A stretch of 40,422 bases of DNA. Origin: a virus. Its lineage: Duplodnaviria > Heunggongvirae > Uroviricota > Caudoviricetes. The translations under genes and the position numbers were made by a program. The stretch is taken from the IMG/VR virus record IMGVR_UViG_2563366920_000004; one strand, given 5' to 3'. The notes under the pieces were generated by a model that did no database searches, had not been told where the DNA came from, and saw only the letters and a list, made by a program, of their open reading frames with translations. Below are positions 1 to 40,422 of this stretch, in pieces (position 1 is the stretch's first letter; each line of letters starts with the position of its first letter).

Positions 1-174
1 ATGCGAAAACGACACCGATTTAACAGTCGCATGACCCGTATCGTACTGCTCATCAGCTTTATCTTCTTCTTTGGCCGTTTTATCTACTCGTCCGTCGGTG
101 CCTGGCAGCACCATCAGAGCAAAAAAGAAGCTCAGCAATCCACACTCTCCGTCGAATCACCGGTACAACGTTAG
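1..174 (+). CDS. small membrane protein (57 aa), below the ORF-track size cutoff
   Basis: ATG at window position 1, open frame to TAG at 172-174; basic N-terminus followed by one hydrophobic helix (IVLLISFIFFFGRFIY). No RBS visible because the upstream region is outside the window. Confidence 0.3.
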   Translation: MRKRHRFNSRMTRIVLLISFIFFFGRFIYSSVGAWQHHQSKKEAQQSTLSVESPVQR

Positions 175-484
175 CGGTTACCTTCTCCACTCTCACAGAA
201 CATAACGGCACCTCGCTGTCGGATGCTTTTGCTCTTTGAAATTATCAAAGCGGCAGATATTCTTTCATCTTAAATTTTACGTCTTTGTTCTGACTGAAAT
301 TCATCCTGTTCGGCTGCGAAATAAATACATCATTAATACATATGTTGTGATGATGTATTTTTATAAATTATTTCCCACATGAATTTTAATAAATTTAATC
401 TATTCCTTTATACGCAATACATTTACTTTCCTCTTTTGATGATCTTAAATGTCTTATTTTTCGTAATGTGTATAACAAGGAATA

Positions 485-1003
485 GTGATGAAATTTAAAA
501 AATGTCTTCTGCCCGTGGCAATGTTAGCGTCATTCACTCTGGCAGGATGCCAGTCAAATGCTGATGATCATGCCGCCGATGTTTATCAAACCGATCAACT
601 GAATACCAAACAAGAAACTAAAACCGTTAATATTATTTCCATTCTTCCCGCAAAAGTTGCCGTAGACAACGCCCAAAATAAACGGAACGCACAAGCCTTC
701 GGCGCGCTTATTGGCGCTGTCGCTGGCGGTGTTATCGGCCACAACGTCGGGTCTGGCAGCAATTCCGGAACGACGGCAGGTGCAGTTGGCGGCGGAGCTG
801 TAGGCGCGGCAGCGGGTTCTATGGTGAATGATAAAACCTTAGTGGAAGGTGTTTCTTTAACATATAAGGAAGGCACCAAAGTGTATACCTCCACCCAGGT
901 GGGTAAAGAGTGCCAGTTTACGACAGGTTTAGCCGTTGTTATTACCACGACGTATAACGAAACGCGTATTCAGCCAAATACCAAATGTCCTGAAAAGAGC
1001 TAA
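485..1003 (+). CDS. lipoprotein with glycine-zipper domain (YcfJ/SlyB-like outer-membrane lipoprotein family)
   Basis: Signal peptide ending in lipobox LAGC; Gly/Ala-rich stretch GALIGAVAGGVIGHNVG...GAVGGGAVGAAAG typical of glycine-zipper lipoproteins; AAGGAA RBS before ATG; AT-rich upstream region. Confidence 0.6.
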   Translation: MMKFKKCLLPVAMLASFTLAGCQSNADDHAADVYQTDQLNTKQETKTVNIISILPAKVAVDNAQNKRNAQAFGALIGAVAGGVIGHNVGSGSNSGTTAGAVGGGAVGAAAGSMVNDKTLVEGVSLTYKEGTKVYTSTQVGKECQFTTGLAVVITTTYNETRIQPNTKCPEKS

Positions 1004-1018
1004 TAATCAGGAGGAGTC

Positions 1019-1558
1019 ATGAAGAAAGTTTTTCTTTGCGCCATCTTAGCCTCCTTAAGCTATCCGGCTATCGCCTCATCATTGCAGGATCAACTCTCGG
1101 CTGTCGCAGAAGCGGAACAGCAAGGTAAAAATGAAGAGCAAAGGCAGCATGACGAATGGGTCGCGGAGCGCAACAGGGAAATCCAGCAAGAGAAGCAACG
1201 TCGCGCAAACGCCCAGGCCGCGGCTAATAAAAGAGCGGCAACGGCAGCAGCGAATAAGAAAGCTCGTCAGGATAAACTGGACGCCGAAGCCACTGCGGAC
1301 AAAAAACGCGATCAAAGTTATGAAGATGAGCTACGTAGCTTAGAGATTCAGAAACAAAAACTGGCGCTGGCGAAAGAAGAAGCCCGCGTTAAGCGCGAAA
1401 ACGAATTTATCGATCAGGAACTGAAGCACAAAGCTGCGCAAACCGATGTGGTGCAATCTGAAGCTGACGCAAACAGAAATATGACTGAAGGCGGTCGCGA
1501 TCTGATGAAAAGCGTGGGTAAAGCAGAAGAGAATAAATCAGATAGCTGGTTTAACTAA
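1019..1558 (+). CDS. secreted, highly charged coiled-coil protein of unknown function
   Basis: Sec-type signal peptide (MKKVFLCAILASLSYPAIASS); remainder rich in K/E/Q/A/R; AGGAGG RBS 6 nt upstream; starts 16 bp after the preceding gene (operon-like). Confidence 0.5.
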   Translation: MKKVFLCAILASLSYPAIASSLQDQLSAVAEAEQQGKNEEQRQHDEWVAERNREIQQEKQRRANAQAAANKRAATAAANKKARQDKLDAEATADKKRDQSYEDELRSLEIQKQKLALAKEEARVKRENEFIDQELKHKAAQTDVVQSEADANRNMTEGGRDLMKSVGKAEENKSDSWFN

Positions 1559-1596
1559 ACGATGTTAGTAACTTCAAACCTATAATTCTTTAGGAT

Positions 1597-1630
1597 AAAA
1601 AACCCTCTGTAGTAACAGAGGGTTTTGTTC
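1597..1630. terminator. bidirectional intrinsic terminator between convergent genes
   Basis: AACCCTCTGT-AGTA-ACAGAGGGTT hairpin flanked by an A-run upstream and T-run downstream; lies between the 1019..1558 (+) and 1776..2258 (-) gene ends. Confidence 0.6.
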
Positions 1631-1775
1631 ATTCATAGTGCAGGGTCAAATCATTCCCACTCAATTATTTACGACAATCATAACCAATTGAGTGATAACA
1701 TTTTTCCAAAGTTCAACTTTTCCCGTACCGTTTTATATACCGTCACCGGAAATCAGTGCCATGAAAAATACCATG

Positions 1776-2258
1776 CTATCTGGTCAGGGTGTCGTACTGT
1801 TTTTCGCAGACTCTTCCGGCTTCGGCTGCCCGGTCAGCATACTCTGCCAGTTGTCTGTTTCTCTCGAGAGATTTGCTGAGCACGTCGGCAAGCAAAACTC
1901 CGGTGTCTGCGGCTGACGACCCAGCGCCGACAATGGCGTTATACTGCCTGAGCTGCTCACGGATGGCAACGAGCTGTTGCTGCAACCTACCAGCGCGAGC
2001 GGCAGCATCAAGAGCATCGCTGCGCGCCTGATCGATCCTCTGCTGCGCTTCACGTTCATTGGTCGCTTTCTCCTGTTCGTAGTACTGACGAACTTTTTCT
2101 TCTTCGGCTTTGCGGTCTTCTTCCGCCTGCGCATACCCGGCATCGTACTGGCGACTGCCGTGTGCATTCCAGGCTACAACTCCTGATATGACCAGAACAG
2201 CAAGCATCGCCATGATAACCAACTGTTTCCAGTATGCTTTTGCGAATGCCCAGATCAT
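1776..2258 (-). CDS. Rz-like i-spanin (inner-membrane spanin subunit)
   Basis: N-terminal transmembrane helix then coiled-coil Q/E/R/A-rich periplasmic domain; start overlaps endolysin stop by 4 nt; last gene of the lysis cassette. Confidence 0.6.
1784..2059 (-). CDS. Rz1-like o-spanin lipoprotein embedded out of frame within Rz
   Basis: Alternate frame inside the Rz gene encodes a signal peptide with lipobox ([16 protein letters not shown]) followed by a Pro-rich short protein; start taken at internal Met-37 of the track ORF 1784..2167 (Met-51 at 2017 is an alternative). Confidence 0.5.
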   Translation of the reverse strand: MNVKRSRGSIRRAAMLLMLPLALVGCSNSSLPSVSSSGSITPLSALGRQPQTPEFCLPTCSANLSRETDNWQSMLTGQPKPEESAKNSTTP

Positions 2259-2884
2259 ACCGCCAGCACCTTACTGGCAGTGATGTATCGCGCGCGCCGG
2301 TCATCAATGCCGTTCCGGCCACCATTGATAAGCAGAGTTACACGTGCAATATCTCCGGTATACTTCATGCAGCCTTTGCTGGCGAAGAACCACGCCGCGC
2401 TACGAGCCGCATATTCGTCCTGCGCCAGCAGTTCAGGATTCTCCAGCAGGTCAACCTTCAGACCGTTTCCGCAATCACGATAGTTATTCAAACCGGTAAT
2501 CTGGATAAGTCCGCGCCCTCGGTAATTCCAGCCATCACCAGGGGCATTGTTCCCCATGCGTTTGCTGTACACCAGATTGGCAATCGCTCTCTGGCGCTCA
2601 GGTGGCAATGGTGGTTCGCCTGCGCGTCGCCCCAATGCGTTGGCCTGTCCCTGAGTGAGACGCCCAGCCCGAACAAAGTTAGCCAGTCCGCTGACGCTGT
2701 AGTTGAAATTCTCCTGCAACCGGGTGAAGCCTCCAGACTCATGCCCGACCTGAGCAATAAACATAGCCTGATCTTCTGGTTTGCTGATACCAAACTCTTT
2801 CATCGCAGAAGTTATATGCGAGAACCAGCGTGCGGCCAGTGCCTCGCTGATACCAGCAGCTCGCTGGAATTGTTTAATCTCCAT
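2255..2884 (-). CDS. endolysin, glycoside hydrolase family 19 (chitinase-like lysozyme)
   Basis: Start set at internal Met (MEIKQFQ...) of track ORF 2255..3049; motifs [10 protein letters not shown] and [12 protein letters not shown] typical of GH19 phage endolysins; overlaps the upstream holin-like gene. Confidence 0.85.
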
Positions 2885-3182
2885 GTTTAGACCTCGATAC
2901 TTTGAAAATTTGAACGACGTTACCGCGCGTTTTAATAACCGCAGCAAGCATGACAGCGTTGATAATGACCTCGGATAAATCCACAGCCATTGGCGTACGT
3001 AACCAGATTGCATAGGCGACTCGAACAGGAATACTGGCCGCAGCAACAATCAGGAAATAAGCAAGCCATCCTCCCCACCTTCGGTGTTGAGAGCCGTTAC
3101 GCCGGAATGTGACAACGCGAATTGCTATGCCAGTGCAAATAACTGCATTGGTGATAAGCAAAAAAAACTCATGCGTTACCAT
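2874..3182 (-). CDS. holin/antiholin-like small membrane protein
   Basis: 102 aa with 2-3 hydrophobic helices and charged C-terminus; located between a holin-like gene and the endolysin, overlapping both. Confidence 0.5.
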
Positions 3183-3573
3183 CGTCTTTTCTCCCCGGAA
3201 TTAACTCGCGTGGATTATCGGAACGGTGATAGAGCCATATACCAATACGCACAGCGACAATTGCTGACACGAATGCGCCTGCAGAGAAAACAATCCCTTT
3301 TTCAAAAGAGTCCTGCGTGATGGTAGGGATCAGGCTAGCTATGCCGATAAGAATTGATGCTGCTGGTTTGTAAAAGAGAAGGCCGCAAAGAAAGCTGAGC
3401 ATCGACAGGAGCACCCGGCGACGGATGGGGTACTCTACTGCAGAGGTAACAAAAATCACCGCCCCAGCCAAAGCCCCTAAAGCAACCTCCGGAGGGACAC
3501 CTGCAATAACCGCAGCAAGAGAACCAAAACTAAGCAACTGATTTAATTGCTCACTTGTTACTTGAGCAGACAT
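3169..3573 (-). CDS. holin-like membrane protein
   Basis: 134 aa, several hydrophobic helices, charged C-terminal tail; AGGAG RBS 6 nt upstream; first gene of lysis cassette. Confidence 0.55.
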   Translation of the reverse strand: MSAQVTSEQLNQLLSFGSLAAVIAGVPPEVALGALAGAVIFVTSAVEYPIRRRVLLSMLSFLCGLLFYKPAASILIGIASLIPTITQDSFEKGIVFSAGAFVSAIVAVRIGIWLYHRSDNPRELIPGRKDDGNA

Positions 3574-3879
3574 ACTTTCTCCTGTTTACTATCTATAAGC
3601 CAGTCAATTATTGATGACTAAACCCGCATAGTAAACCATATATGAATCATTATTGTTCCATATCATATATCTCAATAAAAGTACTAATGATTTTACAGAA
3701 CGAGCCAGCAGAGTGGGGGCAGTTGTACAGGAACCATAGACTTAATTTTGTATTTAATAATGCTATGGTGTAATAAACCTGAACATGTATTTAAAATACG
3801 TACTGATTCATGATAGAATTCAAAGATAACTTTTCACCAACTCCGTTTTTGATACCCGCAAAATATTGCGGGCTTTTTT

Positions 3880-6800
3880 TTAACGTTCTTCCAGAGACTG
3901 AATCCGCTCTTTTATCTTATCCATTTCTCTGCGCTGCCATGCTGCCTCGATATAGAATAAGAGATCAGGTCTGACCCCCCATCTAGATCCTGCTGGCGTT
4001 ATTTCAACGCGCTCAATGATGTCTTCCATTACCATCACTGGATTATCATCCTCATCAACAATGATGCTCCCGTCATTATCAGTCAGCGGAATTTCCCTTT
4101 GGCCAGTAATGACGTCATCATATACTGCGGGATAATCGTCATAGCAAAGAAAGGCATAGCGGCATGTTGTGCTTTCTTCTTCCATGAGTCCGTGAGAAAT
4201 AAGAACATCACGAAGTTGCTGCGCGATTACACCATGATGTATCCTCGCCCCTTCTTCTCCCTTTATAGCGACAGCGTTCAGCCATTTATAAGCGATATAC
4301 CTGACGTCACCCCAGGCATCCAGCAATGCTTCGTCAGGAGAGACCGGCTCTGTCTTTAATGTTCCGTCACTGGTAACCACAGGATTGGAGCCAAGATAAA
4401 CTGTCGAGAACCTGTTTCCCGGACCACCAAGAGCATTTACATTATCAAGATAAGGTTTAACATCTCCGTTCTCAAAAAGATGTTCGAGTGCGTTATATAC
4501 CGCGCGACGTGGAGTACTGCTTCTGGAACCATGCAACGTTATCATTGCACCATCTGCTGAAGACGTTGTTTCACCGCCGCTAACGATTAATCTCTGAGCG
4601 GTAACATCATCAGACGGTACTTTCTTCGCAATAATGGCGTAATTACCCTCAAGTTTGACTTCCGCGCGAACTTGTCCTGATGTACCTGCATGGACAGTCA
4701 GTGACTGGACGGCAACATCATCTGTGAAATCAACGGGTACAGGAACCGTCCTCACGCCTGACGTCGACATAAAAGTAGGAAGCGTTCTGTTAGGAGTGGC
4801 TCCGTAGACAAAATCCCTTGAAACAAATTCTTCCTGTTTAATTTTCACCCTGAAACAATACAAATCAGCCGGGTGACCATCGTGAACATAAGGATATTTT
4901 CTGTTGTTATCCCCTATGCTCCATGGGTTTAGAAAGTCTTCCCCACCGAAAATGTAGTACAGCCAGTTGTCTTTGATACAAACTGAACCAACACCAACCG
5001 CAGAGTTAACTATTCCGCCCTGATAAATCTGATCAGTAACATTAACCCACTCTACATTATCCAGACTCCACTCATTGACGTTAACTCTGGTCATAAATGT
5101 TCTTGGATAGTTTCCTGCATAACGGTTATCAGGTTCTCCTCCTTCCCACTCACCAAATGCGCGCTCACTGCCAAAAATAATCAGCTCATCGCCAACTTTG
5201 GCAAAAGGAAGGTTTGAGTGATGAACATTATTTGGGAAGCGAAGAGAATTCCATGATGTACCTAAATCAGAGCTTCTGTGCAATGAACTACCGGGTTGAG
5301 TACTTAATGTCCCCCTGGTCGTCAGATACAGAATGCCATCATAATATTTTACACATGGCTCAGATGCATTCGCCTCATATTCTGCAGGTATGCGTCTGCG
5401 AACAAAGCTACCAGGAGAACCGAAAGCATCAGAGAAATAGAGTATCCCAAGCTCGCGTGGACCAATATCACCATTATGGTAGCCAACAGCAAAACTGTTA
5501 TCGCTAATCGTCGCAAAACTGTGAATCTCAGTAACAGGAGTGCTTCCGTCAACAAAAGAAGGAATAGTTCCAAGACTGGTTTTTCTCCATGGTGACGAGT
5601 GAAATGATGTACCAAAACTCCAGTATCTACCCTCGTTATTCTGATCCACATCCTGGGTATTTTGCGTCGTAACTGTAAAAGTATTTTTATCAATAACAGT
5701 AGTCACCGTCATATTCCCGGTAACACCTGTAACACCAGAGTTTGAGAAGTTGACAAAATCACCAGCAAATAATCCGTGATCAGTAATGCGAATATAAGCG
5801 ACTTGCTGATTTGCTGCTTTCGTTATACCACCATAAACGCGAAGGCTGCGACTCATTGGGCGATCCCACAACTCTGCAACCTGCAGTTTATTTCCGCTCA
5901 CGGTCCGCGTCTCAATTACAGCAAAAAGGCGATTTCTGACAACCCCCATACTCATGCAGTGATAGTTAACTGTGGGATAGTTTTCATGTAAATCTGTAAG
6001 CCATTCCGGCGTTGTCCAGGTCTTCCCGTCATCTCCTGAGCGAACCCATGCAACATGGAGGTTATTTACACCATGGCGGTCTCCAGCCATAAAAGGCGCA
6101 TAGATGACATTGTCATATACAAACGTTTTATCCTGCGTCCAGGCGTTGTACCACGGTGTATCTGTAATTTTAAATAACTCTCCCTGGATAAAATCTTCAG
6201 AAGCATAAAAAAGAGGCTGACCCGGTATTCTCTCAAATAAAAAACGAGCATTTTTAAATCGGCTGACATCCGGAAGAGTTGATACTTTAAAAGTAAGCCC
6301 TAATCCGTCAATTTTATAACCTGGAGATGAGGCTTCAAGGCACGCGCTTATTGCAGTGGAATCGTCATTTATACCATCACCAACAGCTCCAAAATCTTTG
6401 GGGCTAATAGCATCACGCATTTTATCCTGGAACGTTCGGTACACAGCCCCAGAACCATACTGAATAAACCAACCAAAACCACCAACAACCCCGGCGATTG
6501 CAGCATCGACATAATTACGCATTGAGCGATTATTTACAGCGTCCTGTTCAAGTGATGGATCTGCAAGGTTAGAAATTTTGTTTTGCTTTGCATCGTAATA
6601 TTTTGCAAGCAAAGATGGTTTCATCAATGCACGTCTGAACCACCCAAAACATTGCTGGATCAGCATCGTCAGGTAGTCAAAAGCATCTTCATGCACTTCG
6701 GGGAAAAATTTTCCCTGATTGCGAAGGTCTGTCTCCTGCACTACATCAAGCACACGATCTATCGTAATTCGCCATCCAGTAGCAAGCGGCGACGGAAGAA

Positions 6801-6999
6801 CCACAGAACCGCCACTATAAGTTCCCGCCCCAGTTACCGTATAACCGGTATCCAGTACTAGTTCTGTTACGTTACCGTTAAGGTCAGACACCTGAACAAC
6901 CAGGTCGGATTTTTTGAAAATACGGAAGGTATACGGAAATGATGTCGTAACGCCGTTACCAGTGTATTCGTTGTGGTCAACTTCGGTTGAGACCGTCAT
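3880..6999 (-). CDS. tailspike / tail fiber with T7 gp17-like N-terminal adaptor domain, sialidase-like Asp-box motifs and C-terminal intramolecular chaperone (S74-like) domain; putative endosialidase
   Basis: N-terminal ~120 aa follow the T7 tail-fiber N-domain pattern; two Asp-box-like motifs (RSGDDGKTW, SSDLGTSW); C-terminal ~150 aa resemble self-cleaving chaperone domains (TSDGTLK ... IHHGVIAQQL). Confidence 0.75.
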   Translation of the reverse strand: MTVSTEVDHNEYTGNGVTTSFPYTFRIFKKSDLVVQVSDLNGNVTELVLDTGYTVTGAGTYSGGSVVLPSPLATGWRITIDRVLDVVQETDLRNQGKFFPEVHEDAFDYLTMLIQQCFGWFRRALMKPSLLAKYYDAKQNKISNLADPSLEQDAVNNRSMRNYVDAAIAGVVGGFGWFIQYGSGAVYRTFQDKMRDAISPKDFGAVGDGINDDSTAISACLEASSPGYKIDGLGLTFKVSTLPDVSRFKNARFLFERIPGQPLFYASEDFIQGELFKITDTPWYNAWTQDKTFVYDNVIYAPFMAGDRHGVNNLHVAWVRSGDDGKTWTTPEWLTDLHENYPTVNYHCMSMGVVRNRLFAVIETRTVSGNKLQVAELWDRPMSRSLRVYGGITKAANQQVAYIRITDHGLFAGDFVNFSNSGVTGVTGNMTVTTVIDKNTFTVTTQNTQDVDQNNEGRYWSFGTSFHSSPWRKTSLGTIPSFVDGSTPVTEIHSFATISDNSFAVGYHNGDIGPRELGILYFSDAFGSPGSFVRRRIPAEYEANASEPCVKYYDGILYLTTRGTLSTQPGSSLHRSSDLGTSWNSLRFPNNVHHSNLPFAKVGDELIIFGSERAFGEWEGGEPDNRYAGNYPRTFMTRVNVNEWSLDNVEWVNVTDQIYQGGIVNSAVGVGSVCIKDNWLYYIFGGEDFLNPWSIGDNNRKYPYVHDGHPADLYCFRVKIKQEEFVSRDFVYGATPNRTLPTFMSTSGVRTVPVPVDFTDDVAVQSLTVHAGTSGQVRAEVKLEGNYAIIAKKVPSDDVTAQRLIVSGGETTSSADGAMITLHGSRSSTPRRAVYNALEHLFENGDVKPYLDNVNALGGPGNRFSTVYLGSNPVVTSDGTLKTEPVSPDEALLDAWGDVRYIAYKWLNAVAIKGEEGARIHHGVIAQQLRDVLISHGLMEEESTTCRYAFLCYDDYPAVYDDVITGQREIPLTDNDGSIIVDEDDNPVMVMEDIIERVEITPAGSRWGVRPDLLFYIEAAWQRREMDKIKERIQSLEER

Positions 7000-7102
7000 G
7001 TTAAATCTCCAGATAGTCGCAGCACCCGTTGCGCCGCATATCTGGTTATTCTATTACCTGAAAAACCACATATGGATAGAAAGACTGTGAATACGAATAG
7101 AT

Positions 7103-7119
7103 ATTACCTTTCGGGTAAT
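7103..7119. promoter_or_regulatory. operator-like palindrome ATTACC-TTTCG-GGTAAT
   Basis: Perfect TTACC-N5-GGTAA inverted repeat in the divergent region between the tailspike start and the SOS-box gene. Confidence 0.6.
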
Positions 7120-7155
7120 TTGCAAAACGTGCTGGATAGCAAACAAATTATTTGA

Positions 7156-7175
7156 TACTGTATAAATATACAGTT
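7156..7175. promoter_or_regulatory. LexA (SOS) box TACTGTATAAATATACAGTT
   Basis: CTGT-N8-ACAG core with an AT-rich spacer, close to the E. coli LexA consensus; about 20 bp upstream of the ATG at 7195. Confidence 0.7.
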
Positions 7176-7194
7176 ATTGCATGGAGAAGATAAG

Positions 7195-7452
7195 ATGCAG
7201 CAGTATCACTATCCACTGGAAGACGGATTTACCGAAAGGATTCACACGCCGGGAGGCGTCAGATCACTGGTGGAGGGATCGCACTTGATGAAATTACTCC
7301 GGGATCTCGATAAGGATGGATTTAATGTCGATGGCCCACTTGCCGAACTGACTGCACTGATTAACTACGTCACCAGCTCACAGATGTCTATGCAGGATCT
7401 GCAAACACATCTCGACTATTGTGCCGAACAATTACGAAAACAAACCACATAA
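7195..7452 (+). CDS. small antirepressor-like protein (paralog of the Bro-N antirepressor C-terminal domain)
   Basis: ATG at 7195 with GGAG RBS 8 nt upstream (track ORF begins at a TTG at 7177); C-terminus LMKLLRDLDKDGFNVDGPLAELTALINYVTSSQMSMQDLQTHLDY aligns with the C-terminus of 8598..9290. Confidence 0.65.
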   Translation: MQQYHYPLEDGFTERIHTPGGVRSLVEGSHLMKLLRDLDKDGFNVDGPLAELTALINYVTSSQMSMQDLQTHLDYCAEQLRKQTT

Positions 7453-7490
7453 AGAAAAGGCCGCTCTAGCGGCCTATCGTTTCGCTTTGT
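7451..7490. terminator. bidirectional intrinsic terminator
   Basis: GGCCGC-TCTA-GCGGCC hairpin with A-run upstream and T-rich tract downstream, between convergent genes 7195..7452 (+) and 7474..8202 (-). Confidence 0.55.
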
Positions 7491-8202
7491 GCTCGTCCCA
7501 GCACGTTTTGCACCATGCCATTAAGCCGTCCGCATTTTGATTATTAGGGTAAAAGCTAGTTCGTTTTCTGCGGACATTACAAATTGGGCACCACTTCATA
7601 TGGCGTGTATTCTTTGGGCCATCGAGACACCTTGCACACCACTTAGTCAATCCATCTGGATTTTTTGACGATTTCCTGAATTTTTCATATGGAAGGTTTA
7701 TTCTGCATCGCAAGCACTGCTTGCTACCACTTGAAACTCTGTTAGCTGATTCTTCTTTTGGCGGCGATACAGAAGGTATTCTTGCTGGCTCTGATACTGC
7801 CTGAGGTGCTTTTTTAGATGACTGAGACGATATGTCATCACCAGGGAATCTTCCATGATATGCCGGACGCGTTGACACTCCGGGTGGAAGCTCAGCTGTA
7901 AACGGCTTTGGCTGAATCAGTTGCCTCTCTTTTGCTAACTCCTGCTGTTTATAATATGTCTGGATTACCGCGCTATCATAAGCAGGAGGTACGGAAATAT
8001 TAGGCGCATTATCTCCCGTTTTTTGAAACTGAGTGGAGGTGTGTTCTATCACCTGTGTACGATTAATCGTTATCTCCCCATCTTCAGTCTTTATCGTTTT
8101 GTTATGATTAACGACCGTACGATCAGAGATCTTAGTCTTGTTCTGGTTGATAACGTAAATAATCACCGCAACCACACCAACAACTACCCAGAAAACTTCC
8201 AT
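7474..8202 (-). CDS. membrane-anchored protein with C-terminal tandem CxxC zinc-ribbon repeats, unknown function
   Basis: N-terminal transmembrane helix (VFWVVVGVVAVIIYVI), long Pro/Ser-rich linker, C-terminal duplicated motif C-x2-C ... DGL-x2-WC-x2-C; GAGGAAAGG RBS before ATG. Confidence 0.6.
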   Translation of the reverse strand: MEVFWVVVGVVAVIIYVINQNKTKISDRTVVNHNKTIKTEDGEITINRTQVIEHTSTQFQKTGDNAPNISVPPAYDSAVIQTYYKQQELAKERQLIQPKPFTAELPPGVSTRPAYHGRFPGDDISSQSSKKAPQAVSEPARIPSVSPPKEESANRVSSGSKQCLRCRINLPYEKFRKSSKNPDGLTKWCARCLDGPKNTRHMKWCPICNVRRKRTSFYPNNQNADGLMAWCKTCWDEHKAKR

Positions 8203-8222
8203 TGCCTTTCCTCACAATAACA

Positions 8223-8237
8223 TTACCTTAAAGGTAA
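8223..8237. promoter_or_regulatory. operator-like palindrome TTACC-TTAAA-GGTAA
   Basis: Perfect palindrome 21 bp upstream of the 7474..8202 start codon, in the divergent region shared with the Bro-N gene. Confidence 0.6.
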
Positions 8238-8315
8238 TATCTTGCTTTCAGGTGATCAAGCGTTAAACGCAATCAACCAAATACGGTTGATTTTAATATT
8301 TCTTCGCGTTTATCA

Positions 8316-8330
8316 TTACCTTTGCGGTAA
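8316..8330. promoter_or_regulatory. operator-like palindrome TTACC-TTTGC-GGTAA
   Basis: Second perfect copy in the same divergent region. Confidence 0.6.
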
Positions 8331-8424
8331 ATTTACATCGCACTCCTCTTGTGCCATAGTAATCGGGCACTGGCAAAATCCAGTGCCGGGATTGGTCTCC
8401 CGGATTACTACAGAGGCACATATG

Positions 8425-8443
8425 CCGCATAAGCGGTTTTTTT
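8425..8443 (+). terminator. intrinsic terminator-like hairpin plus T7 run inside the Bro-N gene leader
   Basis: CCGC-ATAA-GCGG followed by TTTTTTT; preceded by two further GC hairpins (about 8365-8403); lies about 155 bp upstream of the Bro-N start. Confidence 0.45.
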
Positions 8444-8597
8444 ATGTGTAAAGCGCACCTATTCTATGGTGGGCTGTGTGGGGGCACCGAAAGGTGCGCC
8501 GGGTTCCTTTGTAGCCGGTAAGACCAACTCTGCACAGTTCACCACCATCTGATTGGTCTCAGCGGTGGTGATTAACCTAACTACAAAGGTGATCGCC

Positions 8598-9290
8598 ATG
8601 AATACCAAACCTTCCATCTTTTCCTTTGAGTCATCCTGCCAGATCCGTATGTTCATGATTGACGGAGAACCTTGGTTTGTCACCAAAGATGTGTGCAATG
8701 CTTTGAATATTGATGTTACACAAGCGAGAAAACTTGATAAAAAAGGCTGGAACAAAAAGGGGCTGTATTCAATACAGACCCCTGGTGGAATACAAGAACT
8801 ATCCATCGTTTCAGAATCAGGTCTCTACATCCTTATTCTGCGTTGCAAAGAGGCAATGACTGAGGGAACGAGAGCATTCAGATTTCTTGAATGGGTTACA
8901 GGTGAGGTTCTTCCTCAGATCCGCCGCACCGGAAGTTACATTAAAAACTCGCTCCCGCAGGAAGAACGCATAAAGATGGTTGCCGACCAGGTAGCCAACG
9001 CCACAGCATCAGCAGTGATGCAGGCAATGAAGATAGAGAACAAAACCTACAGTGCCCCGCTGAAGCCCGGCTACCGCAGCCTGATTCATTCTCCGTCTGG
9101 TGTTCTCGGCCTGACGGAGAACTCATTGCTTATGAATCTGCTAAACCAGTTACAGGAAGACGGGCACGACGTATCGGGCGCGGCGGCGGAGCTGACCACC
9201 ATGTTCTGCTACATCGTCGGTGTGAGCAAATGCCTGCGTGATATCCAGACGCACGCGGAGTACATCAACGACAAGGCAGGGTTCTTCTGA
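8598..9290 (+). CDS. Bro-N domain antirepressor
   Basis: Start set at internal Met (MNTKPSIFSFESSCQIRMFMIDGEPWFVTKDVCNALNI...) of track ORF 8553..9290, with AAGGTGA RBS; N-terminal Bro-N pattern; C-terminal domain paralogous to 7195..7452. Confidence 0.75.
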   Translation: MNTKPSIFSFESSCQIRMFMIDGEPWFVTKDVCNALNIDVTQARKLDKKGWNKKGLYSIQTPGGIQELSIVSESGLYILILRCKEAMTEGTRAFRFLEWVTGEVLPQIRRTGSYIKNSLPQEERIKMVADQVANATASAVMQAMKIENKTYSAPLKPGYRSLIHSPSGVLGLTENSLLMNLLNQLQEDGHDVSGAAAELTTMFCYIVGVSKCLRDIQTHAEYINDKAGFF

Positions 9291-9297
9291 CGGCGGC

Positions 9298-9320
9298 GGC
9301 ACAGGGATGTGCCTTTAAAT
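9298..9320 (+). terminator. intrinsic terminator after the Bro-N gene
   Basis: GGCACA-GGGA-TGTGCC hairpin followed by TTTAAATAATT. Confidence 0.45.
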
Positions 9321-9361
9321 AATTCTGTACGATTGCAGACCGGGGGGTGAATAGAGTACTA

Positions 9362-9376
9362 TTACCTTACGGGTGA
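9362..9376. promoter_or_regulatory. operator-like palindrome, one mismatch (TTACC-TTACG-GGTGA)
   Basis: Imperfect copy of the TTACC-N5-GGTAA motif immediately downstream of a possible -10 (TACTAT). Confidence 0.45.
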
Positions 9377-9413
9377 TCCATAGCGATTAGGCACCGATAC
9401 AGGAGGAGCCCAC

Positions 9414-9446
9414 ATGAGAAAATTTGACGAGTACGAAGGCGTTTAA
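9414..9446 (+). other. 10-codon leader ORF (MRKFDEYEGV) with strong RBS
   Basis: AGGAGGAG 5 nt upstream of ATG; ORF ends 19 nt before a GC-rich terminator hairpin that directly precedes the 9506 gene. Confidence 0.35.
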
Positions 9447-9464
9447 CATTCGGATAGTTTAATG

Positions 9465-9487
9465 ACGGGGCCATTAGGCCCCGTTTT
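9465..9487 (+). terminator. leader terminator/attenuator hairpin
   Basis: ACGGGGCC-ATTA-GGCCCCGT (8-bp GC stem) followed by TTTC; ends about 19 nt before the GTG start at 9506. Confidence 0.5.
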
Positions 9488-9505
9488 CATGTCTGGAGAC
9501 AGTTT

Positions 9506-10045
9506 GTGTTAAGTGAAGAAATGCAATTTGCCATGGCTGTGGCTCAAATCGTAAGTGCAGTCGCGGTTTCGCTTGGCTTGTTCATAGCTATCGCTACTAT
9601 TATTTATAATGTAAATACAGCGAGAAAAGTACACACTTCAGTATTCCTTGGTGAAAGCAGGTTTGATGTAGATTATAAGAAAGGCCTATCTACTATGCGC
9701 CGCATTCACGAGTCGAACAAATCATTCCGCTCTTATATGTATCCAAGCAATGGGCAGGCTGATCTTACGGATGAAGAAAAGATAGAGAAGAGAGAAATAA
9801 TTTACTGTCTAGGTTTCTACGAACGCATGGCTGTGAGCGTGAAGCGGAAAACTTATGATGAGACCATGATTAAGGAAGTATTTTACAGCTCCGTTGTAAA
9901 TAACTATCAGATTGCGCTACCTCTTATACAAGCTATTAGAGAAAAAGAAAACATAAACACATATTTTAAAGAATATGAATGGTTGGCCACACGATGGAAG
10001 GATTGTCCATTGAAGGATAAATCCCCGTGGTACAAGTTTTGGTAA
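9506..10045 (+). CDS. single-pass membrane protein of unknown function (candidate superinfection-exclusion/abortive-infection moron)
   Basis: GTG start with GGAG RBS 7 nt upstream; N-terminal transmembrane helix (AVAQIVSAVAVSLGLFIAIATIIY) then ~140-aa soluble domain; visibly AT-rich; strong terminator immediately downstream. Confidence 0.6.
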   Translation: MLSEEMQFAMAVAQIVSAVAVSLGLFIAIATIIYNVNTARKVHTSVFLGESRFDVDYKKGLSTMRRIHESNKSFRSYMYPSNGQADLTDEEKIEKREIIYCLGFYERMAVSVKRKTYDETMIKEVFYSSVVNNYQIALPLIQAIREKENINTYFKEYEWLATRWKDCPLKDKSPWYKFW

Positions 10046-10066
10046 GCCCGCGCTGCGGGCTTTTTT
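10046..10066 (+). terminator. intrinsic terminator
   Basis: GCCCGC-GCT-GCGGGC followed by TTTTTT directly after the stop codon of 9506..10045. Confidence 0.7.
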
Positions 10067-10104
10067 GTGTCTGCGGATTCCCGCCCGGGTGGCGGTGGCA
10101 TTCG

Positions 10105-10130
10105 TTAAAAACAAGGCCGCGAAAGCGGCC
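10105..10130 (-). terminator. intrinsic terminator for the minus-strand late operon
   Basis: GGCCGC-GAAA-GCGGCC hairpin; on the minus strand it is followed by a U-run (plus-strand TTAAAAACAA); just downstream of the 10138..10989 stop. Confidence 0.6.
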
Positions 10131-10137
10131 TGTTTGA

Positions 10138-10989
10138 TCACTGTGCAGTTTTCGCTGATCGATTTTCAGCTCTAAATTCAAGAACCGTTTCAATATTTCT
10201 TTCCTTCAGCATATCAATAACATTTTTATTCATTTGACTATCACTGGTTAATAACTGGTAAACGTTGCTTCTCTCTTTATCAGAATTTTCTTTAACAGCT
10301 GCTTTGCATGCCAAATGCTTATTGAAATTTTCTACATCGCTAGTACAGGAATTTACGGCTGCTGATGAAATATCAGACGCTGAAGAAACACCATCATCCA
10401 AACGTTTTATAGCATTTTCTATACATGAGTTAAGGGAATAAACGACAACTGAGCGATACCCTTCAGACGCACACCATTCTAAATTTCTTGAAGGATCGAG
10501 TGGTTTTACTTCGCTGGATTGAATTAACTTGTCAAAAACTGACTTATATTCAATCTGTTTTTTATCTATAGCCCATACTTCAGTAGCTGATTTATAATTC
10601 CCCGTATGCCTATTAACATCAAATCCATGTTTTATAAGCAAATCTGCCCATGAAAGATTTATTGATTCATTGTTATGAGGCCATTTTCCTGTCAGAACCG
10701 CCCCCATAGACCCCATATATCCGCCATATGATGGTATAGCACCATGGCTCAGTAACTTCTCAGCAACCACAGGGCAATTAATTACATAAGAGGCGTAAAG
10801 CCCATTCCATAAAGCCCCTCTATAGTAATCGCCACGATTAGGTTCTTTTAAGTCGATAGCCTTTGATAATTGTTCACACGTTTTGCATGCATCAAAGTTA
10901 TCCTTATTGCATTGCAATGAACTGGCGGCTGTAGGATTTACAGAGACTATTGAAAGCACTATGCCAAAAAACAAATTTATTTTTTTCAT
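10138..10989 (-). CDS. secreted protein of unknown function at the end of the virion-protein operon
   Basis: Sec-type signal peptide (MKKINLFFGIVLSIVSVNPTAASS); start 1 nt after the stop of the 1129-aa gene; visibly AT-rich compared with flanking structural genes. Confidence 0.55.
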   Translation of the reverse strand: MKKINLFFGIVLSIVSVNPTAASSLQCNKDNFDACKTCEQLSKAIDLKEPNRGDYYRGALWNGLYASYVINCPVVAEKLLSHGAIPSYGGYMGSMGAVLTGKWPHNNESINLSWADLLIKHGFDVNRHTGNYKSATEVWAIDKKQIEYKSVFDKLIQSSEVKPLDPSRNLEWCASEGYRSVVVYSLNSCIENAIKRLDDGVSSASDISSAAVNSCTSDVENFNKHLACKAAVKENSDKERSNVYQLLTSDSQMNKNVIDMLKERNIETVLEFRAENRSAKTAQ

Positions 10990-10990
10990 C

Positions 10991-13900
10991 CTATTTCATC
11001 TGCTCTTCAACTTTATTTAGTAATGGTGATATCGCCCACAGATTCTGAAAAGGTAGCATTTTACGGACAGCGTGGGTTTGCTGGCTGTCAAATTCTCCGT
11101 TAAGTACACCATTTGCAACCGTCGCGGCATCACCGCCAAGATCAAAGGTAGGACCAAGTAAAGCACCAATAGCATTACGACTCTGAAACCTTGATACCGG
11201 AGGCGCACCAAACATCGCGCCAAGACCAAACCTACCGCCGCTTATGTTCTCAACGGTATTCAGCGGCTCAGAGAGCCAGCCAAGCATTCCGCCCCGGTCG
11301 ATCCCCTCTTTCACAAGGTTATTCCAGCTGTAGTCGATATCGCGACCGCTTAACTTCTGTTTCATCATATAGACCATTGAGCCAAGCGCAATCGTGCCAA
11401 GCGCACCAAGATAGAATGAAGCATCGCCCTGCTGGATACCAGATACCAACACCCTGTTATGCTGTGCGAAGATAAACGTTTTGAACTGCGTGATCATCTT
11501 CCAGCCTTCTTTACTAAAAAACAGCGGTGTATCACCTACGCCAGGCGTTACAATCACTGAGTCTACATCTTTCAGCACTGCAGACTGGAAAATCTCTCTA
11601 GCGAAACGGTCATCCCACAGATGACTATGCCCGGTTAACAGCCCGTCCATATCCTCTCCGTGCTTCCCGAATTGCTCCCCGATTCGGCGCAGAACATCTT
11701 CATTGATGCCGACCTGTGCCATCTTCCGCATTTCACTTTTGGCGAGCGTGCCACCAGCAGAAACCTGGCGAGCCGCGTCAAGTATCCTCGACTGCACTAT
11801 CATCCCGGACCATGATTTAAGTGCGCTGTTCCACTGATTCATCAGCGTCCAGTTACCGAATTTCTGCGTCATCCAGTTCAGGCCTCGCTCAGCGGCGCTT
11901 CTCCGGCTATAGGGGTCAGTAAGATCCGCTATAGCCTTTGTACGCGTAGACAGGACATAATCAAGCCCAACGGCCATTTCTCGCAAATCCCTGGTTGCAA
12001 TTTTCACTGAGTCCATATTTTTAAGCATGCTTACCATTGGTCCGAGAGATTTTCTCAGGCCATGCTGCATCATCGGTCGCATCAGATCAGTTGCAGCGGA
12101 GACGGTCATTCCACCAAGCAAACGGAGGAAGTTAATATTCCTAGCAACTCGCCCGGCACGAACAAAGAAACTGCGTGGATCTTGAGGTGCGCCGTAAGTA
12201 CCAAGCAGTCGGTCACGCATAGCCGTAATATCCCTAATATCAGCCTCCCGTTGCTTCTCAAGAGCTGCACGTCGTTTAGGTGTTTTAGCCTCTTTTATTA
12301 GCCGGGTATATTCCTCACTAACCTGACGGATTTGCTCCCCCATATCTTTACGGCCAAACTGCGCAGTCAGCTCAATTTCTGGTGCCACCTGCCGGAGATA
12401 ACTTTCCATGATGTAGTTAACATCTGATTCAAGAAAATCTTCTATACGCTCATCAGGAATAAGCAGCGTTCGGCTTTTAGTGAAACCAGCCCGACCAACG
12501 AGTCTCTCTGGGATAATATCGGCTGGTACAAGCCCGGAAGGTGCGCCTATTATTTTATTCACGATCTCGTCAGCAGCGTCCTCTGCTTCCTCTCGGGATA
12601 GAGGCTCCATCTGCTTCAGTGCTCGCTCGCGGCTTGCATTCAGCCTTGTGGTTGAATTTGCCCGTTTTTGCAGTCGGCGAAGCTCAGAACGATATTTCCG
12701 TGGATTATCCAGCAACTCCATATGGCGCTGATAGACAGGAAGCTCACTCTTTGCCTGCGCTATATCATCAAGGCGTGTTTTAAGGTCAGAGCTTTCTTTC
12801 ATCATTCTTGCCTGAAGTTTTTCTGATGAAGTCTCGGCCAACTCTTTTTCTATTCTTGTAAGACGCGCCTGTGTGTCAGTCTCCTGAGATATAAGCTTAT
12901 TTCGTTTATCCAGTTCTTCCATGAGTAGAATTTTTTTACCAGACCATTTCTCCGCTTCAGCGATTTCACTAGCGAGAGCATCAGCGCGCGGTGCCGATTC
13001 CTCTGCAGTTTTTAGCAATGAATTTATCCTTTCAATTCGCTGACCTGCTTTGTCAGCACCTTTGGCACTAATCCCTTGTATCCAGTTGGCAATTCGCCCT
13101 CTGAATTCAGTGCGGTCGGAAAGTATCTTATCGAACTTATAAATGCGGGGAAGATAACTTTTCGCCGTCACGACATCGATATCCTCAGGAAGGATCCCCA
13201 GTTCCTGCATACGGGCTTTTGTGGTCTCGAAAATGGGGCGGATTCTGGCGGCTGCTTGTGAAACCTCAGGAATATCACTCTGATCACCACGGCGCATAGC
13301 CATGCCAACAGCTTCATTGAAATCAATAAAGCTCATCCTCTTCACGCCGCGGGCGCTGACAGATTTGCTGTACTGCTGGTAAGCATCACGAGTGGCTTCC
13401 ATCTGCTTATAAAGCATGGCGTCGTATTGCTTAATCTTAGTCTCGACTGCCGTAAACGTAGCCAACCCCTCATCATTTTTGGCGAAGAAATAGTTATTTT
13501 CGGCAAGCTGCTGGTTAATCTGACGGGAGACAAGAGATGGTGATTGCGCCAAGCGGCCAGCAGGAGTGACACTCAACGTTTTGTTAGCAAGTCCAAGTCC
13601 AGCGAGCTGTTCCTGATCGAGTGTGGTATTGAAAACCTGAGCTGCACCAATGCTTTGAGGAGAATCCATACCTCGCAAATGATTACCTACTGAGTTAACC
13701 ACTGCCTCGCGCGCGCTAGGTCCAGCAAGTAGCTGTGCACCAGCACCAAGGATCCCACCAACGAGAGCATCAACAACAACGTTCGATACGCTCTCCATCG
13801 GTGAGCGAGCTTCCTGAGTGGCCTGCAATGCGGCCTCTGAAGCAACACTGCCAGCAGCATTGGCTAAAGCAAAACGTCCGGCTGTTTCTGCAATACGACC

Positions 13901-14380
13901 GCCACGAACGACAGCGCCGAACGGAATAAACATAGAAATCGCATTGAATGGATCTGCTAATCTCATTGCTACAGAAGAGACTGTACCAGCAAATCCCAAG
14001 CCTGAATTGTATTCCATGTCAGCTCTCTGCTGATCGATTCGATGTTTAATTGCCATTGTTTCTTCAGGCGAACCGGAGTTGATAAACGAATCTGCAAAAT
14101 CTTCATAGCCTTTAATATCTGCTGCATCGTTATCAAATGGGTTATATCCTTCAATCCTGTCAAACTGACTGAAAGGAGCACTGGCAATAAAGCTACCCAG
14201 CGTGTTATCTATACGAAATGCTGCTTGTCTAGACCTTTGAACGCGTTGATCACTGGTAAATGGGTTCACAGCAGAAAGCAAAGAAGGTGTTTCCATATAG
14301 AAATTACTGTCATCAGGTGCTGCTATTTGCTGAATATCCTCGCCAAGCAACTCTTTAGGATCCTGTTCATATATCGGCAT
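10991..14380 (-). CDS. internal virion (ejection) protein, large (T7 gp16-like by position)
   Basis: 1129 aa, last large gene of the tail/ejection operon; coiled-coil-rich central region; assignment by size and synteny. Confidence 0.5.
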   Translation of the reverse strand: MPIYEQDPKELLGEDIQQIAAPDDSNFYMETPSLLSAVNPFTSDQRVQRSRQAAFRIDNTLGSFIASAPFSQFDRIEGYNPFDNDAADIKGYEDFADSFINSGSPEETMAIKHRIDQQRADMEYNSGLGFAGTVSSVAMRLADPFNAISMFIPFGAVVRGGRIAETAGRFALANAAGSVASEAALQATQEARSPMESVSNVVVDALVGGILGAGAQLLAGPSAREAVVNSVGNHLRGMDSPQSIGAAQVFNTTLDQEQLAGLGLANKTLSVTPAGRLAQSPSLVSRQINQQLAENNYFFAKNDEGLATFTAVETKIKQYDAMLYKQMEATRDAYQQYSKSVSARGVKRMSFIDFNEAVGMAMRRGDQSDIPEVSQAAARIRPIFETTKARMQELGILPEDIDVVTAKSYLPRIYKFDKILSDRTEFRGRIANWIQGISAKGADKAGQRIERINSLLKTAEESAPRADALASEIAEAEKWSGKKILLMEELDKRNKLISQETDTQARLTRIEKELAETSSEKLQARMMKESSDLKTRLDDIAQAKSELPVYQRHMELLDNPRKYRSELRRLQKRANSTTRLNASRERALKQMEPLSREEAEDAADEIVNKIIGAPSGLVPADIIPERLVGRAGFTKSRTLLIPDERIEDFLESDVNYIMESYLRQVAPEIELTAQFGRKDMGEQIRQVSEEYTRLIKEAKTPKRRAALEKQREADIRDITAMRDRLLGTYGAPQDPRSFFVRAGRVARNINFLRLLGGMTVSAATDLMRPMMQHGLRKSLGPMVSMLKNMDSVKIATRDLREMAVGLDYVLSTRTKAIADLTDPYSRRSAAERGLNWMTQKFGNWTLMNQWNSALKSWSGMIVQSRILDAARQVSAGGTLAKSEMRKMAQVGINEDVLRRIGEQFGKHGEDMDGLLTGHSHLWDDRFAREIFQSAVLKDVDSVIVTPGVGDTPLFFSKEGWKMITQFKTFIFAQHNRVLVSGIQQGDASFYLGALGTIALGSMVYMMKQKLSGRDIDYSWNNLVKEGIDRGGMLGWLSEPLNTVENISGGRFGLGAMFGAPPVSRFQSRNAIGALLGPTFDLGGDAATVANGVLNGEFDSQQTHAVRKMLPFQNLWAISPLLNKVEEQMK

Positions 14381-17127
14381 TATTTGCCCCCTGCGTATAT
14401 ATTGCTCGGAAGGTAATTGGCTGAACCATAACCGAATGGTTTGGTCAGATCTGGAGGAGTATATCCATCTTTATTGCTGAACTGCGGCAGCGGATTGCCT
14501 TCTCTCCGCACTCTAGCCTCATCAACACGCTGTTGCTGGAACTGAATGGTTTGCCTGTACATTGGAGATGTCAGCTGATCCGGCTTGAAACGAACAGGGA
14601 GACCATTTTCTCCAATATAATTTCTCGGTTCTATCGCTCCGTTTGCGTCAGGCTGTAAAACCATAACAGCATAACTCCTATCCCTTGCCGTAAGGCCATC
14701 AGAAACAAGTATTAAGTCCGTATCACTGCGAGGACCGCCAAAGGATTTTGATTTAAGCTCGCGTTTTTCCTGCTCCCACTGCCCCTGTATCCAGTTACCA
14801 GCACCATTATTTACTCCGTACAATGCCTCAGGTGCATACTTCATAACCTCTGCTTTGCCATTAACCGTAGAAACTCCCCAGGTGGTTCTGATCATGGCAT
14901 TGGTCATTTTCTCAGCCTGTTCTGCATCGCCACCTGTCTGTACAAAGTTAGCATCGTAAATTGTCTGGTAATCTCGCTGATAGGCCGCATTTGATTTTCC
15001 TGGATCGGTAATATCCGGAGACCACGAACCAAAGGAAGTCAGACTGCTGGCGTTATTTTGTGCAGCAGTTACCCTCGCCGCGACATATTTTTTGTCTCGC
15101 ATGGCAGTGGAAAGCATCTGTTTCATTCGGTCATCCTGTTGGAACACCTGACTGTAAGCCATATCAACAGCCTTATCCTCCGGCACGCCAGCGCGGGAAT
15201 AATCGTAAACCTTGCCATAAAATGCCATCGTACTTTTATCAAGTGTTGCCGCTGCCGCCGGATTATTATCGAATAACTGACCGTAGAATTTTGCCATCGG
15301 GACAACCAGCGCAGGATCTCTTGATGTTGCTCCACTGTTAAGCATTGTTTTAACCTGAGTTGGTATCATGCCGCTTTTAGTTGTGACGGTGACCAGTGTA
15401 TTGATGCTCTGCGGATCAGATATGGAAAACGAAGGCGCGATATCCTGCGCGAAATAACGGTCTACCGCTGCCTGATTGTTTTTGTCGTTCGGGTCCAGCG
15501 GGAAGTTATTTTGCATTGAAGACACGAACCTGTTTCTTCCCTGCTGAATCTCCCACTCCCTATCCATCTCTTTAAATTTGGCCTGCATTTTCTCCCAGCG
15601 TTGCTGGTTAGCAGCAAATCCAGGAGCATTTGGATCCTGTGGACGTAAACGTTCAAGAATGTCTTGTCGTCCTTCTGGAGTGAGGTCTTTAGCGGCACCA
15701 ATGACACCTCCATATTGTATCTGCGCCTGCATATCCTTCCACTTCATAGCGCCAATGCGCGGACCATTGGCCCGGATAAAATCGTCCTCAGAAGGTAACT
15801 TCTCAGGTTTCAATCCTTCATCAAGGGCTGAATATGCATCTTTAACTACGGTGCTAAGCTGGTCCGCATACTGCTGGCGGTACTGATTTCTCAGCTCATT
15901 AGCCTGCCTCAATGCCTGTATTTGCATTTGAGGGCTCATAGCATCAAATGCCGCATTGCCCGTATAACGCTTAGGTGAATCAAGGTTAGTTAGACCAAGG
16001 GCTGCCGAGATACCAGTTTCAAGCTGTTCGGTGCTATAAGGCATACTGCCATTTTCGTGTTTAATAATCCCAGCACATAAAGCAGCTAGTGTCTTTGGGT
16101 TAGAGATATCAAGCTGATCATTCTCCCCAACACCAAGCTCACCACACAATGCCCTAATATAAGCATCAGTATTATTACCATCACTAGCCGGAGCATAGCG
16201 ATTAACAATCTCGCTAACGGTGTCATAGCCTTGACGCTGGTAAGACAACATATTTTTACCCAACGCGCGGATTCCATGCTCAGGGGTAGCAAACGTTGCA
16301 AAACGTCCATCGCTACCGATCTGACCTTCCCACGGGTTAGATTTGCTCGCTTCAATATTACCAGGGTTATTATTACGTAAACCACGAGCATCCAATGAAT
16401 TACCATGTGATATTGCACGACTCACACCATCAAGATCCCCTGGCTCTCCATTAACCTGAAGAAACTCGTTGTATTTTTGAGCGATATTTCCTATCCATGC
16501 TTGCTGCCCCATTTGTTCCTTGAGCTGAGTTTTCTGCTGAACACGCCACTCATCAGGAAGCCCATGCGCATCAGCGTATTGATCAATAGATTCAAATCGC
16601 TGCTTGGCTAAATCGACAAATGCTTGGTTATCGCTATATAGCCCCGCAGACTGAGTGACAGCCAATGCATTTCCTGACAAATACGTTTGATCTTGGAATT
16701 GCTGAAACTGCCCAACTTCATATCGACGTGCCTGATTGTAATAAGACTGCATAGACTGCTGGAGTTGAAAGGATAATTTATTCCTTTCCTCACTTTCAGG
16801 GATTGAGCCTAATAATGCCTGAGCCCTTTCCTGCATATTTTTCATAACAGCGTCACTCTGACCAAGAGCGTTTTTACCCTGTTTAGAAATCAGCCCATTT
16901 TCAGGGTTGTTAATCTGGTCATCTGCAAATTGGTTAAATTGCAGTAACGCCTCCTGGGCCATAGCAACATTCGCTTTCTGCCTGGCTTCACCATATGCCA
17001 CCGCATACTGATCTGCGACATTCGCCAGCACCTGACCTGCTTGAGGAACATCGAAGGTCTGAAAACCACCGGTTTGCACACCACGACTTTGCACCTGGCG
17101 TCCGGATGTAGTAGGAACAACAGGCAT
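14380..17127 (-). CDS. internal virion (ejection) protein (T7 gp15-like by position)
   Basis: 915 aa; start/stop overlaps with both neighbours; assignment by synteny. Confidence 0.5.
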   Translation of the reverse strand: MPVVPTTSGRQVQSRGVQTGGFQTFDVPQAGQVLANVADQYAVAYGEARQKANVAMAQEALLQFNQFADDQINNPENGLISKQGKNALGQSDAVMKNMQERAQALLGSIPESEERNKLSFQLQQSMQSYYNQARRYEVGQFQQFQDQTYLSGNALAVTQSAGLYSDNQAFVDLAKQRFESIDQYADAHGLPDEWRVQQKTQLKEQMGQQAWIGNIAQKYNEFLQVNGEPGDLDGVSRAISHGNSLDARGLRNNNPGNIEASKSNPWEGQIGSDGRFATFATPEHGIRALGKNMLSYQRQGYDTVSEIVNRYAPASDGNNTDAYIRALCGELGVGENDQLDISNPKTLAALCAGIIKHENGSMPYSTEQLETGISAALGLTNLDSPKRYTGNAAFDAMSPQMQIQALRQANELRNQYRQQYADQLSTVVKDAYSALDEGLKPEKLPSEDDFIRANGPRIGAMKWKDMQAQIQYGGVIGAAKDLTPEGRQDILERLRPQDPNAPGFAANQQRWEKMQAKFKEMDREWEIQQGRNRFVSSMQNNFPLDPNDKNNQAAVDRYFAQDIAPSFSISDPQSINTLVTVTTKSGMIPTQVKTMLNSGATSRDPALVVPMAKFYGQLFDNNPAAAATLDKSTMAFYGKVYDYSRAGVPEDKAVDMAYSQVFQQDDRMKQMLSTAMRDKKYVAARVTAAQNNASSLTSFGSWSPDITDPGKSNAAYQRDYQTIYDANFVQTGGDAEQAEKMTNAMIRTTWGVSTVNGKAEVMKYAPEALYGVNNGAGNWIQGQWEQEKRELKSKSFGGPRSDTDLILVSDGLTARDRSYAVMVLQPDANGAIEPRNYIGENGLPVRFKPDQLTSPMYRQTIQFQQQRVDEARVRREGNPLPQFSNKDGYTPPDLTKPFGYGSANYLPSNIYAGGK

Positions 17128-17693
17128 CAGTAACCTCCTATTTTGAATCGGGAGTCAGAATTCATAAAACCTGAGTTAGATAACATTGGCGTGTTTCCTT
17201 GCTTACTAATCGGATTGATACTTCCGCCACCCAACTTATATGCACCGTACGCTTTTAGTGGTGCCGTTAACAAAGTGCTGGTCATCGATGATTTAGCAGC
17301 CGACTGAGCAGCAGCCCCCTGTGCCTGAGCATTCATTCCCTGAACCTGATACCCATATGCCTCACGCTGAGCGTTATTCACTGTCGTTAACGCATCAAGA
17401 GTGCCGAACTGAGCATTATCCGCAAAAACGTCAAGAGCTGTTCCGCTACTTAATTCCGCACCGGTAGCCCCCATAGTGGCCGCCGCAGTGCCTGAGCGTT
17501 GACGCATTTCACGACGACGCTGATCCGCTTCAATATTCCCACGATTGATTGAATCCTGTGCCTGAGCTTCAGCAATTTCAGCATTCCGATCAGCTACGGC
17601 TGACTGGTATTTTGCCTGCTTGCTCTGGCTGTACATTGATGCGGCTGTGGATGCCACTGTGACGGCAACCAAAGCGATGGCTGGGTTACACAT
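17127..17693 (-). CDS. internal virion protein (T7 gp14-like by position)
   Basis: 188 aa with hydrophobic N-terminal segment and Ala/Gln-rich body; synteny between the gp13-like and gp15-like genes. Confidence 0.45.
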   Translation of the reverse strand: MCNPAIALVAVTVASTAASMYSQSKQAKYQSAVADRNAEIAEAQAQDSINRGNIEADQRRREMRQRSGTAAATMGATGAELSSGTALDVFADNAQFGTLDALTTVNNAQREAYGYQVQGMNAQAQGAAAQSAAKSSMTSTLLTAPLKAYGAYKLGGGSINPISKQGNTPMLSNSGFMNSDSRFKIGGY

Positions 17694-18157
17694 TATTTTC
17701 TCTCCATGTGAAATCTGTGGAAATTAAGACCAAGAGCACCATAAGGCGCGGCTTCTTCAAGCCTGAATCCAAGCCAGTGCAGCCATGCTTTGGCAACATG
17801 GTTTCGCTCGTCGACGTAGTTTTCCAGGCGCGGATAAACTGCCAGCATCTGCTGCAATACAGGGCGGCAGTGGCGAAGAAATGTCTTCTGATATTTTTCA
17901 ATACGGCTGGTCCCGACCAGCCAGGGCGTACCATTGCCACCGATCATTGACGCCGGAGATACACCAAACATGGTTACCAGTTCTCCGTTCGCGAACCCTG
18001 ACCAGGCCATAGTCGCAGTGCGAAGACCAACACGCAGCGCATCTTCGGTAGTCATCAGCGATACCGCATACAGTTCGTCAATATCAGCCTGACGAACATC
18101 CGGCAAAATCATCTGAAGATGCTCTTCGGTAGCGGGAATAATTCGAACATCGATCAT
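17693..18157 (-). CDS. internal virion protein (T7 gp13-like by position)
   Basis: 154 aa immediately after the tail-tube B-like gene with overlapping stop/start; synteny-based. Confidence 0.4.
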   Translation of the reverse strand: MIDVRIIPATEEHLQMILPDVRQADIDELYAVSLMTTEDALRVGLRTATMAWSGFANGELVTMFGVSPASMIGGNGTPWLVGTSRIEKYQKTFLRHCRPVLQQMLAVYPRLENYVDERNHVAKAWLHWLGFRLEEAAPYGALGLNFHRFHMERK

Positions 18158-20628
18158 CAGAATCCCCCAACAGTAAGGCGAGGAATAACGGCAAGAACAG
18201 ACAGTGGCAACGGGTCAAGCTGACGGATTCTTACACGTCCGTTTTTGCCCCAGTTACTGTCCAGTTTCACTTCTACTTTTCCGGTAGCATCATCAACAGG
18301 ATCATCGTAGAACTCGAATTCACGCTGTGGATATTCGTACCATTTACCGCCGGGCGTAGTCGCCCAGATGCCGCGACTGGCATTCACAACCAGAGTAACG
18401 GACGGGATCACCTGTTTTTTGTCCAGCAGCGTTTCCTGTCCGTTAATGTTGATATCCAGTGTTTCGAATTCAGCAGTTATTGGCAGGCCGATGTGCACAA
18501 CAGCCCCAGGTGATTCCAGCGTGACGGCACCTCCGGAAACCACTTTCTGTGGTTCCACGTTCGCATCAGAGAGAATGTTTACGGTCTGGCCTTCAAGATG
18601 AGACAGGCCTCCAAATGTCCGGCGCGCCATCTGCCAGTTCGTGGTGGCCACATTCCTGAGGGATGGCGGGACGTTCCTGTTAGCACGAACCACTACAGCG
18701 GTGTTGCTGGTTACAGAAATAATGTCGCAACGTAATTCTTTTGACACCTCATCGCCAGTATCAGGATCAGTTCCGGTATAAGGGAACTGTAGTTGCGCGC
18801 CGACATCACTACTGGTGAAGTACGCACCACCAGAAACACTGATTGTATATTCCGCGCGGTAATCCCATTCGCCAGAACCACCAGTGATGATCATCGTTCT
18901 GTCAGACGTATTTCTTCCATCATAGCTAAGGCCAGAATCAACAAAGAAAGCATCTTCATCGCTGGTAAATAAACGGCTGGACAGTCGCTCGATGTATCTC
19001 ACTGTTTGCCCGTTAACGGTTCGGTTAATGACGAAATACACCGCATCTTCATTGCCTTCGCTGATACTGCATGTGCTTTCATATTTTCCGGTACTGGACT
19101 GTGGTGCCCATGCAAAAACCTGTTGATCACGCAAATAGGTCATCACCAGTAATTTACCGTCATCACGAATGCAGAAGGCGCTGGAGTAAGGGACAATAGA
19201 GAAGCACCAGTCAACAATGCTGTGCTTCTGAAAAAGATGATTGGCAAGGATAGTAAGGTCGTTCCCCTGATAGCCGTCAACATCGAATGAGTAGGCCAGA
19301 TCACGGACAACACTGCCTTTCTCCTGGACGAACAGAGCAATATTCGCCACGGCAATTGGTGGGACATTGCTCGAGCCATTTGATCCCTGAGAGCTGAATG
19401 CAAATGATGATGGGGTTAACACTTTGTTCTGGTCGCCGGTGATGACGTACTCACCTCCGGAAGTCAGTGCCACCAGCGAACCGACATCAATCAGGTGGCG
19501 GATCTCATTAACCTGACGCCCGGCATAGGTGTAGATAATTCTGTCGTCATCCTGCGTAGGATTGCTTTTGCCAAAATCCTTATAATCCCCGGTACGGCTG
19601 GCCCAGATAGTCTGAGGGAACGCAGTCGATGCGGCGAAGTAAAGACGTTGTTGATAATAAACAACAGTGCCAGGATAACCATTAACACTGTTCCAGGCAT
19701 ATTTAGCCCATTTATAGCTGGCATTATCCTCGCCAACTACCTGCGAAGGGATATAGGAAATCACCTCGGCAGTTGCAGTAGTTCCATTTGCAGCAGTGAT
19801 ACGGGCAATGCCAAAACCACTGTGCAGATATTCCCACTCAATGCCAGTATCATCATCACCGGATCCGCCCCAGCCATCCCATGATGTGCCTTCTGTATGC
19901 GAAGGGCGCAAAGTACCTGTTTTGCCTGCTGTAACGGCGCGATAGTAGTTACTGTCTGCACGGCGAATATCGCCAATCGACGTACTCTTACTGGTTTCCC
20001 ATACCGGCACTGAATCCACTGCAGGCTGTTCCAGATAGAACAATTTGCCTACCTGCTCCGCGCCAAAAATAGAGGCGCTTGCCGTTAACGTAATTGTCCC
20101 GGTGCTGGCGCTGGCATAAACCGTCACTGACTCGTCAATATTGATATCTTCAAATGGCCCGTTCTTCGTTACCACATCAACCAGTTGCCAGTTGTCATGC
20201 GCATAGCGACGCAACTCTTTCGGCGGGTATGCCGGATGAACCAGCGTAAGCACGTCGGCGCTTTGCGTGAATTTAATTCGGAACAGATCGGCTTCAGTAT
20301 ATGGCGTGGCAATTTCATAAATAACATTGCTGCTGTTCAGCACCAACGCACCATCTTTGATAACGCGCATGTACTGGTGTCCGAACTCCAGAGCATAAGT
20401 CTGAACCGTCGAGAACTGGAACGGGATCAGGCGGCATTTCCGATTTGGGTATTTGGCGGCACCGACAAAACGCGTACCAGGTCGATTCTCAACGCCGCCA
20501 TACTGCCGCACGATAAAGTTATCGCACTTGCGCAATGCCACCTGGTACTTCGCCATGTCGATACGACCGTACAACGACGGTCCAATCTCACCACCGGCAA
20601 AGCTGGGCTGGATCCAACTGATAGCCAT
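18157..20628 (-). CDS. tail tubular protein B-like (nozzle)
   Basis: 823 aa following the tube A-like gene; N-terminal pattern GGEIGPSLYGR ... GGVENRPGTRF weakly recalls T7 gp12; synteny. Confidence 0.55.
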   Translation of the reverse strand: MAISWIQPSFAGGEIGPSLYGRIDMAKYQVALRKCDNFIVRQYGGVENRPGTRFVGAAKYPNRKCRLIPFQFSTVQTYALEFGHQYMRVIKDGALVLNSSNVIYEIATPYTEADLFRIKFTQSADVLTLVHPAYPPKELRRYAHDNWQLVDVVTKNGPFEDINIDESVTVYASASTGTITLTASASIFGAEQVGKLFYLEQPAVDSVPVWETSKSTSIGDIRRADSNYYRAVTAGKTGTLRPSHTEGTSWDGWGGSGDDDTGIEWEYLHSGFGIARITAANGTTATAEVISYIPSQVVGEDNASYKWAKYAWNSVNGYPGTVVYYQQRLYFAASTAFPQTIWASRTGDYKDFGKSNPTQDDDRIIYTYAGRQVNEIRHLIDVGSLVALTSGGEYVITGDQNKVLTPSSFAFSSQGSNGSSNVPPIAVANIALFVQEKGSVVRDLAYSFDVDGYQGNDLTILANHLFQKHSIVDWCFSIVPYSSAFCIRDDGKLLVMTYLRDQQVFAWAPQSSTGKYESTCSISEGNEDAVYFVINRTVNGQTVRYIERLSSRLFTSDEDAFFVDSGLSYDGRNTSDRTMIITGGSGEWDYRAEYTISVSGGAYFTSSDVGAQLQFPYTGTDPDTGDEVSKELRCDIISVTSNTAVVVRANRNVPPSLRNVATTNWQMARRTFGGLSHLEGQTVNILSDANVEPQKVVSGGAVTLESPGAVVHIGLPITAEFETLDININGQETLLDKKQVIPSVTLVVNASRGIWATTPGGKWYEYPQREFEFYDDPVDDATGKVEVKLDSNWGKNGRVRIRQLDPLPLSVLAVIPRLTVGGF

Positions 20629-21236
20629 CAGGACAACCTCGCAATGGTAAACTCGTCAACCGGTGGCTGTGGTTCCTGTGATTCATTCTGGCTATGCGAG
20701 CCAGCACTAAGAATCACGCGATTGTACATATTGAGGGCAAACGTACCGAGGTCTGCATTCCCAGTAAGCGCCATGTTAATAGCTGCCGCAAGACGCCAGG
20801 CCAGCGCCTCCATAAAAATGGCATCAAACATGTTCACATCTGTAACGCGAGAGACATACTTGAGCCATGCCTGCGGCTGGTCTGTGTAGATCAACTTTCC
20901 TGTTCCGTTGGTGTCTGCACCAACTTCGTACTGAACGCGCATTGCTGCTGTTGGATTGCGTACACCAGGAAGCATAATTTCAGTAATGCGCAGACAATCG
21001 GACGGGTACTGATACGCATATTCCCAGTCAGGCGGTGGATTGCTCGTATCTGCAAGCGCCACGCGTTTGGTAGCAAAGTTCCAGTCAAAATCAGAAAGCA
21101 CAGCATCACGGCAGGCCTCAAAGTGCAGCGAACATTCCCCCGCTTCCTTGCTGGCTTCCGTCAGGCTGTTAATGCTGCGGCTGTTGCCAATATTGGACAG
21201 CGCACGATTACAGATCTCTACTACAGAGGCCATCAC
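20628..21236 (-). CDS. tail tubular protein A-like (adaptor)
   Basis: 202 aa; N-terminus ICNRALSNIGNSRSINSL resembles the T7 gp11 N-terminus (VNDILASIGEPPVSTL); size matches gp11 (~196 aa). Confidence 0.55.
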   Translation of the reverse strand: MMASVVEICNRALSNIGNSRSINSLTEASKEAGECSLHFEACRDAVLSDFDWNFATKRVALADTSNPPPDWEYAYQYPSDCLRITEIMLPGVRNPTAAMRVQYEVGADTNGTGKLIYTDQPQAWLKYVSRVTDVNMFDAIFMEALAWRLAAAINMALTGNADLGTFALNMYNRVILSAGSHSQNESQEPQPPVDEFTIARLS

Positions 21237-21562
21237 TCACCTCCGTTACCGTACAGAGTTTCAGCCGCTGATTTTTCTACATCCCCGGAAACAGGAGCGA
21301 TCGCCATATCAGTGATCTGCAGATCGGCGCTGCGATTAACGCCATCGTCAGTTTCTCTGGCAGACAGGCCTCGAATAACAGCCTTTGCAGTTATCATCAC
21401 TTCCGTTCCGACGCCCTTAGGTTGCGCCTTCAGCTTATTCAATGTGTCGTTATTCAGCGTGATGCACAGCCCCCACGGGTATTCATCGCGAGTTCTGGTT
21501 TCTCCGCTCTCATCCTGGTAGCTGTCAGTGCCGGTTTTGAGGTTTACGAGTTCCATATACAC
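21233..21562 (-). CDS. hypothetical virion-module protein
   Basis: 109 aa ORF in the head-to-tail junction region, coupled to neighbours. Confidence 0.4.
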   Translation of the reverse strand: MYMELVNLKTGTDSYQDESGETRTRDEYPWGLCITLNNDTLNKLKAQPKGVGTEVMITAKAVIRGLSARETDDGVNRSADLQITDMAIAPVSGDVEKSAAETLYGNGGE

Positions 21563-21606
21563 TCCTGCAATAAAGGGGCCGAAGCCCCTTGTCTGATCCG
21601 CGAGGC

Positions 21607-21951
21607 TTACACGCCCAGTTCTTTACGCTTATCTGCGATCTTCTCGCGGAGCGTTTCGGCTTTGGCGTTATGGTGTGGCTTCTCGTTAAAGAGCAATTCG
21701 TACTCTTCACGGAGCTTATCCAGTTCACCATCATCTGACACATCGTTGATGATTTTGGTGCTGGTTGCTGCCATAGACACCTTTCCTGCAACTTTTGCTT
21801 TTGCCTGTCTGGCTGCATCGTTAACAGGTTCCAGTGCGCTACCAGGCTCACCTTCGTATTCGATTTCTGCCCCCTCTGGCCACAGAGTGTTATGGATATG
21901 AGAGAGGCGCAGAACGCGGTATCTTGGTTTCTCACCTGACATCGATATCAC
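21607..21951 (-). CDS. hypothetical virion-module protein
   Basis: 114 aa ORF between capsid and tail genes. Confidence 0.4.
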   Translation of the reverse strand: MISMSGEKPRYRVLRLSHIHNTLWPEGAEIEYEGEPGSALEPVNDAARQAKAKVAGKVSMAATSTKIINDVSDDGELDKLREEYELLFNEKPHHNAKAETLREKIADKRKELGV

Positions 21952-21952
21952 C

Positions 21953-22390
21953 TTAACCAGTTACTTTTGAGCGGATCGGGTACGGCGTATTGGCATCAAC
22001 ATCCAGACTGATACCCGCAGTGAATTTGCCAGCCGTTAGTGGGCCAGTTGCGACGGAGTAGTTAACACGCAGATATCGCTGAACACCGGCAGGCACCTTT
22101 GCAGAAACAACTCGTTTACCTGCTGTCAGGGCGGTCTTTGCCAGTGCGCCACTATCATAAATAGTGGTCCATGAGCTGTTATTCTCACTCGTCTGCAACT
22201 GGATGTTTACAGTTGCATCACCGCTTGCCGCGGCGGCTGCGTTAACCAGCGCCCAAAACTCAAGCGGGTAACCCACGCCGATATCACGACGTTTTCCGTC
22301 AATTGGACCGAGATCGATTACGTCAGTAGAAGCCGCGGTATTCGTAACCGCCTGAGCTTCGGAGAACATCAACAGTTTGTCGGTGATCAT
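21953..22390 (-). CDS. putative capsid decoration/minor head protein
   Basis: 145 aa Ala/Thr/Gly-rich ORF directly downstream of the major capsid gene. Confidence 0.4.
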   Translation of the reverse strand: MITDKLLMFSEAQAVTNTAASTDVIDLGPIDGKRRDIGVGYPLEFWALVNAAAAASGDATVNIQLQTSENNSSWTTIYDSGALAKTALTAGKRVVSAKVPAGVQRYLRVNYSVATGPLTAGKFTAGISLDVDANTPYPIRSKVTG

Positions 22391-22441
22391 CTTCTTTCTC
22401 CATTAGTGGGTCTGTTACGACCCACAGGTTAATAACAGGCG

Positions 22442-23434
22442 TTACACCACGCGGGCTTCTGTTTCCAGAAGCGCATCAGTTTCACGGATTGGTACACCAC
22501 GGAATGAAGTCCACCACTCGCCTTCAGTCTCTTTTACGCTGATAGCCAGAGATGTTTTCTCCAGAGATTGCAGATCAAGAGCCTGGCCTACAGTGCGGTT
22601 CATGTAGAACACCGGGCGGCCCATGCCACGGTTTGGAATGCGATGCAGTGCCTTAACCATCAACTTGGCAATATTTGCGGCAGAGGATGGTTCTGAAAGA
22701 TTGCTGACATCGATGTTTGCAATGCGAACAACATAACGCCAGTCACGCAGAGCAAGTCCGTTGTCCCATTTGTAATGGGTGCGATAACCTTCGTACTTGC
22801 CGCCATTAGCATCTTCCAGTGTCACCTGGCCTTTATCTTCCATCTGGATGCCAGCCTTCTTCCCTTTCGGGAAGATGCCATGCACGGTGTTTTCGCCCCA
22901 CACCACTAACCAGATTGAGGTGTTATCTGTACCCGTGCCACCAGCATCAATGATGTTCTGAGCATTACCCGCAGACAGGCTGGAATAGCGGGAGGACAGT
23001 CCCATAAACTGCTGAGGGTTAACGCTGGAATCACCATAAAACAGCGTCTGCGCCATCTGCTGATTCATCGCTTCAATAAATGCGCGGTCTTCAGACAGGC
23101 GGAATTCAGCGGTATTGCCGTTCAGATCAGCCAGTGACTTATCGACTTCAGCATAGGTTTCCAGCATGCCAACGGAATCGGTTACCTGCACTGTGGTTGA
23201 TTTGCTTGGCTGTACGCCATAGTTCAGCAAACGCCAGGTAGCTGAAGGTAAACCAGAACGAATGGTGGTTCGGTGTCCGGTAGGAAGGTTCCCTTCGACA
23301 AAGGGCATATCCTGAAGGATCGGGTTAGTTTGACCGAGAAGCTCGATAATCTTATCGACTTTCCCGTTTGGATCGACGCGCTTACCCCAGTCAGCCAGCG
23401 TTAGCGCAGTTAAGCCTTTAACAGCCATTGTCAT
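22442..23434 (-). CDS. major capsid protein (HK97-fold type)
   Basis: 330 aa, follows the scaffold gene; size and position typical of major capsid proteins. Confidence 0.7.
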   Translation of the reverse strand: MTMAVKGLTALTLADWGKRVDPNGKVDKIIELLGQTNPILQDMPFVEGNLPTGHRTTIRSGLPSATWRLLNYGVQPSKSTTVQVTDSVGMLETYAEVDKSLADLNGNTAEFRLSEDRAFIEAMNQQMAQTLFYGDSSVNPQQFMGLSSRYSSLSAGNAQNIIDAGGTGTDNTSIWLVVWGENTVHGIFPKGKKAGIQMEDKGQVTLEDANGGKYEGYRTHYKWDNGLALRDWRYVVRIANIDVSNLSEPSSAANIAKLMVKALHRIPNRGMGRPVFYMNRTVGQALDLQSLEKTSLAISVKETEGEWWTSFRGVPIRETDALLETEARVV

Positions 23435-23442
23435 TTCCTCTC

Positions 23443-24144
23443 TTATTTGCCATAGAGCACTTCGGCCGCACTACGCTGGCCTTCATTACCACCGGTGACC
23501 ATGCCATCTTCAGACATCGCCTTTCCGATTTTCACGAACGTTTTGACCAGATCAGGGTGATTACCCAGCCCGGTGGTGTTCAGATATTCTTTGAGTTCAG
23601 GTGTCCCGAACTGGTCAAGCGCACGCTGTGCGGCGCTAAGGTTAGAAATCAACTTGTCGCCACCGATTTCTTTGTCAGCTTTTACATCCGCAGCCCACTG
23701 CTCGGTTGTTTTCTGCCAGGCTTCTGCCTGGCGCTGCTGAACACCTGCCAGAATCTTCGGATAAGCATCAACCAGCTTTTGCGCTTGCTCGTTGGTCAGG
23801 TTAAGTTCTCGCGCCACCGGCTCGAATTCCTTCAACGCTTCTGTATCCAGCTCTACGCCTTCGGCAGCCTGAAATTCGTACTTCTCCGGCGCACCCTCTG
23901 GTTTATCGCCGTCTTTTTTTTCACCCTGCTTATCGTTTTCAGATTTTTTTTCATCATCAGGTTTATCGACATCAGCAACAGGTTGTGGCTTATCACCTTC
24001 CTGTTGTGATGGATCACCAACTGGAGCAGGGTTATCACCTGTAGGCGCTGACGGTTCTGACGCAGCCGGAGCTGCTCCACCATCGACTGGTTGCTCATTG
24101 CAAAGACGGCGATACAGCAAACGCTCAAATAAATTCATGATCAC
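23443..24144 (-). CDS. scaffolding protein
   Basis: 233 aa, acidic low-complexity helical protein between portal and capsid genes. Confidence 0.6.
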   Translation of the reverse strand: MIMNLFERLLYRRLCNEQPVDGGAAPAASEPSAPTGDNPAPVGDPSQQEGDKPQPVADVDKPDDEKKSENDKQGEKKDGDKPEGAPEKYEFQAAEGVELDTEALKEFEPVARELNLTNEQAQKLVDAYPKILAGVQQRQAEAWQKTTEQWAADVKADKEIGGDKLISNLSAAQRALDQFGTPELKEYLNTTGLGNHPDLVKTFVKIGKAMSEDGMVTGGNEGQRSAAEVLYGK

Positions 24145-24437
24145 TCCTGTTCACTGGCCTCTTTGGCCATCTTCAAATACTGTTCAGGGCAATGCGCCAT
24201 AACGCGCTGAAACAGTTCCAGCGCCAGATTGCGTTGCCCCTCATTAAATGCCATTGCCATAGCATCCATCGGAGAGATAGCGGAAAACACCCGGCCTTTC
24301 TCCAGCACCGACCAGACAACGCGACGCCCCTGTTCACTGCTCATGACAAAGCGAATGTCATCAATTTCACGCTGCGCCATGTCACGTTGCTTACGGGCGT
24401 TTTCTTCTTTCAGTTGATCGTCTTCGTAATCTGTCAT
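24141..24437 (-). CDS. hypothetical head-assembly protein
   Basis: 98 aa ORF coupled to portal and scaffold genes. Confidence 0.4.
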   Translation of the reverse strand: MTDYEDDQLKEENARKQRDMAQREIDDIRFVMSSEQGRRVVWSVLEKGRVFSAISPMDAMAMAFNEGQRNLALELFQRVMAHCPEQYLKMAKEASEQE

Positions 24438-26113
24438 TGTGATTGCCCACCCTGACCACTAACTGCATTCGCCATAGCTGACAAAACACTCGGATCCGAA
24501 GTTTTAGCTTCACTTAGCGTCTTGGCACCCTGTGCCGCCGCCATCCCCATCGCCATCATTTGTTGCTGCTGTTGTTGCTGTGCCCGTTGCTGGCGAGCCT
24601 GCTCAACCTGTTCCTGCGGAACAATGACGGTTGGAGACACTCCGGACATATCAGCGAATGCATCGATCGCCTGATCAACGTTGAGTTTGTCGAGAGCTTC
24701 TGGTTTCGCTTGCGCAAGTTGACCAATGAAGTTAACCGTGGACGCCAGACTGGACAGGCCGATAGACTTCTGCGCCTGAGCCATGACGGAAATGTATTCG
24801 ACCTTCAGGGGCATGCCTTCCATCGCGTCAGGCGGTGGCGGCAGCATGTTTTTACGCACCATCATCGAGAAAGAGCGATCAATGAGAGGATTAAGACATT
24901 CGTCGTTCAGGCGCTCCAGAACCGGCCCCAACATCAGAAGTTTTTCTTCTTTCATTTCGATCACCGCTTCCACAGGCATCGAGCGGGTATTGATGTTCTG
25001 CAACATCATGAACAGATCGACAAAGTAGGCGCTGTTAATGATTTGACGAGTGTCCTGAATGTCTGCCACCAAATCTGCTGTACTGGGGTTAACCAGATAA
25101 GCAGGCCTGAAACCATCCTGACCAGTAATCTGATCGATATACGTGATGTCGCCAGGAAGAAGGGAGGCGCGCTGATTCTTGAGGGAAGTCGGAGCAACCA
25201 TCGGCGGATTGGTGGCTTTATCAATCAACTGCGACTTGCGCTTCTGGAGAAGCTGCAATGCCTTAACAGGTCCAAGCGCCAGCATACCCGGGCATGATGA
25301 TCCATAAACATCTTCGCCGTTAACTTCCCAGCGCGGAGCCATAATTGGAAACTCATCGAATCCGGACTCACGCAACAACTTGTCGTTATCGCCACCAACC
25401 TCGTAATAAACCGATTTGAATGGCTTGTTCTTGCTATCCAGCTTCGATGTATCGCGGTCAATGTTCGGGTAAACCGAATGCATCACTTCAATCCACTTCT
25501 CGTAGGTGCCGCTTTCCCACATGCTTTTTACGGATTCGCTGACGTTATTTAGCCCGAACTCCTGAACAAGCTGACGAACAGTCATAGAGAACTTGCGAAA
25601 ACAGGTGTCCACACTGCCACGAGGTGAGTTAGCCAGGTAGTAACTGCCTATCGGGAATGGCATTGTGCGAATGATGTCCTCGTCATCCTCCAGCACTGCC
25701 ATTGCACCAGTGCTGTATGTGCCGAGGCTTCCGTATAACTGCGGCAGCGACTGATAGAGATTCGACTTATTGAACATATCGTTCATGCGGTTCTGCACCG
25801 CCTCAAGCCACAACTTAACAGGGCCATAATCCATCATTTCAGGATCTGGCGTAGCCAGGCGAAACCACGGACGCGCGGGGCTTGTGATGCCTGACATCAT
25901 GCCGCTGGCGAGAGTGCGCGCCGCCATAGTCCCGGTCGAATCAATAATGCGTGTATTGCGTCGATCGTTACGGTTGACCTCAGAAGTCAGAAAGCGGGAA
26001 CCACGCGGGTTGATGTAATCACTCAACTCGCGCCAGTGCGGCTCGAACGACTGACGCTCGCTTTCAAGTTGTGCGAACTGTTTGTTCAATCGCTCTTTAG
26101 TTGTTTCCGCCAT
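24434..26113 (-). CDS. portal (head-to-tail connector) protein, podovirus type
   Basis: 559 aa; C-terminal Gln/Ala/Met-rich tail (QQQQQQMMAMGMAAAQGA...) resembles the T7 gp8 C-terminus; GGAG RBS 8 nt upstream. Confidence 0.75.
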   Translation of the reverse strand: MAETTKERLNKQFAQLESERQSFEPHWRELSDYINPRGSRFLTSEVNRNDRRNTRIIDSTGTMAARTLASGMMSGITSPARPWFRLATPDPEMMDYGPVKLWLEAVQNRMNDMFNKSNLYQSLPQLYGSLGTYSTGAMAVLEDDEDIIRTMPFPIGSYYLANSPRGSVDTCFRKFSMTVRQLVQEFGLNNVSESVKSMWESGTYEKWIEVMHSVYPNIDRDTSKLDSKNKPFKSVYYEVGGDNDKLLRESGFDEFPIMAPRWEVNGEDVYGSSCPGMLALGPVKALQLLQKRKSQLIDKATNPPMVAPTSLKNQRASLLPGDITYIDQITGQDGFRPAYLVNPSTADLVADIQDTRQIINSAYFVDLFMMLQNINTRSMPVEAVIEMKEEKLLMLGPVLERLNDECLNPLIDRSFSMMVRKNMLPPPPDAMEGMPLKVEYISVMAQAQKSIGLSSLASTVNFIGQLAQAKPEALDKLNVDQAIDAFADMSGVSPTVIVPQEQVEQARQQRAQQQQQQQMMAMGMAAAQGAKTLSEAKTSDPSVLSAMANAVSGQGGQSQ

Positions 26114-26127
26114 TTCAATGACTCCGG

Positions 26128-26334
26128 TTACTGACCAAGCAGCGTTTTACCGCTGGTATTAGCAGTTGATGTGTCGCCCTGAGAACCGGTAAGCAGCGTA
26201 GAACTACGACCAGCAGCAGCGCGACGGCGACGAGTTTCTTCGTCGCGGGCATCAACAACGGCGGCATCCTGCTCCTGTGGTGCTGCCTGAACTTCTGGTG
26301 TTGCAGGCACTGATGGTGAGCTACCCATGCACAT
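26128..26334 (-). CDS. small hypothetical protein upstream of portal
   Basis: 68 aa; its translation-initiation context (CGGAGTCATTGAT-ATG) is nearly identical to that of the portal gene (CGGAGTCATTGAA-ATG). Confidence 0.4.
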   Translation of the reverse strand: MCMGSSPSVPATPEVQAAPQEQDAAVVDARDEETRRRRAAAGRSSTLLTGSQGDTSTANTSGKTLLGQ

Positions 26335-26424
26335 ATCAATGACTCCGTACGCAATTAAATTATTACCAATTTAACCACATATGATTTATTTATCGTAGAC
26401 AGTTGACATTTAACGCGCGAATTA

Positions 26425-26439
26425 TTACCTTTCAGGTAA
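26425..26439. promoter_or_regulatory. operator-like palindrome TTACC-TTTCA-GGTAA
   Basis: Perfect palindrome just downstream of a TTGACA hexamer, upstream of the portal operon. Confidence 0.6.
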
Positions 26440-26761
26440 CCAAAGAGTTCATTCCGGTTACTAACCTGACTGGCTTGTCGTTAAATTGAACAGGTGGAGT
26501 GAGCTTTTATTTTGAGCAGTACGGCGTATGGCACATGCGCCGATAGCGGTCTGGATGCGTTTAAGGGGCACCCTCCCTGGCTGTGGCAAACGAACCAGGT
26601 AGCCGGAATGTGCAAGTCGAGCGGTTTTATTCCGCGCACGGGGATTCACCATCCCGGCGATTCGGTGTGACGCCTCGGAAGAGACGAGGGTACAACGATG
26701 AGAGCATTTATGGAGCCGCGACAAAGTGTGGCGCCTTAACAGGCTAAGTGCTCTCAGCGTT

Positions 26762-26838
26762 GTGGCATTAGCTCAGTTGGACAGAGCAACCGCCTTCTAA
26801 GCGGTTGGTCGCAGGTTCGAATCCTGCATGCCACGCCA
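26762..26838 (+). tRNA. tRNA-Arg (anticodon UCU), phage-encoded
   Basis: Cloverleaf traced by hand: 7-bp acceptor stem GTGGCAT/ATGCCAC, D-arm GCTC/GAGC, anticodon stem ACCGC/GCGGT with loop CTTCTAA, T-arm GCAGG-TTCGAAT-CCTGC, discriminator G and encoded CCA. Confidence 0.85.
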
Positions 26839-26881
26839 GAATCACGCCTAAGGACCGTGATGCCAGAAGTTCCAGGTGCTT

Positions 26882-26923
26882 GGCGGTGATGGTTTCCCTT
26901 GAAGGACTATCACCGCCCTTTTT
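26882..26923 (+). terminator. intrinsic terminator downstream of the tRNA
   Basis: GGCGGTGAT ... ATCACCGCC stem followed by CTTTTT. Confidence 0.55.
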
Positions 26924-27001
26924 ACAGCAGGACGCCATTGCGATGACTTCATGCTGTAAACCAGTACAGCCACGGAAGGCATAACTCATTGCTTCCAGTT
27001 C

Positions 27002-27025
27002 GCCCGGTTCGCCGGGCATTTTTTT
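27002..27025 (+). terminator. intrinsic terminator 11 nt upstream of the gp49-like gene
   Basis: GCCCGG-TTCG-CCGGGC followed by ATTTTTTT. Confidence 0.7.
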
Positions 27026-27036
27026 AAGGTGAGATT

Positions 27037-27411
27037 ATGAACGACCAGCAAATCGAAAAAGAAATCGTTGAGAAAGGTAAAACGGCACCTCGTGTAACTC
27101 CTGAGAAAATTGAAGGTCTCATTTGCAGTGAGCATTTTTTTACTGCTGCGCAGGGGGATCATCAGGCTAAAGAAGATGACCTTATTTATAATCCAGAGCC
27201 TTATGTCGAAGCCACCCCTGATGCTCTGCACCTTCTCACTTTCTGCGTCCTGGTGCTGCGCAACGGCTTCACCGTCACCGGAGAGAGCGCCTGTGCAAGC
27301 CCGGAAAACTTTGATGCAGAAATTGGTCGGAAGATTGCCCGACAGAATGCTGTAAACAAAATCTGGATGCTTGAAGGTTACTTGCTGAAGCAGAAGTTAA
27401 GCGAGCAATAA
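27037..27411 (+). CDS. phage Gp49-like family protein, unknown function
   Basis: 124 aa; motif ...TVTGESACASPENFDAEIGRKIARQNAVNKIWMLEGY typical of the N4 gp49 / Sf6 gp66-like family; AAGGTGAG RBS; opposite strand to the flanking packaging genes. Confidence 0.6.
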   Translation: MNDQQIEKEIVEKGKTAPRVTPEKIEGLICSEHFFTAAQGDHQAKEDDLIYNPEPYVEATPDALHLLTFCVLVLRNGFTVTGESACASPENFDAEIGRKIARQNAVNKIWMLEGYLLKQKLSEQ

Positions 27412-27432
27412 CACCGTGACATATCACAAACA

Positions 27433-27459
27433 GCCAGCCTATGAGCTGGCTTTGTTTTA
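27433..27459 (+). terminator. intrinsic terminator after the gp49-like gene
   Basis: GCCAGC-CTATGA-GCTGGC followed by TTTGTTTTA. Confidence 0.6.
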
Positions 27460-27501
27460 TCCTCATCAGAGGATATCAACAACATTATCCCCTCAAGCGG
27501 A

Positions 27502-28977
27502 TTAAGCATAGGGATCGTAATCTGTGATGGCCTTGCCTTGCTGGTTCTGCTGCCCGGGAATTCGCAGACGCTTAGACACAGGGAACGCAAACGTCAGCAG
27601 TAGCGCATCGCCTTTACCCGGTGAACGCCCAAGCCGCTCCTTGATATCTTCCTTCGGTTCGATAACGATTTTACCGTCCACTCGAACTTTGTACTCTGCC
27701 GCCGACAGGTCGTCTGCTGTTTCCTGGTCATCCAGCATGCCGCCCAGCCTCAGCCATGTCTTGCATGAATTGAACATCTCCCCACGCTTGTTGAGCATCT
27801 GCGGGTCAGTAGACGCGCCACCGAACGGAACAAGTTGCCATGTACGACCCCAGCCGTCACCGATTGACTTCAAACCGGTTCCGTAACCGAAGTCGATGAA
27901 CACCGCGTCAGCCTGATACTGGTCTTCAAAGTCAGCGATACGCTTCGCCATAATCAGATCGTCGGTAGTCTTGTTGCCAGTCCACAGCACCTTACTGTGT
28001 AGCCCCTGCCGCAGGTATATCACAGCGTCATCAACGCCGGAGTATGCCGGGTCAACGCCGATTATCACCGGAGCATGTGCAACCTGCGCAGCGGTTACCA
28101 CCCGTTTCATTGCCTCGTCAGTAAGACCGGTAGGGATAAACTGCAATTCAGATGCATCAGGGAATATGCCACGCACACGGATTTTAACGAAGTCGCTGTC
28201 TTCCCCGTAGTCATCAACCCATTTCTGCAACTGCTGTTTGTTAGTGCCTTCCACCGTCCGGCTGTCAATCTGCGCAGTTTTCCAGCGGTGTTTATATTTG
28301 CGGAAACATTCGCGAAAACGCCCGGTGTTACGTGTAGGGTTTCCGAACGCCACCCAAATAATCTCAGTGTCTTCGTCCGTAAGCGCACCCTCGGCAACTT
28401 CCCACACCAGATCCGCAATGTTCGACGCTTCATCAAACACCACGATGATGCGTTTGCGCTCGTTGTGTAGTCCGGCGAATGCCTCAGTGTTGTGCTCAGA
28501 CCAGGGTATTGCGTCAGCCCGCCACCGCTTGTCGTGCCCAGGGTCATTGCTGTACATCGCGGTAGCGGTACAGGTAAACCAGTCTTTCGTGATAGCAAGG
28601 TTCGACCACTTGATAATTTCCGGCCAGGTCTTCGTTCGTAGCTGGTTGTCGGTGTTGGCGGTCACCACGACCTTACAATCCTCGCAAGTGGACATGCCCC
28701 AGTTGATGAGCATTGAGATGAATGCGGATTTACCAATACCGTGACCAGAAGCACGTGCCAGCATAAGCGGCTGATAACGCGTCTCTGGATTCTGCAGGTG
28801 ATCACGTATCTCTCGGAACGCATCGGCCTGCCACTGACGTGGACCGGTAGCATGTGCCAGTTCAGTCCCCTCTTCCCCCCAAGGGAACGCATAGAGGGCA
28901 TAGCCAAGCGGATCGTGAGTGAACCCTGCAATATCTTCGATTAACTGCTCTTCAGGAGATAACGCTGCATCTGTCAC
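27502..28977 (-). CDS. terminase large subunit
   Basis: 491 aa; GTG start overlapping the terS stop; nucleotide-binding-like motif (GHGIGKSAF) and position between terS and portal. Confidence 0.8.
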   Translation of the reverse strand: MTDAALSPEEQLIEDIAGFTHDPLGYALYAFPWGEEGTELAHATGPRQWQADAFREIRDHLQNPETRYQPLMLARASGHGIGKSAFISMLINWGMSTCEDCKVVVTANTDNQLRTKTWPEIIKWSNLAITKDWFTCTATAMYSNDPGHDKRWRADAIPWSEHNTEAFAGLHNERKRIIVVFDEASNIADLVWEVAEGALTDEDTEIIWVAFGNPTRNTGRFRECFRKYKHRWKTAQIDSRTVEGTNKQQLQKWVDDYGEDSDFVKIRVRGIFPDASELQFIPTGLTDEAMKRVVTAAQVAHAPVIIGVDPAYSGVDDAVIYLRQGLHSKVLWTGNKTTDDLIMAKRIADFEDQYQADAVFIDFGYGTGLKSIGDGWGRTWQLVPFGGASTDPQMLNKRGEMFNSCKTWLRLGGMLDDQETADDLSAAEYKVRVDGKIVIEPKEDIKERLGRSPGKGDALLLTFAFPVSKRLRIPGQQNQQGKAITDYDPYA

Positions 28978-29570
28978 TGATTACCATCCTGACGTTCTTT
29001 GAGTCGCTTCCTGGCTGCCGCTATGCGATCAGCAATTGTCACATTCACATTAACATCCAGTCGTTCTTTGAATGCGTTGACGTCGACGTGCTTACCAATC
29101 AGTTCGAGGTTCTTCACCTTGTCAGGCCATTTAATTTTTTTGAGGATTGTCTCTATCGAATCCTCGTTCATGTTCATGATGGTCGATGACAGATCAAAGC
29201 CGCTAAGCGTAGTGCGCCAGATTTTCGGCCACTCGCGGATTGGCTTAAGGCTCCCATCGTCGTTGAGGATATCAATCACGTCCATCTGGTCGATCTCCAC
29301 CAGGCGCATGAGAACGTAATCAGCACTGACGCGCATTCGTTTGTTGCGCTCCTCCATCAACTCGGCAATCCGTTTCTGAATGCGTTCATCGCGCATCATG
29401 ACACTGGCTTTAACTGCCGCTGTATTTGGGGAGAATCCTGCATTAATCGCAGCCTGAGTCTGGTTTTCAGGCGTTTTGATGTATGACTGGCAATAAGCCT
29501 CCTGCATTGCTGTTAGTGGCTTAAATTGCGTTGATTTGCGTTTATAGGCTTTAGGTTCAGCAGGCATCAT
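28974..29570 (-). CDS. terminase small subunit
   Basis: Start moved to internal Met-27 (MMPAEPKAYKRK...) of track ORF 28974..29648; the track's TTG-initiated N-terminal extension covers a non-coding operator palindrome. Confidence 0.6.
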   Translation of the reverse strand: MMPAEPKAYKRKSTQFKPLTAMQEAYCQSYIKTPENQTQAAINAGFSPNTAAVKASVMMRDERIQKRIAELMEERNKRMRVSADYVLMRLVEIDQMDVIDILNDDGSLKPIREWPKIWRTTLSGFDLSSTIMNMNEDSIETILKKIKWPDKVKNLELIGKHVDVNAFKERLDVNVNVTIADRIAAARKRLKERQDGNQ

Positions 29571-29586
29571 AACCACCGTGGTAATA

Positions 29587-29601
29587 GTTACCGTTGTGGT
29601 A
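29587..29601. promoter_or_regulatory. operator-like palindrome TTACC-GTTGT-GGTAA
   Basis: Perfect palindrome within a direct repeat of TGGTAATAGT, about 17 bp upstream of the proposed terS start. Confidence 0.55.
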
Positions 29602-29644
29602 ATAGTAACATGCAAAATAAAGCCGCCATAGTTGGCGGCAGTAT

Positions 29645-29878
29645 TCAAAGTCCATCAAATTCATCGTAAAAACTCTCGTCAAGATACCCTTCCCATTTAC
29701 CGCGAATGAAAATTACATCCTCGCCGCAAGGGTGCTGACTGTCGATAACTATATCCCTCCTGGCGCAACCATACTTATGCATGAGAAATTTAACCTCTTT
29801 CGGAAAATTTGCTGAGTTATCTCTCATATCTTCAAGGTCGTAGCGTATTTTTGGCATAACACCTTCGTGACATGTCAC
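29645..29878 (-). CDS. hypothetical protein
   Basis: 77 aa ORF coupled (4-nt overlap) to the upstream gene. Confidence 0.4.
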   Translation of the reverse strand: MTCHEGVMPKIRYDLEDMRDNSANFPKEVKFLMHKYGCARRDIVIDSQHPCGEDVIFIRGKWEGYLDESFYDEFDGL

Positions 29879-30216
29879 ACTATTAATTTCGTTTCATGCC
29901 AGCCTTTAGTCACCCAGCATTGTGAGTCACCATTACACGGACATGAATTAACTGGAACTCTCTCGCCGCACTTACCGCAACGTTTTCTACTGATCGATTT
30001 TATACGCCCGCGCACGCGTGCATCATCCTGGCGGATCAGTAACGCTATATACTCACCAAATTCGTAAGGCGCACGCCCGGGGCGACGCGCGGCACAGTTA
30101 CGCTCAAGCATTTCAATTTCCTGAGCATCAAGCACAATCTCCAGCTTACGTACACCGGATGCAGCTTGTCTGGCTCTCTGAGCGGCTTTGCGCTCTGCTG
30201 CTGATTTAGCCATCAA
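29875..30216 (-). CDS. hypothetical protein with C-terminal Cys-rich (zinc-binding-like) segment
   Basis: 113 aa; C-terminus CGKCGERVPVNSCPCNGDSQC; last but one gene before the packaging operon, a position where late regulators often sit. Confidence 0.4.
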   Translation of the reverse strand: MMAKSAAERKAAQRARQAASGVRKLEIVLDAQEIEMLERNCAARRPGRAPYEFGEYIALLIRQDDARVRGRIKSISRKRCGKCGERVPVNSCPCNGDSQCWVTKGWHETKLIV

Positions 30217-30487
30217 TATTCACCTTTATCGCGTAAACCTTTACCGGTTTATCTCCGAAGTGCGGATGTGTGATTGTCTTGATTTCATATCCGTCATACG
30301 GGACGTCAATTCTGCGGCTGGAATCGTCGCGCTTCGGATATCCCTTTGTGATAATCAGGCGGTCATACTCGCGGAACATAATTCGCTTATTCCAGTAGTC
30401 ATTACACAGGCGATACTCTTCCGTTTTCTCTCCGCGAATCATGGCATCGAAGTATTCACCTTTAACGGCAAGTTGCAGGTTAGCCAC
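30206..30487 (-). CDS. ASCH/DUF3850-like small protein
   Basis: 93 aa with the pattern AVKGEYFDAMIRGEKTEEYR ... KGYPKRDD typical of ASCH-like phage proteins. Confidence 0.45.
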   Translation of the reverse strand: MANLQLAVKGEYFDAMIRGEKTEEYRLCNDYWNKRIMFREYDRLIITKGYPKRDDSSRRIDVPYDGYEIKTITHPHFGDKPVKVYAIKVNIDG

Positions 30488-30692
30488 GACCTTCCTCCTT
30501 TGGCTTGTGAATTTGTATCGTCATGCCGCTTTGAGTGGTGACTACAACGACAGAACCAGGCTGAAGACTGTTAAGATTGAATGCTTCGTAAAACGAAGCC
30601 AAGGCCAGCGCTTTTTTATTCTTTCGGTTCCACCAACGCCATCCATTGCTACAGGCTACACTGACAATCCACTGTCCACTCCTGTAAGCCAT
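30480..30692 (-). CDS. hypothetical protein
   Basis: 70 aa ORF overlapping neighbours within the operon. Confidence 0.35.
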   Translation of the reverse strand: MAYRSGQWIVSVACSNGWRWWNRKNKKALALASFYEAFNLNSLQPGSVVVVTTQSGMTIQIHKPKEEGRG

Positions 30693-30762
30693 ATAAACCA
30701 GATGAGCAAAACCTGAATGAATGCTATCCAGTCAATAATCGTATATTTCGCGAAGGAGTCCA

Positions 30763-31374
30763 TCACTTCGCCTCCTGCGGCGGTTCTGGTAGAGGCATCC
30801 AGTACAAGGCGTTCCCTAACCACGATAAAGTGCCGTCGCTCAACTCCACGTATTCCCCTTGTACCTGTCCTGCCATATACTCGCCGTGCTTTGAATAAAT
30901 TAAAATCCAATCATCTTGAGCGGGCATTCGCTCACTACAGCTTATCCAACCATCCGGAGTTACCGGATAGTTGCCCGACAGCTCGTTCAACTTGTAAGTT
31001 TGGCTTACAGGTTCGGCTTCCAGTTCTGCAATGCGCTTCTCTGCAGCTTCCAGCTCAACGCGCAGCTTCCCTACCGTAAGCGCAATATCCTCGTTCTCCT
31101 GGTCGCGGCGTTTGATGTATTGCTGGTTTCTTTCCCGTTCGTCCAGTAGTGCCTGTACTACTTCAGGGTTGAAAGCTGCGATATAACGAGCGTTGTTCTC
31201 TGCGTTCTTCTGTTCGTCGAATCCTGGCCAGTCGACAATATCTCCGTGATGATTATCACCTGGTGTGTGTACGGCGTACGTGCCGTATTTGCCCGGCGAA
31301 ATAAATGCGACCCATTCGCCTTGTGTTGCCTTTTTTGCTATCTCACGCAATGCCTGGTAATTAATTTCGCTCAC
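30763..31374 (-). CDS. Ead/Ea22-like protein with C-terminal DUF551-like domain
   Basis: 203 aa; central coiled coil and C-terminal W-x-PLPEPP motif. Confidence 0.5.
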   Translation of the reverse strand: MSEINYQALREIAKKATQGEWVAFISPGKYGTYAVHTPGDNHHGDIVDWPGFDEQKNAENNARYIAAFNPEVVQALLDERERNQQYIKRRDQENEDIALTVGKLRVELEAAEKRIAELEAEPVSQTYKLNELSGNYPVTPDGWISCSERMPAQDDWILIYSKHGEYMAGQVQGEYVELSDGTLSWLGNALYWMPLPEPPQEAK

Positions 31375-31907
31375 TGGTTGCCTCCTTTGCGAAGCTGGGC
31401 AGCAAAGTCAACTAACCACTCAGTCATTTCAACCTTCCCTACCAGGTCTGAACCAGGGTGCATACAGCAATCACTCTGCGCCGCTTTGAAATCCTTATAC
31501 TCATATTCTTGGGCCACCAGATTTTTTGCAGCTTCTATAGCAGCATCCACCCCCTGCGCCCGTACTTCAGCCAGGAATGCGTCGGTGGCTGGGGTGTCTG
31601 ATTGCAGAGACTTTGCGCGATAGTCATTCCACCCTCTTGCATACATGGGATTAACTTGCACTCCATCTTTTACGCAATATGCCTGACCTCCACGGTTGAT
31701 AACCTTGATTTCGCCCATAGCGCCAGACTTCAGCCCCGCATTCTCCACAGCCAGCGCATTAGCACGCACCAGTTGCACTTCCAGTTGCGTTGCCAAATCG
31801 CTGAGCAGCTTTGCCACACTGCGCATATCAACGGCACCACATTCTGCTTTCAGTTCCGAAGCCATCTCATGCCCGTCGGCAACTAACCCTTTGATATTAC
31901 TTTCCAT
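31371..31907 (-). CDS. hypothetical phage protein
   Basis: 178 aa ORF coupled to downstream gene. Confidence 0.4.
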   Translation of the reverse strand: MESNIKGLVADGHEMASELKAECGAVDMRSVAKLLSDLATQLEVQLVRANALAVENAGLKSGAMGEIKVINRGGQAYCVKDGVQVNPMYARGWNDYRAKSLQSDTPATDAFLAEVRAQGVDAAIEAAKNLVAQEYEYKDFKAAQSDCCMHPGSDLVGKVEMTEWLVDFAAQLRKGGNQ

Positions 31908-31968
31908 CTTTACCCTCGCTTATCCACATAACTTATTGATTACATTGATAACTAAAAAGATCGTCGAT

Positions 31969-32316
31969 TCAGAACTCTTCGATGTTCCAGCCACCACCTG
32001 CTTTCTTTGGTTTAACCGTTACCCCGATGATTCGGAACGGATACTGATCTGCGGCGACTTTGGTTTTCACCCTGGCGTCGTCGGTCCAGAATCCCCCTTT
32101 CACTTCGTGCAGCTCCATCTCGCCGGTGGCGAGCATCACAGCAAAATCGGGCGTATAGAACGTGTTGTCAGCTAACCGCAGCTTGATACCCTCAAATCGA
32201 TACCAGACGATTTCTCCTGCACGTTTACGCATCTCAAGGTGCTGGCAATACGCAGATTCTGTTTTGTTCATCTGGCCTGTTTTGAGTCGACCAAGAGCCT
32301 GTATCTGTTTTCTCAT
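31969..32316 (-). CDS. PD-(D/E)xK nuclease-like protein (DUF1064-like; possible Holliday-junction resolvase)
   Basis: 115 aa; motif TPDF ... ELHEVKG consistent with a PD-(D/E)xK active site; located after the replication genes. Confidence 0.5.
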   Translation of the reverse strand: MRKQIQALGRLKTGQMNKTESAYCQHLEMRKRAGEIVWYRFEGIKLRLADNTFYTPDFAVMLATGEMELHEVKGGFWTDDARVKTKVAADQYPFRIIGVTVKPKKAGGGWNIEEF

Positions 32317-32319
32317 GAT

Positions 32320-32334
32320 TTACCTCTGAGGTAA
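32320..32334. promoter_or_regulatory. operator-like palindrome TTACC-TCTGA-GGTAA overlapping the RBS of the nuclease gene
   Basis: Perfect palindrome ending 4 nt upstream of the 32316 start codon. Confidence 0.55.
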
Positions 32335-32381
32335 TTAAAAACCACATAAGACACGAAATCAATAGAGTTTAGAATATTTTG

Positions 32382-32396
32382 TTACCCAACAGGTAA
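32382..32396. promoter_or_regulatory. operator-like palindrome GTTACC-CAACA-GGTAAC
   Basis: Perfect 17-bp palindrome about 65 bp upstream of the nuclease gene. Confidence 0.55.
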
Positions 32397-32433
32397 CTAT
32401 CAAGACATAAAAAAATGCGCTATCGCGCTGGTA

Positions 32434-33210
32434 TTACTTGATAAATCCTGCCGCCTTTCCCCGCCTGTATTCCTCCATCAGCCACTGCGCCGGTGTTATT
32501 CCCCCCAGGGTGGCGGCGTTAGGCATGCACCCGAAACTTCGCCCTGGCGGGTGGTAAACGTCTCTCCCTGTGTCCGGAGGCGTACTCATGGGTTCTGGCT
32601 TTGCCTGTATGCTGATCACCGGATCGGGTATCTGCTGTCCGGAAGCCACCTTTTTCGCCCAATCATCGAGCAGCCTGCGCGCGTGTTTCTCAACCTCAAT
32701 CTCGCTAAGCTGGCGCTGATACATTGCACGGCGGGTATCACATACGACCCAGTACATAACCGGATGCCGCCACGGGAATCTTTCGGGACCACCAGGATAT
32801 AAACTTTTTTCCTTGCTGTACCGGTGAAACTCCGCCATCACATCGTCAATGGTGACGCCAAGAACCATCTTGCTGTCTTTACACCACTTGATGAATTGCC
32901 CTGGCGACGGCCAGAACGGAGACTCACTGGCGCGGGCGTGGCGCATACCAGCGTTAACCTGTTCCATTGTAGTGATCCCATTCTCCAGAAACGCAAGCAT
33001 CCATTGCTTACGGAATTCATTAAGTTTGTTCTGCTCCCTTATGGTCGAAACGCTTGCAGGAAATGCAGCCTGTAACTGGACAAATAGTTCATTGAAAATT
33101 CTAGCGACCTGCTCCTTTTTGCCATTGCTGTCACGCCGCTCTTCATGCACAGCAACACCATGCTCACGTAAGCGATCGTACTCATTGAGAAGTTCTGGAG
33201 TTGATTTCAT
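32434..33210 (-). CDS. replication protein P-like (DnaB helicase loader)
   Basis: Recalled-sequence similarity to lambda P: FPAS ... QW-LAF-ENGITTMEQVNAGMR ... PSPGQF. Confidence 0.85.
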   Translation of the reverse strand: MKSTPELLNEYDRLREHGVAVHEERRDSNGKKEQVARIFNELFVQLQAAFPASVSTIREQNKLNEFRKQWMLAFLENGITTMEQVNAGMRHARASESPFWPSPGQFIKWCKDSKMVLGVTIDDVMAEFHRYSKEKSLYPGGPERFPWRHPVMYWVVCDTRRAMYQRQLSEIEVEKHARRLLDDWAKKVASGQQIPDPVISIQAKPEPMSTPPDTGRDVYHPPGRSFGCMPNAATLGGITPAQWLMEEYRRGKAAGFIK

Positions 33211-34030
33211 CCCACACCCCTTCTATCCAGTCAGTGTTATTCCAGTCAAGCTCATCGCTTTTCCCGACGTTTTTTGATTTTCCCCTGATATGATTTACGT
33301 GCCTGGCGAATTTTTGTTCCCACTGAACCTGCGTGAACACTTTGCCCTCAGCCATCCAGTAATCCCGGAATGCAGCAAGTTCAGCAGGTGTAAATTCCGG
33401 TTCCGGCAGGGCCGTTCCCCACAGCGCAGCACGCCGTCGAAAATCCGGCGACGGATGCCAGCCATCGGTCATCGGAAATTTCCCAATAGGTTCACTCAGG
33501 CCATCCAGAAATGCAGGTTCTGCCACCTGCAACGGCGTACCGTTCGCTTCACTGGTCGGATCACTCTCGCGCGCGTGTGCTATGTGTGGGGTTTTATATA
33601 TATCTTCCTCTTCCTCTTCCTCTGGTAACTCCTTTTGTAACGCTGTTGGCGTTACTTTTTGCGTTACTCGTTTTCGATGCTCTGCCACTCTTCTATTCGT
33701 AAGTGCACGTTTTTTCGATGATTCTCCATTGTGTCGCTCAAAGTTTGGAAGAATTAGTTTGCCGTCATGATAAGCAAGCCATCCGACGCTAATGAGGGCG
33801 TCAGCAAATCCTGTAATAAAAGCGAGTCTATCAAGTACTCCTTTTGTAACGCTGCCAGCGTTACCGTCTATTGTTTGCTGGTCAGCCCATGCCCATATAC
33901 GAACCAGCTTTCCAAGAACAGCATCTGGATCAATACCCAGAATTTCTGCTATCTGAAAAATTTCAGGTTTATCAGGAGTGATAACTTCAACCTTAATCCA
34001 GCTGCTTGCCATAGGTTTCCCCTCTTGCAC
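33182..34030 (-). CDS. replication initiator O-like protein
   Basis: Directly upstream of and overlapping the P-like gene; acidic linker (EEEEEE) and Trp-rich C-terminal domain; DNA-level repeats inside the gene. True start may be Met-7 (34012). Confidence 0.65.
   Translation of the reverse strand: MQEGKPMASSWIKVEVITPDKPEIFQIAEILGIDPDAVLGKLVRIWAWADQQTIDGNAGSVTKGVLDRLAFITGFADALISVGWLAYHDGKLILPNFERHNGESSKKRALTNRRVAEHRKRVTQKVTPTALQKELPEEEEEEDIYKTPHIAHARESDPTSEANGTPLQVAEPAFLDGLSEPIGKFPMTDGWHPSPDFRRRAALWGTALPEPEFTPAELAAFRDYWMAEGKVFTQVQWEQKFARHVNHIRGKSKNVGKSDELDWNNTDWIEGVWDEINSRTSQ
33623..33868. repeat. DNA-level repeats inside the O-like gene (candidate origin iterons)
   Basis: Identical 18-mer ACTCCTTTTGTAACGCTG at about 33626 and 33836, each part of an inverted repeat (GTAACGCTG/CAGCGTTAC), plus extra GCGTTAC half-sites; the two copies are read in different codon frames. 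Confidence 0.5.
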
Positions 34031-34205
34031 TCTTTAGTGCACAAGCAAATTCATTACGATGGCGGTTGGCGCTATTCATTGCACATTCAACACATGTTCC
34101 GTTCAGAACATACCTTTCAGAGAGATGGCCGTGACGGCACCGCTTTCCTGTGAAATAGCGATTTAACCCGGCTTTTGCGGCCTCCATTCTGGTTACTATC
34201 TTCAA
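33993..34205 (-). CDS. small Cys-rich (zinc-ribbon-like) protein in the cII-equivalent position
   Basis: 70 aa; C-x3-H ... C-x2-C motif (CRHGH ... CVEC); between the Cro-like gene and the O-like gene. Confidence 0.45.
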   Translation of the reverse strand: MKIVTRMEAAKAGLNRYFTGKRCRHGHLSERYVLNGTCVECAMNSANRHRNEFACALKSARGETYGKQLD

Positions 34206-34283
34206 TTTTTCCGCCCCTTTTTGTTATTGATATTGGCTATTTTGCACAATTGGAAAATTTGATCAACCAGATTTGGTTTTTTA

Positions 34284-34298
34284 TTACCTTTGAGGTAC
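34284..34298. promoter_or_regulatory. operator-like palindrome, one mismatch (TTACC-TTTGA-GGTAC)
   Basis: About 80 bp upstream of the 33993..34205 start. Confidence 0.4.
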
Positions 34299-34353
34299 GA
34301 ATAGATATGAAAAGACCGCCGGATGGCGGTCTACAGAGGGTTGTGGATGGATA

Positions 34354-34584
34354 TCATGAGTAGAAGAAGTATGCCAGTTCTGCTTTTGAGCGCAGCCATT
34401 GTCTTGTTTTACAGGCTTTAAAAAGCCCATTCATCAATACCTTACCTGGCATTTTGCGCTTGCCTGTTAAGTGAGTCTGGATATAGTGACTCGTCGTTCC
34501 GGCTTCCTGTGCGAAGGCTTCACGCTCATCCGGAGTAAGTGCAAGCCAGTGCTTTTTGAAATCGAAATGTCCGTTATCGCTCAT
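34354..34584 (-). CDS. Cro-like HTH regulator (YdaS/Cro family)
   Basis: 76 aa; HTH-like segment LTPDEREAFAQEAGTTSHYIQTHLTGKRKMPGK; divergent from the repressor gene. Confidence 0.6.
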   Translation of the reverse strand: MSDNGHFDFKKHWLALTPDEREAFAQEAGTTSHYIQTHLTGKRKMPGKVLMNGLFKACKTRQWLRSKAELAYFFYS

Positions 34585-34620
34585 AGCTATTGCCTGATAT
34601 TTATTTCAGATAATAAATAT

Positions 34621-34683
34621 TCACCCATAAGGTAACAAAAATCAAGGATAGTTACCTATGAGGTGCATTTACCTGTTGGGTAA
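34621..34683. promoter_or_regulatory. right-operator-like cluster of three palindromes between Cro-like and repressor genes
   Basis: TCACC-CATAA-GGTAA (34621..34635), TTACC-TATGA-GGTGC (34652..34666) and TTACC-TGTTG-GGTAA (34669..34683) in the 154-bp divergent intergenic region. Confidence 0.65.
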
Positions 34684-34738
34684 TATTGCTTTAAATTGAA
34701 TCATCTACTGATTCATATATGAGGCGATTTTCCAGAAA

Positions 34739-35323
34739 ATGAAAAGTATCCAGGACGTCCGCAGGCAAAATCTCAACGACTTGATCGACCGTGAATTCAA
34801 TGGTGTTCAGACGCGGATGGCAGAAAAACTTGGAACTCAGGCAAATCTGGTAAACCGCTGGGCTCTTGGCAAGAAGGTTATCGGCGACCAGGTTGCGCGA
34901 AAAATTGAAGCTGCCGCCAATAAACCCCGTAACTGGCTTGATATCGATCGCTCGCTTTCTCAGGAAGGTTTTCAGCCTGTCGGACCAAGCGACATTGGTC
35001 AACTGGCGGCTCACAACCTGGAACGCTGGATGAGCGAAAGCCGCGACCTTTCAACACAGGGAAAACTTCACCGTGCATCCGGCGTCGCCCAGGTGACAAT
35101 CAGCCGCCTGTTAAACAATGAGGTCAGCGTTTCCATTTCCACCCTGGAGAATGTTGCATCCGCATTCGGGCGTCACGGCTATGAATTACTGATTCACCCG
35201 CACGACCCTGCGACCATCAACTATGACCGCTCGCGCTACGCATTGTTACCCGAAACCGAGAAAGCAAAGATCGAAAGTTACATTGAATTTGTCATCAACC
35301 AGAACGAAAAAAACAAACAATAA
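34739..35323 (+). CDS. immunity repressor with two tandem XRE-type HTH domains and no S24 peptidase domain
   Basis: 194 aa; HTH-like segments QTRMAEKLGTQANLVNRWALGKK and ASGVAQVTISRLLNNEVSVSISTLENVASAFG; no Ala-Gly/Ser-Lys autocleavage signature; GAGGCG RBS. Confidence 0.7.
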   Translation: MKSIQDVRRQNLNDLIDREFNGVQTRMAEKLGTQANLVNRWALGKKVIGDQVARKIEAAANKPRNWLDIDRSLSQEGFQPVGPSDIGQLAAHNLERWMSESRDLSTQGKLHRASGVAQVTISRLLNNEVSVSISTLENVASAFGRHGYELLIHPHDPATINYDRSRYALLPETEKAKIESYIEFVINQNEKNKQ

Positions 35324-35345
35324 AATCATATTTTTCAGTAAGTAA

Positions 35346-35367
35346 GCCGCCTTCTGGCGGCTTTTTT
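35346..35367 (+). terminator. intrinsic terminator after the repressor gene
   Basis: GCCGCC-TTCT-GGCGGC followed by TTTTTT. Confidence 0.75.
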
Positions 35368-35380
35368 ATTGCCTGTTCGA

Positions 35381-35457
35381 TTACCTAATAGGTAATTTTT
35401 TCAACTCATATCTATTGACATCAAACCAGATACGCATAATTATTACCTCAACGGTAA
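35381..35457. promoter_or_regulatory. left-operator-like pair flanking a TTGACA promoter for the early-left operon
   Basis: TTACC-TAATA-GGTAA (35381..35395) and TTACC-TCAAC-GGTAA (35443..35457) on either side of TTGACA (35415..35420) and an AT-rich -10 region. Confidence 0.65.
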
Positions 35458-35631
35458 CAGACCGAGATAACAAGTTATGCAGTGGAAAATCATCAACGGT
35501 TGGTACTGCGTTACTGCATGCGGATTCATGAGCTGGAAATTCCGCACCTTACAGGAAGGCATTAAGTGGGCTTTCGTCAGCAAAGAAGCTCGCGATGTGG
35601 CCAACGATAACGAGATATGGGAGGGCTGATA

Positions 35632-35931
35632 ATGAACGTTAATCAGCAGAAAAATCTTCAAAAAATCATGCTGGCATTCGACAAGGACTACCGCCTGTCA
35701 GAACAGCTATATGACCGACAAGTTGAACTGATTGAGAGCATCCGACTTCATCAACTGTCCTCAACTTTCGACGTTGTAACAGGCAAAGGCGTTCGTCAGG
35801 AAGTACTGGAGGCTGCTAAAGACAGCCCTGAGTTCGAAGAACTGATGGATGCCTATCGGCGAGAGGCAATGGCAATTATCGCCCGCTGGGATCTGGCAGA
35901 TCAGCTTGATGGACAGAGGGACGCGGCATGA
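35632..35931 (+). CDS. hypothetical early protein (first sizeable gene of the early-left operon)
   Basis: Start set at internal Met (MNVNQQK...) of track ORF 35617..35931 with GGGAGGG RBS; 4-nt overlap with the exonuclease gene. Confidence 0.5.
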   Translation: MNVNQQKNLQKIMLAFDKDYRLSEQLYDRQVELIESIRLHQLSSTFDVVTGKGVRQEVLEAAKDSPEFEELMDAYRREAMAIIARWDLADQLDGQRDAA

Positions 35932-36749
35932 AACCGGGAATTTATTTCGACATCAGCAACGAAGACTACCACGCCGGTGACGGCGTGAGTAAGTCGCAAC
36001 TGGACATGGTTGCCAAGAATCCGGCGCTTCTCAAATGGGTTCAGGCAGCACCAGAAGACGAAGAGAAAAAGTCTGCACTAGATATGGGAACTGCATTGCA
36101 CTGTCTGCTTCTGGAACCTGGAGAATTCGACAAACGCTTCATTGTTTCACCAAAGTTCGATCGTCGGACGAAACAAGGTAAAGCTGACGAAGAAGCATTT
36201 CTTCGTGATGTAGCGGATATGGGGATTTCGGTACTTGATGCAGAGCAGTGGCGAAAACTGGAGCTGATGCGTGATAGCGCAATGGCTCACCCAGCGGCAC
36301 GCTGGATGTTGGAAGCACCTGGTTACTGCGAAGCATCAATGTACTGGAACGATGAAGATACGGGTGAGTTGTGCCGAATTCGTCCAGACAAATGGCTGAA
36401 CGAGCACAACGTGATCGTCGACGTGAAAAAGGTTGCAGATATGGACCGTTTTGCACGCCACATCGAGGAATTCCGCTACCACGTGCAGGACGCAATGTAC
36501 CGCGAAGGCGCAATGAAGGTTACTGGTCAGCCGCATGGTTTTTTCTTTCTTGCCGTGAGCGAAAGCATTGATTGTGGTCGGTATCCGGTACGCGTGTTCG
36601 AGCTGGATGCGCCGGATGTCGATGCCGGGCACGCTCTGTTCCGCCGGGATCTGAATACCTATCACGAATGCCGCATCAACGATGAGTGGGGCGGAGTGGA
36701 AATTATTAAACGCCCTGACTGGGCACGTAAACAGGATATGTACGTATGA
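35928..36749 (+). CDS. YqaJ-like viral recombinase exonuclease (PD-(D/E)xK)
   Basis: 273 aa; IRPDKWL ... VIVDVKKV motif pattern of the lambda-exonuclease/YqaJ family; coupled to the RecT-like gene. Confidence 0.7.
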   Translation: MKPGIYFDISNEDYHAGDGVSKSQLDMVAKNPALLKWVQAAPEDEEKKSALDMGTALHCLLLEPGEFDKRFIVSPKFDRRTKQGKADEEAFLRDVADMGISVLDAEQWRKLELMRDSAMAHPAARWMLEAPGYCEASMYWNDEDTGELCRIRPDKWLNEHNVIVDVKKVADMDRFARHIEEFRYHVQDAMYREGAMKVTGQPHGFFFLAVSESIDCGRYPVRVFELDAPDVDAGHALFRRDLNTYHECRINDEWGGVEIIKRPDWARKQDMYV

Positions 36750-37627
36750 GCAATGATATCGCAATCACATCACAACCAGGCGCAACTGTAGGTACTGCTG
36801 CGGCAATCTTCAGCCCGGAGGGCATGAATCAACTGGTGCGTTTCGCGGAGTTGATGTCACAAAGCAAAGCGACTGTACCGAAACATCTTGAAGGCAAACC
36901 TGCCGATTGTCTGGCGGTGACCATGCAGGCGGCACAGTGGGGAATGAATCCTTTCGCCGTGGCGCAGAAAACGCATGTGGTAAACGGAACGTTAGGCTAC
37001 GAAGCACAGTTGGTAAACGCGGTCGTATCCTCTTCCAGCCTGCTAGCGACACGCCTGAATTATCGCTGGAGCGGTGACTGGTCGAATGTTAACGGCAAAA
37101 CAGATAAATCACCGAATCTGACGGTAACTGTGTCAGCAGTTCTTAAAGGAGAAGCAGAACCCCGTGAGCTTACCATCAGTATGGCGCAAGCCGGAGTGCG
37201 TAACTCTCCATTGTGGGAACAGGATCCGCGCCAGCAGCTTGCCTATCTTTGCACGAAACGATGGGCTCGCCTGCACGCTCCTGATGTACTTCTCGGTGTT
37301 TACACCCCTGACGAATTACAGGAAACGGCACCGCGCGTTGAGCGAGACATTACTCCGCAAACGACCACTGCTGCGGGAATGAACAGTCTGATCAACGCTA
37401 AACCAGCGAAAAAGCCTGATGAGCAAACGCGTAAAGCGGATAGCCGTGATCCAGAAGAAATGCTGATGGCCTTTACCAGCGCAGCGATGAATTACAGCAC
37501 TGTCTCCGAACTGGATAAGGCTTACAAATACATTGCACAAAAACTTTCAGATGATGACGAACTGCTGGCAAAAGCCACCGACGTTTACAGCGTTCGTCGG
37601 GAAGAATTAAACGAAACATCTATGTAA
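36746..37627 (+). CDS. recT: RecT-family single-strand annealing protein
   Basis: 293 aa; segment FAELMSQSKATVPKHLEGKPADCLAVTMQAAQWGMNPFAVAQKTHVVNG typical of RecT; partnered with the exonuclease. Confidence 0.75.
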   Translation: MSNDIAITSQPGATVGTAAAIFSPEGMNQLVRFAELMSQSKATVPKHLEGKPADCLAVTMQAAQWGMNPFAVAQKTHVVNGTLGYEAQLVNAVVSSSSLLATRLNYRWSGDWSNVNGKTDKSPNLTVTVSAVLKGEAEPRELTISMAQAGVRNSPLWEQDPRQQLAYLCTKRWARLHAPDVLLGVYTPDELQETAPRVERDITPQTTTAAGMNSLINAKPAKKPDEQTRKADSRDPEEMLMAFTSAAMNYSTVSELDKAYKYIAQKLSDDDELLAKATDVYSVRREELNETSM

Positions 37628-37676
37628 CCACCACCGCGGCGCCACGCGCGCCGCACTGCAACCAAGAGAGGTATTT

Positions 37677-37925
37677 ATGAAAGGTGCATTAGGTAAGAAG
37701 GAACTCCTGGCGGTGGTGCCACTGTCATGGAGCACTATCGACCGTATGGAGCGCGCAGGGGAATTTCCTAAACGCTGGTATATCACTGACAAACGCTGCG
37801 CATGGAACCGTGATGAAGTTGAGCGTTGGCTTGATGAACGTCAGGCAGCAAGCCCGGCAGAGTTCCAGGGTAAAAAACCTCCTGTTCAGCAACGTGTATA
37901 TCGTCCTGTGAGCAACGCGGCATGA
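37677..37925 (+). CDS. AlpA-family DNA-binding protein (excisionase/transcriptional regulator-like)
   Basis: 82 aa; LSWSTIDRMERAGEFPKRWYI matches the AlpA-family HTH pattern; near a P4-type integrase. Confidence 0.6.
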   Translation: MKGALGKKELLAVVPLSWSTIDRMERAGEFPKRWYITDKRCAWNRDEVERWLDERQAASPAEFQGKKPPVQQRVYRPVSNAA

Positions 37926-38034
37926 GTGTGCTGCTAAGGCACTGGAGCAAATGGTCAGGATGGTACTTATTCCTGGCCTCTGTTTCAGCATGGCTTTATC
38001 TGCTGGCATTAATTTTCAGAGAGGGTTGGATTAA

Positions 38035-38334
38035 GTGAGAAAGTTAAGCCGACTTGAAAAATATCACATGAACAAGGTTTCAATGCGCAGCCCTTCAAAG
38101 GTTGTTGCCGTTACTCCTGCGGCGATAGAGATCGAAAAACGCGCGATTGAAAGAGAGAAAAAAGGGCAGTTCCGCATTGCTGCCCACCTTTGGCTTCAGT
38201 GTATGGATGTTGCTTCTGGTGATGTTGAGCGTGCAAGGATCGCGGTTCGCAGGGACCAATGTATCACAAAAGGTAACGGCCTTCGCCGTGGCGACTATAG
38301 CGGTATAGGATGTTGCGGGGTGGTTTATGACTAA
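38035..38334 (+). CDS. PerC-like transcriptional regulator (tentative)
   Basis: 99 aa; FRIAAHLWLQCMDV ... ERARIAVRRDQC recalls the PerC-family pattern; GTG start with GAGGGTTGG RBS; 8-nt overlap with the methyltransferase gene. Confidence 0.4.
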   Translation: MRKLSRLEKYHMNKVSMRSPSKVVAVTPAAIEIEKRAIEREKKGQFRIAAHLWLQCMDVASGDVERARIAVRRDQCITKGNGLRRGDYSGIGCCGVVYD

Positions 38335-38977
38335 GAAATACACGCTAATCTATGCAGATCCACCCTGGGTATACCGGGATAAAGCCGCAGATGGTAATCG
38401 CGGTGCCGGTTTTAAATATCCGGTTATGAGTGTGCTGGATATCTGCCGCCTTCCTGTGTGGGATTTGGCCGATGAAAACTGTCTGTTGGCCATGTGGTGG
38501 GTGCCAACACAACCACTCGAAGCGCTAAAAGTTGTTGAAGCCTGGGGATTCCGTCTGATGACCATGAAGGGCTTCACGTGGATAAAATGTGGTAGTCGAC
38601 AACCAGATAAACTGGTTATGGGTATGGGACACATGACTCGCGCCAATAGTGAAGATTGCCTGTTTGCAGTAAAGGGAAAACTACCTACGCGCATTAATGC
38701 AGGGATCGTTCAGTCATTTACCGCACCGCGGCTTGAGCACTCAAGAAAACCAGATATCGTTCGTGAAAAACTTGTGCAATTGTTAGGCGATGTTTCTCGC
38801 ATTGAACTGTTCGCCCGCCAGACGTCTCATGGTTTCGATGTTTGGGGTAATCAGTGTGAAGACCCGGCAGTGCAACTACATCCTGGATACGCGTTGGATA
38901 TTGCCGGATTAACAAATGCATTCAGCAATGCTCCGCTGTCACCAACAGACAACCAGGGGCGGGAGCGTGCAGCATGA
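38327..38977 (+). CDS. MT-A70-family DNA N6-adenine methyltransferase
   Basis: 216 aa; catalytic DPPW motif (IYADPPWVY) near the N-terminus; no adjacent restriction endonuclease gene (orphan). Confidence 0.75.
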   Translation: MTKKYTLIYADPPWVYRDKAADGNRGAGFKYPVMSVLDICRLPVWDLADENCLLAMWWVPTQPLEALKVVEAWGFRLMTMKGFTWIKCGSRQPDKLVMGMGHMTRANSEDCLFAVKGKLPTRINAGIVQSFTAPRLEHSRKPDIVREKLVQLLGDVSRIELFARQTSHGFDVWGNQCEDPAVQLHPGYALDIAGLTNAFSNAPLSPTDNQGRERAA

Positions 38978-39168
38978 ACAGGGCATCACCAGCAGATTTA
39001 AGGAAATGCCTTGAAACTGCAAACATGCTTGCACACAGCGGGATCAGGTTTGTTCCAATTCCCGCTGTCACTGATGCTGAATTTGCAACACTGTCAGCAA
39101 TATTCACAGATAAAATTGAATCACTGGCAGCAGAAGCCGAGATGGAAGAAAATCAGCAGAATAATTAA
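38974..39168 (+). CDS. small hypothetical protein (DUF1382-like)
   Basis: 64 aa; coupled (ATGA overlap) to the methyltransferase gene; convergent with the integrase. Confidence 0.4.
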   Translation: MNRASPADLRKCLETANMLAHSGIRFVPIPAVTDAEFATLSAIFTDKIESLAAEAEMEENQQNN

Positions 39169-39171
39169 ACG

Positions 39172-40422
39172 TTATTCCCCCGCCATCCACTTCTCAAACT
39201 TCGACGGGGAGAACGGAATCAGATCCGTATGCTCCCCGTCAATCCAGGAATCAATCATATCGGCCCACTGCTGCAACATGTAGGCGCGCTGTCTGGCGTA
39301 TTCCGCTTTGTTATATACGGCGCGCACACCTTTCTGCTCATGTGCCAGAGCCTTTTCAATCCAGTCTGAAGGATAACCAGCCTCATGCAACAATGTACTG
39401 GCTGTACGGCGCATATCGTGTACGGTGAAGCCCTGAATATGCTCACCATCTTCATTTATTATTTTCACCGTTCTGTCGATCAGAGAGTTCAGCGCGGCAT
39501 TAGATAATGGCTTCCGGAAATTGTAACGACCAGGAACCAGATATTCACTTCCACCAGCGCACATCTGCAATCCGACCAATATATCCTGAGCCTGTTTAGG
39601 CAGGTAAATAACGTGCGCCCGGCTTCCCTTCATGCGGTCTGAAGGAATGGTCCATGTCCATTTTTTAAAATCTATTTCATCCCACGTTGCGTTGGTGAAT
39701 TCGCCTTTACGAACCATAGTGATAAGCACCAGCTTTAAAGCCATTTTCATAGTGCCCATAGCACCAATGGCATCCAGCGTACGGAAGAACAGGCCAATTT
39801 CTTCTGGTGTCAGTGTTCGCTCTCGTGGTTTAAATATGGCGATAGACGAAGGTTTAATGTCAGCCGCAGGATTAAACAAACCATGACCACGGTCATTGGC
39901 GTGACGGTATACGCTGCTGATGATCTCCCTTGCCTGTACTGCTGTTGCCCGACCACCGCGTTCGACAATCCGGTCACACAAATCACGAACCATCGATGTG
40001 GTAATTTCAGCCATCATTTTGTTGCCAAGAACCGGAAGTATGTCACGGTCGATCACTGCCTGCTTCATTGCGCGGGTACTTTCAGCCAGGATGACGTGTT
40101 TCATATAACTGTCGGTATGTACCGCAAACGTCTCGGCACCACGAATCTTTTTGATACCGTCACGTTTAGCCGCAGCCGGCGACTGGCCTGCTTTAAGCAG
40201 CTTCTTTGCAGCAATCAGTTCTTCTCGCGCTTCTGCCAGGCTGATACCGTCACGCCCATACTGCCCGATTACCAGTGTTTCGCGGCGACCGTTGATACGG
40301 TAGTCATAGCGAAACGAGACCGTGCCTGACGTAAGCACAGCTACATACAGCCCGTCACGATCGGAGACCTTGTACAGTTTGTCCTGCGGCTTGAGGTTTT
40401 TTAATTTTGTATCGGTAAGCAC
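39172..40422 (-). CDS. int: tyrosine integrase, P4-type (5' end at or beyond the window edge)
   Basis: 416 aa; N-terminal arm-binding pattern (LTDTKLKNLKP ... GLYVAV), C-terminal catalytic motifs (HDMRRT ... RAVYNKAEY); the reading frame is still open at position 40422. Confidence 0.85.
   Translation of the reverse strand: MLTDTKLKNLKPQDKLYKVSDRDGLYVAVLTSGTVSFRYDYRINGRRETLVIGQYGRDGISLAEAREELIAAKKLLKAGQSPAAAKRDGIKKIRGAETFAVHTDSYMKHVILAESTRAMKQAVIDRDILPVLGNKMMAEITTSMVRDLCDRIVERGGRATAVQAREIISSVYRHANDRGHGLFNPAADIKPSSIAIFKPRERTLTPEEIGLFFRTLDAIGAMGTMKMALKLVLITMVRKGEFTNATWDEIDFKKWTWTIPSDRMKGSRAHVIYLPKQAQDILVGLQMCAGGSEYLVPGRYNFRKPLSNAALNSLIDRTVKIINEDGEHIQGFTVHDMRRTASTLLHEAGYPSDWIEKALAHEQKGVRAVYNKAEYARQRAYMLQQWADMIDSWIDGEHTDLIPFSPSKFEKWMAGE

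Follow-up and report, generated by a model that had tools for sequence, protein, structure and literature searches.

Lysis-lysogeny switch of a phiV10-type Uetakevirus prophage with a probable antirepressor-controlled repressor of the SPC32H type

The region at positions 34354-35457, together with the rest of the prophage switch, is very probably the lysis-lysogeny switch of a Uetakevirus prophage (phiV10/epsilon15/SPC32H group). The same reading, held with the same high confidence, includes a repressor (Rep) that is inactivated by a small antirepressor (Ant) and does not cleave itself, and whose second helix-turn-helix (HTH)-fold segment most likely serves to join subunits. The DNA analyzed here, referred to as the window, is the whole 40,422-nucleotide stretch of IMG/VR virus record IMGVR_UViG_2563366920_000004, and it is 97-98.7% identical to phiV10-type phages that carry the identical repressor. 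All elements that a preliminary description had placed within 34354-35457 are present there, and its identification of an immunity region is supported. Judged from its sequence, Rep is the phiV10 allele of an SPC32H-type Rep with a three-part architecture, as follows.

34739-35323, + strand: rep, prophage repressor, 194 aa (ORF call; PDB 5D50_A match, AlphaFold2, and Foldseek)
34739-34948, + strand: putative N-terminal HTH DNA-binding domain, approximately aa 1-70 (role from the SPC32H Rep literature)
aa 71-84, + strand: disordered linker (AlphaFold2)
34991-35194, + strand: putative middle HTH-fold dimerisation domain, aa 85-152 (role from the SPC32H Rep literature)
35195-35320, + strand: putative C-terminal tetramerisation/Ant-binding domain, aa 153-194 (role from the SPC32H Rep literature)

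Sequence and fold comparisons made here show full-length homology of Rep to SPC32H Rep, with residues 1-190 aligned on residues 2-197 of PDB 5D50_A (E = 4e-42), residues 89-190 matching PDB 5D4Z (E = 4.1e-20), and an identity to SPC32H Rep of 41.8% (tblastn). A Foldseek search with the Rep model returned the 5D50 chains at the top (E = 5e-11) and 5D4Z on the C-terminal half (TM 0.74); the half with the middle domain also matched 3VK0, SinR, and DdrO-type folds. In the AlphaFold2 model, separate helical domains (residues 4-59 and 85-151) are joined by a disordered linker (residues 70-84) and followed by a C-terminal helix (residues 172-193), and the C-terminal part is of low confidence (pLDDT 49-72). 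Pfam detects HTH_3 in two stretches (E = 1.2e-9, the best one at residues 106-147); residues 21-61 give a sub-threshold Cro/YdaS-type HTH match, and residues 106-148 give HTH_3 and LacI-headpiece matches. Pfam and AlphaFold2 agree on two HTH-fold segments in one chain, as had been proposed.

No peptidase family matches Rep in a Pfam profile search, even at E ≤ 1, and the translation, read directly, contains no Ala-Gly or Cys-Gly dipeptide, i.e., no such cleavage site. The preliminary description had stated that the S24 peptidase domain typical of lambda CI is lacking and had allowed for a cryptic peptidase in profile searches; the former statement holds, the latter domain was not found, and domain prediction gave two helical domains and no peptidase. 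These observations, the match of the C-terminal 40 residues of Rep to the Ant-binding/tetramerisation domain of 5D4Z, and the presence in the window of an ant gene with a LexA box all argue against inactivation of Rep by cryptic self-cleavage or host proteolysis instead of by an antirepressor. No point in favor of such inactivation was found in this analysis, and we consider it exceedingly improbable.

Rep is 100% identical to phiV10 gp40 (PhiV10p40), to vB_EcoP_ZX5 ORF21, and to the repressor of O157 typing phages 9 and 10, among others. The GenBank note on phiV10 gp40 already states "two helix-turn-helix motifs." Repression of lytic genes is known from published work on the identical ZX5 protein; i.e., when ORF21 was overexpressed, no free phage was obtained and the endolysin transcript decreased by 99.99%.

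The other elements of the immunity region, with one operator-like palindrome and a terminator just outside it, are listed below.

34284-34298, no strand assigned: operator-like palindrome TTACCTTTGAGGTAC, 1 mismatch, just downstream of the terminator of the Cro-like gene
34313-34332, - strand: intrinsic terminator after the Cro-like gene (terminator call; phiV10 annotates a terminator at the same place)
34354-34584, - strand: Cro-like early regulator gene, 76 aa, divergent from rep and first gene of the rightward (replication) operon
34638-34633 (-35) and 34615-34610 (-10), - strand: best leftward OR promoter candidate
34621-34635, no strand assigned: predicted OR site a, TCACCCATAAGGTAA, 1 mismatch, overlapping the -35 and spacer of the leftward OR promoter candidate above
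34652-34666, no strand assigned: predicted OR site b, TTACCTATGAGGTGC, 2 mismatches, its centre 31 bp from that of site a
34669-34683, no strand assigned: predicted OR site c, TTACCTGTTGGGTAA, perfect, spaced 17 bp from site b, the closest of the three to the rep start
35344-35363, + strand: intrinsic terminator of the rep transcript, plus T-run (terminator call; annotated in phiV10)
35381-35395, no strand assigned: predicted OL site 1, TTACCTAATAGGTAA, perfect, upstream of the PL -35
35415-35443, + strand: PL-like promoter, TTGACA at 35415-35420, 17-nt spacer, AATTAT at 35438-35443, 10/12 match
35443-35457, no strand assigned: predicted OL site 2, TTACCTCAACGGTAA, perfect, abutting the -10 and covering the expected start site, 62 bp centre-to-centre from OL site 1

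The label "Cro-like" is given because of the position of the gene, the match of its product to phrog_35 "transcriptional repressor" (E = 5.6e-13), and the weak similarity of residues 24-64 to the N-terminal HTH of Rep (E = 0.004). Its single-sequence AlphaFold2 model contains five helices (pLDDT 81.6). The nearest Foldseek neighbors of this model are YdaS/434-type HTH folds, none of which is significant (best E about 1), and the protein has neither a Pfam family (a RepC match is at chance level) nor a PDB sequence match. The PL-like promoter is the best sigma-70 match in the region and heads a 50-aa ORF, a 104-aa ORF, the exonuclease gene, and recT, which supports the proposal that the TTGACA promoter heads the early-left (exonuclease/RecT) operon. 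Promoter matches in the OR region are weak (8-9/12), and scans around the other operators likewise gave weak, ambiguous matches (8-9/12); we assign PL (10/12) and, tentatively, the leftward OR promoter.

The three palindromes proposed between the repressor and the Cro-like gene were found at 34621, 34652, and 34669, and the two proposed to bracket the downstream TTGACA promoter were found at 35381 and 35443, both perfect. The motif, its enrichment, and its layout were all derived from the sequences compared here. The 15-bp palindrome TTACC-N5-GGTAA occurs in 10 perfect copies in the window, compared with 0.03 expected (100 shuffles; maximum of 1 in any shuffle), and at least nine more sites with no more than 1 mismatch are found in the window outside 34354-35457. 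These predicted sites include the following.

7104-7118, no strand assigned: predicted Rep operator, perfect, in the interval from the tailspike gene to ant
8223-8237 and 8316-8330, no strand assigned: two predicted Rep operators, both perfect, upstream of the leader RNAs and the Bro-Ant gene that they precede
26425-26439, no strand assigned: one perfect operator, upstream of the late genes on the portal side
29570-29584 (1 mismatch) and 29588-29602 (perfect), no strand assigned: operator pair upstream of the terminase/late operon
32320-32334 and 32382-32396, no strand assigned: second promoter-bracketing operator pair, both perfect, 62 bp apart, between the replication genes and the next leftward gene

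Most of these positions recur in relatives. The operator at 7104-7118 is syntenic with SPC32H 20013 and with epsilon15 19895, an annotated repressor-binding site; that at 26425-26439 with SPC32H 3175 and epsilon15 2931; the pair at 29570-29602 with SPC32H position 12 and epsilon15 12-27; and the 32320/32382 pair with SPC32H 35972/36034, with epsilon15 35906 annotated as a repressor site. The TTACCTTTGAGGTAC site has counterparts at locus position 1046 of both Tyrion and BUCT711. In SPC32H, 18 sites with ≤1 mismatch are present compared with 0.74 expected, at positions syntenic with those in the window. The OR spacing of 30-31 bp/17 bp is common to SPC32H, Tyrion, and BUCT711, in which the spacing of the OL pair (62-63 bp) is also conserved. 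The motif enrichment and the syntenic sites in relatives support the proposal that the palindromes are repressor operators, as which they are predicted here. We infer both that one Rep tetramer bridges the 62-bp operator pairs and which promoter belongs to which individual OR site.

The SPC32H Rep-Ant system was reportedly described by Kim and Ryu in 2013 and by Kim et al. in 2016, with PDB entries 5D4Z (Rep alone) and 5D50 (with the antirepressor). The domain roles and tetrameric binding discussed below come from published work on homologs and, for the SPC32H Rep domains, from two later papers that describe the structures. According to those descriptions, DNA binding belongs to the N-terminal domain, dimerisation to the middle HTH-fold domain, and both tetramerisation and Ant binding to the C-terminal domain (CAD); Rep on DNA is a tetramer, in which the N-terminal pair on one palindrome comes from different dimers (trans).

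This arrangement bears on the proposal that a single monomer contacts both half-sites of one palindrome, the N-terminal HTH on one half-site and the second HTH on the other. Two HTH-fold domains are indeed present in one chain, the flexible linker of approximately 15 residues might in principle allow both to contact DNA, the second domain is the stronger Pfam HTH_3 match, and an invariant arginine (R123) is kept in its third helix. However, the half-sites are identical inverted copies (T26 T25 A28 C28 C28 in 28 half-sites), which requires a dyad-related pair of identical reading heads, and the two HTH segments of Rep have no detectable similarity to each other (BLASTP of the N-terminal segment against the rest of the chain, E ≤ 100). 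The same search ruled out a recent duplication as the origin of the "tandem" HTHs. Two different heads would select an asymmetric site; single-chain proteins with two HTHs, such as those of the AraC/MarA family, recognize asymmetric sites. An AraC/MarA-like protein places both HTHs on an asymmetric bipartite site, whereas the Rep sites are symmetric palindromes and its HTHs are unrelated.

Conservation and charge also distinguish the two domains. Across homologs down to 41% identity, 29/70 residues are invariant in the N-terminal domain, including N36, L37, R40, and W41 of the recognition helix, compared with 11/68 in the middle domain, while the TTACC half-site is invariant in SPC32H, Tyrion, and BUCT711. 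The recognition helix of the N-terminal domain alone is kept together with the half-site. The net charge of the N-terminal domain is +4 and that of the middle domain is 0. In the solved homolog, as described in the two later papers, the middle domain dimerises, and the protein bound to DNA is tetrameric and makes contact through its N-terminal domains. Binding of one monomer to both half-sites is therefore very improbable. The alternative named in the preliminary description, a conventional dimer of single-HTH subunits, would by homology essentially apply to Rep, except that the oligomer would be a tetramer and not a simple dimer. By analogy with SPC32H Rep, the most likely role of the middle HTH-fold segment is to hold subunits together, not to read DNA.

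An intermediate possibility is that the N-terminal domains read the palindromes while the middle domain dimerises and adds auxiliary, probably non-specific, DNA contacts, for example by touching DNA between operators 17, 31, or 62 bp apart. The middle domain has a bona fide XRE-type fold, as seen in the Foldseek and Pfam matches given above, and the conserved operator spacings imply a defined higher-order complex. On the other hand, contact of the middle domain with DNA is absent from the descriptions of the SPC32H structures in the two later papers, the domain is neutral in net charge, and only A/T-rich flanks, and no second conserved DNA motif, were seen beside the operators. We consider such auxiliary contacts unlikely. 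There is a similarly slight chance that the Rep tetramer engages the DNA between the 62-bp operator pairs (35381/35443 and 32320/32382) via the middle HTH and wraps the enclosed promoter; if this were true, Rep would be a repressor with an exapted second HTH that helps to form a micro-loop around the promoter.

The reading preferred here, in which the middle domain only joins subunits, is completed by genes outside the immunity region, of which ant and its LexA box were identified in the window by the present sequence work.

7158-7173, no strand assigned: LexA box CTGTATAAATATACAG, perfect, 23 bp upstream of the ant ATG
7196-7452, + strand: ant, small antirepressor, 85 aa (match to the 5D50 "Anti-repressor protein" chain; phrog_450)
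8598-9290, + strand: second antirepressor-type gene, with a Bro-N domain (E = 1.8e-13) fused to an Ant-like C-terminal domain

The ant product is 88% identical to 5D50_E (E = 1.3e-47), and the gene adjoins the tailspike gene, the position of ant in SPC32H, where CTGTATAAACATACAG stands at the matching position before ant. In SPC32H, Ant is made after LexA cleavage, and its tetramer is described as breaking the Rep tetramer; by analogy with this published disassembly, the small Ant is expected to be the factor that inactivates Rep. Two other CTGT-N8-ACAG sequences, at 22412 and 26954, are G+C-rich in the centre and lack any regulatory context nearby, and were treated as chance occurrences and not as LexA boxes. 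Residues 147-228 of the Bro-Ant protein match phrog_450 (E = 3.2e-37), and the protein is 42% identical to the small Ant (E = 7e-16). In the phiV10 record, p23 is annotated as "putative anti-immunity protein." Directly upstream of the Bro-Ant gene lies a C4 antisense RNA (78.6 bits), with an IsrK-like RNA beside it.

In the proposed mechanism, the N-terminal Cro/CI-type HTH of Rep would read the half-site TTACC, the middle domain would be an HTH fold used as a dimerisation module, and the short C-terminal domain would make tetramers and dock the antirepressor. Each 15-bp palindrome would be occupied by a pair of N-terminal domains contributed by separate chains. The three sites between rep and the Cro-like gene would control the divergent promoters; the two sites 62 bp apart would bracket the leftward early promoter, with the downstream site abutting the -10; and further Rep sites would act at most other phage transcription units. 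Since Rep is without an autocleavage domain, induction would run through LexA: upon DNA damage, LexA would leave the box at 7158-7173 and Ant would be made, and the binding of Ant to the C-terminal part of Rep would break up the tetramer and release Rep from DNA.

Comparison with known systems places the switch within its group. In phiV10-type phages, the flanking genes, terminators, and operators are the same as those of the window, with no difference in 34354-35457, whereas the phiV10 record annotates a RecET fusion where the window has exonuclease and RecT as separate ORFs. With SPC32H the window shares the full-length Rep homology, the three-domain plan, the absence of an S24 domain, the palindromic operators with their TTACC-N5-GGTAA consensus, genomic positions, and OR/OL spacings, and a LexA-boxed gene for the small Ant (88% identical) next to the tailspike gene. 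Rep, in contrast, is only about 42% identical, and the cognate pairing of Rep with Ant is therefore an assumption by comparison with the solved SPC32H pair. Furthermore, SPC32H has three OL sites and the window has two, the sixth base of the half-site tends to T in the window and is often A in SPC32H, and the Bro-Ant fusion with C4/IsrK-like RNAs is absent from the SPC32H annotation. The epsilon15 repressor gp38 is a homologous but different allele (42% identical). Sites annotated in epsilon15 as "protein_bind: repressor" precede terS and gp3, occupy the interval from gp19 to the tailspike gene and OL (three sites), and follow the replication gene, a layout that matches that of the window; the OR sites carry no repressor-site annotation in that record.

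The switch resembles those of the lambda CI/P22 C2/LexA type in its divergent rep and cro-like genes with three operators in between, its operators at the early-left promoter downstream of rep, the N-terminal Cro/CI-type HTH with palindromic operators at divergent promoters, and SOS-linked induction. However, the phiV10-type Rep has neither an S24 domain with a Ser-Lys dyad nor a cleavage site, its oligomerisation modules are unrelated, its induction would proceed via a LexA-controlled antirepressor, and its predicted operators are also located at late and accessory promoters. Coliphage 186 Tum and the Gifsy/Fels-2 antirepressors follow the same logic, in which the repressor is non-cleavable and an antirepressor is made on LexA cleavage. 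P1 controls its antirepressor by c4 RNA upstream of ant, and the predicted C4 RNA directly upstream of the Bro-Ant gene would be a likeness to this P1/P7 c4 antisense RNA-ant module; the arrangement in the window lies outside 34354-35457 and differs in the adjoining IsrK-like RNA. A review describes the Salmonella Ants as "homologous to Tum."

Nothing in this region is new: the repressor, its two HTH motifs, and its repressor activity are already in public records and papers, and the structure and mechanism of the family, induction by the antirepressor, and the dispersed operators are likewise published or on record. The practical value of the analysis is correct annotation, and it is small as a discovery; the RefSeq label of the repressor gene in E. 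coli is only "helix-turn-helix domain-containing protein," and the small ant is labelled "hypothetical" in the phiV10 and epsilon15 records. The locus is present in 540 of 5426 complete E. coli genomes; i.e., the switch is carried by approximately one in ten. In these carrier genomes, induction should depend on the LexA-controlled Ant and not on cleavage of the repressor.

The immunity region of the prophage occupies window positions 34354-35457, with the operators OR (sites a, b, and c) between the Cro-like gene and the repressor gene rep, and the operators OL around the promoter PL.

34354-34584, minus strand, Cro-like ORF, 76 aa (ORF call)
34621, OR palindrome TTACC-N5-GGTAA, 1 mismatch
34652, OR palindrome TTACC-N5-GGTAA, 2 mismatches
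34669, OR palindrome TTACC-N5-GGTAA, 0 mismatches
34739-35323, plus strand, rep ORF, 194 aa (ORF call)
35344-35363, strong intrinsic terminator, 3' of rep
35381 and 35443, OL palindromes, both perfect, bracketing PL; the 35443 copy abuts the -10 element
35415-35443, sigma-70 promoter match TTGACA-17-AATTAT (PL)

The preliminary description of this region was accurate: both ORFs and the TTGACA promoter are present, and a motif scan places three of the five palindromes in the 154-bp gap between the two ORFs and two around the promoter. The best leftward promoter candidate in OR is TTGTTA-17-TATTAT (9/12), with site a lying across its -35 element and spacer, and no convincing rep promoter was found in a promoter scan of the OR region; promoter assignment here is tentative. 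Downstream of PL come two small ORFs and the genes for a YqaJ-type exonuclease and for RecT. The latter two genes are separate, overlapping ORFs (35928-37627, plus strand; 273 aa for the exonuclease, 293 aa for RecT), whereas the phiV10 record has one 1761-nt "recET fusion"; either record could contain a frameshift or a sequencing difference that accounts for this. The 1.1-kb region occurs at at least 95% identity in 540 of 5426 complete E. coli genomes, and strain MS20659 (NZ_CP082073.1) matches it at 100%. Among the listed hits in these carrier genomes, RefSeq gives the repressor no name beyond "helix-turn-helix domain-containing protein," and the product of the Cro-like gene is a "hypothetical protein."

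The rightward operon begins with the Cro-like gene, which is followed by a terminator; this position is one of several indications of a small HTH regulator. Its product matches phrog_35 "transcriptional repressor" (E = 5.6e-13), and residues 24-64 are weakly similar to the N-terminal HTH of the repressor, Rep (E = 0.004). A single-sequence model contains five helices, for which a fold search gave no significant match to YdaS or 434-repressor domains. "Cro-like" is a fair, not a proven, label for this 76-aa protein.

Rep contains two HTH_3 stretches in Pfam, the better of which covers residues 106-147, and a subthreshold Cro/YdaS-type HTH match at residues 21-61; no peptidase family was found in Pfam. 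The earlier reading of an immunity region with a noncleavable repressor of two HTH folds is right. In the AlphaFold2 model, built with 32 homologs as input, the N-terminal domain consists of four helices (residues 4-59, pLDDT 85-92), residues 70-84 form a disordered linker, the second domain consists of five helices (residues 85-151, pLDDT 77-87), and the C-terminal helix (residues 172-193) is of lower confidence. Foldseek ranked the chains of 5D50 and 5D4Z on top, followed by generic XRE-type HTH proteins. Both structures are from Salmonella phage SPC32H, 5D50 showing the Rep-Ant complex and 5D4Z the tetramer of Rep(92-198); in the PDB sequence search, Rep matches 5D50 chain A ("Repressor") over its full length (residues 1-190 versus 2-197, E = 4e-42), and its C-terminal fragment matches 5D4Z (E = 4.1e-20). 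DNA identity is 97-98.7% to phiV10, vB_EcoP_ZX5, TL-2011b, O157 typing phages 9 and 10, and others. At the protein level, Rep has the same sequence (100% identity) as the repressors in phiV10 and roughly a dozen further phage records, whereas identity is 75-78% to those of Enterobacter phages, 45% to those of Klebsiella phages, and 42% to those of epsilon15 and SPC32H; all of these phages belong to the genus Uetakevirus. In GenBank, the phiV10 rep gene already carries the note "two helix-turn-helix motifs (PF01381)."

On present evidence, the proposal that a single Rep monomer covers a whole palindrome, with one HTH on each half-site, is incorrect. The half-sites repeat one sequence in inverted orientation (in the 28 half-sites of 14 sites, the core is T in 26, T in 25, and A, C, and C in all 28), and their centers are 10 bp apart, the classical geometry for two identical heads on a dyad. 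Single-chain binders with two HTHs, such as AraC and MarA, recognize asymmetric sites rather than perfect palindromes. No similarity was detected between the two HTH segments of Rep, which are therefore not expected to select the same pentamer. In an alignment of homologs spanning 41-100% identity, 29 of 70 residues are invariant in the N-terminal domain (including N36, L37, R40, and W41 of the third helix), compared with 11 of 68 in the middle domain and 8 of 42 in the C-terminal part, and the net charge, +4 for the N-terminal domain versus 0 for the middle domain, also favors the N-terminal domain as the reader of DNA. The TTACC half-site is unchanged in SPC32H, Tyrion, and BUCT711; the conserved N-terminal head goes together with the conserved half-site.

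The solved SPC32H homolog, as summarized in later papers, also argues against a monomer. There, Rep comprises an N-terminal DNA-binding domain, a middle dimerization domain (MDD), and a C-terminal domain (CAD, alias TetDloop) responsible for both tetramer formation and antirepressor binding. The tetramer is the DNA-bound form, the dimer binding only weakly, and each palindrome is occupied by two N-terminal domains contributed by different dimers within the tetramer. The least conventional reading, that the middle HTH-fold domain retains some DNA contact in a promoter-wrapping tetramer, is very improbable. Overexpression of the identical repressor of ZX5 abolished free phage and lowered endolysin and holin transcripts by 99.99% and 99.97%, respectively.

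Beyond OR and OL, almost all boundaries between transcription units of the phage carry Rep operator motifs.

7104-7118, predicted operator, perfect, between the tailspike gene and ant
8223, 8316, 9362, and 34284, additional operator motifs (motif scan)
26425, operator, position matching SPC32H and epsilon15
29570 and 29588, operators before the terminase genes, positions matching SPC32H and epsilon15
32320 and 32382, operator pair after the replication genes, positions matching SPC32H and epsilon15

The window holds 10 perfect TTACC-N5-GGTAA palindromes versus 0.03 expected, with at most one in any of 100 shuffles. The epsilon15 GenBank record carries "protein_bind: repressor" at the OL region and at four more places (before terS, before gp3, in the gp19-tailspike interval, and after the replication gene). 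A tRNA-Arg(TCT) at 26762-26838 (plus strand) is antisense to the surrounding late genes, and a tRNA-Arg is present at the corresponding site in SPC32H. Within 32316-32340, the right half of the 32320 operator (GAGGTAA) is also the Shine-Dalgarno sequence of the next minus-strand gene, whose ATG lies 3 nt past the operator.

The OR sites are spaced 31 and 17 bp center to center, and this 30-31/17 pattern is common to SPC32H, Tyrion, and BUCT711. The two OL sites are separated by 62 bp here, in SPC32H, and in Tyrion, and by 63 bp in BUCT711; the 32320/32382 pair is also exactly 62 bp apart, like its SPC32H counterpart (35972/36034). In both 62-bp pairs the downstream operator is joined to an AATTA element (AATTAT-TACCTCAACGGTAA at PL and TTAATTACCTCAGAGGTAA at the 32320 pair). 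Since 62 bp is approximately six helical turns and a tetramer offers two N-terminal pairs, it is reasonable to infer that one Rep tetramer would bridge both sites with the promoter enclosed.

Two probable antirepressor loci lie at the left of the window.

7158-7173, LexA box CTGTATAAATATACAG, perfect match, 23 bp upstream of the ant ATG
7196-7452, plus strand, ant, 85-aa ORF, 88% identical to the 5D50 Ant chain (E = 1.3e-47)
8367-8443, plus strand, IsrK-like sRNA (Rfam, 74.7 bits)
8462-8549, plus strand, C4 antisense RNA (Rfam, 78.6 bits)
8598-9290, plus strand, Bro-N protein, 230 aa, phrog_450; C-terminal domain 42% identical to small SPC32H-type Ant (E = 7e-16)

In SPC32H, too, the order is ant, LexA box, operator, and tailspike gene; later papers on that system describe Ant as made upon LexA cleavage in the SOS response and, as a tetramer, binding two Rep dimers and breaking the Rep tetramer. 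Ant is 88% identical to that of SPC32H, whereas its presumed target Rep is only approximately 42% identical overall and 38% in the Ant-binding half. Either Ant reads a few conserved C-terminal Rep residues (the homolog alignment gives I160, Y162, D163, L170, P171, K175, K177, and F184) or antirepressors cross-act between phages of the genus. The phiV10 counterpart of the Bro-N/Ant fusion is annotated "putative anti-immunity protein," and overexpressing a protein of this type from ZX5 lowered lysogeny. The two RNAs lie directly upstream of the fusion gene, an arrangement resembling the c4-ant control module of P1/P7; given this C4 module, the phage seems to control two antirepressors in different ways, one through LexA and one through antisense RNA. 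Two accessory genes in the ant/tailspike region (7474-8202, minus strand, and 9506-10045, plus strand) are each closely preceded by a Rep operator (8223 and 9362); one product (242 aa) has an N-terminal hydrophobic segment, a Cys-rich C terminus, and a weak Stc1 match, and the second product belongs to DUF4760 (E = 1.6e-30).

Each layer of this system has been described before, from the identical protein itself through to homolog crystal structures. The TTACC half-site and the recognition helix are common to the phiV10-type and epsilon15/SPC32H-type phages despite 42% repressor identity, which raises the question of cross-immunity between them.
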